Shown: positions 1 to 64,000 of the stretch, piece after piece | How the letters are laid out: the number at the start of each line of letters is the position of its first letter | Position numbering within the stretch: position 1 is the stretch's first letter | Origin: Spirochaetota bacterium | GTDB lineage: Bacteria > Spirochaetota > UBA4802 > UBA5550 | Direction: 5' to 3' | Assembly: GCA_963664815.2 (NCBI GenBank) | Contig: CAXXHB010000003.1 | Span: forward strand, 1,248,001 to 1,312,000 | DNA length: 64,000 nt | The notes under the pieces: model-generated | What the model was told of the DNA's origin: nothing | The model's database searches: none | The model's input: only the letters and a program-made list of their open reading frames with translations | Position numbers and translations under genes: made by a program

Positions 1-77
1 TCTGTGATTGTAATTGACTAAATTTAAGATAATTGATAAATACGACGGAATGGAATCTTTCATCAACTGAATAATAT

Positions 78-584
78 ATGTTATCCCGGAATATACAATC
101 CTGCATATTAATCTTTCTTTTATTATTTTCATTTATAATTGATCTGCATGGTGAAGATCAATATAGTAATGGAAGAAAAAACTATATCATATTGAAAAAT
201 ATGTATGACAAATGGGACTGCGGTTTATTCGGGAGCAGGAAACTTTGTGAAGACAGGCTTTATCGCTTATTGGTTGAAATGATTGATGCCGATATATTAA
301 CCGGAAGGGACTATAATATTCCGGTAAAAAATGTTTATGAAAAAAATTACTATTCAAGTGATCTTTACAACCAGAAGTGGCTTCATATTCATGGACCAGT
401 TGATGAATCCAGTATAAAAAAGTTTAAAGAGAGCGGCATTGATTATATGAAACAGGTCGAAAAAAATAAAAATTTGTATTTTCTATCCGGAAAAATAAAA
501 AAGTTCAGAATAGTTAAAGATGGTTTTGAAAGAAGTATTCATTTATATCTTGAGTCGGTCATAATAACGGATTCAATAAAGTGA
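78..584 (+). CDS. Hypothetical exported protein
   Basis: 168-aa ORF with a hydrophobic N-terminal signal-like segment; TTGACT-17-TAAATA upstream; no recognisable family. Confidence 0.6.
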   Translation: MLSRNIQSCILIFLLLFSFIIDLHGEDQYSNGRKNYIILKNMYDKWDCGLFGSRKLCEDRLYRLLVEMIDADILTGRDYNIPVKNVYEKNYYSSDLYNQKWLHIHGPVDESSIKKFKESGIDYMKQVEKNKNLYFLSGKIKKFRIVKDGFERSIHLYLESVIITDSIK

Positions 585-678
585 ATTAAATTATATCATT
601 TTACTGAATCAATCGTAAACAGCAATAGTCAGCAATTTTTATTAAAACGGTAAATCATATTTAATACAGGAGAAAGAA

Positions 679-2511
679 ATGTGCGGGATTGTCGGATACA
701 TCGGGAATAAGAGCGCTTCCGAGGTGATCATTAGTTCACTTAAAAAGCTGGAATACAGAGGGTATGATTCTGCAGGAATATCAGTCAACTGCGGAGGTGA
801 GCTTGTTACGATAAAGAAAGCCGGTAAAATTTCAGTTCTGGATTCGGTTATTGATTATGACAATCTGAAGCATTGCACTACAGGTATCGGTCATACCAGA
901 TGGGCGACTCATGGAGAACCATCCGATAGAAACGCACATCCTCACAGCGACTGCAATAATGAACTTGTAATCATTCACAACGGTATTATTGAAAACTACA
1001 AAGATCTGAAAGATGTTTTAATAGGGAGAGGTCATAAATTTACAAGTGATACAGATACGGAGGTTGTGGTTCACCTTATTGAGCATTATAAAAAAGAACT
1101 GCCATTGATTGATGCTGTTATAAAATCCCTCCGGAATGTTGAAGGGGCTTACGGACTGGTGGTAATGTCAAAGAAAACTCCCGACACGCTCATAGCCGCG
1201 AGAAAGGGAAGTCCGCTGATTCTGGGGGTTGGAAACGGGGAGATGCTCATAGCATCGGATGTAAGCGCTGTGATTGAACACACAAGGAATGTAATTTATC
1301 TTGAGGATGGGGAAATTGTAGAAGTTAAAAAGGACGGATACAAAATATTTGATCTTGATAAAAATGGCAAAACCAAAAGTATAGAATCTATTGACTGGGA
1401 CATTGCTTCAATAGAAAAACATGGTTATGCGCATTTTATGTTAAAAGAGATTTTTGAACAGCCGGAAACAATAACCAATGCCTTCAGGGGAAGGATTCTT
1501 ATCGATGATGCCATGGTTAAGCTTGATGGATTGGGTTTAAAAGATGAAGACTTCAGTAAGATTGAGAGAATAATATTTATAGCATGCGGAACATCCTGGC
1601 ATGCAGGCCTTGTGGCTGAATATCTGATTGAAGAGTATGCGCGTATCCCGGTTGAAGTGGAGTATGCAAGTGAATTCAGATATAGAAAGCCGGTACTGAA
1701 AAAGGGGGACATTGTAATTACCATAAGTCAGTCGGGTGAAACTGCAGATACGCTGGCGGCATTGAGGGAGGCGAAGGCTAAGGGGGTGAGGGTTCTTGGT
1801 ATCACAAATGTAGTTGGAAGTACTATAGCGCGGGAGTCTGACGGTGGGGCTTATATTCATGCAGGTCCTGAAATCGGAGTGGCCTCAACAAAAGCCTTTA
1901 CATCGCAGATTACGGTTATACTGTTGCTCACTGTTCTTCTTTCCAGAAGGAGTGAGATGTCATTTACTGAAGGAAGTTTAATACTTCGGGACCTTGTCAG
2001 GCTTCCCGAACTTGTAAAATCCATTCTTGCGACAAGCGAAAAAATAAAAGAAATAGCGAAGGTTTATTATAATAAGGAGAATTTTCTTTATCTTGGAAGA
2101 GGGATAAATTTTCCGGTTGCACTTGAGGGAGCGCTGAAATTGAAGGAGATTTCCTATATTCACGCTGAGGGATATCCTGCAGCAGAGATGAAACATGGTC
2201 CTATAGCTCTTATAGATCAGGAGATGCCGGTAGTGTTTATCGCTCCTAAAGATGAAATTTACAGCAAGATTATCAGTAATATGGAAGAAGTCAAGGCCAG
2301 GAAGGGGAAAATTATAGCCATAGCGACTGAAAATGATACAGATATAGTCAAATATGCTGATCATGTAATTTTTATTCCGGATGTACACAGGGCACTTCTG
2401 CCGGTTCTCTCTGTTATCCCGCTTCAGCTGCTTTCATATTTTATAGCTGTTTATCGCGGTTGTGATGTTGATCAGCCGAGAAATCTTGCAAAGAGTGTAA
2501 CTGTTGAATAA
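679..2511 (+). CDS. glmS: Glutamine--fructose-6-phosphate transaminase (isomerizing)
   Basis: N-terminal MCGIVG, LEYRGYDSAG, GHTRWATHG, SQSGETADT, C-terminal PRNLAKSVTVE; 610 aa. Confidence 0.98.
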   Translation: MCGIVGYIGNKSASEVIISSLKKLEYRGYDSAGISVNCGGELVTIKKAGKISVLDSVIDYDNLKHCTTGIGHTRWATHGEPSDRNAHPHSDCNNELVIIHNGIIENYKDLKDVLIGRGHKFTSDTDTEVVVHLIEHYKKELPLIDAVIKSLRNVEGAYGLVVMSKKTPDTLIAARKGSPLILGVGNGEMLIASDVSAVIEHTRNVIYLEDGEIVEVKKDGYKIFDLDKNGKTKSIESIDWDIASIEKHGYAHFMLKEIFEQPETITNAFRGRILIDDAMVKLDGLGLKDEDFSKIERIIFIACGTSWHAGLVAEYLIEEYARIPVEVEYASEFRYRKPVLKKGDIVITISQSGETADTLAALREAKAKGVRVLGITNVVGSTIARESDGGAYIHAGPEIGVASTKAFTSQITVILLLTVLLSRRSEMSFTEGSLILRDLVRLPELVKSILATSEKIKEIAKVYYNKENFLYLGRGINFPVALEGALKLKEISYIHAEGYPAAEMKHGPIALIDQEMPVVFIAPKDEIYSKIISNMEEVKARKGKIIAIATENDTDIVKYADHVIFIPDVHRALLPVLSVIPLQLLSYFIAVYRGCDVDQPRNLAKSVTVE

Positions 2512-2567
2512 AAACATGCTAATAAATCAGTACAGGGGAGATTTTGATAAATAAAATATTTATATTA

Positions 2568-2596
2568 TTGACACATGTTAGGGCCTGTTTTAAATT
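2568..2596 (+). promoter_or_regulatory. Sigma70-like promoter for the VOC gene
   Basis: TTGACA-17 bp-TAAATT about 50 bp upstream of the 2647 start. Confidence 0.5.
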
Positions 2597-2646
2597 TAAT
2601 CTATAAATTGTAATTATTTTTTTAAACAGTAAATGACGAGGTTAAA

Positions 2647-3018
2647 ATGATTGTTATAGAAAGTGTAAACCATATAGGTATCACTGTTTCTGATCTTGAT
2701 AAATCTATAAAGTTTTATAAAGAGTTATTTGATTTTGATGTTATTGAGAATATCAGTAATTCAGGACAGGCTTTCCTGAAAATGGGTGATATTCTTCTCT
2801 CTCTTGTTGAGATTAAAGGGTATAAAACCAGCAGTGAATCGAGGAATTGCATCTCTTTTTATGTTGATGAAGAGGATTTTGAAGACGCAATTGATGAAAT
2901 AGAAGAAACAGGAATTAAAGTGGTATTTGGGCCGGAAAATATACGAAAAGGGCAGAGAGTGGTTTTTGCAGATCCAGACGGAAATCATATTGAATTATCA
3001 TATCCGAAAATTGACTGA
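2647..3018 (+). CDS. VOC/glyoxalase family protein
   Basis: NHIGITVSDLDKSIKFY and FADPDGNHIEL motifs. Confidence 0.9.
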   Translation: MIVIESVNHIGITVSDLDKSIKFYKELFDFDVIENISNSGQAFLKMGDILLSLVEIKGYKTSSESRNCISFYVDEEDFEDAIDEIEETGIKVVFGPENIRKGQRVVFADPDGNHIELSYPKID

Positions 3019-3047
3019 TTTTTTTTTAATATTGATTTGAAATCCAG

Positions 3048-3081
3048 ACAGGGTTACCATTACAGGTAACCCTGTTTTTTT
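3048..3081 (+). terminator. Intrinsic terminator
   Basis: ACAGGGTTACC-attaca-GGTAACCCTGT perfect 11-bp stem followed by a T run. Confidence 0.85.
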
Positions 3082-3108
3082 GAATAAAATAAATTTATTT
3101 AAAAGGAG

Positions 3109-3738
3109 ATGGCCATGCTTAAAGGTATATTGCAGAGAGTAAAATTAATTCCGGTATGTGTTTTTGATGATTCTGATAGTGCGGTGAAAACAGCCGAGTT
3201 GCTTCTCAAATATGGCGTGGATGTTATTGAGGTGACATTAAGAACTGAAAACGCCTTTAACTGTATCAGGGCGATAAAACATGAGTTTAAGGATGCAATA
3301 GTCGGGGCAGGGAGCGTCCTGAATCTTTCCGATTTTAAAAAATCTGCTGATTACGGCGCGGTTTTTGCAGTTTCGCCATGTTTTGACGAATCTCTATGTG
3401 AAGAAGCTGATAAAAATGACATACCCTATATACCCGGTATATCAACGCCCAGCGAACTTTATAAAGCATTAAAGTTCTCCAGTCTTATTAAGATTTTTCC
3501 TGCAGCAGCACTCGGTGGGGTGAATTATATTAATGCCATAGCAGCTCCTTTCAGATTGTCAGATTTTGGACTCATACCCACGGGCGGAATAGACAACAAT
3601 AATTATAAAGAATATCTTGAAGCTGAAAAAGTTGTTGCATGCGGGCTATCTTACCCTGTTCATGAAAAACTACTGAAAGAGAGAAAGTTTGACAGCATTG
3701 AAAAAAGGATAAAAGAGATATATGGAGCACCCCTCTGA
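3109..3738 (+). CDS. eda: KDPG/KHG aldolase
   Basis: IEVTLRT, VGAGSV, FAVSP, KIFPA, IPTGGI motifs; 209 aa. Confidence 0.92.
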   Translation: MAMLKGILQRVKLIPVCVFDDSDSAVKTAELLLKYGVDVIEVTLRTENAFNCIRAIKHEFKDAIVGAGSVLNLSDFKKSADYGAVFAVSPCFDESLCEEADKNDIPYIPGISTPSELYKALKFSSLIKIFPAAALGGVNYINAIAAPFRLSDFGLIPTGGIDNNNYKEYLEAEKVVACGLSYPVHEKLLKERKFDSIEKRIKEIYGAPL

Positions 3739-4693
3739 TAAATCGGGTAAGGATATTGATTACCTTGTTAAATCCGCGATAGAGTGCAGAGATCGTCTAT
3801 TTCATGATTCTGAAACAGACTGTTTCCGGATTTTTAACAATACAGGCGACGGTTTCGATGGATTAACAATAGATTTCTATGCCGGTTTTATTCTTATACA
3901 GTTTTTTAATAATAAAGCTGAAGAGGTTTTAAAGAGTATAGTCCATATTTTATTGGAAGCAATTCCAGTTCCCGTAAATGCAGTATTGTGTAAAAACAGG
4001 ATGGTTCCGGCGCGCGGTGTTATTCCTGATGATTTATGGAAAAGCCGTGTAGTTGAGGGAAGTTATCCAGCTGATGGAATAATTGTTTCACAGAACAGGA
4101 TAAAAGCCCGGGTGGATCTTATTAATGGGCAGAATACAGGTATATTCCTTGATATGAGAGAGATTCGCGATATGCTTGGTTCTTTCTATGGAGCGGAATC
4201 GATTAATAGGATGTTAAACCTTTTCAGCTATACAGCACTTTTTTCAGTACATGCGTTAAAAAATGGAATCGCCAGTGCAATAAATATTGATTTATCAAGA
4301 GCTGTTCTGAACAGAGCAAAAGTAAACTATATACTTAATGATCTTAAGGTTGATTCAAGGGACTTTATATATGGCGATGCCCTTGAGTGGACAAAACAGC
4401 TGATTAAGAAAAAAACATATTTTGATTATGTGGTTTTTGATCCGCCGACCTTCGCCAGAAATAAGAAGAAAAATTTTTCAGTAAAGAAGGATTATTCAGA
4501 TTCCCTGAACATAGTTGAGTTGCTTGTTCGGGATGGATTTGTTCTCACTTCGGTAAATTCATATACTGTAACAGAAAGGGAGTACAGGTCCTATCACCCG
4601 GACTCATGGGATTTGTTAATGTTCGGCAATGAATCTTCCGATTTTATATACAGTGGTAATCATTATCTGAAGGTAGGACTCTGGAAAATTTAA
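3722..4693 (+). CDS. Class I SAM-dependent rRNA methyltransferase (RlmI/RlmK-like, apparently lacking an N-terminal PUA domain)
   Basis: GQNTGIFLDMRE, LNLFSYT, VVFDPPTF motifs. Confidence 0.85.
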   Translation: MEHPSDKSGKDIDYLVKSAIECRDRLFHDSETDCFRIFNNTGDGFDGLTIDFYAGFILIQFFNNKAEEVLKSIVHILLEAIPVPVNAVLCKNRMVPARGVIPDDLWKSRVVEGSYPADGIIVSQNRIKARVDLINGQNTGIFLDMREIRDMLGSFYGAESINRMLNLFSYTALFSVHALKNGIASAINIDLSRAVLNRAKVNYILNDLKVDSRDFIYGDALEWTKQLIKKKTYFDYVVFDPPTFARNKKKNFSVKKDYSDSLNIVELLVRDGFVLTSVNSYTVTEREYRSYHPDSWDLLMFGNESSDFIYSGNHYLKVGLWKI

Positions 4694-4806
4694 TTGAACT
4701 ACATTGTGCAGTTGAAAAAACCTTGACACGATGTAACAGTAATCCGATTATTTTTTATCCGGCAGTCCTGCACGACAGAGTTTCCTAATTAAAACCGGGG
4801 TAGTTT

Positions 4807-5754
4807 ATGATCTATTTAGCGATACTATTGATTCTTTGCGGCCTGCTGATAATTATTACCGCCTTGTTCATTGAAACAGGAAGAGCCTCAATTGCTGGCG
4901 AAAAAAAATCCGGTGGAGATAGTAGAAGTTATGAACGTTATCCCGGCGTTTCAGAGCTGGAGGATGTTGATATTATTTTACCTGGAGACCGTGTTATCCC
5001 GGTAAAAGAGTATGCTGCCGGATATCGTTCTAATAATGATAATGTAGCTGATAATAGCACAAATAATAATGAAGATATCTTTATCAGCTTTGATGATGAA
5101 CCGGCTGCGTATCATGATTCTGATGTTTATGATTCCAGGGATTTGAATAAAAGAGACAAACCACCCGGAGCGAAACATATTGTACCTGCTGAAAGTGAAA
5201 ATAATAAGCAATCGATCGTTGATGAGATAAATGAGTTTGACAGAGATGAATTTGACAGAGATGAGTTTGACAGTGAATTTGACACTATTGAAGATTTTGA
5301 TCGTGTAGATAGCTTTGAAGAGATTAAAGAGATTAAAGGAACAAAAGATTTTCATGGAAATAATGATTTAAAAAATACAGGAAAGATTGACCGTATAAAT
5401 CCGGAATCAGATGAGAATAAAACTGTATCGGCAATAATGTTTGATGACAGGTCAAATATAATAGATTATGAATCGGGCGTTGGTGTAATTGATCCGACAT
5501 TTTCCAAATATAAAAGTATAAAAAGGATCGGGAAGGGTAAAATCGAGTCAGATTATGACGGATTAAGCTTTTATATTGATGAAAAGCTTTACAGATTTGA
5601 TTTCCATAAAGTATATGACATATGGAGTGGTTTGAATTATGTAGCCCTGCCACTAAAGGGTAACAGCACTGTTAAACTGTTTATTATTGAAAATTCTCCA
5701 GGCTTTCCTGATAAGGTTGAAGCTGATTTTAAAGTATATGAAAAAGGATTGTAA
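4807..5754 (+). CDS. Hypothetical membrane-anchored protein with long acidic linker
   Basis: N-terminal TM helix, D/E-rich low-complexity middle, globular C-terminus; stop overlaps the next start (TAATG). Confidence 0.75.
   Translation: MIYLAILLILCGLLIIITALFIETGRASIAGEKKSGGDSRSYERYPGVSELEDVDIILPGDRVIPVKEYAAGYRSNNDNVADNSTNNNEDIFISFDDEPAAYHDSDVYDSRDLNKRDKPPGAKHIVPAESENNKQSIVDEINEFDRDEFDRDEFDSEFDTIEDFDRVDSFEEIKEIKGTKDFHGNNDLKNTGKIDRINPESDENKTVSAIMFDDRSNIIDYESGVGVIDPTFSKYKSIKRIGKGKIESDYDGLSFYIDEKLYRFDFHKVYDIWSGLNYVALPLKGNSTVKLFIIENSPGFPDKVEADFKVYEKGL
5233..5286 (+). repeat. Intragenic 15/12-bp tandem repeat encoding EFDRD-EFDRD-EFDS-EFDT
   Basis: GARTTTGACAGAGAT x2 followed by two 12-bp truncated copies. 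Confidence 0.8.
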
Positions 5755-6752
5755 TGTATTATAGATATAAATCTAAAAAAAAAGACAGAAAGCTTATTAA
5801 ACTGTTTTTTTTCTCCATGATTCTGTTTTCTCTCATTTATGCCGGTTATAATTATCGTTCGAAATTGATGTTTTGGAAGGTTAGTCATAACAGGATTGTT
5901 GATCAGATAAATAAAATATCAGGTGTAACTGATTCATCCGAACGTATTGAAGGATTGAAAAAGCTTGCTGAAGAGATGGAATCATATAAAAATGAAAATC
6001 CTGCAGAGCCTGATTCGTACATTTATTCATCAAAAGTCTACTACAATCTGGCGCTTGCATTATCGGGGAAAAATTTTACTGAAATGTACCTTGACGATAT
6101 GCTGCTTCAGCTTTCATCTGAACAGACAAAATGTTTTATTAAGTCGATTAAAAATATGAGTAAGGCAATTGCTCTTTTAGATGGAAAAGAGATAGAACCA
6201 CAGGATATTTTTTTACTTGGTAAAAGCTATTTCTTTACAGGTTACAGGGATAATGCTTCAATTTATTCAATGCTTAAGAATCCTTCATTATCAATAGATT
6301 TACTCTCTACAGATGATATAAGGTTTTATTCCCTGCTATGCTTGTATGAAGGCTCGGTTGATGAAGGTCTGGATCTTTTAGAAAAGAAGGGTGGCGGTGA
6401 GGATTCAATGCTCGGGAAACTTTTCAAGGCTAAAGTACTTCAGAATTCCTCGAAATTTACTGATGCGATAATAGCATTCCAGAGGATATTGAAAGTTACA
6501 GATGACCCTTATGTTCAGAAATTGTCTTATTCCAATCTTGGGAAGATATATTATAGTCAGAATTTATATAAAGAGTCAATAGATCAGTTTACAGCAGCGT
6601 TGCTTATTGGAGAAGATCCTAACTATAAAATATGGATTGGAAAGAATTACCTGGCTTTGGGTATGAAAGATAAAGCAAAAACTGTTTTCAGCGAGGCGTT
6701 GATATCAAATCCGGAGAACGAGGAGCTGAAAAAGATAATTGGTTCACTCTGA
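5754..6752 (+). CDS. Membrane-anchored tetratricopeptide-repeat protein
   Basis: Basic N-terminus plus TM helix; C-terminal TPR-like helices (SNLGKIYYSQ..., WIGKNYLALG...NPEN). Confidence 0.8.
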   Translation: MYYRYKSKKKDRKLIKLFFFSMILFSLIYAGYNYRSKLMFWKVSHNRIVDQINKISGVTDSSERIEGLKKLAEEMESYKNENPAEPDSYIYSSKVYYNLALALSGKNFTEMYLDDMLLQLSSEQTKCFIKSIKNMSKAIALLDGKEIEPQDIFLLGKSYFFTGYRDNASIYSMLKNPSLSIDLLSTDDIRFYSLLCLYEGSVDEGLDLLEKKGGGEDSMLGKLFKAKVLQNSSKFTDAIIAFQRILKVTDDPYVQKLSYSNLGKIYYSQNLYKESIDQFTAALLIGEDPNYKIWIGKNYLALGMKDKAKTVFSEALISNPENEELKKIIGSL

Positions 6753-6965
6753 GCATATTATTTTTATTTCTTTATACATATGGGGCATGTTTTACATGTT
6801 TAAAGCTTGACAAAAAATATTGAATAGCAATTTTAAATTATAAATATTATGTCATATGGAAAATGTTTAACAAATAAATCGTAACGTCTTTCCCTCTGCG
6901 ATTGATCAGTTTTAAATCAGCAGGAGGAATTTATAAAATGAAATTATTTCAGGGAGATTACTAAA

Positions 6966-7988
6966 ATGTTCGATTCTTTTTATGGAATGTTCTCAAACGA
7001 TATGGGTATTGACCTTGGCACAGCAAATACTCTTGTGCATGTCAAGGGTCAGGGGATTGTATTAAGTGAACCATCTGTTGTAGCTGTACAGACAAGTACA
7101 GGAAAGGTTCTTGCTGTTGGACATGAGGCAAAAAGGATGCTCGGAAGAACTCCCGGAGATATAGTTGCAATAAGGCCGATGAAAGATGGTGTTATTGCGG
7201 ATTTTGAAACAGTTGAAAAGATGATAAGATATTTCATTACTAAAGTTCATAAACGTAAAACCCTTGTAAGACCGCGTGTTGTTATTGGTGTTCCATCCGG
7301 TATTACTGAGGTTGAAAAGAGGGCTGTACGTGAATCAGCTGAACAGGCTGGCGCAAGGGAGATATTTCTTATAGAAGAGGCTCTTGCAGCTGCAATCGGC
7401 GCTAATATCCCAATTCATGAACCGGCAGGACATATGATCGTTGATATAGGAGGGGGAACAACTGAAATTGCTGTAATCTCTCTTGGCGGAATGGTTTTGG
7501 CTGATTCTCTCCGTATTGCAGGAGACGAATTTGATGAGGCAATAATTAAGTATATGAAGACACAGTATAACCTTATAATAGGTGAAAGAATGGCCGAAGA
7601 GGTTAAATTCCGTCTTGGTAATGTTTTCCCTGAAAAGAAAGTTGAAACTATGGATCTCCGCGGTCGTGATGCTATTTCAGGACTTCCGAGAACTCTCGAG
7701 ATAGATTCTGTTGAAATAAGAAAATCACTTAAAGAACCTGTAGAGATGATACTTGAGGGCGTCAAGCATGCGCTTGAAAGGACTCCCCCGGAACTCGCAG
7801 CAGATATAGTAGAACGCGGAATTGTTATGACCGGAGGGGGCTCCCTGCTTAAAGGCCTTGACAAATATATCAGTAAAGAAACAGGAGTTCCTGTAATTCA
7901 GGCAGAAAATCCTTTGACATGTGTTGTTCTTGGTGCCGGAAAATTCCTGGAAGAAATTAAAAATCTCTACCGTGCCAATCTGAAGTAA
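6966..7988 (+). CDS. mreB: Rod shape-determining actin homolog MreB
   Basis: [27 protein letters not shown] motifs; first gene of the mre operon. Confidence 0.98.
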
Positions 7989-7992
7989 GAAA

Positions 7993-8880
7993 GTGGAATT
8001 TATTGAGAAACATAAGTCCTTAGTAGTATTAATTTCACTTTCGCTTTTTTGCATAATATCATTATCTGTTCAGGAAAGCGGGTTTACTCTTACATTTGAA
8101 GGCATCATAAGTGCTTTTACTGCACCTTTCCAGAAAGGATATAATGGGATTCATGGTGGTACAAGCAGGCTGTGGGCTGGTTTTACAGAACTGGACAGGG
8201 TAAAAAGTGAGCTTGAATTAACAAGAGCAAAGCTTCAGACATTTGAGGCAGCTGACGTCGAGCTGTCGGAAATTGAGAAAGAGAATGCAAAACTGAGATC
8301 TCTTCTGGGAATGAAGGCGATGCTCAAATATGATTCTATTGTCGCTTCTATTATTTCAAAAGACCCCGATAACTGGTACAGAACACTTATAATAAACCGC
8401 GGTGAAAATGATGGTATTACAGTAAATATGCCTGTTGTAGCTTACCAGGTTGTGACAAATGGAACAACTAATGAACTTGCAAAGGCTGTTGTGGGAAAAG
8501 TAGTAGAGGTGAGGAGTTCTATCTCCAGAATTCAGCCTTTAATTGCACCGGAGATTAAAATCGGTGTCAAAATCGGAGACAGCAGGTTCCCCGGTCTTTT
8601 GTCAGGATATACTTATAATTCAAATTTATGCGTTGCCAATTATATTACACGTGCAGCGCCTGTTAAATTTGGCGATTTAGTTATTACTTCAGGGCAGGCA
8701 GGTGTATTCCCGCCGGGAATAATTATCGGATCTGTTGTAAAGTCCGAATTGCTTGAAACAAGCCCTTATCAGAGGGCAATTATAAAACCATATATCGATT
8801 ATAATCTCCTTGATGAAGTTTTTATCATCAGGAAAGCTCCTGATAAAGACCTTTTTGATCTGTTTGAGGAGATAAAATGA
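7993..8880 (+). CDS. mreC: Rod shape-determining protein MreC
   Basis: TM helix plus coiled coil (ENAKLRSLL), LIINRGENDGI, VITSG..GVFPPGI; GTG start; synteny. Confidence 0.93.
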   Translation: MEFIEKHKSLVVLISLSLFCIISLSVQESGFTLTFEGIISAFTAPFQKGYNGIHGGTSRLWAGFTELDRVKSELELTRAKLQTFEAADVELSEIEKENAKLRSLLGMKAMLKYDSIVASIISKDPDNWYRTLIINRGENDGITVNMPVVAYQVVTNGTTNELAKAVVGKVVEVRSSISRIQPLIAPEIKIGVKIGDSRFPGLLSGYTYNSNLCVANYITRAAPVKFGDLVITSGQAGVFPPGIIIGSVVKSELLETSPYQRAIIKPYIDYNLLDEVFIIRKAPDKDLFDLFEEIK

Positions 8881-9380
8881 TAGTAACATATATTATTACT
8901 GCCGTAATTGTTCTGATTTCGCTGCTCATACAGAGTCATCCATCGTTTGATGTGATAAGAATTGCCGGTATTAAACCTGATCTTATTTTTATTATAGTCG
9001 TATATGTCGGGTACAGTTTCGGATCTATTCCCGGTCAGATAACCGGGTTTGCCGGAGGCTTATTTCACGATTCTGTCTCAAATTCACCCTTTGGATTTCT
9101 CGCTCTTCCGAAACTGGTTGTTGGTTTTATAGTAGGTATGATTGGAAGATCTGTTTTAAAAAGTAATATACCGACAATAATGCTGCTTTTATTTGTTTCA
9201 ACACTTCTCAAAGGGGTAATTACTTTATTTCTCAGCTATATTTTTACTCAGGGTCTTCTTTCAAGTATTATTCAGGTTATTATTCCTGAATCGCTTTATA
9301 ATGCGATTCTCGCCCCCCCCCTGTTTTTTCTTTTTGATAAAATATTTCGCGGAGAGCTGGAGAGGGAGGGTTATTTATAA
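8877..9380 (+). CDS. mreD: Rod shape-determining protein MreD
   Basis: Hydrophobic 167 aa, GIKPDL motif; between mreC and mrdA. Confidence 0.92.
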   Translation: MIVTYIITAVIVLISLLIQSHPSFDVIRIAGIKPDLIFIIVVYVGYSFGSIPGQITGFAGGLFHDSVSNSPFGFLALPKLVVGFIVGMIGRSVLKSNIPTIMLLLFVSTLLKGVITLFLSYIFTQGLLSSIIQVIIPESLYNAILAPPLFFLFDKIFRGELEREGYL

Positions 9381-11246
9381 ATGTCTCAGACTTCCCTGAA
9401 AGTCAAGATGCTTGAAGCATTCCGTAAAAGAATGCTTATATTCATCATTTGTGTTTCCTCTGCTTTTGCAATTCTGGCTCTGCAACTTGTCAACCTTCAG
9501 CTGATTCACGGTAAGGAATATAGTCTCAGAGCAACTATGAATATGGAGAATAATATACCTATTCCAGCGCCTAGGGGAGAGATATATGACAGGCATTTTG
9601 TAAAGGGAGTTTCAGGGACAGTTATTGTTTCAAACCGCCCTTCATTTAACCTGACTACAATACCTGAACATTTCAAGTCAGATCCTGAGTTAAAGGAGGT
9701 GCTGACAAGGCTTTCAAGGGTTGTGGAAATTAATCCGGAGGATGTTTTTGATGAAATTAAAAGCTCCAATCCATGGGAAAGGTTTCTGCTTAAAGATGAC
9801 GTAACATTTGATGTTGTAGAGAAAGTTGCATCACATAAAAATTCATTTCCAAACATTCACTGGGAGGATGCGCCGGTGAGGGTTTATAATTATGGTGAGA
9901 TGTTTGCTCATGCTGTCGGTTACACCGGCAGCCTGAACAAGGATGAATATAACAGTCTTAAAGCTCAGGGGTATAAATATTACCAGAGTATTGGGAAAGC
10001 GGGTATTGAAAAACAGTATGATAAGCTGCTCAGGGGGGAAGATGGATTTATACGCAGAGTTGTGGATGTAAACAACAGAACTGAAAATGAAGAGGTAGGG
10101 CAGACTCCTTTCAGTGGAAACAACATTGCTATGACTATTGACTATGAAATACAACAAGCTGCTTTTAATGCTCTTGGGGAAAATTATGGGACTGTAATTG
10201 TATTGAAGCCTTCAACCGGTGAAATTATCGCATTAATCAGCAAACCCGGTTTTGATCCGAATGCAATTATTTCAAAAGATAATTCACAAATAATAAAGGA
10301 TTTAAATGCAGATCCCAAAAAACCATTTTTAAACAGATCTATTCAATCAAGATATCCCCCGGCTTCAACATTTAAACTTGTAACTGCCATAGCAGCTCTT
10401 GAAACAGAAAAAACCTACGCGGATAAAACTTATTACTGTTCGGGGAAGTATACACTTAAGGGTTATGTAGATCATGATTTTTACTGTTTCAGGCCTCATG
10501 ATACACTTAACCTTTATTGGGCAATAGGTAAGTCGTGCAGTGTTTATTTTTATAATCTGGGTATGAGTGTCGGTCCCAGTATGATAATGAAGTATGCTGC
10601 CTATCTTGGGTTAAATGAAATTACAGGTATTGATATTCCGGGTGAAATCTCAGGATTTATACCGTCTCAGAGATGGAAGCTTAAAACATTCGGGCAGCCC
10701 TGGTTTGATGGGGATACTATAAACATGTCAATCGGGCAGGGATTTCTCGCTGTAACTCCAATAGAAATGGCAAATATGATGTGCGGCGTAGTAAATAATG
10801 GCATTGTGTATAAACCGTATATTGTTAAGCAGATTTTTTCACCTGATAACAGAACCGTAATAAGTGAAACAAAGAAGGAAAAGTTACGAGAAATCCCTCT
10901 TGCTCCGACCACTATTAATACTATAAAGCAGGGTATGAGATATGGTGCACAGGGTGGAACATCTTCCCTGCTTAATCATTTTAAAATACCTGTTGCCGGA
11001 AAAACCGGAACCGCACAGACAAGATCAAACAGGAAGGAAAATGTATCTCAGCATGCTTGGTTTCTGGGATTTGCACCATTCATTGAGGGGGAGACAACAG
11101 AAGATTCTATAGTAGTTCTTGTTTTTATTGAATATGGGCAGTGGGGAGCGGTTGCAGCAGTTCCCGTAGCAGAAAAAATATTTGGTAAACTGATTCAACA
11201 GGGATATTTTAAAAATCAGGAAAAAGAAATTACTCCAAGGAAGTAG
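9381..11246 (+). CDS. mrdA: Penicillin-binding protein 2
   Basis: APRGEIYDR; SxxK (STFK), SCSV in place of SxN, KTGTAQ; synteny. Confidence 0.95.
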   Translation: MSQTSLKVKMLEAFRKRMLIFIICVSSAFAILALQLVNLQLIHGKEYSLRATMNMENNIPIPAPRGEIYDRHFVKGVSGTVIVSNRPSFNLTTIPEHFKSDPELKEVLTRLSRVVEINPEDVFDEIKSSNPWERFLLKDDVTFDVVEKVASHKNSFPNIHWEDAPVRVYNYGEMFAHAVGYTGSLNKDEYNSLKAQGYKYYQSIGKAGIEKQYDKLLRGEDGFIRRVVDVNNRTENEEVGQTPFSGNNIAMTIDYEIQQAAFNALGENYGTVIVLKPSTGEIIALISKPGFDPNAIISKDNSQIIKDLNADPKKPFLNRSIQSRYPPASTFKLVTAIAALETEKTYADKTYYCSGKYTLKGYVDHDFYCFRPHDTLNLYWAIGKSCSVYFYNLGMSVGPSMIMKYAAYLGLNEITGIDIPGEISGFIPSQRWKLKTFGQPWFDGDTINMSIGQGFLAVTPIEMANMMCGVVNNGIVYKPYIVKQIFSPDNRTVISETKKEKLREIPLAPTTINTIKQGMRYGAQGGTSSLLNHFKIPVAGKTGTAQTRSNRKENVSQHAWFLGFAPFIEGETTEDSIVVLVFIEYGQWGAVAAVPVAEKIFGKLIQQGYFKNQEKEITPRK

Positions 11247-11249
11247 CTG

Positions 11250-12566
11250 ATGTTTAACAGAGATTTTTTCAATAAAATGGATGTTGTTCTGATTGGTGCG
11301 GTATTCCTGTGTATTATATTCGGCATTTTGATGATATATAGTGCGGGTTTTGATCCTGCGGCAGCTGCTAATAAAGGATTATATAAAAAACAGATAATCT
11401 GGTTTATTATAGGCATTGTTTTCATGGCAGGTATGTCTATTATTAATTACAGAATACTGGGTGATTATGCTTTATCTATTTATGCTTTTTTTATCTTTAT
11501 ATTACTGGTAACTACAATTTTTGGGCGGCCTATTCGCGGCACATCGGCATGGCTTACCTTCGGAATTTTCTCTATTCAGCCTTCAGAGTTTATGAAACTC
11601 AGTGTGGTGATTCTTCTTGCCAAATTTCTTGAACTTCGGGAAAGGGATATCAAGAATTTCAGGGAACTCCTGATTCCGTCATTAATAACATTTATTCCGG
11701 TTTTAATAATATTAAAACAGCCCGATTTCGGGACGGCCGCGATTTTTATTCCAGTATTATTTACAATGCTTTTTTTGGGTGGAGCGGATGTATCGCATCT
11801 TGTTTCAATTATTTTAATTGCAGTAATTGCGCTTGTTTTTCCTATGCTTTTAACATACTGGGAATGGGCAGGTTATAAGGGTGGGAATTTTTTAGTTCAA
11901 TTGTTTGTTCATGTTGATGTGCTTTTTACAGTAGCAGGCATTCTGCTTCTGACGGCTGTATCAGCTTTTATTACTCATTACTTTGTAAATAAAAGTTTTT
12001 TAAGAAGGATTTATATTCCGGCAACTGTTGTTTCACTGGGACTTTTTTTATCTGTAGTAATTCAGAAATGGTTTAAAGATTATCAGAAAAAAAGAATACT
12101 TGTGTTTCTAAATCCAGATCTGGATCCTCATGGTTCCGGTTATAATATAATTCAGTCTAAGGTTGCTATCGGTTCAGGCGGTTTCCTGGGAAAGGGGTTT
12201 GTTCATGGAACACAAACTCAGCTTGGTTTTCTTCCGGAAAAAACTTCTGATTTTATCTTTGCAGTTGTTGCTGAAGAACTCGGTTTTATAGGGGCTATTA
12301 TTCTTCTGATACTCCTCGGCATAATAATCTATCGGGGAATTCAAATTGCACTTGAAACAAAAGATAAATTCGGAGCATTACTTGCAATAGGTATTATTTC
12401 CATTCTGTTTTTCCATATATTGGTAAATATAGGTATGGTAATAGGTATTATGCCGGTTACAGGTCTTCCCCTTTCGTTTTTTTCATACGGAGGTTCTAAC
12501 CTTTTCATGATAATGATGGGGATTGGAATTCTTAATAATATAAATATGAATAAATCTTTATATTAG
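11250..12566 (+). CDS. rodA: SEDS peptidoglycan glycosyltransferase RodA
   Basis: IQPSEFMK, QPDFGTA, AIGSGG, FLPEKTSDFIF, SYGGS motifs. Confidence 0.96.
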   Translation: MFNRDFFNKMDVVLIGAVFLCIIFGILMIYSAGFDPAAAANKGLYKKQIIWFIIGIVFMAGMSIINYRILGDYALSIYAFFIFILLVTTIFGRPIRGTSAWLTFGIFSIQPSEFMKLSVVILLAKFLELRERDIKNFRELLIPSLITFIPVLIILKQPDFGTAAIFIPVLFTMLFLGGADVSHLVSIILIAVIALVFPMLLTYWEWAGYKGGNFLVQLFVHVDVLFTVAGILLLTAVSAFITHYFVNKSFLRRIYIPATVVSLGLFLSVVIQKWFKDYQKKRILVFLNPDLDPHGSGYNIIQSKVAIGSGGFLGKGFVHGTQTQLGFLPEKTSDFIFAVVAEELGFIGAIILLILLGIIIYRGIQIALETKDKFGALLAIGIISILFFHILVNIGMVIGIMPVTGLPLSFFSYGGSNLFMIMMGIGILNNINMNKSLY

Positions 12567-12768
12567 TTTTGTGTACTACCCGTCAAATCTCCACGCTTTA
12601 GCTCTTATTTGATAAACAAAAGACTGCTTTTTTTTTAATTTCAATTCAGTAAAATCTGTTCTTTAACGATAATAGACATTAAGAAGCATATATATTTGCA
12701 CTCTATAAATGGCAGTTATATTATATATTGCCGTTTTTAATTTGTTAGTTAATTATTCAAAGGAGTAA

Positions 12769-14271
12769 TTGATGTTTGATCAGACAAAAGTAAATCATAA
12801 AAGTTTTATAAATCCTGTAAAGATTCCGGAAAGGGAGATAAGGGAAGAATCTTCACAAAAAACAAGCAATGAATTTTTTTCGATGATCATGAATACATTA
12901 GAAATTAGCGACAGGAATAGTAGGGTTGATAATAATCAAAAGTCAGGGGAACAAAAGAATGAAGTGGAAGTTGAGTTGTCAAACAATGAGCAGATCAATT
13001 CTTCACAGAAAAATTCAGGAATTTACGATACTTTAACCCGTAAAGAAAATTCATCTAATGGAAATAATGATAAAGTGAAAGAAAATTCATCGGATGGATA
13101 TAATGACAATGTAAAAGAAAGCAGGGTGTCTGAAAATAAAATCGAAATAAGCAAGGATGTATCTCCTAAAGATATAAAAGATAAGAGTCAGATCTCTTTA
13201 AAAGATATTAAAGATAAAGAAGGAAAAATTAAAAATCATGATGAAGAGAAAACTATATTAAACCAGTTTAATATTAATATTAAAAATATTATGGAAATAC
13301 TGAGATCTGCTTTTAACGGAAATAAAAAAGCGGAAGAAGAAAATTTTCAGAAATTATTCAGTAATTTTAAACATAAAACTGATAAAGATAATTCATATAA
13401 AGGCATGAAAAAGATTGATGCTGGTAACAATCATAAAACATCAAATGAATTTTCAGAATTACAGTCGAAAAACTTTAAAGAAATAATCACCAGAGAATTG
13501 TTTAAAGCAATTGAAAGCAAAAAATCAGGCGGTAAACAAATTAAACTGACGGACAGTGAGTTGAAAGAACTGGCGGTTAATATAATTAATAATTTAAAGA
13601 AAAGCAGAGTAAATGAGGTAGTTAAACACGAAATTCGAAATTCAAATGATGATAATAAAAATGAAAAAAAACCTGTTATTTCCGTTGATCAGCAGTTGCT
13701 GAAAAAAAGTGAGATCAGGGATGATGCATCTTTTGATAAAAATGGAGCCAGAGATAAAAATCAGGGGAAAGAAAACTTCAACTTTAATAACAGCAGAATA
13801 GATTTTCAAACAAAATCAGCTTTTGAACGCTTAGAACTGAACAATAAAATGCCCGATTTCAAGGAAAACCTTCAGGAAATTATAGATAAGGCAAAAGTTA
13901 CCATTCGAGACAACCGTAATGGCGCGTTTACAGTGAGATTAAATCCTCAGGAACTTGGAAATGTAAATGTTAACTTGATTATGGAAAATGGTGTAATCAC
14001 CGGGAAGTTTCTTGTCGATAATGAAGATGTTAAGAGTATGCTTGTCAGCAGTCTTAATGATCTGAAGTACCAGCTGGAGGAGGCAGGCATATCAGTTGGT
14101 GATTTCAGTGTAAATGTAAATGATCAGCGTGAAAAATATCTGAGGCAGAAAGATGAAGAGAAGTTTAACAAATTATCAATAGTTAATTCAGAAAAAGATT
14201 TAATGGCCGCTACCGACCAGTATAATTCAGGCAGTGAGACATATACCGGCCATATCAATATGATAATATAG
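12769..14271 (+). CDS. fliK: Flagellar hook-length control protein FliK
   Basis: Low-complexity N-terminus; C-terminal VRLNPQELGNVNV domain; upstream of flgD. Start may be ATG 12772. Confidence 0.88.
   Translation: MMFDQTKVNHKSFINPVKIPEREIREESSQKTSNEFFSMIMNTLEISDRNSRVDNNQKSGEQKNEVEVELSNNEQINSSQKNSGIYDTLTRKENSSNGNNDKVKENSSDGYNDNVKESRVSENKIEISKDVSPKDIKDKSQISLKDIKDKEGKIKNHDEEKTILNQFNINIKNIMEILRSAFNGNKKAEEENFQKLFSNFKHKTDKDNSYKGMKKIDAGNNHKTSNEFSELQSKNFKEIITRELFKAIESKKSGGKQIKLTDSELKELAVNIINNLKKSRVNEVVKHEIRNSNDDNKNEKKPVISVDQQLLKKSEIRDDASFDKNGARDKNQGKENFNFNNSRIDFQTKSAFERLELNNKMPDFKENLQEIIDKAKVTIRDNRNGAFTVRLNPQELGNVNVNLIMENGVITGKFLVDNEDVKSMLVSSLNDLKYQLEEAGISVGDFSVNVNDQREKYLRQKDEEKFNKLSIVNSEKDLMAATDQYNSGSETYTGHINMII
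13042..13120 (+). repeat. 36-bp imperfect tandem duplication within fliK
   Basis: Encodes KENSSNGNNDKV / KENSSDGYNDNV / KE. Confidence 0.7.
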
Positions 14272-14281
14272 GAGTAATTGT

Positions 14282-14737
14282 ATGCAGGTTTATGAAATGA
14301 CAGCATTTGAAAAAGCCAATACTGCCATGCAGGCTAATGAGGTTAATAAAAAAAATAAAACAGGTGAGCCTGGTGAAAAGAGCGGACTTGGAAAAGATTC
14401 TTTTCTTAAGCTGCTTGTCACAGAGCTTCGTCATCAGGATCCGACAAAACCGATGGAAGACAAGGAATTTATTGCACAGATGGCTCAGTTTTCAAGTCTT
14501 GAGCAGATGTCAAATCTGAATAAAGAAATGAAGAACCTTGTAAGCAGTTCTAAATCTGCGGAGGCTTATGGTATATTGGGAAGAGACATTGATGCTTACG
14601 ATCCTGTGCAAAAAAAACAGGTGCGGGGAACTGTAAACTCAGTATTCTACAAAGGGGAAGAACTGATGATTGGAGTGGGAAAAGAGGAAGTTTCCATTAA
14701 AAATATTCATTCAGTAAATGTAAAAGAAAATAAATAA
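14282..14737 (+). CDS. flgD: Flagellar hook assembly protein FlgD
   Basis: LGKDSFLKLLVTELRHQDPTKPM...AQMAQFSSLEQM. Confidence 0.96.
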   Translation: MQVYEMTAFEKANTAMQANEVNKKNKTGEPGEKSGLGKDSFLKLLVTELRHQDPTKPMEDKEFIAQMAQFSSLEQMSNLNKEMKNLVSSSKSAEAYGILGRDIDAYDPVQKKQVRGTVNSVFYKGEELMIGVGKEEVSIKNIHSVNVKENK

Positions 14738-14796
14738 GCTGCTGAAATGGAAATTTTTAAAGCAGACGATAATATTAAAAAAAGGAGTTATCTGAT

Positions 14797-16170
14797 ATGA
14801 TGCGTTCACTTTTTGCCGGTGTTTCAGGTTTGAAAAATCATCAGACAAGGATGGATGTTGTAGGTCACAATATATCGAATGTCAATACATATGGATATAA
14901 AACACAGAGGGTTACTTTTCAGGATATGTTGTCACAGACTATGGCAGGAGCCGCAAAACCGGATGAAAATAAGGGGGGTATCAATCCAAAGCAGGTTGGG
15001 CTGGGTATGACCATTGCTTCAATTGACAGGATTTTCACTCAGGGGAGTCTTCAGACTACAGGTAACCAGACTGATGTTGCGATTTCAGGTGATGGATTTT
15101 TTGTGGTTGCTGATGGGGAAAAAAACTTTTACACAAGATCCGGTACATTTGGTATTGATAAAAATGGGACGCTTGTAAATCCATCGAATGGATTGAAAGT
15201 ACAGGGGTGGATGGCCACTACTGATGCAAATGGACAAAAAATTGTAAGGGCAAACGGAGCAACAGAAGATATTATTGTTCCGGTTTATGGAAAAATTGAA
15301 GCTAAAGAAACAAATAATATAAGATACAAATGCAATCTTGATTCAAGAGCCGGTATAGTTCCCCAGGGTGCAAACGCAAAAATGAGAGCTTCGGCTGCAA
15401 TAACAACAAGTATAGATACCTATGATAAGAAGGGTGGAGAACACAGGCTTACAATGACATTCTGGAAGACGGGATTTAACCAGTGGACAGCATCAGCGGC
15501 AATTACAGGTGCAAACAGCCCAGTGACTCTTGATGTTCCGGCAGGGGGCGGACAAAACAATCAGGCCAACCCTTCAAGCAGAATAAATCTGAGGTTTTCC
15601 CCTGATGGGAAATTGATCTCTGTTGGAGATGGCTCAAGTCCTGACGAACTGAATCAGGGAACTCTTACCGTAAATGCAAACTACAGGGTTGAAGGGGATC
15701 CTAATGTAAGACAAATTGCATTAAATCTCGGAGAGGCAGGGGTTCTGTCCGGTATTACACAGTTTTCTTCAGGTTCAACAACAAAAGCTGTTGAGCAGGA
15801 TGGATATGCTATGGGGTATATGGAAACGTTTAATATAGATAATTCCGGTTTGATAACCGGTGTATTTTCAAATGGGACAAAACAGAGCATAGGGCAGATG
15901 GCGATGGCTGTATTTGCCAATCCACAGGGACTTTTAGCCTCAGGTGAAAACCGTTTTGAAGTATCAAACAACTCCGGGATACCGAATGTAGGAGCAGCAT
16001 CTGAAGCAGGAAGGGGAAAAATCATTGCCGGAACACTTGAAATGTCAAATGTTGATTTGTCTGACCAGTTTACTGACATGATTGTAACACAAAGAGGTTT
16101 CCAGGCAAATTCAAGAACCATAACAACTGCAGATCAGATGTTACAGGAAATAATTTCACTTAAGAGATAA
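14797..16170 (+). CDS. flgE: Flagellar hook protein FlgE
   Basis: MMRSLFAGVSGL, NISNVNTYGYK, LEMSNVDL...QRGFQANSR. Confidence 0.97.
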   Translation: MMRSLFAGVSGLKNHQTRMDVVGHNISNVNTYGYKTQRVTFQDMLSQTMAGAAKPDENKGGINPKQVGLGMTIASIDRIFTQGSLQTTGNQTDVAISGDGFFVVADGEKNFYTRSGTFGIDKNGTLVNPSNGLKVQGWMATTDANGQKIVRANGATEDIIVPVYGKIEAKETNNIRYKCNLDSRAGIVPQGANAKMRASAAITTSIDTYDKKGGEHRLTMTFWKTGFNQWTASAAITGANSPVTLDVPAGGGQNNQANPSSRINLRFSPDGKLISVGDGSSPDELNQGTLTVNANYRVEGDPNVRQIALNLGEAGVLSGITQFSSGSTTKAVEQDGYAMGYMETFNIDNSGLITGVFSNGTKQSIGQMAMAVFANPQGLLASGENRFEVSNNSGIPNVGAASEAGRGKIIAGTLEMSNVDLSDQFTDMIVTQRGFQANSRTITTADQMLQEIISLKR

Positions 16171-16195
16171 TAATTAAATAATTCATATATAAATT

Positions 16196-16230
16196 AGAAA
16201 AAACCCCAGTTTTAAAGGGGTTTTTTCTTT
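16196..16230 (+). terminator. Intrinsic (potentially bidirectional) terminator after flgE
   Basis: AGAAAAAACCCC-agttttaaa-GGGGTTTTTTCT. Confidence 0.75.
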
Positions 16231-16387
16231 CTTATGCCGGAAGTAATTTTTTTTTCTTGACTGTTTATTTATATTTTTTTTAGTTGAGTATTGTTGTTTT
16301 GTATTAAATAATTACTACAATTTCCCATGATAATGCAATATTATGTATTATGTCTTATAATTTACTGAATTTCCAAGGAGTATTTTA

Positions 16388-16669
16388 ATGTCCAAAGAGA
16401 AAATTTTCTGCTCAAATTGTATGCAGTGTATAGTAATCAGACAATATGAATCTGAGCCTGACAGGTATGTTTTAAGAGTAAAGTGTTTAAAAAAACAGTG
16501 GTCAAAAAGATCGGGTGAGGAGAAGCTTTATAAGTATTTCACTGTTGCAAGAAGAATAATGGATGAGTGTGAATACTACGAAGAATGCGGCGAACTGTTT
16601 CCATATATTAAAAATCTTAGAAAAGAACTGCCAATAAAGGATGAGATTTATTCCACTAAGGACGCATAA
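16388..16669 (+). CDS. Small Cys-containing hypothetical protein
   Basis: 93 aa, AAGGAG RBS, CxxCxxC plus three more Cys; followed by a stem-loop. Confidence 0.8.
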   Translation: MSKEKIFCSNCMQCIVIRQYESEPDRYVLRVKCLKKQWSKRSGEEKLYKYFTVARRIMDECEYYEECGELFPYIKNLRKELPIKDEIYSTKDA

Positions 16670-16681
16670 TCATCATTAGTC

Positions 16682-16713
16682 TCTTCTGAGGTGGATTTAT
16701 CCACTTCAGAAGA
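16682..16713 (+). terminator. Stem-loop downstream of the 16388 gene (terminator or stabiliser)
   Basis: TCTTCTGAGGTGGAT-tt-ATCCACTTCAGAAGA stem with one G-U pair; no U tract on the + strand. Confidence 0.5.
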
Positions 16714-16841
16714 AAACTCCAGATAAAACATGTAAATTGAAAACCTGTAAATTTTTCAGACACGTTATTAGAATAATAGCAGTGGTATTATTTATTGGAT
16801 AATACATGGAAAGATACTTTACAATATTATCCTGCTGAGTT

Positions 16842-16876
16842 TAGTATCATAAAGAATTGAATTCTTTATGATACTA
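16842..16876. repeat. Perfect 17-bp inverted repeat with 1-nt centre
   Basis: TAGTATCATAAAGAATT-G-AATTCTTTATGATACTA, 56 bp upstream of thyX. Confidence 0.95.
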
Positions 16877-16932
16877 TTTAGAAAATTAAAGGATAATAAA
16901 TATAGAAAGTAATCAAGTATGAGGAGTTTGAA

Positions 16933-17568
16933 ATGGAAATTCATCAGCCTGTTGTTCATCTTTTAGCAATTACTCCCGACGCTGAAAAATTGATTGAAGA
17001 GGCAGGACGTACCTGTTACCTCTCATTAGCAAAAATGACCGATGATAGTGAAAAGAATTTCATAAGGAGTGCTATCAAACGAGGACATCATTCAATACTT
17101 GAACATGCCACTGCTTCTTTCAGAATTTTAGGTGCATCAAGAACTTTTACGCACCAGATTGTGAGACATAGAATTGCCAGCTTTTCACAGCAGTCTCAGA
17201 GATATGTCGATGAGGCTGAATTCAACTATATTGTACCTCCTGAAATAAATTTAAACAACGAAGCGCTGAATGTTTACAGGGAGTTTATTGAATATTCACG
17301 GGAAACATATAACAAGCTTCGTGAATTAGGAATAAAAAAAGAGAATGCAAGATTTATTCTTCCAAATGCGCTGGAAAGCCAGATTGTTTTTTCGGCTAAT
17401 TTCAGAGAATTCAGAACAGTTTTTAACGTAAGGCTTGAGAAAGCAGCTCAGTGGGAAATTCGCAGGGTTTGTATGCAGATGCTTATTGCTCTCAAAGAAA
17501 AAGCTCCTTCTGTTTTTGGAGATTATGTTATTAATGAAGAGGATTGTACTGCTTATCCGGAGCTATGA
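16933..17568 (+). CDS. thyX: FAD-dependent thymidylate synthase
   Basis: RHRIASFSQQSQRY ThyX signature, GHHSILEH, AQWEIR. Confidence 0.97.
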   Translation: MEIHQPVVHLLAITPDAEKLIEEAGRTCYLSLAKMTDDSEKNFIRSAIKRGHHSILEHATASFRILGASRTFTHQIVRHRIASFSQQSQRYVDEAEFNYIVPPEINLNNEALNVYREFIEYSRETYNKLRELGIKKENARFILPNALESQIVFSANFREFRTVFNVRLEKAAQWEIRRVCMQMLIALKEKAPSVFGDYVINEEDCTAYPEL

Positions 17569-17714
17569 TTAAATAACTTGACTAAAATATGCAGTTATAA
17601 TACTAAATTGTTGTAGTGGACAATTGAATTTTTTTCGTTTCCTTATTTTGAGAGTGGATAAATTATTCTTTATTCCTGGAGATTAGCTGACTATTAAAAT
17701 CTGGAGGATTATGG

Positions 17715-17984
17715 ATGAAAGAATTTATAATTTCATTGTCATGTTTGTTGTTGTTCTTTTTACTTCAATGTGCAGGTGAGCAGAAAAATGCTTCGGTACC
17801 TGCAGTAGTTGCATGCAAAGAAAGGTGCAGCACAACATTTGATGAATGTATAAAAAAAGCGTTAAAGAGTGATAATGTTGCAAAAAAAGCGGCGTGTGAA
17901 GCCGTAAAAAATAAATGTTACAATGATTGTGAGATTAATCCGGAAGGGAAACCGGCTCGTAAAGGTAAGCCTGTTAAAAAATAG
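17715..17984 (+). CDS. Small Cys-rich putative lipoprotein
   Basis: GGAGG RBS; signal peptide ending FLLQC (lipobox-like); six Cys in the mature part; basic tail. Confidence 0.8.
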   Translation: MKEFIISLSCLLLFFLLQCAGEQKNASVPAVVACKERCSTTFDECIKKALKSDNVAKKAACEAVKNKCYNDCEINPEGKPARKGKPVKK

Positions 17985-17999
17985 TAATATATATTGCCT

Positions 18000-18036
18000 G
18001 AATAAAAAATCCCGGGTTCCCCGGGATTTTTTATTC
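18000..18036. terminator. Bidirectional intrinsic terminator
   Basis: GAATAAAAAATCCCGGG-ttc-CCCGGGATTTTTTATTC between convergent genes. Confidence 0.9.
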
Positions 18037-18056
18037 TATATAGAATTATTTACTGT

Positions 18057-18521
18057 TTATTTAAGTGCAATATTCATTTCCAGTTGCCCCATCGGGCTGT
18101 AAAGTGTAATTCCTAAGGTGGTCTGTTTTATCATTGTAATACTGAAATTTTTACCTTCAATTACTGTCGGTGTTGTAATATCAATAACTTTTCCTGTTGA
18201 GGCAAACAGGTTCATTGCATTACCAGTTATCATATTTGCAAGTTCACCGACGATGTCTTTAAATTCGTTTTTTATTTGTTCTTCGGATAGACCGGGAACC
18301 AGAACTGCTGCAATTTTTTCAACCATCGGATAGCTCATACTGTAGACAATTTCACCGGTAATTCCACCTGTAATACCAATTATAATCGCTATATCCATTG
18401 ATGGTAAAGGCGTATCTTTAATAATCAATTTACCTCTTCGAAGGTCTACGTTAAGTATTGATTTAAAAACAACACTTGCTGCTTCAAGAAAGGGATTAAT
18501 GTACTCAGCGTTTATACTCAT
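18057..18521 (-). CDS. cheX: Chemotaxis phosphatase CheX
   Basis: EYINPFLEAA, IIGITGG, GELANMITGNA, DITTPTVI motifs. Confidence 0.93.
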   Translation of the reverse strand: MSINAEYINPFLEAASVVFKSILNVDLRRGKLIIKDTPLPSMDIAIIIGITGGITGEIVYSMSYPMVEKIAAVLVPGLSEEQIKNEFKDIVGELANMITGNAMNLFASTGKVIDITTPTVIEGKNFSITMIKQTTLGITLYSPMGQLEMNIALK

Positions 18522-18580
18522 TCCGGTCGAGGCTCCTATTTATATTATATTGGATATATTACACTGTTGATTGAATATTA

Positions 18581-19714
18581 TCAATTAGTTTTTAAATTTT
18601 TTATTATTTTTGATTTTTCATTCATGACTTTTAATAAATTTCGTGTAATCATATTTGCACTTCCATAATTTCCTGCATCTGTTGCTTTTTTAATGATTTC
18701 TTCATCATGAGTTGCTGATGGTATTACTTTTTCTGAGGGTGAAAAAATATAAATACCTGAGCCATTCAGAATGGCAGGTGATGCCTGATTTTTTGTAAGC
18801 ATAAGACATTTGTCGGTGAAAATACCTGAATTATTCAACACAGTAATTATTTTAGGTTCTTTTTCATCCGATTTAACAGGCTCTCCAATTTTAAATTTTA
18901 AAGATTTAGAAACTTTTCCGTTGAGAATCGTGTTTGCGGCAGCAAATGAACCGCCGGAAGCGGAGATTGAATTTATTTTTTCTGCTAAATCATTTTTTAT
19001 TTTTTCAAGTTTCTTTTCTTCAAGCTGTTTCTTTATGCGTTCGCGGTCAGTAGTTGGATCTGAAATTTTTACATTATTGCTCCTTATTTCTGTATCTATT
19101 TCCGAGTCTGTCACTGCAGATTCAGAAATATATCTTTTTTTAAGCTCTTCTGTGCTAAGAAATGAATATTCTACCTGAATACTTGAATTATCGACAATGT
19201 TTTTTGTTAATGCGTCTTCTCTTGAAATTGCTCCGCCGATGCCAAGAAAGAATTTGTAATCATTTATAGTAAAATCTCTCTTGATCAGTTTTTCGAACTC
19301 TGCGAGATTCAATCTGCTGTTTTTAAGGAGTGCCTGAAAATATTCAGGGTCAAATTTTCCCGTTGATGGATTTTTAAACTCCTGTGAATTTTTAACGTAT
19401 CTTAAAATACGTTCCTCAGTAGGTTTAAAACCTGTTTTTTCTGCTTTTTGGATAAGCAGTAATTCAAGTATAAAGTTATCAAGAATGAAACTATCCATTT
19501 TCTGATTTCTGAACTGTGCAAATTTAGTGTCCCTATATCTTAGAAAATCTAAAATTGGAACTTTCTGCCCATTTACAATAGCAGCAACTGAACGATCGGT
19601 ATTACAGCCGGAAACATCAGGCATACCGAATGAGAGAATTATTATAAACAGGAAAAATCCTATTAAGAAATATCCTACATATTTTGAAAAAACATTTTTC
19701 TGGTCAAACATCAT
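18581..19714 (-). CDS. SurA N-terminal-domain protein (PpiD-like membrane-anchored chaperone)
   Basis: TM anchor, VAAIVNGQKV, LLIQKAEKTGF, TGKFDPEYFQALL. Confidence 0.75.
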   Translation of the reverse strand: MMFDQKNVFSKYVGYFLIGFFLFIIILSFGMPDVSGCNTDRSVAAIVNGQKVPILDFLRYRDTKFAQFRNQKMDSFILDNFILELLLIQKAEKTGFKPTEERILRYVKNSQEFKNPSTGKFDPEYFQALLKNSRLNLAEFEKLIKRDFTINDYKFFLGIGGAISREDALTKNIVDNSSIQVEYSFLSTEELKKRYISESAVTDSEIDTEIRSNNVKISDPTTDRERIKKQLEEKKLEKIKNDLAEKINSISASGGSFAAANTILNGKVSKSLKFKIGEPVKSDEKEPKIITVLNNSGIFTDKCLMLTKNQASPAILNGSGIYIFSPSEKVIPSATHDEEIIKKATDAGNYGSANMITRNLLKVMNEKSKIIKNLKTN

Positions 19715-19758
19715 AAACCTTCTTTCTCTTATATATTTTTCTTTGTAGTGAAAATGTA

Positions 19759-19929
19759 TTATTTTTTTGATTTTTCGGCTTCATCAACAAGCATAACAGG
19801 TATTCCGTCTTTCACAGGATATTTTAAACCGCAGCCTGTGCATATGAGCTTTTCATTGCGGGTATCGTACTCCAAATCTCCTCTGCACGCCGGACATGCA
19901 AGAATTTCAAGAAGTTTTGTATCAATCAT
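19759..19929 (-). CDS. Trm112/YcaR family protein (56 aa; below the ORF-track cut-off)
   Basis: Manual translation [56 protein letters not shown]; GGAG RBS upstream. Confidence 0.93.
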
Positions 19930-20180
19930 TTTAAGCTCCAGTATAAATTGGTCATTTATTTTATTAAAAGAGTTGCCTGTGAGTCAATCAAAATACTATT
20001 TTGAAATAGTATAATAACTATATCAAAATTTGATATTTTTGCTGATATAATTTCATTACCGCTTCATGAATAGTTATTTATGAATGGTATTTTTTATTTT
20101 ACATAATAAATATGTCAGTAAAATTTTTTATTTTTTTATTTTAAATCGTATTAAATATTGATAATTTCCGGAGATAATTG

Positions 20181-20867
20181 ATGAATAAGAAAGGTGTTAT
20201 TCTGTTAAGTGGAGGACTTGATTCTGCGACGGTTGCAGCCATAGCAATAAAAGAGGGATTCTCTCTGTCTGCTCTGACTTTTTATTATTCCCAGAGGCAT
20301 GAAATTGAAATCGTATTTGCAGAGAGATTAGCCGGTTATTTCAAAATAGATAATCATATAAAAATATCAATACCGGCTGAGATTTTCAAATCAGCATTGA
20401 CAAAGGATTCAGAAATTGAAGTACCCAAAAACAGGGATGTCACAAGGAGTGATATACCAGAAACATATGTTCCGGCGAGGAATATCATTTTTTTATCATT
20501 TGCCCTGGCATATGCCGAATCTACCGGTGCAGAAAATATTTTTATTGGAGCAAATGCGATTGATTATAGTGGATATCCTGACTGCCGACCAGAATTTTTC
20601 AGTGCATTCAGAAAAATGGCTAATACCGGTACAAAGTCCGGCGTTGAGGGGAGGGGATTCACAATTCATACTCCATTAATGCATCTTTATAAGCATGAAA
20701 TAATAAAATTGGGAACAGAATTGGGCCTGGATTATTCTTTTACACATAGCTGCTATGATCCTTCAATTGATGGTTCATCATGCGGGGAATGTGACAGCTG
20801 TCATCTGAGAATGAAGGGTTTTGCTGAAGCAGGCGTTCCTGATCCGACTCAATACAGGAAGAAATGA
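20181..20867 (+). CDS. queC: 7-cyano-7-deazaguanine synthase
   Basis: LLSGGLDS, YVPARN, DYSGYPDCRPEF, SCY...CGECDSC. Confidence 0.97.
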   Translation: MNKKGVILLSGGLDSATVAAIAIKEGFSLSALTFYYSQRHEIEIVFAERLAGYFKIDNHIKISIPAEIFKSALTKDSEIEVPKNRDVTRSDIPETYVPARNIIFLSFALAYAESTGAENIFIGANAIDYSGYPDCRPEFFSAFRKMANTGTKSGVEGRGFTIHTPLMHLYKHEIIKLGTELGLDYSFTHSCYDPSIDGSSCGECDSCHLRMKGFAEAGVPDPTQYRKK

Positions 20868-21641
20868 TAAGGTTTTTTCTCTTTTTTCTGGATTTTGTTT
20901 TCCCGTGTAATTGTGTATCCTGCGGTACCCCTGTACCTTATTATATGAATTATTTGTGCAACGAATGTCGTGCATGTATGAATGAGATTAAAAATGGATG
21001 TTCTGTATGCTCTGGAATAGTAGAAGATAATTTCTGTTCAATTTGCGGAGAGAGGATGTTTTATCCGGAAAAGCATATCTCCCTGTTCAGTTATGAAAAA
21101 GTATTAAAAGCTGTAATTCATTCTCTTAAATTTAGGGGTTTAAAGCATATTTACAGGAATTTTGTCCAACTACGGGAGCAGTCTGAAGAGATTTAAGAAA
21201 CGTTTAAAGCATATTTACAGGAATTTTGTCCCGATTATCTGCGGGAGAATTTATGATTTCGGGGAGAAAATAGACATCGTGACTTCTGTTCCCATGAACA
21301 GAAGAAAACTGGTTAAAAGAGGTTATAATCAGTCAGAGTTGATAGCACGGGCTGTCAGCAGAAAAACTGGAATAGAATTTTATGAAATTCTGAAAGAATG
21401 TAAAAACAGGATACAGCAGAGAGATCTTAATTATGATAAGAGATTTATAAATGTTATTGACAGGTATGAAACTGTTAATAATATTAAATTCAGAGGTAAA
21501 GCGGTACTTCTTATAGATGATGTTTTTACAACCGGGGCAACAATTAATGAGTGTTCGAGAATTCTATTGTTAGCCGGTGCTGCTAAAGTATTTTCGATAA
21601 CAATAGTCCGTTCTGACTTAAAAAAGCTTGAAAATCTGTAG
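20864..21641 (+). pseudogene. comF: ComF family protein (double zinc ribbon + PRTase) split by a 64-bp frameshifting insertion
   Basis: ORF 20864-21196 carries the CxxC zinc ribbons. ORF 21162-21641 carries RGYNQS and LLIDDVFTTGAT. Removing 64 bp (one 30-bp repeat plus 34 bp) gives one 237-aa frame. Confidence 0.9.
21138..21231 (+). repeat. Exact 30-bp direct repeat flanking a unique 34-bp spacer
   Basis: GTTTAAAGCATATTTACAGGAATTTTGTCC at 21138-21167 and 21202-21231; spacer AACTACGGGAGCAGTCTGAAGAGATTTAAGAAAC at 21168-21201. Confidence 0.97.
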
Positions 21642-21678
21642 AAAAAGAAATAATATAATCATAAATATGACAATATAA

Positions 21679-22020
21679 TTGGAGCAGGTGATGGAGAGAA
21701 TTTCACATGATAATTATGAACTCATAATACTGGAGGGGAGGATCGATCAGGCTGAGTCTGAAGAACTTGAATCTGTTTTGAGTGATTGTGTTGAAGATGG
21801 AAAAATAAATATCTGTATTGATATGATAGATGTCAAGCACATATGCAGTTCTGCGCTTGGAGTTCTTGTCGCAATAAAAAGAAAGATCAAGGATAATGAA
21901 GGTGATATAAAACTTGTTATAAGCAGTGATAATCTCCTTAAACTTTTCGAAACAACTATGTTGAATAAAGTATTTGAAATTTATGAATCACGACGCGAAT
22001 GTCTTCCGAACTTTGATTGA
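21679..22020 (+). CDS. STAS-domain anti-sigma factor antagonist
   Basis: IDMIDVKHICSSALGVLV (phosphorylatable Ser motif); start may be ATG 21691. Confidence 0.88.
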   Translation: MEQVMERISHDNYELIILEGRIDQAESEELESVLSDCVEDGKINICIDMIDVKHICSSALGVLVAIKRKIKDNEGDIKLVISSDNLLKLFETTMLNKVFEIYESRRECLPNFD

Positions 22021-22029
22021 TAGTTTGTT

Positions 22030-23004
22030 ATGAGCGATATATTAAAGAAGATTCTTGAGCCTCTATCTGAAGAACTTATAAAAGTTGATGAAAAAATTAA
22101 AAATCACCTTAAAACAGGTGTTTCTATAATAGATGATAGTTCTATGCATCTTTTTTCCAGCGGTGGGAAGAAGATAAGAGCGTCACTTGCGCTTCTTTCA
22201 TCCGGACTAAGGACAGGATCCAATGATGGTGTCATCGATCTTGCTGCGGCTGTGGAGATAATTCACGCTGCATCCCTGATCCATGATGATATTATTGATA
22301 AATCCTTTATAAGGAGAGGACTTATATCAGTACCGAGCAAATTTGGTGATAAGATTGCCGTACTTGCCGGTGATTATATGTACTCTGTTGCTGTAAATAT
22401 TGCAATTAAAAGCAGCAATGAGAGAATTCTTGAAATTATTTCTGATGCAACAAAAGAAATGGTTAAGGGTGAGCTTTATCAGCTTGAGTATTCAAATATT
22501 AATAAGATAACTGAAGAGCATTACTTCAACATTATTGAGCGGAAAACCGGGAAATTAATGGCTGCAAGTGCAGCTGTTGGTGCAATAAAATCGGGGCTAA
22601 CTTCTGAAGAATGTGATTTTATATATAATATGGGTCTCAATATAGGCTTCGCATTTCAAATTGTTGATGACACATTTGATTTCAGCGACAGCAGCTCAGT
22701 AACCGGTAAAGATGTAGGAAACGATTTTAAGGATGGTAAAATTACACTCCCTTTTATTTACATACTGAAAAATGGAACTGAGAAAGAAAAGAAAAATGTC
22801 AGGGATTTATCGGCTGATCCTGAAAATGCCGACTGGAGTGAAGTAAAGAAAATGATTCATTCTTCAGGTGCATTTAAATATTCATTAAACAGGGCTGGAG
22901 AGTTTGCTGAAAATGCGAAAAAACAGCTTGAGATTTTTCCGGAGTCTGAAAATAAAAATATCATCAAAGATCTGATTAATTTTATTGTTGAAAGAAATTA
23001 TTGA
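22030..23004 (+). CDS. Long-chain polyprenyl diphosphate synthase
   Basis: GGKKIR, ASLIHDDIID...RRG (FARM), AFQIVDDTFD (SARM), GKDVGNDFKDGKITLP. Confidence 0.95.
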   Translation: MSDILKKILEPLSEELIKVDEKIKNHLKTGVSIIDDSSMHLFSSGGKKIRASLALLSSGLRTGSNDGVIDLAAAVEIIHAASLIHDDIIDKSFIRRGLISVPSKFGDKIAVLAGDYMYSVAVNIAIKSSNERILEIISDATKEMVKGELYQLEYSNINKITEEHYFNIIERKTGKLMAASAAVGAIKSGLTSEECDFIYNMGLNIGFAFQIVDDTFDFSDSSSVTGKDVGNDFKDGKITLPFIYILKNGTEKEKKNVRDLSADPENADWSEVKKMIHSSGAFKYSLNRAGEFAENAKKQLEIFPESENKNIIKDLINFIVERNY

Positions 23005-23080
23005 TTAAGTAATGTTGAAATTACAATTATTCTCACATCTTTTAAGTTTTTACTGGTATTCATTTCTTTGAATCAGGGGG

Positions 23081-23308
23081 GTGCTTGTGTTATCCAGGGA
23101 AAAAGAGGAATTGCTTAAATATTATAATCTTGGTCTAGCTGCTTATAAACAGAGAAAATGGGATGATGCAATCCGCTCATTCGAAATGGCGCTTAAACTC
23201 TTCCCGGAGGATGGTCCTTCAGAGCTTTATCTTGAAAGAGCACAGACATTCAAGGTGACTCCTCCACCGGAAGACTGGGATGGTGTTTATGTAATGACCA
23301 CAAAATAA
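23081..23308 (+). CDS. Small single-TPR protein
   Basis: YNLGLAAYKQRKWDDAIRSFEMALKLFPED TPR plus PPPEDWDGV tail; GTG start. Confidence 0.8.
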   Translation: MLVLSREKEELLKYYNLGLAAYKQRKWDDAIRSFEMALKLFPEDGPSELYLERAQTFKVTPPPEDWDGVYVMTTK

Positions 23309-23423
23309 TTCTGATAAACCGGGAGTATATTTTATTTGATTTTATTGAAATGAAGAACTTCCGTTTATAGAATGTTCGATATAGTATTTAATATGCTGTA
23401 AAAAAATAGATCAGGAAAATGTA

Positions 23424-23858
23424 ATGGCAAAGAAGATAATTCAGGTTAATAAGAATCCGGTTTATGATATCGGGATGATTTCAACTGTTTTTAATAAAAA
23501 TACGGAATTTTATGGTGATCTCACATTTAAAAAATCTCTTCAGATTAATGGAAAATTTGAGGGTGAGATAAGTTCAGGAACTTATCTTGTTGTTGGTGAA
23601 GAAGCAGTTATAAAGGCCAATATCAAAGCGGATACTGTTATCATTAAAGGGACTGTATACGGGAATGTAGAAGCTGTAACGAGGCTTGAAATTCATACAA
23701 ATGGCAAACTTTACGGGAATATAAGGACAAAAAAACTCATGATTTCCGATGGTGTGGTTTTTGAGGGGAAATGTGAAATGATTAAACCATATGAAAAAAA
23801 AGTGAAGAAAGGGGATGAAATTCCTGATTCTACAGAACCTGAAGCGGTACAGATTTAG
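23424..23858 (+). CDS. Bactofilin (polymer-forming cytoskeletal protein)
   Basis: FYGDL..LQINGKFEGEI..VVGEEAVIKANIKA..GTVYGNV..GVVFEGKCEM beta-helix pattern. Confidence 0.92.
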   Translation: MAKKIIQVNKNPVYDIGMISTVFNKNTEFYGDLTFKKSLQINGKFEGEISSGTYLVVGEEAVIKANIKADTVIIKGTVYGNVEAVTRLEIHTNGKLYGNIRTKKLMISDGVVFEGKCEMIKPYEKKVKKGDEIPDSTEPEAVQI

Positions 23859-23861
23859 CTT

Positions 23862-24218
23862 TCAGTTAATAATCATTTTAAATGAAATGTAAAGCAGCAG
23901 AAAACCGAAAAATTTTTTCAATATCTGTGGATTGATATTAAGTGCGAGTTTACTCCCTAACCATGCACCAATTAAAAAACCGGCAGCTATAATAGCTGCT
24001 GTTTTTATATCAGCATTACCTGCCTTGTAATATTCAAGTGCTGCAAATATTCCGATAGGTGGTATCATGGCAAGGAGTGTTGTACCCTGAGCTTTAATCT
24101 GGTCAAAACCTGCAAGGAATATCAACGCCGGAATCATTACTACAGCTCCTCCGATCCCTAGAAGTCCGCTTGAAATACCTCCAATAAAACCTATTATCAG
24201 AATTATAAGTGTTTTCAT
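23862..24218 (-). CDS. TauE/SafE (TSUP) family half-size transporter
   Basis: GGISSGLLGIGGAVVMIPAL, AQGTTL; 118 aa, hydrophobic. Confidence 0.85.
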   Translation of the reverse strand: MKTLIILIIGFIGGISSGLLGIGGAVVMIPALIFLAGFDQIKAQGTTLLAMIPPIGIFAALEYYKAGNADIKTAAIIAAGFLIGAWLGSKLALNINPQILKKFFGFLLLYISFKMIIN

Positions 24219-24348
24219 TTTTAAAACCTTCCAGTGTTTTTTAGTTTAAATATTACCCAATCCGGTATTGTTTCCCATGCAGGTTGAATTGAGTGGTATA
24301 TACATGAATTATAAAATAGGCTATTAATATTTTAAAACGGAAATGCCG

Positions 24349-25056
24349 CTAACTGTTAATAATATCATTGATTATAAGGCCTGCAGCCATCAGACCAAAT
24401 ATACCCGGCATAAAGGAGATGCTCCCCTGCATTCTTTTTCCTATGCCGGATTCAGGTTCCTGAACTTTGTTAAGGTTCTCTGTCGAGTAGATACATCTCA
24501 CACCGGTTAAAATTCCGGCAGCTTTAAGTCTTTTCCTCATCACCCTTGCAAGAGGGCAGTATTCAGTCATGCTTATGTCATCAATTCTGATTTTTGATGA
24601 GTCGAGCCTGCTCCCGGCCCCCATGGATGATACAAATGGAATGTTTCTATTCACCAGCTCCGAGATTAGGGAGGTTTTTGCATCAATTTCGTCTATAGCA
24701 TCAATAGCATAGATGGAATTATCGTAAGGTATCAGTTTGCTTATACTCTCAGAGCTAAGACGTTCACTGATTGCTGTAATATTTATTTCCGGGTTGATCT
24801 CTTTTATTCTTTTCAGTGCGACTTCAGTTTTTAACTCCCCCATTGTTGATGAAAGTGCAAATATCTGGCGGTTCATGTTTGAGGGAGTTACCTTGTCATA
24901 ATCAGCAATAATCATTCTGCCCGCGCCTGCACGGGCAATAGCTTCAGCAGCATATCCTCCGACACCTCCCAGACCGAAGATTGCAACAGTAGCCAGATTC
25001 ATTTTATCCAGATTTTCTTTGCCTATGAGTATTTCAGTCCTTGACAGATCTATCAT
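24349..25056 (-). CDS. tcdA: tRNA threonylcarbamoyladenosine dehydratase (ThiF family)
   Basis: GLGGVGGYAAEAIARAG, SNMNRQ, IDAID, SSMGAG, CPLARVMRKRL. Confidence 0.9.
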   Translation of the reverse strand: MIDLSRTEILIGKENLDKMNLATVAIFGLGGVGGYAAEAIARAGAGRMIIADYDKVTPSNMNRQIFALSSTMGELKTEVALKRIKEINPEINITAISERLSSESISKLIPYDNSIYAIDAIDEIDAKTSLISELVNRNIPFVSSMGAGSRLDSSKIRIDDISMTEYCPLARVMRKRLKAAGILTGVRCIYSTENLNKVQEPESGIGKRMQGSISFMPGIFGLMAAGLIINDIINS

Positions 25057-25820
25057 CCATTCAGTCCAAAAATTTTTTTTGCATTTGCTGTGGTTGTTTC
25101 CGCAATTTTCTCCTCCGGTATTGTGAGTATACCGGAGGCAGCCCTGAGATTCAGCAGTATGTTTGATGGTATATTTGGTTTCATGGTATTTAACGGCGGG
25201 ATGTCAGGGCTATCAGTTTCAAGGAGGAAAAAGTCCGGGTAAATGCGTTTAAGCACTTCACTCCGTTTTTTACTGTTCCTGTATGTAAGCGTTCCACCCA
25301 TAGAGAAAGAAAGACCTTTTTTAATCAGAATCTCTGTAATTTCGGGACTGCCGGAGTACGCATGTACAGTTCCCCCGTTACGTGGCACACCAATGCGGTT
25401 TATTGATTCAATCAGTTCATTGAATGCGCCGCGACAGTGAATTATTACCGGCATTCCTGTTTCAACTGCATACTGAAGCTGAAGCTCAAATATCTCACGT
25501 TGAAGATCAAAAGATGGTGATACAATTTTTCTGTCAAGCCCGATTTCTCCTATTGCAACAGCACCTTTTCCGGAAGCGTTTTCAAGCTTGAGTTTAATAT
25601 CTCGGTCAGATTCTGATACATACCAGGGATGAATGCCGATACTGAATTCGACCAGTTTAAATCTTTCATGAATTTTTTCTGATTTTTCCCATTCATTTAG
25701 GGTAACGGACGATGTTATCAGTTTAACAATACCTGCCTTAACTGCTTCGTCGATCACCTTATCGAGAGAATAGTCAAATTCCTGAGCTTCGAGATGGCAG
25801 TGAGAATCTATCAGTTTCAG
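25053..25820 (-). CDS. tatD: TatD family metal-dependent nuclease; N-terminus extended to a probable CTG start
   Basis: GIHP, AIGEIGLD, IIHCR, LLETDSP motifs. The conserved IDSHCHL motif lies in frame upstream of the ORF-track start 25757. Confidence 0.88.
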   Translation of the reverse strand: MKLIDSHCHLEAQEFDYSLDKVIDEAVKAGIVKLITSSVTLNEWEKSEKIHERFKLVEFSIGIHPWYVSESDRDIKLKLENASGKGAVAIGEIGLDRKIVSPSFDLQREIFELQLQYAVETGMPVIIHCRGAFNELIESINRIGVPRNGGTVHAYSGSPEITEILIKKGLSFSMGGTLTYRNSKKRSEVLKRIYPDFFLLETDSPDIPPLNTMKPNIPSNILLNLRAASGILTIPEEKIAETTTANAKKIFGLNG

Positions 25821-27028
25821 TTGATTAAATCCTCCGGCTGATTTTTTAATGGTTTGTTTTTACTTTCAATATATATTCTGGCATCACCCATTGAAATGAA
25901 AAATTTATTTTTACCATCCATATCGAAATTGGTGGCAAAAGAAGCATAGTGCTTGCCACAGACTATAATCAGCTCCCTCTCGGGGAAGAGATTGAAAAGA
26001 TATTTAAGCTGGGAAGTTTCACTCTGATCCATGTCGTTTATGAGCCTGTAGTCAAGTATAATAACTGTGTTTGAAAGAGTTTTAAGAAATGCTCCGGTAA
26101 ATATTTTTTTTCGTTCGTTTATTGCATTTTCTGACTTGAGTGTAAATCTGAATGTTATGTAGGCGATATCATCCTGACGGTCGACAATTATATTATTTAC
26201 TTCATTTTTCAACATCATCGCCCTTTTACGTCTGGAATCGGCAATAGCAGCTCTGCTTTTCCCAGAGATTATCATTTCATCGCAGTTTTTTGAGATGTAA
26301 TCTGTAACGCCGAGTTTCATTGCAAGGAGAATATCTTCTTTTCTGGTTTTTGATGAGTACATTATGACTGGAATGTTTTTTGTAAACTCGTCTTTTTTCA
26401 GCTCTTTCAATACATCATAACCATCAATATCCGGCATCACGATGTCGAGTATAATAAGGTCTGGATTTCCTGTTTTTGCCAGTTCAATCCCCTCTTTTCC
26501 TGATTGTGCTGTGATAATGTTATGTCTGTCTTTTTTAAGGATATCCGATGTCATTTTAAGAACCAGTTTTGAGTCATCTATGATCAGGATAAGACCTTCA
26601 ATTTTATCATCGAAGTTCAAATCTTTCGGAGATACAAGGTCTTTCTTTGTTTCATCGTTTTTTAATAAATCTGCAGCAAGCCTGTTTACTACGCGGATAA
26701 CATTATCGTCAGCAAAAGGTTTAACTATAAATCCTGCAGCACCGTTATCGATACCTGAGAGAATCATTCTCTCCTGGCTATTGGCACTTATGATTATTAT
26801 TTTTGCATCCGGATAATTTTTTTTAAGCAATGCGGTAGTTTCTATGCCGTCCATTCCCGGCATATTAATGTCCATTGTTACTATATCAGGTTTATATGTT
26901 CTATATCCGGACAAGGCATCGTCACCTCTTTCGCATTCGCATACTATGGTGTGCCCTATTTTAGTAAGAATGTCGGTAAGCTTTTTTCTTACCAGTTTTG
27001 AATCATCCACAAGCATTATCTTAGCCAT
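25817..27028 (-). CDS. Double receiver-domain response regulator with STAS-like C-terminus
   Basis: Two REC domains (LVDD..MDINMP..KP; IIDD..LDIVMP); likely start MAKIML at 27028. Confidence 0.85.
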   Translation of the reverse strand: MAKIMLVDDSKLVRKKLTDILTKIGHTIVCECERGDDALSGYRTYKPDIVTMDINMPGMDGIETTALLKKNYPDAKIIIISANSQERMILSGIDNGAAGFIVKPFADDNVIRVVNRLAADLLKNDETKKDLVSPKDLNFDDKIEGLILIIDDSKLVLKMTSDILKKDRHNIITAQSGKEGIELAKTGNPDLIILDIVMPDIDGYDVLKELKKDEFTKNIPVIMYSSKTRKEDILLAMKLGVTDYISKNCDEMIISGKSRAAIADSRRKRAMMLKNEVNNIIVDRQDDIAYITFRFTLKSENAINERKKIFTGAFLKTLSNTVIILDYRLINDMDQSETSQLKYLFNLFPERELIIVCGKHYASFATNFDMDGKNKFFISMGDARIYIESKNKPLKNQPEDLIN

Positions 27029-27051
27029 GAAATTCCCGCCGTTCTTTTTAT

Positions 27052-27471
27052 TTATTCTCCGATTATCTTGACCAGTATTCTTTTTGGCCTTCTCCCGTCG
27101 AACTCTGCATAGTATATCTGCTCCCATGGACCGAAATCAAGACGGCCTTCTGTAACTGCCACGACAACCTCCCGTCCCATAATAGTCCTTTTTATATGTG
27201 CATCTCCATTATCCTCGCCGGTTTTATTGTGATGATACCGGCTTACTGGTTCGTGTGGAGCGAGTTCCTCCAGAAAATCGTCAAAATCTTTTAAAAGCCC
27301 GTTTTCAGCATCATTAATATAAACGCTTGCTGTTATATGCATTGCGTTTACCAGACAAAGTCCCTCTTTTATTTCACTTTTGCTCAGCTCAGCAATTATC
27401 TCCCTGGTAATATTAATATATTCTCTTCTTGATCTGGTATTAATAGTAAGGTAAGCAGTGTGAGATTTCAA
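27052..27471 (-). CDS. yjbQ: YjbQ/UPF0047 family protein
   Basis: [35 protein letters not shown]. Confidence 0.92.
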
Positions 27472-27488
27472 ATATTTACCTCCATTGT

Positions 27489-28700
27489 CTATTCTCTTTT
27501 TGTCATATCAATAGCCATTGCAATTAATGAAACTGGATGCAGAACTTTATATTTTGTATTCATCTCAATCTGCATTTTGCATGTTTCACAGTCTGTTATC
27601 ACGAATTCTGGTACTGCCTTTTCTATAAGAGTAAAAAGATTATTACCTACTGAAAGTGAAATATCGTAATTTTCTTTCTTGAAACCGTAGGTTCCGGCAA
27701 TTCCGCAGCATTCGGAATTAAGAACTACAAGTTCAAGACCTGGTATCTGTTTAAGAATGCTGAGTGTGTACATAACTCCTCCCATTCGTTCAAGATGACA
27801 GGGGGAATGGTATGCCGCCCTGATCCCCAGTGATTTCATCGGTGGTATGTTCCCGGAATGAAATTCTTTGTATATAAACTTTGTGACATATTCCACCCGG
27901 TCTGATATACCTGAATTATCCAGTTCAAGAAAACTTGAATATTCATTTCTGAGCGCGAAAGCGCAGCTTGATGACGTGGTAACTATTCTGGATTCGGTTT
28001 CATTTTTTTGCAGTGACGAGATATTATATTGTGCATTTTTTTTCGCTTTTTTTATATAGCCGTTTGCTATCAGCGGGACTCCACAGCATTTCTCTTTTTT
28101 TATTTCAACACTGTAACCGAGAGAGTTAATTACATTAACGAATTCCACACCGAGCTTATTATTGTTATAGTTTACATAACATCCGTGAAAATAAATTATC
28201 TTTCCCGGGAATCCTTTTTGTTTTGGTTTCAGTGTTTTTTTGAATACTTTTCTGAAAGTTGTTTTCTCGTAAGGAGGGAATACCGTTTTATAGGGAATTT
28301 TCAGAAATACATGCATAAATACGCGGACAATTGATAAACCTATTATAAAGTTTACAATTACACTGAAAAGAGTTGCCATTATTCCAACAAGATCAGTTCG
28401 GCTCATGAAAAAATCCCTTGGTCTGAACCAGTGGATCTTAAGATAATTCCACTTTGCATGCTGAATGATCTCGGCGATTTTTACGTCGGACGGACAGGCG
28501 ATCTCGCACCTTTTACAGTTTGTACAGTATTTCAGTGAAGAATCAACAAGTTCCGGATTTTTAATTCTGAGACGTTCTGCATCCGGGCCTGATGCTTTGG
28601 GTCCGGGGAAAAGATGAGTTGCCTGTGATACCGGGCAATACATGGTGCAAACAGTACATTTAATACAGTGGTCAAAACTTATATTTTCGATTCTAATCAT
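27489..28700 (-). CDS. glpC: Anaerobic glycerol-3-phosphate dehydrogenase subunit C
   Basis: [12 protein letters not shown] and [12 protein letters not shown] 4Fe-4S motifs, two CCG domains, [14 protein letters not shown]. Confidence 0.95.
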
Positions 28701-29988
28701 TGGTTAATTCCCTGATTATTCTTTCCGCGCATTTATAGCCTGTCGATACTGCAACGCCACCTCCGCTTCCCTCGCTTACCGGGTTGTATCCTGAAAGAAC
28801 CGATCCCGCGCAGAATAAATTTTTTATTGCTCTGCCGTTTTCAGAAAATGGGTTCAACCTGCTGTTTGTTTCCACTCCGAAACCGAGGAAGGGCTGACTT
28901 TTACTGTCGAAGAAACTCTCCCTGTACCATTTGCTTCTTTTATTTTCAGCATTGATTTTAAGTCCGAATAATGGTTCGGTTATGCCGTCAAACCCAGAGA
29001 TGAGACCACCTGAAAAAAAACTTCCGGTTGAAAGAACGTAATACTTTGACTGAACAGGAGCATTCCCTGAATTTCTGGTTGTTAGAAACTCAATACGTTC
29101 TTTCTTGACGGAGCTTGCAATGACCCTGTCGCCGGCTATATACTCCCCCCCGTGACTGATAAAACTGTTTTTAAGTGCGTGGTCAATCCTCAGACCGAGG
29201 ATTGATGGTGGCAGGGTTGGTATCTCATAGATGAATTTCCCGGTCATCTCCTCGAGCTTTTTTCTTATAGTTTTATAATTATTTATCCCAATAAAAGCCG
29301 GCAGCGATACGGCAGAAGCTCCTTCAGATGACTTTTTAATTTCTTCAGCTATGCGCGGGAGGTATCTTTCAGATTCAAAAATTCTTGCAATATCAACAGA
29401 CCTGAACTCATGCAGGTTTTTTTCCGTGTTCATGTAATAGGGAAGGGAAATATTCCCCATGATAATCTCAGTATTGCTGAAAATGGAATTCTTTCTCAGA
29501 GTGGCTATGGTCTGCTCCGGGTAGTAATCCCTGAATCCCTTAAAGTTCAGTATTGCAATTTTTTCATGTGAACTTATTATTTCTTTAACCCTGTCGCTGA
29601 AGACACTCTCCTGTGAAAGGTAGGAAGGTTTTAATGTACCGAGTGCCGTTATGCGGAAATGGTTTTGTCTGTTATTATGGTTCAGGGTGATTCCTTCATC
29701 GGAGAGTTTTTCAGCTAAAAAATCAATGCCCGCACGAATTGAAGATATACCTGCCCTGGAATAGGGATGGCCGCCGTTTTCTTTAATGAGCCTTTTCAGG
29801 TATTCGAAAGGTTTTTTTATAACTTCACCTTCTGGTGAATATCCCGCAATATCAATTGATCCGGATGAAAAATGGAGAGAATTCATTCCGCCGGATATTA
29901 TGGCTGTACGGAGATTATGTGACGCGCATTTAATTCCGCATGTAAGGCCTGCAAGTCCGCCTCCTATGATCAGGCAGTCATATATCAC
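28693..29988 (-). CDS. glpB: Anaerobic glycerol-3-phosphate dehydrogenase subunit B
   Basis: IIGGGLAGL, SLHFSSGSID, EIPTLPPSILGLR, STGSFFSGGL. Confidence 0.95.
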   Translation of the reverse strand: MIYDCLIIGGGLAGLTCGIKCASHNLRTAIISGGMNSLHFSSGSIDIAGYSPEGEVIKKPFEYLKRLIKENGGHPYSRAGISSIRAGIDFLAEKLSDEGITLNHNNRQNHFRITALGTLKPSYLSQESVFSDRVKEIISSHEKIAILNFKGFRDYYPEQTIATLRKNSIFSNTEIIMGNISLPYYMNTEKNLHEFRSVDIARIFESERYLPRIAEEIKKSSEGASAVSLPAFIGINNYKTIRKKLEEMTGKFIYEIPTLPPSILGLRIDHALKNSFISHGGEYIAGDRVIASSVKKERIEFLTTRNSGNAPVQSKYYVLSTGSFFSGGLISGFDGITEPLFGLKINAENKRSKWYRESFFDSKSQPFLGFGVETNSRLNPFSENGRAIKNLFCAGSVLSGYNPVSEGSGGGVAVSTGYKCAERIIRELTND

Positions 29989-31645
29989 TTAATTTTCCTC
30001 TTTTATTTTTTGTTTTAATAAACATTTTATTTTCGTCTTTCACGGGGGGCATCCCAAGTAAACTCTGGTATATCCAGTATATGAATTCTGCTTCACGGAG
30101 TCCGTCACCCCATAAAACCGGTTTCATCCCTTTCCATCTCTCCTCAATGAAATCTTTCAGCAGGTAGACTGATTCCTCCGGTGCTGCACCTCCGAACTCA
30201 TGGAAAAGTCCGGCTCCCCTGTAAGCGCATAGTTCCCCCTGGCATGGCCCCATGCCGATTCGTGTTCTCCTTCTTAGATCGACAAGGTCTTTTACATCGA
30301 GATTCTTTATTGCGTATTCTATTTCACCCTCTGTCACCATTTCACATTCACAGATGACACGATAATTCTTCTTTTCTTTTGTCATTATGCTGTGAAGCCT
30401 CTGACCATGTCTGTACAGCGTAGATCCTACGACGGAATCCGGAATACCTGTAAAATCTTTTATACGGGATTTTCTGCTTATTTTTTTTTCTGATCCGGGG
30501 AGTGGGATAAGATGTGTTGAACATTCTTTTTTTAAACCGAGTTTCTCACATGCAAGGTCTGATGTTTTTTCAGCCATAAGCCTGTATGTCATGAGTTTCC
30601 CGCCTGCGATAGTAATCATCCCGTCAAGGCCGTCTCTCTCTTTATGGTCAAGAAGCGCTATACCTCTGCTGATGTTTCTTCCCTGTGTTTCACCTGAAAC
30701 TGCCAGAAGCGGGCGTACTCCGCAGTATGCCCTCATCGCACGCGTATGTCTTATATTCGGAATAAGCATTTCACCATCACGAAGGAGTATAGATATCTCT
30801 TCTTCATCTACGGTGAGTTCATTTATTTTATCATATGATATCTCTTTGGAAGTGGTTCCTATAAGAGAGACTGTATCTCCGGGTACGATAATATCTCCAT
30901 CTGCCGGCGGCCTGCACCTGTTTACAACTATGCTGTTTATTCTGTAATCAATTATCAGCATTGAGCCCTTTGACGGGAACATCTTTATTTCAATTCCGGC
31001 GAGAGCACATAGCTCCTGCCCCCATACGCCTGATGCATTGATGACAAGGTCACTGTAAATCTCGGTTTTATTTCCTTTCTTATCCACGCACTCAACACCT
31101 GTTACAGAAGTGCCGTTCTTCATGATACCGGTAACCATTGTATGTGTAAGAATTATGGTTCCCCTCTCTTTCGCGTCGAGAATATTGGCTGAAGCAAGTC
31201 TGAACGGGTCAATTGTCCCATCAGGAACAATCAGCGCTGAGAGTATGTCAGGATTAAGGTTAGGCTCAATTTCAAGAGCTTTTCTTGTACTTATCTCTTT
31301 CGCATCTATTCCTGCATATTTACATCCCTCGATGAGGCTTCTATGGTAAACGGGATCATCTTCGGGGAGCGTTACATATAAACCCCCTGTATTTTCAATG
31401 CAATGTCCGGCAATTTTTTTAAGGATTTTGTTTTCTCTGATGCATTCTCTTGCCGATTCATGATCTTTAACCGCATATCTTGCGCCTGAATGGAGCAGGC
31501 CATGATTTCTCCCGGTTGTACCCGATGCTATGTCATTTTTTTCTATCAGAACACAGAGCAATCCTCTGATGGATAGATCACGCGCGATTCCTGCGCCAGT
31601 TGCTCCTCCACCGATAATTATCGCATCTGTTTCAAATTTATTCAT
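29978..31645 (-). CDS. glpA: Anaerobic glycerol-3-phosphate dehydrogenase subunit A
   Basis: GTTGRNHGLLHSGARYAV, GGKLMTYRLMAE, CECE...GMGPCQGELC. Confidence 0.96.
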   Translation of the reverse strand: MNKFETDAIIIGGGATGAGIARDLSIRGLLCVLIEKNDIASGTTGRNHGLLHSGARYAVKDHESARECIRENKILKKIAGHCIENTGGLYVTLPEDDPVYHRSLIEGCKYAGIDAKEISTRKALEIEPNLNPDILSALIVPDGTIDPFRLASANILDAKERGTIILTHTMVTGIMKNGTSVTGVECVDKKGNKTEIYSDLVINASGVWGQELCALAGIEIKMFPSKGSMLIIDYRINSIVVNRCRPPADGDIIVPGDTVSLIGTTSKEISYDKINELTVDEEEISILLRDGEMLIPNIRHTRAMRAYCGVRPLLAVSGETQGRNISRGIALLDHKERDGLDGMITIAGGKLMTYRLMAEKTSDLACEKLGLKKECSTHLIPLPGSEKKISRKSRIKDFTGIPDSVVGSTLYRHGQRLHSIMTKEKKNYRVICECEMVTEGEIEYAIKNLDVKDLVDLRRRTRIGMGPCQGELCAYRGAGLFHEFGGAAPEESVYLLKDFIEERWKGMKPVLWGDGLREAEFIYWIYQSLLGMPPVKDENKMFIKTKNKRGKLSDI

Positions 31646-31931
31646 TTTATCAAAATCTCCGGTATTTTTAAAAGCTGAGTCAGAAAACGAAACTAATTAA
31701 AAAACAGGAAGCTGAGGAATGTCAAATATTATATATATACGTTTCAATAAAAAGCAATAGTACAACAGCATCTACATTTAATTTTGAGATGAATAGTCTC
31801 CTGTTGTGTCGTAGGTGTGACAGAAAAGTGTATCATTTTCAATTTTGATCAGGCGAAGGATGTTATGAATATTTTACTAAAAAAATTGACAATTTATTTA
31901 TAATTAACATCGTTGTTACGGCAGGTGAAAT

Positions 31932-33806
31932 ATGACTCTTTTAGATAATATAAATTCCCCTTCGGACCTGAAAAAACTCACTATTGAAGAGATGAATCAG
32001 CTCGCCGATGAAGTGAGATGTTACATGCTTGATGTTATTTCAGAGAGAGGGGGGCATCTTGCTTCATCCCTGGGGGTTGTAGAGCTTACTATTGCCCTTC
32101 ATCATGTTTTTAATGCACCTGTTGATAAAATAATATGGGATGTGGGCCATCAGACATATTCTCATAAAATACTTACAGGACGACGCGATGAATTTAAAAA
32201 TATAAGGTGTTTCGGGGGAATCAGCGGTTTCCCTAAAAGGCATGAGTCCCCTTATGATCCTTATGATGTAGGTCACAGCAGTACAAGTATATCCCTCGCA
32301 GTGGGAGAAGCCGTGGGACGTGATCTGGCCGGTAAAAGTTACAAGGTGGTTGCTGTAATCGGTGATGGATCACTTACAGGAGGGATGGCTTTTGAAGCAC
32401 TTAACCATATCGGGCATATAGGAAATGATGTAATTATAATTCTCAATGATAATGAACATTCTATTTCAAAAAATGTAGGAGCTCTTTCAACCTATCTTAC
32501 CGAGATGATTTCAAGGAGCCTGTATAACAGATTCCGCAAAAAAACGATGAAGATGATAAAAAGCATCCCATGGCTGGGGCAATATGTATTTAATTTTATG
32601 TTCAGGGTATCGTCGTCTTTTAAAAGGTTTATTATACCTGGTCAGCTTTTTGAAGATCTTGGCGTGAGATACTTCGGTCCGGTCGACGGACATAATATTA
32701 CAAAACTTATAGAAATTTTTGACAGGGTAAAAATAATAAATTCCGGCCCTAAAATAGTTCATGTCATTACAAAAAAAGGGAAGGGGTTTATACCCGCTGA
32801 GTCTGATCCATGCAGCTTTCATGGTACAGGTCCTTTCGAACGCAACTCCGGAGAGAGAATTACAAAAAACTCGGGAGAACCATATTCTTCTGTGGCTGGC
32901 AGAACACTGGCTGCTATTGGCAGGAGAGATGAAAAGGTAGTAGTGGTTACTGCAGCCATGAAAGAAGGAACCGGGCTTACTGAGTTTGAAAAAATAGCCC
33001 CGACAAGAATTTTTGATGTAGGTATTGCCGAGCAGCATGCGGTTACTTTCTCTTCTGCGCTTGCATCAACAGGTCTTAAACCTTTTGTTCCCATATATTC
33101 GTCATTTATGCAGCGGGCATATGATCAGCTGATACATGATACGGCAATAATGAAACTTCCTGTGAGAATTCTGATTGATAGAGCTGGAGTTGTCGGGGAT
33201 GACGGTGAAACACATCATGGTCTCTTTGACATATCAATGATAAGAAATATTCCGGAATTTGAATTCTTTGCGCCGTCAAATGGTGAAGAGCTTCGCGATA
33301 TGATATATTATGCATGGAAGCATTCCACCGGGCCTATGGCAATAAGGTACCCCAGGGGGACATCTCATACTGATGGATTAAATGTCAGGGAGAATGGAGA
33401 GTTTGTACCGGGCAGAATAAAGATTCTTACAAAGGGGAATGACGCGGCAATTTTTGCTCTTGGAGATATGGTCCAGGTAGCGCTCGATACTGAGAAAATA
33501 TTAAGAAAAAAAGGATTCTCTGTTACTGTAGTTAATATACTTTCAATTAAACCGCTTGATATTGCAGGAATTGAGAGAGTAATTAAACGATGCGGCGGGT
33601 TTATTACAGTTGAAAATGGTTTTTCTGCCGGCGGTGTTGGTGAATATATTTATTCAAGTATTAACCCATCGCTGTGTGTCAGGTGTCTGTTCAGAGCGGG
33701 ATTTCCACAAAAATTTGTCAGTCATGGAACCACCAGTGAACTTTTCAGAGAAAACGGGCTTGATCCCATATCTTTGGCTGAAAGAATTGTAAAAGTCTTA
33801 AAATGA
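31932..33806 (+). CDS. dxs: 1-deoxy-D-xylulose-5-phosphate synthase
   Basis: GGHLASSLG, WDVGHQ, GDGSLTGG...NDN TPP motif, DVGIAEQHAV, DRAG..GDDGETH, IRYPRG. Confidence 0.97.
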   Translation: MTLLDNINSPSDLKKLTIEEMNQLADEVRCYMLDVISERGGHLASSLGVVELTIALHHVFNAPVDKIIWDVGHQTYSHKILTGRRDEFKNIRCFGGISGFPKRHESPYDPYDVGHSSTSISLAVGEAVGRDLAGKSYKVVAVIGDGSLTGGMAFEALNHIGHIGNDVIIILNDNEHSISKNVGALSTYLTEMISRSLYNRFRKKTMKMIKSIPWLGQYVFNFMFRVSSSFKRFIIPGQLFEDLGVRYFGPVDGHNITKLIEIFDRVKIINSGPKIVHVITKKGKGFIPAESDPCSFHGTGPFERNSGERITKNSGEPYSSVAGRTLAAIGRRDEKVVVVTAAMKEGTGLTEFEKIAPTRIFDVGIAEQHAVTFSSALASTGLKPFVPIYSSFMQRAYDQLIHDTAIMKLPVRILIDRAGVVGDDGETHHGLFDISMIRNIPEFEFFAPSNGEELRDMIYYAWKHSTGPMAIRYPRGTSHTDGLNVRENGEFVPGRIKILTKGNDAAIFALGDMVQVALDTEKILRKKGFSVTVVNILSIKPLDIAGIERVIKRCGGFITVENGFSAGGVGEYIYSSINPSLCVRCLFRAGFPQKFVSHGTTSELFRENGLDPISLAERIVKVLK

Positions 33807-34041
33807 TTTCAATGCTTGTTGCTGACTTCTTTTAAAACTTCCATTGAAGCTCATTGTGTAAGCGATATACGGTTTCCAGCAGGATTATTGATTTTAATTG
33901 AAAAAACTGGATGTTTTACCGTTAATATAATATAATAAGTCTATAGCTATGCGTAAAACTGATAGACTGCTTTTGTGATTTAAACTTTAAAACAGGGGGC
34001 GCCGGATATTACGCTCGTCTGTAAGTGGAGATTTTCTGATA

Positions 34042-35034
34042 ATGAAGTTCAGGCATTTTATTCTAATATTATTATGTTCTTTTTTCTTTGTTTTTAAGGT
34101 TTCAGGGAGCACTGCAGCCTGGGAGAATGATTCACAGATAAGTTTCAGGGAGGTGTGGGGCTATCTTATGAGAGGTGAGGAGAAGTATTTTATAAAAGAT
34201 GCCCCGATTACAGATATATTTTATTTCAGCACCTCAGTCAATGAAAAAGGCAGGATCAATACCTCGGTTAATCCGCCGTTCTCCCCGGTTTTCGCAGGGG
34301 GCAGGAAAAGGATACATCTTGTTATTTCTGATCTGGATAATCCTTTACGGATGCATTTATGTCTTAACAAAAGATATGGAGTGAGATCGGAACTCCTGAA
34401 AGATATATATGAAGTTTCACAGAAATTCGATGGTATACAGATTGATTTTGAAGCTATAGAAAAAAAAGATGGAGCGTCATTTATAACATTTCTTCGTGAT
34501 CTGAAAAAAATACTTCCACGGGGTAAAATATTAAGTGTAGCAGTACCTCCAAAGCGTATGTATACTGATGATCCCTATAATTATGCAGTTATCTCACGTA
34601 TTGCAGACCGTGTTCTTGTAATGGCCTATGATCAGCACTGGAGTACAAGCAAACCGGGGCCGGTAGCCTCATTGTCATGGTGCAGAGAGGTCGCGGCATA
34701 TGCTTCAGGAATTATTCCAAAACAGAAACTCGTTATAGGGTTACCTCTTTATGGGCGTGAGTGGCGTGATAAGGGCTACAGCAGGTCATTAAGATGGAAG
34801 CAGGTCAATGCTTTGATGGAAAGAGATGATGCAGTTATTGAATATTCAGTCGATGAGGGTTTTAAAGTTATGTATGATGAGAAGATGAAGAGTACTCTAT
34901 ATTTTGATGATATAAAGGCAACAAGACAGAAACTGGCAATGTATAGTGGTTATACTGCTGGTGTAGGATTCTGGCGGCTTGGTATGGAAAATGAAAATCT
35001 ATGGAATATCATCAGTGTTTCGGGTGGAGGGTGA
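34042..35034 (+). CDS. Secreted glycoside hydrolase family 18 protein
   Basis: Signal peptide; FDGIQIDFE catalytic motif, MAYDQH, KLVIGLPLYG, FWRLG. Confidence 0.88.
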   Translation: MKFRHFILILLCSFFFVFKVSGSTAAWENDSQISFREVWGYLMRGEEKYFIKDAPITDIFYFSTSVNEKGRINTSVNPPFSPVFAGGRKRIHLVISDLDNPLRMHLCLNKRYGVRSELLKDIYEVSQKFDGIQIDFEAIEKKDGASFITFLRDLKKILPRGKILSVAVPPKRMYTDDPYNYAVISRIADRVLVMAYDQHWSTSKPGPVASLSWCREVAAYASGIIPKQKLVIGLPLYGREWRDKGYSRSLRWKQVNALMERDDAVIEYSVDEGFKVMYDEKMKSTLYFDDIKATRQKLAMYSGYTAGVGFWRLGMENENLWNIISVSGGG

Positions 35035-35352
35035 TTTATTTTACAGTGTATATTCACACAGTATAGATTTGTTCATCATCCCCTGCCAATAAAAAAGAGA
35101 AGAATTTTATTAATATTTTCATGCGCGAAAGCCATTTATATGTATTTATCCCCATTAAAAAACCGTTAAAAAACAGCTGTTGAATTATATCAGTTGTCAT
35201 GATATTGATTAAATCTGCAGGTTTATTTTTTTCTTTATTTAAGATTGACATTCATCGCTAAATTAGACGTTTGTTAAATTAGCATTGTTGGGCTTATTTT
35301 TAAATTAATATTAATCAGTTATTGTAAATCAGGAAGTTTTTACAGAATTTAT

Positions 35353-37185
35353 ATGAAAAATAAAGAGTTTTTTAAGAGTATTGTAGAGCTTACATCTGAT
35401 ATTATATGGGAGGTTGATGAAAACTGGTGTTACACATATATTTCAGGTAAAGTAAAAGAATATATGGGTTATACCGCAGATGAACTTATAGGTAAAATGC
35501 CTTTATCTTTAATGACCGATGATGAAACAGAGAAAATTAAAAATAAAGTCAGGATTATTTCATCAAGAAGAGGAAACCTTGCAGATATTGAAATAAAGGT
35601 GTTTAATAAAAAAAAAGATATAAGATACCTGATGATAAACGGCATGCCTATTCTTGATTCCGAAAAAAAATTCAGAGGATACAGGGGTGTTGTCAGGGAT
35701 GTTACTGATAAAAAGCTTGCTGAAAGTGCATATAAAGAGAGCGAAAATCATCTCTCTACACTGATGAATAACCTCCCTGGAATGGCATACAGGGGGAGTT
35801 TTACAAACGGATTTAAGATGGAATTCGTCAGTGAAGGAGCCTATGCTTTGTCTGGTTATACACCATCAGTTTTTGTTGAAAAGGGGATATCCAGCAAATC
35901 GATCATTTATCCCGATGATATCAAAATGGTGAAAACAACTGTCAGGAATGCTTTAAATGATAAAAAACAGTATGATGTAATTTTCAGAATTATCACTGCT
36001 GATTCAAAGATAAAATGGATTATGGATAAGGGGTTCGGAATATATAAAGATGGTACCCTTATTGGGATAGAAGGCTTTTCCTTTGATATAACTGAAACAA
36101 GAGAAGCTGTTGAATATGGTATAAAAAATGAAAGAAGGTTCAAGAATCTCTTTGAAAGCAATCCTCAGGGTATTACAATTGCTGACAGAGATGGTTTTAT
36201 TATACAGGCAAACAGAAGATGGAAACAGATGTTCGGTTATACAGATGCCGATATAAGTAAACTGCATATGAGTAGTTTAAGATTGCAGGAGTACAGAAAC
36301 TCTGATATTTCACTTTTTAAATCACTTTTTAACAGGGATAATGCATTTTACAGAATTGAAAGATCTTTTGAAAAAAATGATGGTTCTGTTTTATGGTATG
36401 ACCTGACTGCAGCATTACTTGATGACCCTGATGAGCAGGATCTTTACGTGATTGGTTTATATGTTGATATAACTGAAAGGAAAAAAATTGAAGAGGAACT
36501 GAAAAGGTTGCATGGAGATCTTGAAAACATTGTTATAGAAAGGACTGAAGAGATAAACCGGCTGACACTGAAAGTGATAAACTCTCAGGAGGAGGAGAGG
36601 CAGCGAATTGCAAGGGATCTTCATGACGGAGTAGGACAGTCTATTCTGGCGGCAAAATATGCTTTCAATAGCTTTATGAATGGTGATTGTAAAGACAATA
36701 AACTTCTTGAGAAGGGCAAGTTGCTTATTGATATGGCAAGCCAGGAGCTGAGAGGGGTTTATACCGGAATATATCCTCATATGCTGGGTGAGCTTGGTTT
36801 AAAGGATACGATAGACTGGTTTATAAGAAATTTTCTTGAAGCCTCGGGAATGGAAGTTATTAATAAAAATACCCTTGTATCAGATGTGCCGTACAACCTG
36901 TCGATAAATATTTACAGGATTATGCAGGAGCTGTTTAATAATATTGTAAGGCATGCTGAAGCAGATACCGTTACTGTCTTATTATGTCATGAAGGAAATA
37001 GTGTTGTTATAGAAATATCTGATAATGGGAAGGGTTTTGACATAGAAAAGGCCGGAAAAACCTGCACCGGCGCCGGATTGATTAATGTAAGAAAACGGGT
37101 GGAATACCTGAAAGGGCATCTTGAAATGGAATCAATCCCGGGAAGAACATGGACTAAAATAGAAATACCTGTGGAGCAGAGATGA
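35353..37185 (+). CDS. Cytoplasmic triple-PAS sensor histidine kinase (HisKA_3)
   Basis: Three PAS/PAC repeats; EEERQRIARDLHDGVGQ; DNGKGF, GAGL. Confidence 0.93.
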   Translation: MKNKEFFKSIVELTSDIIWEVDENWCYTYISGKVKEYMGYTADELIGKMPLSLMTDDETEKIKNKVRIISSRRGNLADIEIKVFNKKKDIRYLMINGMPILDSEKKFRGYRGVVRDVTDKKLAESAYKESENHLSTLMNNLPGMAYRGSFTNGFKMEFVSEGAYALSGYTPSVFVEKGISSKSIIYPDDIKMVKTTVRNALNDKKQYDVIFRIITADSKIKWIMDKGFGIYKDGTLIGIEGFSFDITETREAVEYGIKNERRFKNLFESNPQGITIADRDGFIIQANRRWKQMFGYTDADISKLHMSSLRLQEYRNSDISLFKSLFNRDNAFYRIERSFEKNDGSVLWYDLTAALLDDPDEQDLYVIGLYVDITERKKIEEELKRLHGDLENIVIERTEEINRLTLKVINSQEEERQRIARDLHDGVGQSILAAKYAFNSFMNGDCKDNKLLEKGKLLIDMASQELRGVYTGIYPHMLGELGLKDTIDWFIRNFLEASGMEVINKNTLVSDVPYNLSINIYRIMQELFNNIVRHAEADTVTVLLCHEGNSVVIEISDNGKGFDIEKAGKTCTGAGLINVRKRVEYLKGHLEMESIPGRTWTKIEIPVEQR

Positions 37186-37844
37186 AAAAGATCAGTATTT
37201 TTCTTGCCGATGATCATGTAATACTTCGGGAGGGTTTGAAGCATATTTTACTGGAAGATGAGAAAATTGAAATTGCAGGTGAAGCGGGAGACGGCCGGGA
37301 GGCTGTTGAAAAAATTGATGAATTAAAACCTGATATTGCAATTCTCGATATATCCATGCCGCTGCTTTCCGGGCTTGATGCGGCCTCGATGATCCGCAGA
37401 TATAACAAGAAGATTAAGCTGATTATACTCACTCGGCATGATAATGAAGAGTATGTTCACCAGGCAATGAAGAATGGAGTTAATGGTTTTATATTAAAGG
37501 ACAGCGCCGGAGATGACCTTTTAAAAGCCGTTAAAGATGTTATGAATGGTAATATTTATCTCAGCCCCAGAATACTTACAAATATAGTTAATTCCGGCCT
37601 GGTAATTCAGGGTAGACAGAACAGGGACAAATTAAAGACGAACAGGGAGTTGCTGACAGGGAGGGAGAAAGAGGTTTTGAAGCTTGTCGCTGAGGGTAAA
37701 TCAAGCAATGAGATTGCGTCTTTATTGAGAATATCATCAAAAACAGTTAAAGTGCATCGTTTAAATATAATGAATAAACTGAATATCCATAATGTTACTG
37801 ATCTTGTGAAATATGCGATTAAATCAGGTCTTGTTGATATTTGA
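37182..37844 (+). CDS. NarL/LuxR family response regulator
   Basis: LADDH, LDISMP, LTGREKEVLKLVAEGKS..IA HTH; ATGA overlap with the kinase. Confidence 0.95.
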   Translation: MKKISIFLADDHVILREGLKHILLEDEKIEIAGEAGDGREAVEKIDELKPDIAILDISMPLLSGLDAASMIRRYNKKIKLIILTRHDNEEYVHQAMKNGVNGFILKDSAGDDLLKAVKDVMNGNIYLSPRILTNIVNSGLVIQGRQNRDKLKTNRELLTGREKEVLKLVAEGKSSNEIASLLRISSKTVKVHRLNIMNKLNIHNVTDLVKYAIKSGLVDI

Positions 37845-38044
37845 ACGCTGTAAGCATAAAGGCTTATATTTACAAGAGAAATAAGCCTATTTTATTAATA
37901 AGTAATTACTTCGTAATATTTAAATAAGCATAAATAAATAAATATTTAATTACACAGACATATTTACAGATTTTATTATTTGTTTTATAGTGATCATTGT
38001 AAAAAATGAAGAGTTTTCTAATATATCACAGAAAAGGGAAAGAT

Positions 38045-39763
38045 ATGAATTGGTTTAAGAATCTCCGTGTTGCCTATAAAATACTAATGAGTTGTGCTTT
38101 GTTCATTATCATGATTGTCACTATTGTATTATTTTCAGTAAATGCAATGAATAGTGTACAGATTGCCGTCAAAGATTACAGAGAGAATAATGTTATTCCT
38201 ATAATAAAAATGGGTGATTTTGCAAAGAATCTTGTTCAGGCAAGAGGTGATGTTACTGAATTGCAACTGGCATATGCTACAGGGAATCAGGAAGCTTTTT
38301 TAAAGAAATTTGCTGATGGAACGAAAGTGATAAGAGAAAATAATGTTCAGATAATGGATTTTATTAAAAAAAGATCAATGACAGTTAAAGAGAGAGAGAT
38401 TACGGACAATTATGAGAAAAAATACATTGAGTTCGGGAAAAATCTTAGTGATTTACTTGAAGCGATAAAAAGTAAAGATAAAATCAGAACAGAAGCTGCG
38501 CTGACAGCATGGATGAATCAATATAATGAAATAATAAATTTACTGACTGAACTCAAAAAGGAGACTACCCAGGTTGGAGCTGATAAAATAACTGATGAGT
38601 TTGACAGAATGAAAAAGGTGATGATGTATATGTTTGTAATTCTTGGAATTTCTGTTATTGCAGGAGTTATACTGACAAGAATTCTAAGCGGTTCAATATC
38701 AAAGCCTGTGAAACTGGGGCTTGATTTTGCTGAGAAATTAGCCAATGGTGATTTTACTGAAAGGATAGATCTTGATCAGAAGGATGAACTGGGCATGCTG
38801 TCGGATGCGCTTAATAAAGCGGCTGATAATCTTGAACATACTGTAACGGAGATAATAAGTGCGTCAAATAATCTTGCACAGGCGGTTGAACAGATAGCAT
38901 CCGGAAACCAGAACCTGTCACAGAGAACCAGTGAACAGGCCAGCGCTCTTGAAGAGGTTGCTGCGACGATAGAGGAGGCAAACTCTTCAATAAACCAGAA
39001 CTACCAGAACTCTATTCAGGCAAACAAGATGTCTGAAACATCATCTGCAATAGCGATAAACGGCGGCGAACTCGTAGGAGATGCTGTACAGTCGATAAAT
39101 GAAGTAAATTCAAGCGCAAAGAGAATAGGTGAAATTACAACAGTTATCAATGAGATTGCCTTCCAGACTAACCTTCTCGCTCTCAACGCGGCAGTTGAAG
39201 CGGCAAGGGCAGGTGAGCAGGGCCGTGGTTTTGCTGTTGTTGCAGGTGAGGTAAGGAATCTTGCGCAAAGAGCAGGTAACGCAGCAAAAGAGATTGCACA
39301 GTTAATACATGACACTGTGACAAAAGTTGAAAACGGCACGGAAAAAACATATAAAAGCGGAGAGTCGCTTAAGGAGATAATAGAGTCTGTCAAAAACGTT
39401 GCAAATGTAGTGAGCGAGATTGCCGCTTCCTCCAATGAGCAGAAACAGGGGATGGATCAGATTGCCATAGCAATTTCAGATCTGGATTCAATGACACAGC
39501 ATAATGCAGCTCTTGTGGAGGAAACTGCCGGAGCCAGCGAGGAGATGGCAAACCAGGCACAGGAACTTATGAGTCTTATGACGCAGTTTAAAATCCGTGA
39601 TGAGGGGAATGTAAGAAAACAGTCTGTTCTGAGAAAACCTGAGAATAAATCAGCGTCTCAAAAAACTGAAAACCATGGAGGTAACGGAAAAAATAAATCC
39701 GCTGCGTCTGTGGCAGTATCTGCCTCTAAAAAACTTGAAAATGATGGTTATGAAATGTTCTGA
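38045..39763 (+). CDS. Methyl-accepting chemotaxis protein (4HB sensor, HAMP)
   Basis: TM-sensor-TM-HAMP; [30 protein letters not shown]; likely start MNWFKNL. Confidence 0.95.
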   Translation: MNWFKNLRVAYKILMSCALFIIMIVTIVLFSVNAMNSVQIAVKDYRENNVIPIIKMGDFAKNLVQARGDVTELQLAYATGNQEAFLKKFADGTKVIRENNVQIMDFIKKRSMTVKEREITDNYEKKYIEFGKNLSDLLEAIKSKDKIRTEAALTAWMNQYNEIINLLTELKKETTQVGADKITDEFDRMKKVMMYMFVILGISVIAGVILTRILSGSISKPVKLGLDFAEKLANGDFTERIDLDQKDELGMLSDALNKAADNLEHTVTEIISASNNLAQAVEQIASGNQNLSQRTSEQASALEEVAATIEEANSSINQNYQNSIQANKMSETSSAIAINGGELVGDAVQSINEVNSSAKRIGEITTVINEIAFQTNLLALNAAVEAARAGEQGRGFAVVAGEVRNLAQRAGNAAKEIAQLIHDTVTKVENGTEKTYKSGESLKEIIESVKNVANVVSEIAASSNEQKQGMDQIAIAISDLDSMTQHNAALVEETAGASEEMANQAQELMSLMTQFKIRDEGNVRKQSVLRKPENKSASQKTENHGGNGKNKSAASVAVSASKKLENDGYEMF

Positions 39764-39981
39764 AATATTATACCGGGATATTATTACAACATCTCCCGGA
39801 TTTAGATAGTAACAGATTCGCTGTAAAACTGATTCTATATTGGTTAAAGGGGGGAAGCCCCTTAACCTTCTCCGCTGTGCTGCAAACAGTTTTATCGATA
39901 TGTGGCGTAATTGAGAGTAAGAGACGCAGTTTAACAACAAGGTTAATGTGCTTATATGTGTTAAATATGGTGAGGCTGAAT

Positions 39982-40479
39982 ATGCGAAATACGATTGAAC
40001 AGGAAGATATGCTGAAGGACATTAGTCTTAAGAATAACATGTTTGTGACCTTCATTATAGATAATGAAACATATGGAATAGATGTAAACCGCGTACAGGA
40101 GATAATTGGCATCATTCCTATCGCGCATATTCCTAATTCTGCGGATTATCTTAAAGGAGTAATTAATCTCAGGGGTAAGGTTGTTCCTGTAATTGATGTC
40201 AGAATGAAGTTCAGAATGAAGGAAAGAAAATATGATGCAGCAACAGTCATACTTATTGTTGAATTAAACGATAATGCAATTGGTCTGATTGTCGATTCAG
40301 TGTCAGATGTTCTTGATATTCCTCACGAATCATTGCATGATTACTCGGGGGCTGACTCGAAAATTAAATCCAGCTCTATAGATTCAATAGCGAGTCTGAA
40401 TGATGATCTCATCCTTATTCTTAATCTTGAGAAAATGATTGAAGAGGAAGATTTCGTATCTTTAGAAATCGAGCAGTAG
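39982..40479 (+). CDS. cheW: Chemotaxis coupling protein CheW
   Basis: YGIDVNRVQEII, GVINLRGKVVPVID, GLIVDSVSDV; start re-assigned to the ATG with a GAGG RBS. Confidence 0.93.
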   Translation: MRNTIEQEDMLKDISLKNNMFVTFIIDNETYGIDVNRVQEIIGIIPIAHIPNSADYLKGVINLRGKVVPVIDVRMKFRMKERKYDAATVILIVELNDNAIGLIVDSVSDVLDIPHESLHDYSGADSKIKSSSIDSIASLNDDLILILNLEKMIEEEDFVSLEIEQ

Positions 40480-40633
40480 TAAAAATCTTATCTGTATTAA
40501 TTTTAAAAATATAAATCAGCAAAAAATGCTTATAATTTTCCGCGCCGGTGGTATTAAAAAGTTTTGTATCTCTTTTCACGCTGTAGTATATGTTCAGTAA
40601 TCATTGATAAAAAATATTTAATGAATCTATTAT

Positions 40634-41011
40634 ATGAAACGTAAAACTAAAACAATACTTCTGGTAGAGGATCAGATCATTTCTGCCGCGCCGGCAATAA
40701 AGGTTTTAAAGAATGCCGGTTATGATGTTGTTTATGTTATGAACGGTGAAAACGCTGTTGCTATCGTAGAAGCAGGTTTACCGCTTGATCTGATAGTCAT
40801 GGATGTGGAACTTGGGTTTGGCATATGCGGCATGACTGCATCGGAAAAGATTAATCTGATAAGAGAAATTCCGATTATATTTTTTACAAGTTTTCCGGAA
40901 GAGTATATAAAAGAGAGAATTGGCAATTCTTCATATTTCAATTACCTGTCAAAGAAAAATAATTATGCAAGCCTTGTAGAGTCAGTTGATAGAAAATTTC
41001 ATTTTGTCTGA
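40634..41011 (+). CDS. Single-domain response regulator
   Basis: ILLVED, IVMDVELG, IPIIFFTS; KP motif degenerate (SKK). Confidence 0.85.
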   Translation: MKRKTKTILLVEDQIISAAPAIKVLKNAGYDVVYVMNGENAVAIVEAGLPLDLIVMDVELGFGICGMTASEKINLIREIPIIFFTSFPEEYIKERIGNSSYFNYLSKKNNYASLVESVDRKFHFV

Positions 41012-41537
41012 TAATCCCGAATTTTCTGAGGAACTGAGCCGGATATAATATTTAAACATAACAAAATAACCATTTAACGCTATCATCTTAGCCAGGTACT
41101 GTGTAAACAGCGAATTAATAAAATCATATAAAGGTGCTATTGCCAAGCTGTAGATGAAACATATTTTATCAATCATGCCGGACTTAGATTCTGAAAAATA
41201 TGGTTATTGTGATTTCCCGTTATTTCAAACCTCTTTAAAATAATACTTCTGCATGTCTTTAAATATCATAAGAAAGGCGCTGGTTATAGTTTATATTTTA
41301 AAAATAAAATCCTGATCATATATTTTAATGTGAAAATTAAAATCATATTGGGTTTTTCATATAAAAAACCTCTAATAAAACAGACATACTGCCGTTAAAA
41401 TAGATGTCAGCCTGAAAGGAATTGTTTATTAATGAGAAGTTGATATATAATTGTTTTATTCTCATATTTTACAATCCTTATTGAAATAATTTAGCTTCAG
41501 AAGTATATTTTGATAAATCATGCAGGGAGAAGTATTT

Positions 41538-42317
41538 ATGGGACGAGAAAAAATGCCGGCTCTATTTATTGGTCATGGTTCGCCAATAAACGCGATGCAT
41601 AATAATGATTTTACTTCAGATCTGAAAAAACTTGCAGAAAAAATACCTGAACCGGAAGCAGTGCTTGTAGTCTCGGCGCACTGGCTGACACAAGGTACAA
41701 GAATAACGTCGGGGAGGAACCCTGAACAGATATATGACTTCTACGGATTTCCGGAAGAACTTTATAAAATCAAATACCAGCCGTCAGGCTCGCCCGAAAT
41801 TGCTGCCATGGTATCAAAATCTGTATCTGGAGTAAACATTATACCTGATGAAGAGAGGGGTATAGATCATGCGGCATGGGCGGTCTTAAAACATATCTAT
41901 CCTGAAGAAAATATTCCTGTACTGGAGATCAGCCTTGATATGAATTCATCTCCGGAGGACCATTACAGAATAGGAAAGGAGTTGTCCGTATTAAGAGATA
42001 AAGGTCTCCTGATAATAGGCAGCGGAAATATTGTACACAATCTCCATGTTATGGATTATTATGAGGGTGTTGCTCCACGTGAGTGGGCTTTGGAGTTTGA
42101 TGAGTGCGTGAAAAAAAATTTAACTGAGAATAATTACTCCGAACTCATCGGGTATGAGAAGTGGGGAAAGATTGCAAAATATGCGGTACCTACCGATGAA
42201 CATTATATACCAATGCTTTATGCTGTATCACAGATCATGGATGATGAGAGAGTTGAATTTATTCATGAATCAATATGCTATGGAACTATTTCGATGAGAA
42301 GTTTTATAGTAAAATAG
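41538..42317 (+). CDS. ygiD: 4,5-DOPA extradiol dioxygenase (LigB family)
   Basis: FIGHGSP, VSAHW, IYDFYGFP, DHAAW, GSGNIVHNL, PTDEHYIP. Confidence 0.93.
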   Translation: MGREKMPALFIGHGSPINAMHNNDFTSDLKKLAEKIPEPEAVLVVSAHWLTQGTRITSGRNPEQIYDFYGFPEELYKIKYQPSGSPEIAAMVSKSVSGVNIIPDEERGIDHAAWAVLKHIYPEENIPVLEISLDMNSSPEDHYRIGKELSVLRDKGLLIIGSGNIVHNLHVMDYYEGVAPREWALEFDECVKKNLTENNYSELIGYEKWGKIAKYAVPTDEHYIPMLYAVSQIMDDERVEFIHESICYGTISMRSFIVK

Positions 42318-42797
42318 TTTTAATTTAACAGCAAAAATTTAACCTTTTTACCCGGTTCTGCCGATGGTTTTTCTTATTCAGCTTCTCTTCGTAAAGATGA
42401 TTTGCCGGATATTAAAACAGGTTAAGGAAGTATGCTTCAATAATCGGCTTTTTCGAAGATAATATTGAATCAGTTGATGATAAGATTTCGCTGTAGAACA
42501 TTCCTCTTAACAGATAAGAGAGATACTAAGAAAAGAAAACTTAAAGAAATCCTGCCGGAGGATTTAAAGATAACTTTTAATATAAAAAAAGAATCTTTGA
42601 AATACTTGACGTAAAAAATAGTTCAACCTTAGTGTCTGTATTTCTGAACAATAATTATTTCTTAATTTATTATAATACTCTATTCACTCTGCCACTAATA
42701 GCGGCAGAGTAATGTAATCGTTTAATTTATACAAAATATATGTTAAGGGATTATTACTTATTTCAGAAACAAATTAAAAAAAGGATATCTTCCTGTT

Positions 42798-43766
42798 ATG
42801 AATAGATTTAAAAGAAAAAAAAGGCTAAACCTGATTCTTATTATTATGCTTTTTCTATCATTGCTGCATTGTCAGACAACCGGGAATAAAGCCGTTTCAC
42901 AGGAAAAAACAACAACTGAACCGGGGATATCAAAAACTTTTATGAGGGCATTATATATCCCGAACCATCGTGGCCGTAACATTGAATATATCAAAACCCT
43001 GATAAATAAGGGGAAACCGTTCGGAATTAACATGCTTGTAATTGATGTACATTCATTTGGCAGTACAAAATTTAAAATCAACAGGAATGTGATGGAATTT
43101 CTTAAAAGTGAAAATATATATACGACAGCCCGTATTGTATGCTTTCAGGATGGAATTAATAAACTTCCGGTTTCTGAATTAAAACTGAAGGAACTGAATG
43201 CACTGGCATCATCAGCGGCGGATTCAGGATTCGATGAAATACAGCTGGATTATATAAGGTTTCAGGATGGAGGGATTTCATATCCTCTGAAAAAGAAATA
43301 TGCAATCATAGAGGAGATACTTAAAAGTTTCCGCAAAATCACAGATGAAAAAAAGGTAAAACTCTCCGCTGATATATTTGGGCGTATTGTTTATAACCAG
43401 AACGATTTTATAGGACAGAAACTGGAAGTTTTTGCATTATATACGGATGTAATATATCCCATGCTTTACCCAAGCCATTATACCGGTGACCGCCATAGAA
43501 TGAGCGCTCCTGGTGAAACCGTTAAAGAGGGAATCTTAAAGGGGCTGAAACGCCTGGAGGGTAAAAGTGTTGCAATACAACCATATATACAGGCATTTCC
43601 ATATAACATACAGTATGCCAGGGTAAAACTGGATCAGTATGTAGCTATGCAGATAAAAGGAGTTGAGGACACAGGCGCAAGAGGATGGGTCGCATGGAAC
43701 CCAAATGGTGATTATTCGTCAGTTTTCAATGCTTTAAATAATGGTATGGTTGTTATACAGAGGTAG
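42798..43766 (+). CDS. Putative glycoside hydrolase (DUF4015-like) lipoprotein
   Basis: Lipobox-like LLHC; ARIVCFQD, GFDEIQLDYIRF, SADIFG, PMLYPSHY, PYIQAF. Confidence 0.8.
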   Translation: MNRFKRKKRLNLILIIMLFLSLLHCQTTGNKAVSQEKTTTEPGISKTFMRALYIPNHRGRNIEYIKTLINKGKPFGINMLVIDVHSFGSTKFKINRNVMEFLKSENIYTTARIVCFQDGINKLPVSELKLKELNALASSAADSGFDEIQLDYIRFQDGGISYPLKKKYAIIEEILKSFRKITDEKKVKLSADIFGRIVYNQNDFIGQKLEVFALYTDVIYPMLYPSHYTGDRHRMSAPGETVKEGILKGLKRLEGKSVAIQPYIQAFPYNIQYARVKLDQYVAMQIKGVEDTGARGWVAWNPNGDYSSVFNALNNGMVVIQR

Positions 43767-43776
43767 AATTTTATTA

Positions 43777-44703
43777 ATGAAAACAATTGATAACAATGCG
43801 GAAACCATATATAACGAGCTGCTGAAACATGTAACTGAAAAAAAGCTTAAAGAAATCAGTGTCGATGTAATCAACAGCTATAAGATAAAAGATCTGAATT
43901 CACTTCTGAGGTATGCTGATATTCTTGAATTCGATGCGGCGGGGATGAATATAAGCCGTCTTTTTGCCCGTATTATACAGAATTATCATCCGGACAAAAC
44001 TGCGATAATACTCTCTGCTATTGAAGAGAGTTTAAAACAAAATCAGGTAAGCGAACTGCTCCGTTATAAAAGAATATATATATTCAACAGGCGCAAAACA
44101 TCAGGGGTAGTCAAGAAATTCGAAATAGATACGAATGAAACATATTCTTACAGTGATGATAATTTCGGATATAGTGAAAAAGACGAAGCATTTGATGATA
44201 AGACTGATGAATTTGAATATGAAGAAAACATAGATGATATAGTTGTTGATGAAATAAATCCGTTTGAGTATGGATTTATTGAAGCGATAAACAGGATGAT
44301 TTTCGGAGGAATAGATGATTCTGTTACTGTTGAAGATCTTCATAATCTTGAGGGTGAACTTGATCTTTCAGACTCCGAGATTGTTGACCTCAGGGGGATT
44401 GAGCATTGCAGAAATATTACAATGCTTAATCTATCAGGTAATCACATTTATAAAATTGATCGTCTTTCCGGTCTTGAAATGCTGGAGTATCTCTATATAT
44501 CCGATAACAGCATAGAATCCATTGATTCTCTTGCTAATCTCCAGAATATCAAAGAACTGGATATCTCCTTCAACAGCATTGAGGATATATCAGTTCTGCT
44601 GGGACTCAATGAACTGGTTTATGTAAACATCATGGATAATCCTGTAAAAAATAAAGGTATTTTAAAAAAACTTGAAGAACGCGGCGTGATTGTAATTTCA
44701 TGA
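43777..44703 (+). CDS. Leucine-rich repeat protein with N-terminal HPD-containing helical domain
   Basis: C-terminal internalin-like LRRs (LDLSDSEI, LNLSGNHI, LYISDNSI, LDISFNSI); QNYHPDK in the N-domain. Confidence 0.85.
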   Translation: MKTIDNNAETIYNELLKHVTEKKLKEISVDVINSYKIKDLNSLLRYADILEFDAAGMNISRLFARIIQNYHPDKTAIILSAIEESLKQNQVSELLRYKRIYIFNRRKTSGVVKKFEIDTNETYSYSDDNFGYSEKDEAFDDKTDEFEYEENIDDIVVDEINPFEYGFIEAINRMIFGGIDDSVTVEDLHNLEGELDLSDSEIVDLRGIEHCRNITMLNLSGNHIYKIDRLSGLEMLEYLYISDNSIESIDSLANLQNIKELDISFNSIEDISVLLGLNELVYVNIMDNPVKNKGILKKLEERGVIVIS

Positions 44704-44740
44704 ATTATTATTTACTGATAAGCGAAGAATTGACTAAAAT

Positions 44741-46009
44741 ATGTTAATACCGGAAAAAATTAAAAATTATTTTAAAAGGGATTATATTCAGGATTTTGAA
44801 ACGCTTAAATTCCTGAGATACATCGGCCCGGGGCTTCTTGTCACAGTGGGCTTTATCGATCCGGGGAACTGGGCTTCAAATATTGCTGCCGGATCAGAAT
44901 ACGGCTATACTCTTCTCTGGATGGTGACTCTTTCCACAATTATGCTTGTTATTCTTCAGCATAATGTGGCGCATCTTGGCATTGCTTCCGGGCTATGTCT
45001 TGCAGAGGCAACTTCGTTTCATACACCGGCATGGATTGCCAACATTACACTTATCACGTCAATGTTTGCAGTGATCGCAACTTCACTGGCTGAAATCCTT
45101 GGCGCTGCAATTGGTCTCAATATGCTTTTTAAAATACCATTATTACCCGGAACAATTTTTTCAGCTGTTCTTGTTCTGGTATTCTTATTCACAAACTCAT
45201 ATAAACGGCTTGAAAAATTTATTATAGGATTCGTATCTATTATAGGATTATCCTTTCTGTATGAGTTGACATTATTGAAAATTGACTGGAATTCAGCTGT
45301 CGTCGGATGGATTGTACCTTCAATTCCTCATGGATCAATGCCTGTTATAATGAGTGTGCTTGGTGCCGTGGTGATGCCTCATAATCTTTTTCTTCACTCT
45401 GAAATAATTCAGAGCAGGCAGTGGAATCTTGAAAATGACAGAATTATAAAGAAACAGCTCGATTTCGAATTTTTAGATACTCTTTTTTCAATGGGTATAG
45501 GCTGGGCAATTAACAGTGCTATAATAATTCTTGCTGCTGCGGCATTCTATACAAACAAAATAACTGTTTCGGAACTTCAACAGGCGGAATCTATGTTGAC
45601 TCCTATAGCGGATAATATGGCATCTGTTATTTTCGCAACAGCTCTTCTGTTCGCAGGAATATCTTCAAGTGTTACTGCAGGCATGGCTGGAGGCTCAATT
45701 TTTGCAGGTATGTTCAAGGAACCGTACAATATCAGGGACAAACATTCCCGTATCGGGTTAGTTCTGACAATAGTTGCTGCAGTACTGATTATTTTTTTTA
45801 TTCATGATCCTTACAGGGGACTGATAATGTCGCAGATGTTTTTAAGTATACAACTGCCTGTAACAGTTTTTATGCAGATATATCTTACAAGTTCAAAAAA
45901 AGTTATGGGGAAATATTCAAACGGAAAATTTACTCTGACACTTCTTATGATAATCGGGTGTATAGTCACTGTGCTGAATGTTATGCTGCTGATAAGTTAT
46001 TTTAATTAA
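44741..46009 (+). CDS. Nramp family divalent metal transporter
   Basis: GFIDPGNWASN, GAVVMPHNLFLHS motifs. Confidence 0.95.
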   Translation: MLIPEKIKNYFKRDYIQDFETLKFLRYIGPGLLVTVGFIDPGNWASNIAAGSEYGYTLLWMVTLSTIMLVILQHNVAHLGIASGLCLAEATSFHTPAWIANITLITSMFAVIATSLAEILGAAIGLNMLFKIPLLPGTIFSAVLVLVFLFTNSYKRLEKFIIGFVSIIGLSFLYELTLLKIDWNSAVVGWIVPSIPHGSMPVIMSVLGAVVMPHNLFLHSEIIQSRQWNLENDRIIKKQLDFEFLDTLFSMGIGWAINSAIIILAAAAFYTNKITVSELQQAESMLTPIADNMASVIFATALLFAGISSSVTAGMAGGSIFAGMFKEPYNIRDKHSRIGLVLTIVAAVLIIFFIHDPYRGLIMSQMFLSIQLPVTVFMQIYLTSSKKVMGKYSNGKFTLTLLMIIGCIVTVLNVMLLISYFN

Positions 46010-46431
46010 TTATAGTTTAATATATTCAGATTAATGGCAGAACCTGGAATTATAACTACAATTAAAATATTGGAATTTGATACTGTGCATCTTTGTCAGG
46101 TTCAGCGGAATTTTATAAAGCAGATTCTTTCCGGTGATCTTGATGTTAAAATCTCAGTAAAATTACGTAAAATTTTACGAAGCTATAGACTTTTTCCGCT
46201 TTTATTGTTTAATTATATGTAAACCTTTTTTCCTTCTTATTCGTTATGTAAATTCAATAAATAAATCAGGATTTTTTAATATTAGGTTTGTTTTGATCTG
46301 GTTAATGTTAATACACTTTATGCTGGGGTTAATATTCATGTTTTGGTGTTTCGGTCTTATATATAAGTGCAGAACTATTGTGGCAGTTTTAATTATACTT
46401 TTTGTCTGGTAGTCTATCTTCGGAGGATGTG

Positions 46432-48888
46432 ATGCGGGAAATAAAATTAACAGAAATAAAGAAACGGCTGATGTGGAATTTCAGCCTTATATTGCTGCTT
46501 GATCCCCTGATCAATACAATCCTTTTAATGACGCGCGGCAATAATGCGGAGCAGATTAAAAGGATTATTTTTATACTGCTATTTGGAGTTGTTATATGTC
46601 TTGCCACAATATTCATTTATCACCTGGTAACTAATAAGCTTCAGAGAATGATAAATGAAAATATTCGCGACGAGGCGGCAATCCGTTTCGGGAAAAATCT
46701 TCCGCGTAATGTGTCGATCCTTTTCTGCACACCGTTACTTTCCTCATCAATAATGTTATCTACAGTTTCTTATATTATTGGGTTGATTGTCAGTCCTTAT
46801 CAGGTGATCTTTTATTATTTGAAAGATATTCTTCTTATGGGGGGGCTTACCTTTTTTCATTATTACAGATTCAAAATTATATTATATCCTGTATCGATTG
46901 CGGTTAACTTGCGTTCTCTCTCCATCTTTGAAAAGCTTCTTGCTCCTATTTTGAGCTTTATTATTGTGATTCTCCTGTTTGTGGGATTTGGGATTTATTC
47001 AATCAATGTGAACAGGACTATGGAATTCAACAGGTTTAATACTATTACGAGTACTGAAAAAGCCCGCCTTGCTCTGGATCGGGAGTTTGGAAATGTTATA
47101 ACGGAACTGAAATCTTATATGAACCTGGTGAATATTTCCGGAATATCGGCAGGAGAAGCTGCTGCTGTTTCTAAAAAAGTTTTCAGTAAAAGGATTAATA
47201 ACAATATGGAAACTCTTTTTATCTCAAAGGTTAATGGTGAAAGCTATACTAATAACAATAATATAATAAATCTTACCGACAGGGATTATTTCAGGGAGAT
47301 AGTCCGTACCAACACTGTGGCATGGTCGGATATGGTTCAAAGTCGTGATACAGGTAATAAAATTATAGTATGTGCTGTGCCTTACCTTGTAAATGGGAAA
47401 ACAGCAGGGGCAATCGGTGCTACTATTAATGTAGATTCAATAAAAAAAATTGTAGACGATGTCAGTGAAAGTGACGAAACAAAATATTTTCTTATGAACA
47501 GCGCAGGAAAAATTATATACCATCCGGAAAGCCGTTTTATTGACAAGATTATTGGAAAAGATCTTCTGGATAAAAACGGGAAGGATTTGATGGCTTTTGT
47601 TAAAGGGAATGATTCAGATTTCAACAGTTTTATAATAAATGATAAACCTCTCATGCTGAGGAAAATAAAGCTTCAGACAACCGGTCATTATCTGGTTTCA
47701 ACAACATATGAAAAATTTCTCATGAAACGTATCAATGCTGTAATTTTGAATGTTATGATTGGCATCATGTTTATAAATATTTTCATTTTTGTTATTATAT
47801 ATAAAATAGGGCTGAATTTTTCAACACCTATACGCAATACAATTGAAGTTTTCCGAAGACTCTCGGAAGGTGATCTCAAAGCAAAGAGCGACGATTATCT
47901 GCCTGATGAGTTCGGTGATATGATTATTAATCTGAAGAAATTTCAGAAAAGAATAACCGAGGTAGTGAACTCCGCTTTGAATTCATCAAACCAGCTTGCA
48001 GCATCCGCTGAAGAATTGTCAGCAACAAGTACATCGCTTGCTGACAGCGCGCAGGCACAGGCTGCCGCGGTGGAAGAGGCAACAGCGTCACTTGAGGAAA
48101 TCTCTGCTTCAAATGAATCTATAGCTGATAATTCAAAGATCCAGTCTGATCATGCCAAGGATACCTACAGGCTTATTGAAGAACTGGGAGAACTGATAAA
48201 AGCTGTCAACAGCGATGCCATAACAACCCTTAAAGTTGCGAATGATACCACAAATGAGGCCCTAAAAGGGAATGACCTTATGCAGAATACCATCGCCGGA
48301 ATGAACAGTCTCAACGATAATTCACGTAAAATTGCCGAGATGGTTTCCCTGATAGGGGATATATCTGACCAGGTGAATCTCCTTGCTCTGAATGCGGCGA
48401 TAGAAGCTGCAAGGGCAGGTGAACATGGCAGGGGCTTTGCCGTCGTTGCAGATGAAATTGGTAAACTGGCGGAACAGACTGCCGATTCGGCTAAAAATAT
48501 AACAAATCTCGTATCGAATGGTGTAAAGTCAGCAAGGCAGGGAATCCAGGATATTAATGATACATCCAAAGCTCTGGAAAATATTATCAATTTCATAAAT
48601 AAAACAAAAGAGCTGGTACAGAAAATAGCCCAGTCCACGGAAACACAGGCTAAGGCGGGTGAAGAAGTCACAAGCGCTACAAAACTTGTAATGGAGATGT
48701 CAGATAATATATCAAATTCGACACACGAACAGACTATAACGCATCAGGAAATTTCAAAGACAATGGACCAGATAAATGATCAGACTCAACAGCAGGCTTC
48801 CGGGGCAGAGGAGATTGCGTCATCGGCTGAAGAGATAAGTGCTCAGGCGGAAAATATGAAAAATCAGCTGGAGTTTTTTAAAATCTGA
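46432..48888 (+). CDS. Methyl-accepting chemotaxis protein with extra N-terminal TM domain and dCache sensor
   Basis: Several TM helices; LTDRDYF...IIYHP Cache motifs; HAMP; [27 protein letters not shown]. Confidence 0.93.
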
Positions 48889-49192
48889 TAACTTCTGGAA
48901 ATACAACTGAAAAGTAATGTTCTTAGTATTTTTAAAATTTATCACGAAAAATAATTCATAACAATAATTCAATATTTGTATGGTAACGATTAATTTCCTT
49001 TAAATAAAACTTTAAAAAAGTGTAATAATATTTTTTTATATTTTTTTTAATGACAGTTCATAGCCATATTATTTATTGATATATATTCCCCGTTTATTAA
49101 GGAGCAATCTAAATATTCAGTATATAAGCTTCGTAATTGATTTATCCCATATTCATTGAAATGAAATACATAATTATACAGATAAAGATTAA

Positions 49193-51295
49193 ATGGTGAA
49201 AAATAAAATTTTTAACAGATTACTGAAATCAGCGGGTTTTATAAAAGTTCATAATGAAAAGTACATTATTGTGAAAGCATTTGAATCTGCAGCTAACGCT
49301 GTAGTCATCACTGACATCAGAGGAAAAATACTATGGGTGAACGAATCCTATTTAAAAGTAACAGGATACAAAAGGGATGAAGTTGTTGATAATTATATTG
49401 ATGTTCTTTTAAATTCGGAGAGATATGATGAAGAATTTTATAAAAATATACTGAATAAACTACTGACAGACGGGATCTGGAGGGGTATTCTTGTTTACGA
49501 AAAAAAAGATGGAACGCTGTATCCCGAAGAACAGACAATAACACCTTTTCGAGATGAAAAGGGTGAAGTTACAGGGTTTATAAGCGTACAGATTGATATT
49601 AAAGAAAAAACCGGTATTGAACAGGATCAGACGGAGAGCAGAAAAAGACTGGAATTGTTTTTCAGGCAGTCTCCGGATGGATTCTTTTTTATGATTCTGG
49701 ATGAGCCTGTAAAGTGGGATGAAAACTCTGACAAAGAGACTCTCCTTGATTATATTTTTGCACACCTGAAAATTACCCATGTCAATCAGGCTTTGATTGT
49801 CCAGTCCGGTGGTACTTTTGAAGAATACATCGGGTTAACTCCATCTGATATTTATAAGCATAATATTCCTGAAGGGAGAAGAGTCTGGAAAGATTTTTTT
49901 GACAGCGGCATTAAACATATAGAGACAATAGCAAGAAAATTTGATGGTACTCCGTTTTATATTGAAGGTGATTATTTTGTAATATATGATAATTATGGCC
50001 GCATCCTGGGGAGCTTCGGAATTCACAGAGATATTACGTTAAGGAAAAAAAATGAAGAAGCATTGAAGCAGAAAAGCGAGGAGATGGAGCGTTTTTTTAC
50101 AGTGACTCTTGATCTTCTGTGTATTATCGATACTGAAGGCTATTTCATAAGGGTTAACAGGGAGTGGGAGAGGATACTCGGTTATTCAATGGATGAACTT
50201 GAAGGGAGAAGCTTCATGGAATTTGTACATCCGGATGATATACAATCCACAAACCGGTTTCTTGAGGCTTTAACTGACCAGGTGCCGGTTCTTAATTTTA
50301 CAAACAGATACCGCAACAGTGAAGGTAATTACAGGTTCATTGAATGGCGCTCTTATCCAACCGGAAAATATATTTATACTGCCGCAAGGGATATTACCGA
50401 AAGAATAAATTATGAACTTGAACTGAATAAACTTGCCGAGCGATTGACACTAGCAACTGAATCTGCGGGAATGGGCATATGGGACTGGGATATAGTAAAT
50501 AATGTAATTATCTGGGATAGCCAGATGTACAATCTATACGGAATAAAAGAGGATGTAACAGAGGGATTATACGGTTTATGGGAAAAAAAAATTCATCCGG
50601 ATGACCGCAAGTCAATTGTATCATTTTTCTCATCAGGCGTGAAGGAGCTTTCAACTTTTAAAGGGAGTTTCAGAATTATATGGCCAGACGGGACAATACA
50701 TTATCTGGAGGGTCACGCTCAGGTAATCAGGGGCCTGGATGGAAAGGCTGAGAGAATTACAGGTGTAACACGCGATATAACCGAGAGTAAAAAAATGGAG
50801 GAGAAACTTGTTGCTCTCTCAACAACGGACCCGCTGACATGCGCGTATAACAGACGCTATCTTTTAATTGTGCTTGAATCTGAAATCAACAGAGCCGTCA
50901 GGTATAATGCTGTTTTTTCGCTTATTATGTTTGATCTGGATCATTTCAAGCATATTAATGATAACTTTGGTCATGATGCAGGTGATGAAATCCTTAAAAA
51001 AATAGTAGCTATGATGAATCGAAGGATACGCAGGAATGATGTTCTCGCAAGATGGGGAGGGGAAGAATTTATGATACTTCTTCCCGGAACAGGTCTTGAT
51101 AGTGCCGGGATATTTGCTGATAAGCTCATAAATGAAGTGAGGAATATGTCATTCAGCCTGTCAGGGAATATAACCGCAAGTTTCGGTGTAACAGAATACC
51201 GCAGGAATGAAACATCAGATTCGGTGCTGAAACGTGTGGATGAACTGGTTTATCTTGCGAAGAATGAGGGGCGTAATTGTGTAAGAGCCTCATAA
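49193..51295 (+). CDS. Multi-PAS diguanylate cyclase
   Basis: Four PAS/PAC-like repeats; DPLT..YNRR, DLDHFK, RRND I-site, GGEEF. Confidence 0.94.
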   Translation: MVKNKIFNRLLKSAGFIKVHNEKYIIVKAFESAANAVVITDIRGKILWVNESYLKVTGYKRDEVVDNYIDVLLNSERYDEEFYKNILNKLLTDGIWRGILVYEKKDGTLYPEEQTITPFRDEKGEVTGFISVQIDIKEKTGIEQDQTESRKRLELFFRQSPDGFFFMILDEPVKWDENSDKETLLDYIFAHLKITHVNQALIVQSGGTFEEYIGLTPSDIYKHNIPEGRRVWKDFFDSGIKHIETIARKFDGTPFYIEGDYFVIYDNYGRILGSFGIHRDITLRKKNEEALKQKSEEMERFFTVTLDLLCIIDTEGYFIRVNREWERILGYSMDELEGRSFMEFVHPDDIQSTNRFLEALTDQVPVLNFTNRYRNSEGNYRFIEWRSYPTGKYIYTAARDITERINYELELNKLAERLTLATESAGMGIWDWDIVNNVIIWDSQMYNLYGIKEDVTEGLYGLWEKKIHPDDRKSIVSFFSSGVKELSTFKGSFRIIWPDGTIHYLEGHAQVIRGLDGKAERITGVTRDITESKKMEEKLVALSTTDPLTCAYNRRYLLIVLESEINRAVRYNAVFSLIMFDLDHFKHINDNFGHDAGDEILKKIVAMMNRRIRRNDVLARWGGEEFMILLPGTGLDSAGIFADKLINEVRNMSFSLSGNITASFGVTEYRRNETSDSVLKRVDELVYLAKNEGRNCVRAS

Positions 51296-51326
51296 CCGGA
51301 TTCATTAACAAATCAATGAAATAAAA

Positions 51327-51355
51327 TTGACTCTTTAATTGATAGAATATATAAT
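51327..51355 (+). promoter_or_regulatory. Near-consensus sigma70 promoter
   Basis: TTGACT-17 bp-TATAAT; implies a ~190-nt leader before the His-rich gene. Confidence 0.75.
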
Positions 51356-51550
51356 AGATATGTTGTGAAACTGCATCAAACACTTGCAGTGGTTAGACTC
51401 TGTTTTTATGAAGCTGGGTTCGGGGTTGCGTTGTGTTTGTTCACAGGTCAGTGCCCTTAATAAAGTCCGATCAGGGATTCCTGAGAGCAAAAAACGCCAG
51501 TTTGTAAACAACTCTGTTATTTAATTTTTATTTTTTATATGGAGGAAATT

Positions 51551-51814
51551 ATGAAGGAAAAAGAGGAATATAAACAGGAACATTCTCATCCCCATGTTCA
51601 CAGGCATACGCATGAACATCATCATGAGTTTGGACAGGTACATATTCATCCTCATGAACATGAGCACTCTCATATACATGAGCATATTTATATTCATCCT
51701 TCAGAAAAACGTGAAGGAGAAAGCATTCATGACCATATTCATGACGCGGAACATGGTAAACATGAACACTCTCACTTAAAAGATGAGATAGAATTACATA
51801 ATCATAAACATTAG
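51551..51814 (+). CDS. Histidine-rich putative metal-binding protein
   Basis: 87 aa with 28 His in HxH repeats; GGAGG RBS 5 nt before ATG 51551. Confidence 0.85.
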   Translation: MKEKEEYKQEHSHPHVHRHTHEHHHEFGQVHIHPHEHEHSHIHEHIYIHPSEKREGESIHDHIHDAEHGKHEHSHLKDEIELHNHKH

Positions 51815-51857
51815 ATTTTATTTGACAATAAGTTCTTTTTTAAGGATAATTATAAAC

Positions 51858-51887
51858 AAAAAACCCGGTTATTTTACCGGGTTTTTT
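51858..51887. terminator. Bidirectional intrinsic terminator
   Basis: AAAAAACCCGGT-tatttt-ACCGGGTTTTTT between the convergent His-rich and csp genes. Confidence 0.9.
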
Positions 51888-51913
51888 ACAGGTTTAAAAT
51901 ATAACGTAATTAT

Positions 51914-52114
51914 TTATATTACAGAGACCTGCACTGCTCTTGGGCCCCTGTCAGTTTTTTCGATATCAAATTGAACGCTGGCACCTTCTTTAAGGGTTTT
52001 AAAGCCTTCACCAAGTATACTTGAGTGGTGAACAAAATAATCTTTACCATCTGTAGCTGAAATAAAACCATAACCTTTTTGGTCGTTAAACCATTTAACT
52101 GTTCCTTGAGACAT
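51914..52114 (-). CDS. Cold-shock protein (CspA family)
   Basis: GTVKWFNDQKGYGFI (RNP1), YFVHHS (RNP2); 66 aa. Confidence 0.97.
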   Translation of the reverse strand: MSQGTVKWFNDQKGYGFISATDGKDYFVHHSSILGEGFKTLKEGASVQFDIEKTDRGPRAVQVSVI

Positions 52115-52236
52115 TGTTGAGCTCCTGAGTGTTTAATAAGGGTTACCCCCGTCTGATCGGGCGTTAAATACTGCTATGAAGTTAACCTTGAGAGGCGAAC
52201 TAGAAGAATTTACGAAGCCTAATCTAACTTACAGTC

Positions 52237-52264
52237 TTTATAATTGATATACGATTTTTGTCAA
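52237..52264 (-). promoter_or_regulatory. Sigma70-like promoter of csp, giving a ~115-nt 5' UTR
   Basis: TTGACA-16 bp-TATAAA on the minus strand; long leaders are typical of csp genes. Confidence 0.55.
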
Positions 52265-52328
52265 TTCTTAAATGTAATAAAGGTGTTTTTTTATATTTAT
52301 TGTATAATTCTGTAATAGTATAAAAAGC

Positions 52329-53813
52329 CTATCCTCTTAAACTTCGGTTTCTCCCCTCGGTTTTTGCTTTATAAAGTGCTGAATCCGCTCTTGCAAGAAT
52401 AGAATCGAGGGTATCACCTTTCCTGAATCCTGAAACTCCGCAGCTTATTGTTATATTGTGTTTATCAGATAATCCATTATCATGCTTTTTGAAGAATTCG
52501 CTTGTTTCAACCTGCTTTCTTATTCTCTCTGCAGCGAGAAGGGCGCTCTCCTCGTCGCCATGTGTCAGAATAATAAATTCATCCCCTCCCCATCTGACCA
52601 GTGTGTCTGTAAGTCTCATGACACTTCGTGCAATTACTGCCAGATTTTTTATTGATGAATCCCCTGTTATATGCCCCATTGTGTCATTTATGGTTTTAAA
52701 GTGATCTATATCGAAAATTATGAGTGAAAATGGAGTGCCGTTTCTGTTGTAGTTGTAGACTGATTTTCTGAATTGCAGGTCGAACTCTCTTCTGTTATTC
52801 GCGCCTGTAAGTTCATCTGTTGCTGCCATATATTCGAGCCTGCTCTGGAAATAATTAACAACGAAAATACAAATTCCTATAACAAGGCATGAGAGAATTA
52901 CTCCAAGGAAAAGGTTCGCAATAATGCTTTTCATTATAATACCCATCCTGGATTTTTCATCAATCTCAACAAATAAGAACCAGTTGAATTCAGGAATGTA
53001 TCTTACAGTCAGAAGAATATGTTCGTTGTTTCTGTTAAACTCATACATCGAAGTGGACTCTCTCGATGAAAGAATAACATCTGCTATATCCTTAATGCCT
53101 TTGAGTTTATGAATATCGGCATGCTCTGTCAGTTTTTCATTCGGATGAGCCTGAACTATCCCGTTTATGTTAACAAGGTACACAGTGCTGCCGTACACGT
53201 TCATATATGATTTCAGGAGAGCTGTTATGCTGTCCATTTTTAATCCTGCACCTGTTACACCCAGAAGATTTTTCCGGTAATCGAGAACCCTGTGATTGAT
53301 AAAAATTGTGAGAGTGTTCTTTTCAGCTTCGTTTGTATCTACATCAAGCTCATAATCATGCCCTGATTCAATAAATTTATAGTACCACTCATCATGTGCA
53401 TCATTTTTTGATATAACTTTTGTTATACCGTTGAAGTGATAGTATTTTTTTGTTTTTTCAGAGATAAAAAAAGTAGTAAAAAAACTGTACTTATCGTTAA
53501 TCTCTTTAAGGTATTTTATAATTTTCGAAGGATCGTTTTCCCCGGAAATAGCCCAGTCTTTTAAAAAAGTATCATTTGCCATAAGGGAGGAGAGAAAGAC
53601 CGGTCTTACAAGGTTGGTCTGTATTTCTGTGTAGATGTTATCCCTTGTGAGTGGTAAAACTCCATTAATCAGATTCTCCCTGACAGATTTCTGCGAGGCC
53701 TTATAGTTCAGATAATTGGAAATTACCAGACTCGATAATAATATAGTCGTAAGTGTAAGTGTGAGTTTCAATCTGATTGAAATCTTTCCGGCTGTTAACA
53801 GTTTTGATAACAT
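52329..53813 (-). CDS. Membrane Cache-domain diguanylate cyclase
   Basis: TM-Cache-TM; DELTGANNRR, DIDHFK, RLTD I-site, GGDEF. Confidence 0.93.
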   Translation of the reverse strand: MLSKLLTAGKISIRLKLTLTLTTILLSSLVISNYLNYKASQKSVRENLINGVLPLTRDNIYTEIQTNLVRPVFLSSLMANDTFLKDWAISGENDPSKIIKYLKEINDKYSFFTTFFISEKTKKYYHFNGITKVISKNDAHDEWYYKFIESGHDYELDVDTNEAEKNTLTIFINHRVLDYRKNLLGVTGAGLKMDSITALLKSYMNVYGSTVYLVNINGIVQAHPNEKLTEHADIHKLKGIKDIADVILSSRESTSMYEFNRNNEHILLTVRYIPEFNWFLFVEIDEKSRMGIIMKSIIANLFLGVILSCLVIGICIFVVNYFQSRLEYMAATDELTGANNRREFDLQFRKSVYNYNRNGTPFSLIIFDIDHFKTINDTMGHITGDSSIKNLAVIARSVMRLTDTLVRWGGDEFIILTHGDEESALLAAERIRKQVETSEFFKKHDNGLSDKHNITISCGVSGFRKGDTLDSILARADSALYKAKTEGRNRSLRG

Positions 53814-54026
53814 ACATTTACCTGTCAGAGTGATATTTATTCTGATTGATTAAAAAATATAACGGGTTATGATTATAAAAGACTCTGATCCGTCTGATAA
53901 CTATAGTAATCTGCTTCAGATTTTTAGTAAACAAGGATTTATAATATGAAACTAAAATATTTAATGCCGGTTTTCATTGTGAAAAAAGTATACTTTCCGT
54001 GTGGATAAAAAATGCAGATAAAAAAT

Positions 54027-56582
54027 TCAGTTTTTATCATCTCTCTCAATAAATCTTGAAACTGTTTTGATAAGATAATCCATATTAACCGGTTTTGATA
54101 TATAGTCATCGAGCCCGGCTGCACTGATCTTTTCCCTGTCTTCAGGCATCGTGTAAGCGGTGAGGGCTATTATTGGTATGTCGGATTTATCACCGAACTC
54201 CTCCCTTTTCCTGATGCGTTTTGTAGCTTCAATTCCATCCATCTCAGGCATCTGTATATCCATGAGTATGCAGTCGGGATTCTCTTTTTTGAGAATTTTT
54301 AACGTTTCAATTCCGTTCTCTGCTTCAAGTATTCTGTAACCTGATTTTTCAAGTATCCTCTTTAATGCCAGTCTGTTTATTCTTTCATCTTCAGCAATCA
54401 GTATTGTACACATGTTGCCGCTTTTATTCAGTTTTTCATTTAATACCGGCTTAAGAATTATCGCCTGGTTTTCCGGTAATTTTACTGTTATTGAACATTC
54501 CACAAATGTGCCTTCTCCCGGATTGCTATCAATATTAATAGTCCCGTTCATCAGGTTGACAAGGTGTTTTACAAGAGTTAGTCCCAGACCCGCTCCCTGG
54601 AATGTTCTTCTGTATGAATTCTCACCCTGACGGAATGGTTCAAATATCCTGGTAAGCATATCATTTGCTATTCCAATGCCAGTGTCTTTTACTGATATAA
54701 TAATATTTACTTCTCCATATAGTGAGACATTTTCTGCTGAAATGTTGACGGATATCTCGCCATTTTTTGTAAACTTGACCGCATTTGATACAAGGTTGAC
54801 AAGAATCTGTCGTATCCTGATTTCGTCTCCTATTACTTCATCCGGGACTCCCTCTTCTATATTCAGTAATAGTTTTACCCCTTTTTCCTCACATTCATTA
54901 AAGTACCTCTCTTTAATAAAGCTGAAGATATCCCTGAGGCTGAATTGTGTTTCATTGAGAACGAGTTTATCAGATTCGACCCTGGAGAGATCGAGTATAT
55001 CATTCAGCAGTCTTGTCAGTCTCATACCAGATTTCATTGCTATGTTGACGTAATTGGCCTGTTCATCATTTACGCCGGTAGTCTGTATAAGCTGAAGCAT
55101 ACCGAGAATTCCATTCAGCGGTGTGCGGACTTCATGGCTCATATTGGCAAGAAAATCGCTCTTGATACTGTTTGCAGATTCTGCCGTTTCTTTTGCAGCC
55201 AGGATATCTTCCTCGTATTTTTTTCTTGAAGTATTGTCTTCAATAATTCCCAGGCCCCCTGTTATGCTTCCGTTTGGTAATTTTATAGGTGTGAACATCG
55301 CCCTTATGTTGGTGGATTTGGTTGATGTTACTGAGCGATATTCACCTTCAAAATAACCGGTTTCACCATTGATGACTTTTTTTATGGAGGCAGCAAGTTC
55401 TGTATCCGGGATGTTTAACATGTTAAAGCCGATAAGCCTATCCCTGGTTGAATCAAGTATTCTGGCAAGACTGTCGTTACATGTTGTTATTTCGCCATTG
55501 GGATTGAAATGCAGAATTCCCAGCGGGGCATGCTCGATTATAAGCCTGGAACGCTCCTCGCTTTCCATCAATGCTTTTTCCGAGAATTTATGCCTGGTCA
55601 ACTCTTCTGAAAGACGTATAGTTTGAGTTTTAATCTTTTTCTTTAATGTCCATGACCATATGAGTATAGCAAGATACAGCAGAATTACCGGGATAAATAT
55701 TAATGACATTATTTTTAAAACGATATGGTTAATGTAATTCTCTTCCACTATACCGAACCATTTATTATATATCGTTCCATACCTGCCGTTTATCTTAATG
55801 ATTTTCAATCCTTCATTGATACCGGAAATAAGCTGTTTATCTTTCTTTAAAGAAATATAATAGTACTTCTCAATTATAATGGGGTCACCTGCGGGAACGA
55901 CATTTTCAATACCGTATGTTTTAGTGAGGTATAAACCGAGATATTTATTTAAAATGGTGTAGGAATTATGATTAAGAGAAATGTGTGATATTGAATCAAT
56001 AAGCCTGTCTGTATATTTAATTTTTTTATCCGGGCTGTTTTTTTTAATATAGTCATCTATAAAACTTCTTTTATACGTTACAGGATTCAATCCTTCCAGA
56101 TGGTGGCTGTTAAAGTAATAAATGTCTGTGCTGTTGATAAAAACGGAGTACCTGAATTCATGGTATGGTATTGAATAGTTGTAAATTTTCAGATTTTCAT
56201 CGGTAAGAACCGCTTTCTGGACAATATCAATATTACCAGATTCCAGCTCTTTATAAATTGTCTCAATATCTCCGAGTTTTAATTCGACGTTCCAGCCCAT
56301 CTCTTCTGATATTGCTTTTGTCAGATCCACAGTGAATCCGGCAGGTGACCCGTTATTGTCGATGAATTCATATGGCGGATTGGATGAATCTCCGCCAAAG
56401 ATTACTGTCTTTTTTTTATATCCGGGAATTGCTTCTGCTGATATTGTAAAATCCGGTGTTGCAAAAAATACGATAGTCACAACTACAATAATAAAAGCGC
56501 GGAATGCTGAGATACTGCAGTAATTACAGGATCTTTTACCAGACTTTGGTGTATGTATATAAAAGTTATTCTTCAAATTCAC
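54027..56582 (-). CDS. Hybrid sensor histidine kinase (periplasmic SBP_bac_3 - PAS - HisKA - HATPase - REC)
   Basis: PPYEF..G..AGF..DL, FLANMSHEVRTPLNG, NLVSNAVKFT, DTGIGI, GAGLGL, LMDIQMPEMDG. Confidence 0.94.
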   Translation of the reverse strand: MNLKNNFYIHTPKSGKRSCNYCSISAFRAFIIVVVTIVFFATPDFTISAEAIPGYKKKTVIFGGDSSNPPYEFIDNNGSPAGFTVDLTKAISEEMGWNVELKLGDIETIYKELESGNIDIVQKAVLTDENLKIYNYSIPYHEFRYSVFINSTDIYYFNSHHLEGLNPVTYKRSFIDDYIKKNSPDKKIKYTDRLIDSISHISLNHNSYTILNKYLGLYLTKTYGIENVVPAGDPIIIEKYYYISLKKDKQLISGINEGLKIIKINGRYGTIYNKWFGIVEENYINHIVLKIMSLIFIPVILLYLAILIWSWTLKKKIKTQTIRLSEELTRHKFSEKALMESEERSRLIIEHAPLGILHFNPNGEITTCNDSLARILDSTRDRLIGFNMLNIPDTELAASIKKVINGETGYFEGEYRSVTSTKSTNIRAMFTPIKLPNGSITGGLGIIEDNTSRKKYEEDILAAKETAESANSIKSDFLANMSHEVRTPLNGILGMLQLIQTTGVNDEQANYVNIAMKSGMRLTRLLNDILDLSRVESDKLVLNETQFSLRDIFSFIKERYFNECEEKGVKLLLNIEEGVPDEVIGDEIRIRQILVNLVSNAVKFTKNGEISVNISAENVSLYGEVNIIISVKDTGIGIANDMLTRIFEPFRQGENSYRRTFQGAGLGLTLVKHLVNLMNGTINIDSNPGEGTFVECSITVKLPENQAIILKPVLNEKLNKSGNMCTILIAEDERINRLALKRILEKSGYRILEAENGIETLKILKKENPDCILMDIQMPEMDGIEATKRIRKREEFGDKSDIPIIALTAYTMPEDREKISAAGLDDYISKPVNMDYLIKTVSRFIERDDKN

Positions 56583-56779
56583 TTATCTCTCAGGAATATA
56601 ATCTTTAAGATTAAAAACGGAATCGCCAGTTTCAGATACAATATACATGTTTTTTATTATTATTTCAATGAAATAAACTAAATCATTTTTAAAGACAGTA
56701 TAATTACGGTAGTAAGTTCGGAGGCCGGCGATTGCGGCAGCTGTATAGAAAAAGTCTAAATTGCCGGAGGATTTTTTAT

Positions 56780-57163
56780 TTACTGGTAGATTATATCTTC
56801 AATCATGTAATATTTTTCAGAACTGGAATTTTCTTTTATAACAGCTCCGATTTTATTCCCGAGAACCTGAGAACCAATCCCGGAGAATATGGATATTTTT
56901 TTGCATTTAATATCGGAATCATCCGGAAAAACAAGATGAAATTCCTCTCTTAAACCATTGCCGATATTTCTTAAGACTATTATTGAGTTTATTTTAACTA
57001 TATTATCCTTGATTTTTTGCGGGTCAACAGGTTTTGATTTAAGGATCTGCTGTTTAAGGTTGTCTAAAAGCTTTTTTTCAGATTCATCCTGAATATGATA
57101 ATTATCAAAAAGACTGAGAATCTTTTCACAATCATTTTTTGAAAATATTCTATCGCTGTTCAT
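56780..57163 (-). CDS. Rnk / GreA-GreB C-terminal domain protein
   Basis: VKINSIIVL, EFHLVFPDDSD..KISIFSGIGSQVLG..G, C-terminal IIYQ; GGAGG RBS before MNSDR. Confidence 0.8.
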   Translation of the reverse strand: MNSDRIFSKNDCEKILSLFDNYHIQDESEKKLLDNLKQQILKSKPVDPQKIKDNIVKINSIIVLRNIGNGLREEFHLVFPDDSDIKCKKISIFSGIGSQVLGNKIGAVIKENSSSEKYYMIEDIIYQ

Positions 57164-57433
57164 CAATAGATCCTCCATAATCTTCAGATTACAGGAATAT
57201 TCCTCATTGTACAAAAGTGCCTTTAATGTATTTCAATTCCCTTACATGTGAAACAGAAACAACGTAATTTCCACTTCTTGTGCAGTTATGAATAGGCGAT
57301 TATAGTATATGTAAGAAATATTTGTCAAATTCTTTATATAAATATGACAAATATTTGTATATATTCAATTATTTTCCTGATATTTATATAAATAAGCAGT
57401 ATAAGATTGAAATATCGGTGTTAATTAATGGGA

Positions 57434-59104
57434 TCATCCGCCGTCAAGATATCGTTTAATTTTTGAATTTATCGCATCGGGAATTTTTACACCAAGTGAT
57501 TTTATTCTTGTCAGATATTTGTCAAATGATGTTGAGTGGCTTGTTGTAGTCATAAGTATTTTAAAGTAGGATCTTACAGAACCTTCAACCTCTTTCCTGA
57601 ACTCTATCCTGGTATTAAGAAGGTCCTCAACAGGAGCGATTACCCTGTAGTTCACAGGCCGGCACATTGCCCTGTGTGTTACAAATCTCTGAATTATTTC
57701 ACATTCGTAATTTTCATCTTTAATACTCTTCTCGACAACGTTGAGATTGATACAGTCGATAATCTGGTATTCATACTTCCCGTGGAGGTACCGGTTGAGA
57801 AGATCAATTATCTGCCGGTAGTTTTCACATTCCAGGCATTCCCCGGAATCCTGGTTATCAATTCGCAGGTATATTATAATGTCTATATCAGAGCTGCTGC
57901 TTGAAAGACCCATGTTAAGCGATCCTACAATATCGAAAGCTATCTCTCCATGCTCATCTGTTATCTGTTCAAGAACGCTTTCCAGTTCCTGCATCCTTAT
58001 TTCTGATTCCCTGGTCTGAAACCTTCTGAAAAAATTCCGTATATCGAGGAAGAGTTCTATTTCCGGAATATGGGAATATTTTTCTGTTTTCATATCATAG
58101 TTTAGTTGAAGTTTCAGGGCATTATATCTCTCCGGATCAAGTATTTTCTCGGTGTATCTGCCGTTTTTATGAAAGTAATCGGCAATGGGGTATATGTTTT
58201 TATTGGCAAACTTCTGAAACTGGATGCGGGTAATTATTTTATCTGTACTATTCATGGTAATCTCGTAGAAAAACCCCCCTTCTGCAACTTCCCCTTTTAC
58301 AGTGGTAACTTCGCCGAAATTTGATGGATTAAGAAAGAGAGTCGAGTCACTCTGAAATAATCCCCAGTCCTCATGTATATGTCCGGTCAGGCATGCCTTT
58401 ACTCTGCTGTTTTCACAGTATGTGCGAAGCGCCGGAGAACCAGACGGACCTTTCCATGAAATCCTGTCGTGGATACCATGTGCCGGCTGGTGGGATATTA
58501 TAAAGTCCGGTTTTACAGCTTTAAAGAAGAGGTACATTTCGTTGTTTTTATCGGGTATGTTTATTCCGGCCTGGTATTTGATTATATATCTTTCGGGAAT
58601 ACCTGCTGACCATATATCCGCACCTCCATATCCTGCAAATTTTATTCCATCTATTTCATGCCACTGCATATGGAGGTCCCTTTCGTGAAGCGATGTGAAT
58701 CTCAGGTTCATGTCGTAGTTTCCCGGGAGTACAAATATCGAGGAGTTGCCTTTTATCGAGAGTATGTTTTCCAGCACCTTGTATTTCTGCTGCATAACCC
58801 GCCGCGCCCTTATTGTATACTGCTGGTAATCGAAGGCCTTCTCTTTTGTTTCACTATCGGTGGAGGGGTCATCAATCAGCGTATCTACAAAATTCTCAAG
58901 TATTTCGCCTGTTCTTTCCATTTTACGTCTGAGACCATTAAAGAACGTCTGGAGTTCATGGTAGTTGATTGCGGAATCTATATTGTAAAAGGGAATATCA
59001 ATAAGATCACCGGCTATAATATACACATCAGCCACAGTTTCAAGAAGCAGCTCATAAACTCGTGTGAATGAACCGTGTATATCCGTAAGATATATTATTT
59101 TCAT
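57434..59104 (-). CDS. Calcineurin-like metallophosphoesterase fused to a Pol-beta-type nucleotidyltransferase domain
   Basis: DIHG, GDLID, PGNYD, SHQP, GHIHE; C-terminal GS-x10-DID (GSLNMGLSSSSSDIDII). Confidence 0.85.
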   Translation of the reverse strand: MKIIYLTDIHGSFTRVYELLLETVADVYIIAGDLIDIPFYNIDSAINYHELQTFFNGLRRKMERTGEILENFVDTLIDDPSTDSETKEKAFDYQQYTIRARRVMQQKYKVLENILSIKGNSSIFVLPGNYDMNLRFTSLHERDLHMQWHEIDGIKFAGYGGADIWSAGIPERYIIKYQAGINIPDKNNEMYLFFKAVKPDFIISHQPAHGIHDRISWKGPSGSPALRTYCENSRVKACLTGHIHEDWGLFQSDSTLFLNPSNFGEVTTVKGEVAEGGFFYEITMNSTDKIITRIQFQKFANKNIYPIADYFHKNGRYTEKILDPERYNALKLQLNYDMKTEKYSHIPEIELFLDIRNFFRRFQTRESEIRMQELESVLEQITDEHGEIAFDIVGSLNMGLSSSSSDIDIIIYLRIDNQDSGECLECENYRQIIDLLNRYLHGKYEYQIIDCINLNVVEKSIKDENYECEIIQRFVTHRAMCRPVNYRVIAPVEDLLNTRIEFRKEVEGSVRSYFKILMTTTSHSTSFDKYLTRIKSLGVKIPDAINSKIKRYLDGG

Positions 59105-59565
59105 TTAAGCATCTCGTTTTGTAAAGTATATTAAGAACCGTATTAAAAGACAATTCATGGTCTGGTGTTTTTCCCCCTGTCATTGATAGCTGCCCGAATG
59201 TATTTCTGTAAAAGAATCTCCTGATGTCGCGTGAAGTCATGTCAGTGCGTTCAGTATACCAGTCTGCAGACAAATGACGGGAAATCATGAAAACAACTGA
59301 CTGGCCCATCCATGAATATCAGGTGGATCGGGTATGGTTGATTTTACACAGTAGTTTTGAATGTCAATTAAAACTATATTCAGATTTATCATCGTTTCAT
59401 GATTCCTGAAACGTAAATTCAAAAAGCTGTGGGTTAAAACTATTTATCATGTAAGCCACCTCTTTTATAACAGGTGCACCAATATTCATTAATCATTTAA
59501 TTGAGTCATATATATAAACTGCTGAATACAATATATAAAAAAAAGGGATTTTGTCAACACCGGCC

Positions 59566-59605
59566 TGTTGGCCACTTTGTCTGATGAAGTGGCCAACATC
59601 AGACA
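59566..59605. repeat. Interlocked inverted repeats (A-B-A'-B')
   Basis: TGTTGGCCACTT / AAGTGGCCAACA 12-bp stem whose loop TGTCTGATG is complementary to the downstream CATCAGACA. Confidence 0.9.
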
Positions 59606-60270
59606 TCTGTCAAAACTGAGATTCGGGAGTAGGAAGAACCTGTTAAAACCGCTACAATACTGTTTCAATACTGTTTAAGGCGGAGAAAAACAAGTGTCTA
59701 CAACCGTCAGTAAGGTGTTTGAGATGAATTTGAAGCGAAACTGACCTTTTTGTAAAGAGAATCGGGCTTTTGGCATGAATCTGCTATGGAATTGCATATA
59801 ATTCAGCTGGTAAATGACCTGTGATACATTCTTGTATGCTATGCTAATTCGCAGGTAATCCTGTTAATCCGGTAATCGTGTTCAGAAATATATAACAGGT
59901 TTAAGTACGGAACCGGTTTCTTAGTAGTTATCCCACCAATGTAAAAGATATGTGTAGTTATCAGCATGGTGGAAAGTTTATGAATAAACGGTTTATATAA
60001 TATAAAAATTATTGTGGACTTTTTTTATAATTACAATCTCATATAACTGTTTCCGGAGAAAAAAGATAAATAGCTGAAGGGAATCATAATCGTCCCGAAT
60101 TGAAAAAGATATTATAACATTATATCGCCGGAATCATGATATGGCTCTCAGTTTACAGTGATGAATTTGAATAACAGGCAATCCTTCGTTATCGTCACTC
60201 TATAAATGGCATAGATGTGCAGATTCAGGTAAACAGTGTTAAATAAAAAACCTTAATATGGAGAAGCTAA

Positions 60271-62055
60271 ATGGAATATTTCAGAAGACTTTATTCATTC
60301 GTAGAGGGAGTCTGGTGGTACAGACAGCTTAGAAATAAAAAAGAGATCTCTCTGGGGAGTGTTCTTGAAAAACAGGCTGCAAAATACAAAGATAAACCGC
60401 TGATACTTTTTGAAGACAGGGAAATTTCATACACACTTTTCAATGAAACTGCCAACAGGCATTCGCATCTTTTCCAGAAAAGGGGATTTATTAAAGGGGA
60501 TACTGTTGCTGTTCTTATGGACAACAGGCCGGAGTTTCTCATGGTTCACGCCGGCCTTGCGAAAATAGGTGTAGTCCCCGCTCTTGTCAACAGTAATATA
60601 AAAGGGCAGGTGCTTACTCATGCAATAAATATAGTCGAGGCAAGGGCGCTGATAGTAGGAGCCGAATATTTAGGTGAATATCTGAAAATCAGAAATGACA
60701 TTAAATTCAAAAGACCGGCCAGCGTTTTTGTTGAAACGGGAAACAGCGATATAAAACTTCCAGCCGGAGTGGAGGATCTGAATAAGCTTATTTCAGCAGA
60801 GCCTGTCTCAAATCCCTCAATTCTTCCCCCTGTGAATTCAAAGGATGTGCTCGAATATATTTATACCTCCGGCACTACGGGACTCCCGAAGGCTACCGAA
60901 TTAAAGCATCAGAAGTGGCTTCAGCTTGGTTTTGCATCCGGCGGATATTCCCTAAGATCCCTGCCGGAAGATGTAATGTATATCTGTCTTCCGCTTTACC
61001 ATAACAGTGGTATAAACATAGCATGGTCTGTATCGCTAACACACGGCGGAACTGTCGCACTAAGAAGAAAGTTTTCAGCAGGGAGCTTCTGGGATGATAT
61101 AAGAAAATATAAGGCTACGCTCTTTGTATACATAGGTGAGCTGTGCAGGTATCTGAACAATCAGCCGCTGAAGGAGAATGATTCTGACAATACGCTGAAG
61201 TATATTCTCGGCAACGGGTTAAGGGGAGATTACTGGCTGGAGTTTCAGAACAGGTTCGGTATTAAAAAAATAGTGGAGGTTTACGGCGCTACTGAAGGTG
61301 TCGGCGCAATCGGCAATGTTAAAGGGGTACCGGGGATGATAGGTAAGCTGAGCGGCGGAGGTGTGCGGATGGGGGAGGTTGTTAAATATGATATGGACAA
61401 AGAGGAGATAATACGAGACGATTCCGGTCTTGCTGTTAAATGCAAACCTGAAGAGACAGGGTTGTTCCTTGCCGCAATAAACAATACCAATCCCTTTCCC
61501 GGGTACAAGAATAACAAGAATGCAACAAATTCCAAGATCATTGAAGATGTTTTTAAAAAGGGGGATATGTACTTTATAAGCGGCGATCTTTTTAAGGTAC
61601 ACAGAAAGGGTTATGTTTCATTTGTTGACAGACTGGGAGATACTTTCAAGTGGAAGGGTGAGGTTGTTGCAACAAATGAAGTTTCAGATATACTGAGCAG
61701 GTTCGGAGCTTTTGAAGACTGCAATGTATATGGTGTTACAGTGAAAAACACTGAGGGTCGCGCGGGAATGGCCGCGCTTACTCTGCTTCCCGGCATGAAG
61801 TTTGATCTTAACGGATTCGCGTCGTATATTACCGATAACCTCGCAGTATATGCCAGGCCATACTTTATACGTATAAGAAAAGAGATAGATGCCACCGCTA
61901 GTTTTAAGCAGTTAAAATCAAACCTTCAGAACGAGGGGTTCAATCCTGTTAAAATAAAAGATCCACTGTATTTTCTTGAGCCTGGAAAGAACAGGTATAT
62001 TAAAATTACCAAGAAAGTTCATGATGATATAGAGAAGGGCCATTACAGGTTCTAA
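60271..62055 (+). CDS. Long-chain acyl-CoA synthetase, FATP/SLC27 type
   Basis: YIYTSGTTGLPKA, YIGELCRYL, EVYGATEG, FVDRLGDTFKWKGEVV. Confidence 0.93.
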   Translation: MEYFRRLYSFVEGVWWYRQLRNKKEISLGSVLEKQAAKYKDKPLILFEDREISYTLFNETANRHSHLFQKRGFIKGDTVAVLMDNRPEFLMVHAGLAKIGVVPALVNSNIKGQVLTHAINIVEARALIVGAEYLGEYLKIRNDIKFKRPASVFVETGNSDIKLPAGVEDLNKLISAEPVSNPSILPPVNSKDVLEYIYTSGTTGLPKATELKHQKWLQLGFASGGYSLRSLPEDVMYICLPLYHNSGINIAWSVSLTHGGTVALRRKFSAGSFWDDIRKYKATLFVYIGELCRYLNNQPLKENDSDNTLKYILGNGLRGDYWLEFQNRFGIKKIVEVYGATEGVGAIGNVKGVPGMIGKLSGGGVRMGEVVKYDMDKEEIIRDDSGLAVKCKPEETGLFLAAINNTNPFPGYKNNKNATNSKIIEDVFKKGDMYFISGDLFKVHRKGYVSFVDRLGDTFKWKGEVVATNEVSDILSRFGAFEDCNVYGVTVKNTEGRAGMAALTLLPGMKFDLNGFASYITDNLAVYARPYFIRIRKEIDATASFKQLKSNLQNEGFNPVKIKDPLYFLEPGKNRYIKITKKVHDDIEKGHYRF

Positions 62056-62247
62056 GGTTAATAATTATACTGAAACTCTGTTCACTCACGGCCGCATCAG
62101 CTGCCGGTTTCGGCTGCCACAGTTTTGAATAGTGTTTCGTTGCAGGTATCAGTTCTTCAGCAAGTCCAGTATATTTCTTGACAGAAATAAATCCGGGAAT
62201 TTGCTATTATTAATTACCGATTATAAAAGTAATCACCGGAGTTTTAA

Positions 62248-63318
62248 ATGAGAGTAAACAGGCTTAAGAAAATTCTCAGTGAAAAGCAGAGTTTTCCTTA
62301 TCTGATTACAGATCTGAATAATATTAAATACCTTACGGGATTTTCAGGTTCTAATGCATCTCTTGTCATTGATGAGAGAAAATCCTTTTTCATCTCAGAT
62401 TCAAGATATGAGGAATATGTCAAATCGATACTCTCCGGAAGTTTCAGGTTTATTCTGCAGGAGGGGAGTACGGCTGATGCTCTTAAGGATTGTTTACAGA
62501 AAATTGAAAAGAAGAAACTTTTTATAGAATCTCATAATGTAACCCTTTCACAATTTTCTGACATGAAGAAGGGACTGAAGGGTATAAAATTAATTTCCAT
62601 GGATGATGATCCTGTCAGTACTTTGAGGATGGTTAAGGATGAGGGGGAGATTAATATACTCAGGGAAGCGGCTGCAATTACAGACAGCTGTTTTTACCAT
62701 CTTCTTAAATTCATCAGACCGGGTATAACTGAGTGGGATATTGCCATTGAAATTGAAACATATTATAAAAAAAACGGGTGTACTGCCTGTTCCTTTGATT
62801 CGATAGTGGCTTCCGGTTCAGCGTCATCCATGCCTCATTATATGCCGTCTATGGATAAAAAAATCAAGGCTGGTGAAATTTTACTGATTGACATGGGATG
62901 TATGTATAAAGGTTATAATTCGGACTTGACAAGAACTGTATTTATAGGGAAAATAGATAACTCTCTTGAAAAGATATACAATATTGTACTTGAGGCTCAG
63001 GGGAAGGCCCTTAATGCGGTCAGGGCGGGTATTGAAACCTGTGAGCTTGATAATGCTGCCCGTTCGGTTATTGCGGATTATGGTTACGGAGAAAATTTCG
63101 GTCATGGCCTTGGACATGGCGTGGGGATCGAGATTCACGAAATGCCTGCCGTTAAGAAAAGCGGCAGTATAAAATTAAAAAAAAATATGGTCATTACTAT
63201 TGAACCGGGAATATATATTCCGGGAAGCGGCGGCGTAAGGATTGAAGATATGGTTCTTGTCAATTCCGGAGGTTGTGAAGTACTGACTAAATGTTCCAAA
63301 GAATTAATAGTTATTTAA
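62248..63318 (+). CDS. pepP: Xaa-Pro aminopeptidase (M24B)
   Basis: YLTGFSGS, IDMG...YNSDLTRT, HGLGHGVGIEIHE, TIEPGIY, GGVRIED; upstream of efp. Confidence 0.93.
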   Translation: MRVNRLKKILSEKQSFPYLITDLNNIKYLTGFSGSNASLVIDERKSFFISDSRYEEYVKSILSGSFRFILQEGSTADALKDCLQKIEKKKLFIESHNVTLSQFSDMKKGLKGIKLISMDDDPVSTLRMVKDEGEINILREAAAITDSCFYHLLKFIRPGITEWDIAIEIETYYKKNGCTACSFDSIVASGSASSMPHYMPSMDKKIKAGEILLIDMGCMYKGYNSDLTRTVFIGKIDNSLEKIYNIVLEAQGKALNAVRAGIETCELDNAARSVIADYGYGENFGHGLGHGVGIEIHEMPAVKKSGSIKLKKNMVITIEPGIYIPGSGGVRIEDMVLVNSGGCEVLTKCSKELIVI

Positions 63319-63327
63319 GAGGTTTTT

Positions 63328-63894
63328 ATGGTTTCAGTTAATGATTTAAAAAGAGGACTTGTTGTCAAACTTGACGGGGAGCTCTATTCTGTTATTGAAT
63401 ATCAGCATGTTAAACCGGCCCGAGGTGCGGCTTTTGTAAGAGTAAAGCTGAGACATGTAAAAAAGGGGTCCGTTATAGACAGGACATTCAGGGGCGGTGA
63501 AAAAGTTGAAGATGTAAAACTTGTAAAAAGGCCTATGCAGTATCTTTATGAAGAGGGTGATTCTCTTGTGTTTATGGATACGGAATCATACGAGCAGGAT
63601 TCAATTCCGAAAAAAGCGATAGGTGATGCTCTGCAGTTTATGAAAGAAGAGGACATCGTTGATATAGCCATGTATGAAGGTGAGCCTGTGACAGTTGAGC
63701 CTCCGCAGTTTGTTGTTCTTAAAGTGACTTATGCCGAACCGGGACTTAAAGGAGATACTGCTACTAATGTGCTTAAACCTGTAAAGGTTGAAACAGGCGC
63801 GGAGGTAAGGGTTCCTCTTTTTGTCAATGAAGGGGATTATATCAAGATCAATACTCAGACCCGTGAGTATGTGGAAAGGACAAAACAGCCCTGA
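63328..63894 (+). CDS. efp: Elongation factor P
   Basis: HVKPARGAAFVR loop, FMDTESYEQ, EPGLKGDTA, VPLFVNEG..IKINT..YVER. Confidence 0.96.
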   Translation: MVSVNDLKRGLVVKLDGELYSVIEYQHVKPARGAAFVRVKLRHVKKGSVIDRTFRGGEKVEDVKLVKRPMQYLYEEGDSLVFMDTESYEQDSIPKKAIGDALQFMKEEDIVDIAMYEGEPVTVEPPQFVVLKVTYAEPGLKGDTATNVLKPVKVETGAEVRVPLFVNEGDYIKINTQTREYVERTKQP

Positions 63895-63895
63895 T

Positions 63896-64000
63896 ATGGA
63901 ACTCCCGGGGAAATTATCTGAACTGATGAGTGAGAGTCCGGGGAAAACGGTCGGCGCCATAGCCGGCCTTGTTCTTGGCATTCTTGTTCTTGTTTTTGGC
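63896..64000 (+). CDS. Partial small membrane protein (DUF2273-like), runs off the window end
   Basis: ATG 63896, open to the end: MELPGKLSELMSESPGKTVGAIAGLVLGILVLVFG. Confidence 0.65.
   Translation, partial: MELPGKLSELMSESPGKTVGAIAGLVLGILVLVFG

Follow-up and report, generated by a model that had tools for sequence, protein, structure and literature searches.

A 64-bp repeat-spacer-repeat unit in a ComF-family gene of a spirochaete: a probable off-target integration by the resident type I-B CRISPR-Cas system

Introduction

Off-target integration by the Cas1-Cas2 integrase was reported by Nivala, Shipman and Church (2018), who found that in the type I-E system of E. coli such events can found new arrays. 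The demonstration comes mainly from E. coli that overproduces Cas1-Cas2; one passage that cites it calls the evidence in two other species circumstantial, and natural cases are placed by that passage in the same, circumstantial class. Off-target acquisition also appears among the origins that have been proposed for isolated arrays (PMC13142298). [quoted passage not shown] 2016, PMC4872114). CRISPR arrays of Streptococcus thermophilus have been described to gain spacers at ectopic positions (PMC7999890, PMC5338259). Among the titles, abstract openings and few passages on which our view of the literature is based, we found no report of a gene knocked out in nature when a spacer was integrated.

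Here we describe a 64-bp unit that interrupts a ComF-family gene (comF) in a stretch of 64,000 nucleotides, referred to below as the window, from a Spirochaetota bacterium (assembly GCA_963664815.2, contig CAXXHB010000003.1, positions 1,248,001 to 1,312,000), together with two sister units found elsewhere in the same genome. Judged by the cited excerpts, these units resemble the E. coli neo-CRISPR loci in that a chromosomal segment of native-repeat length is duplicated around an insert of spacer size in a genome that carries cas1 and cas2, in that the sites used partly resemble the leader-repeat junction, and in that spacers can be self DNA. They differ from the E. coli loci, as these are described there, in that they are natural, with no overexpressed Cas1-Cas2, and in that the resident system belongs to type I-B and includes Cas4; in addition, a protein-coding gene is broken by one of the events, and a single wild genome has retained all three. 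The duplication of 29-30 bp at a degenerate site is consistent with the ruler described for H. hispanica, whereas the repeat sequence and the motifs given in that paper differ from those found here (PMC4872114). The S. thermophilus events resemble ours in that integration took place away from the leader-proximal repeat; there, according to the cited excerpts, spacers entered true repeats in the interior of a type II-A array, whereas the targets here are non-CRISPR chromosomal sequences.

Transposable elements provide a further comparison, since they too leave an insert flanked by direct repeats after staggered strand transfer. The target duplications of insertion sequences are about 2-14 bp long and those of casposons about 14-15 bp. 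Such elements insert as a whole and carry terminal repeats, whereas the comF unit consists of 29-30 bp duplicated around 34 bp with no features of an element.

Results

Geometry of the 64-bp unit

The earlier note on this DNA, made from the window alone, had described a 30-bp repeat, a 34-bp spacer and a second 30-bp repeat inside comF, and this description holds exactly (Table 1). The two 30-nt copies are identical, their starts are 64 bp apart and 34 bp lie between them; chance alone would not be expected to produce an exact 30-bp match at this distance. The unit can be parsed as 30 + 34, as read directly, or as 29 + 35, with a fortuitous match at one flanking base. When up to three mismatches were allowed, neither the 30-mer nor the 34-mer had a further occurrence in the 5.2-Mb, three-contig genome, and the repeat pair therefore stands outside any repeat family. 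The 34-bp insert has no terminal inverted repeats.

The presence of the insert, which the earlier note had proposed to confirm, is borne out by Logan contigs of four sequencing runs from two studies, all of which carry it with 0 differences over the covered region. Runs X1 and X3 belong to study P1, and runs X4 and X5 to study P2, which bears another organism label; the assembly analysed here may itself have come from one of the two studies. Recovery from four runs and two studies excludes an artefact of one assembly. The evidence from the runs consists of assembled contigs, in which a minor excised allele would be invisible.

Table 1. Positions of the 64-bp unit and of the gene that it splits, numbered within the window.
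Feature	Positions	Strand	Remarks
Duplicated target segment, copy 1, exact 30 nt	21138..21167		direct repeat; single-copy in 6/6 relatives
Spacer-like insert, 34 nt, or 35 nt with a 29-nt duplication	21168..21201		unique in genome
Duplicated target segment, copy 2	21202..21231		exact direct repeat of copy 1
ComF-family gene (zinc-ribbon N-terminus and phosphoribosyltransferase C-terminus), split by the 64-bp unit	20864..21641	+	ORFs, Pfam, NCBIfam
Truncated N-terminal ORF, 110 aa	20864..21196	+	ORF call
C-terminal ORF, 159 aa, TTG start inside repeat copy 1	21162..21641	+	ORF call, Pfam, NCBIfam

The interrupted gene

The 64 extra base pairs shift the reading frame and so split comF in two, a zinc-ribbon fragment of 110 aa and a phosphoribosyltransferase fragment of 159 aa. 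The first of these is native up to codon 101, at the end of repeat copy 1, and continues with nine residues encoded by the spacer before it reaches a stop. The second contains the phosphoribosyltransferase domain, and its frame is open across the spacer. When the 64 bp are removed in silico, a gene of 714 nt encoding 237 aa with zero internal stops is obtained, as the earlier note had stated; this read-through protein aligns collinearly, without gaps and at 70.9% identity, with the ortholog of 237 aa from a genome of the same genus (G001).

Assignment to the ComF family is based on matches of both halves to family models. The Pribosyltran model of Pfam matches the C-terminal half of comF with 26.8 bits, just above the cut-off of 26.3, and the double zinc ribbon model DZR_2 matches the N-terminal half below its cut-off. 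The C-terminal half matches the NCBIfam comF model TIGR00201 with E 1e-23. The intact G001 ortholog matches the same model over profile positions 1-190 of 190 with E 1.6e-26, at a score (93 bits) that lies below the curated threshold of 233.55. Together these matches suggest that the interrupted gene may encode a ComF-family phosphoribosyltransferase of the ComFC/GntX-like kind. We infer that comF has most likely been inactivated, and the 159-aa fragment may not be translated. In the contigs from study P2, comF seemingly has a further disruption after window position 21487, which would fit decay of the gene.

Comparison with relatives

Alignment of comF with its counterparts in close relatives, a comparison that the earlier note had recommended, covered six genomes of the same genus (G001, G003, G004, G005, G006 and G007), which share 75-82% DNA identity with comF. 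The site is uninterrupted and exactly 64 bp shorter in all six; a seventh genome of the genus (G002, 73% complete) gave no match to comF. The 64-bp unit is lineage-specific. Because the repeat copies are identical, the gene carries no other lesion in the assembly and the site is empty in 6/6 congeners, the insertion event is judged to be recent, in agreement with the age that the earlier note had proposed.

The resident type I-B system

A single Cas1 match and a single Cas2 match, both above cut-off, were found genome-wide, at C3:1042041-1043240. These genes lie 226 kb upstream of the comF unit and outside the 64-kb window, and for cas1 and cas2 the earlier note was right to describe the window as free of cas genes. 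They are the last members of an operon at C3:1.033-1.043 Mb that comprises cas6, an IS200-like ORF, cas8b1, cas7, cas5, cas3, cas4, cas1 and cas2, in which Cas1b (TIGR03641) scores 447 bits against a cut-off of 304 and Cas8b1 (TIGR01908) scores 79 bits against a cut-off of 19.4. With Cas8b, Cas7, Cas5, Cas3, Cas6 and a Cas4-Cas1-Cas2 module all present, the operon is assigned by its gene content to type I-B.

A CRISPR array begins about 145 bp downstream of the operon and is composed of 76 identical 29-nt repeats and a degenerate terminal repeat. It contains 75 spacers, with lengths of 35 nt (10 spacers), 36 nt (34), 37 nt (25), 38 nt (5) and 39 nt (1), and only 57 of the 75 are distinct because blocks of the array have been duplicated. 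The native period is accordingly 64-68 bp and is exactly 64 bp in 10 of the 75 cases. The period of the comF unit, 64 bp, falls within this range. In the 30 + 34 parse each length is one base outside the native values, and no native spacer (0/75) is 34 nt long; in the 29 + 35 parse the repeat has the native length and the spacer a length seen 10 times in the native array. The earlier note had held that a CRISPR origin would be refuted by a lack of cas1 and cas2 or by unlike repeat and spacer lengths. Neither refuting result was obtained, as both genes are present and the array has a 29-nt repeat and 35-39-nt spacers, within one base of the literal 30 + 34 reading.

Two sister units in a repeated intergenic element

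The genome was scanned for similar units both by exact matching and by a relaxed search that accepted at least 25/29 matches at a spacing of 58-72 and called for non-tandem flanks. The relaxed scan returned 80 windows, of which 75 correspond to neighbouring repeats within the array and five lie elsewhere. Two of these five are tandem or low-complexity sequence, and the other three are the comF unit and two units at C3:1367701 and C3:3686890. A 29-nt sequence common to the units at C3:1367701 and C3:3686890 is present at ten loci. Alignment of the ten loci reveals a repeated intergenic element with flanks conserved on both sides, in which the 29-mer occurs once in 8/10 copies and twice in 2/10 copies. 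The two doubled copies contain different spacers, of unambiguously 34 nt at C3:1367701, a length absent from the native array, and of 36 nt at C3:3686890.

Both sister duplications are exactly 29 bp long and start at the same base. One of the doubled copies has a 1-nt deletion inside the segment, and its duplication ends one base further on. A common start combined with a fixed length of 29 bp is the pattern that would be expected, by analogy with H. hispanica (PMC4872114), from a ruler measured from the first junction. The 36-nt spacer of C3:3686890 is identical (36/36) to C2:374400-374435, a segment inside an ORF of 1053 aa on the 842-kb second contig, which represents a second replicon; the flanks of the two sites are unrelated. 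A short piece of distant self DNA between duplicated 29-mers has the signature of spacer acquisition and would be hard to explain in other ways.

The possibility that the 29-mer is a true CRISPR repeat derived from elsewhere was considered and rejected. It is absent from seven other genomes of the genus and from 121 other genomes of the order, it has no Rfam CRISPR-DR match, and in more diverged copies of the element this position is taken up by another, longer sequence. The 29-mer is treated here as a repeat-like part of the repeated intergenic element. The native 29-nt repeat is likewise not found in the seven other genus genomes.

Similarity of the comF site to the other targets

The similarity measures used here were picked after the sequences had been seen, and the frequencies that follow are to be read in that light. 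Compared without gaps, the comF segment matches the native repeat at 12/29 positions on the plus strand and at 15/29 on the minus strand; by repeat identity the comF unit lies outside the resident CRISPR array family, and the comF locus has no Rfam CRISPR-DR match. With one 1-nt insertion the minus strand matches at 19/29, a value equalled at about 1,204 of 10.4 million positions (about 1e-4), so that more than 1,000 sites in the genome are as similar to the native repeat and yet unused. The native leader-repeat and the intergenic site have 17 positions in common, of which comF keeps 12 on the plus strand, a score as good at 2,075 of 10.4 million positions (P 2e-4), and 11 on the minus strand. 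When comF is compared directly with the intergenic site over the 29 nt and 3-nt flanks, 22/35 positions agree, which is reached by 84 of 10,403,024 positions with the element's own copies included (P about 8e-6). The stretch that matches GGAATTT in comF differs in the relatives, 0/6 of which have GGAATTT. By these measures the comF site is unusually repeat-like, which is no proof that integration there was inevitable.

Cues to the orientation of the unit conflict, with likeness to the native repeat favouring the minus strand and likeness to the second target favouring the plus strand. The test on shared positions is near equal between the strands (12 versus 11 of 17), and the purine content of the spacer is not decisive. 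The conflict stems from the quasi-symmetry of the site.

Searches for spacer sources

In its own genome the best non-self matches of the comF 34-mer, found with blastn-short, are 13-18 nt long and at chance level, so that no source in adjacent or other genomic DNA was found, template switching from neighbouring sequence being an origin that the earlier note had set against its own reading. The 34-mer has no exact match in the collections viral_contigs, metagenome_contigs and genome_contigs, gives chance-level matches with E >= 1 against phages and plasmids, and does not occur in 63 other genomes of the family with up to three mismatches. The 34-nt spacer of the sister unit at C3:1367701 (spacer A, C3:1367730) likewise has no exact match in viral_contigs. 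No protospacer was thus recovered for either spacer, the large collections having been scanned for exact matches only; a foreign origin of the comF spacer is assumed.

The native spacers are almost matchless as well, and the blank result for the comF spacer is therefore weakly informative. The native array has no match among plasmids and one marginal match among phages, between spacer 56 and the region of the Microviridae capsid gene VP1 (E 3e-3). The flanks of this match disagree with those of the self protospacer on C2, and no PAM was derived from them.

Discussion

Off-target integration and its alternatives

We consider it very probable that the 64-bp unit arose by ectopic spacer integration catalysed by the cell's own type I-B Cas4-Cas1-Cas2 module and that it represents a one-spacer neo-CRISPR. 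Cas1-Cas2 loaded with a 34-35-bp prespacer would have engaged the repeat-like site in comF in place of the leader-proximal repeat of the array. Two staggered strand transfers, 29-30 bp apart and on opposite strands of the comF site, would have joined the prespacer to the gene, and repair of the gaps would have duplicated the intervening 29-30 bp to give the repeat-spacer-repeat arrangement. The layout of the unit, the presence of a cas locus, the existence of two sister units and the self origin of one sister spacer are observations; that Cas1-Cas2 catalysed the event and that comF lost its function we infer. The main proposal of the earlier note, an ectopic neo-CRISPR integration that knocks out comF, is strengthened by the two sister units, one of which has an exact self-derived spacer. 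The comF unit would then be a further and rare natural instance of the known off-target phenomenon, from a type I-B system.

The same origin could be combined with a benefit to the cell, the unit being kept either as a reversible off-switch for DNA uptake or as a working one-spacer mini-array that gives rise to a crRNA. Loss of one repeat and the spacer would restore the 237-aa frame exactly, the unit is present in the populations sampled by two studies, and the C-terminal ORF is open across the spacer. We nevertheless judge a useful unit unlikely, as no excised allele was seen in the contigs (which cannot show minor alleles), recognition by Cas6 is doubtful for a pseudo-repeat with 12-15/29 ungapped matches to the native one, and the apparent second disruption in the study P2 runs fits decay of comF and not a switch. 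An origin in which CRISPR proteins took no part, with slippage, template switching or break repair duplicating 30 bp around 34 bp of filler, is in our estimate very unlikely. Break repair can yield short direct duplications with filler DNA, and the lack of a protospacer for the 34-mer would agree with filler; the 34-mer, however, is untemplated in the genome, and a repair event would leave unexplained both the coincidence of the unit size with the native CRISPR period and the existence of two other units in 5.2 Mb that have exact 29-bp duplications and similar sequence, one of them enclosing a 36-bp copy of a distant gene.

An excised mobile element could also have left a footprint, or an integrase or transposase could have duplicated an att site, and the genome does contain IS110- and IS200-like genes and group II introns. 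The duplication of 29-30 bp is, however, far longer than those of insertion sequences and casposons, the 34 bp have neither terminal inverted repeats nor another copy in the genome, and the genome has one Cas1-family gene only. We regard an origin from such an element as highly improbable, and the scar of an excised element, which the earlier note had listed as a second option, finds no support. That the unit was created by assembly or sequencing is scarcely credible. The 30-bp repeat does equal k-1 for assemblers that use k=31, and the inspection was limited to contigs; against this, the sequence is identical in the contigs of all four runs from the two studies, the genome is assembled in three contigs, and the sister units are alike in structure, with genuine sequence from another contig in one of them. 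Off-target integration by Cas1-Cas2 remains the reading that we prefer.

Implications and shared features of the three targets

If off-target integration is correct, this genome provides three clean natural type I-B events, one of which breaks a gene of a DNA-uptake family (the family being assigned by sequence) and one of which has a known spacer source. They would be direct evidence that genes of wild bacteria can be harmed by CRISPR adaptation, and the three units are candidate founders of new arrays. A bolder conjecture, to which we give little credence, is that the type I-B module is naturally promiscuous enough both to mutate its own genome and to found new arrays, that all three units are newborn one-spacer CRISPR loci, and that the comF unit is an off-switch for DNA uptake which recombination between the 30-bp repeats would precisely reverse. 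Were this true, the genome would offer a natural snapshot of the birth of CRISPR arrays and of immunity machinery rewiring a function in horizontal gene transfer.

The three targets also form a natural data set on the sites recognised by a type I-B integrase. Read on the plus strand, all three ectopic sites have the form GG-N29-CC, and they share with the native repeat GG at positions 19-20 and ATT at positions 22-24, which we propose, from an alignment of only these four sites, as candidate anchor motifs in this genome.

Repeat-spacer-repeat units outside the CRISPR array

Two sister units of the comF repeat-spacer-repeat unit were found elsewhere in the genome, and the same intergenic sequence, duplicated over 29 bp, is present in both (see table). 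The 36-nt spacer of one unit is identical to a stretch of C2, the second replicon, and judged by this exact match is self-derived; its target, a 1053-aa ORF on C2, is still present in the genome. Directly upstream of one sister unit lie overlapping genes for a reverse transcriptase (566 aa) and a family-A DNA-polymerase-like protein (522 aa), which may constitute a defence-type reverse-transcriptase module, with a 140-141-bp tandem repeat positioned farther upstream (L020).

Coordinates of features in the genome under study (G000, GCA_963664815.2; L, loci with local coordinates; C, contigs)
Feature	Locus	Contig	Setting
Sister unit, 34-nt spacer	L020:7702-7794	C3:1367701-1367792	Outside CRISPR array
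Sister unit, 36-nt spacer	L019:6891-6984	C3:3686890-3686983	Outside CRISPR array
Source match of 36-nt spacer		C2:374400-374435	
Reverse-transcriptase/polymerase-like pair	L020:4234-7495	C3:1364233-1367494	
Islands with ~430-bp element	L019-L022	C3 ~1.367-1.395, 1.964-1.968, 2.534-2.566, 3.187-3.210, 3.583-3.588, 3.686-3.696 Mb	
Native CRISPR array	L024	C3:1043386-1048330	
Spacer 56	L024:3704-3741		Native array
IS200-like ORF	L006:6514-7038		Between cas6 and cas8b1
56-bp tandem repeat arrays		C1:5207-6785 and 92567-93028	Near both contig ends

With diverged copies included, a conserved ~430-bp intergenic element is present at least 27 times on C3, setting apart short cassettes whose genes include ParE toxins. 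IS110-like genes, reverse-transcriptase genes and three group II intron matches (Rfam) were observed near these islands, whose layout recalls integron-like cassette arrays with group II intron invasion.

The native CRISPR array and its spacers

All 76 repeats of the native type I-B array are identical, which suggests that the array is young or recently active. Internal blocks are duplicated: spacers 24-38 repeat spacers 9-23, and there are additional copies of spacers 22-23 and of spacer 39, leaving 57 distinct spacers of 75. Over nearly its full length, spacer 56 matches a Microviridae genome within its VP1 capsid region (MG945756.1:1752-1791) at ~90% identity (E 3e-3), a hint that the resident system has encountered microviruses; the other native spacers gave no match in the phage and plasmid databases. 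An IS200-like (Y1 transposase) ORF, scoring weakly at 23.6 bits, at the cut-off, lies within the type I-B operon.

A possible second disruption of comF in study P2

In X4 and X5, two sequencing runs of study P2 seen as assembled Logan contigs, a high-depth contig (~145x vs 21x) fuses comF through window position 21487 to unrelated sequence (region 21439-21500), and another X4 contig runs on past the junction as the window does. These contigs suggest that part of the P2 population has a multi-copy element inserted into comF; such an insertion would be the gene's second hit.

Contig C1 (93.5 kb, GC 40.8%) carries 56-bp repeat arrays, possibly the terminal repeats of a replicon of plasmid or phage-like type.
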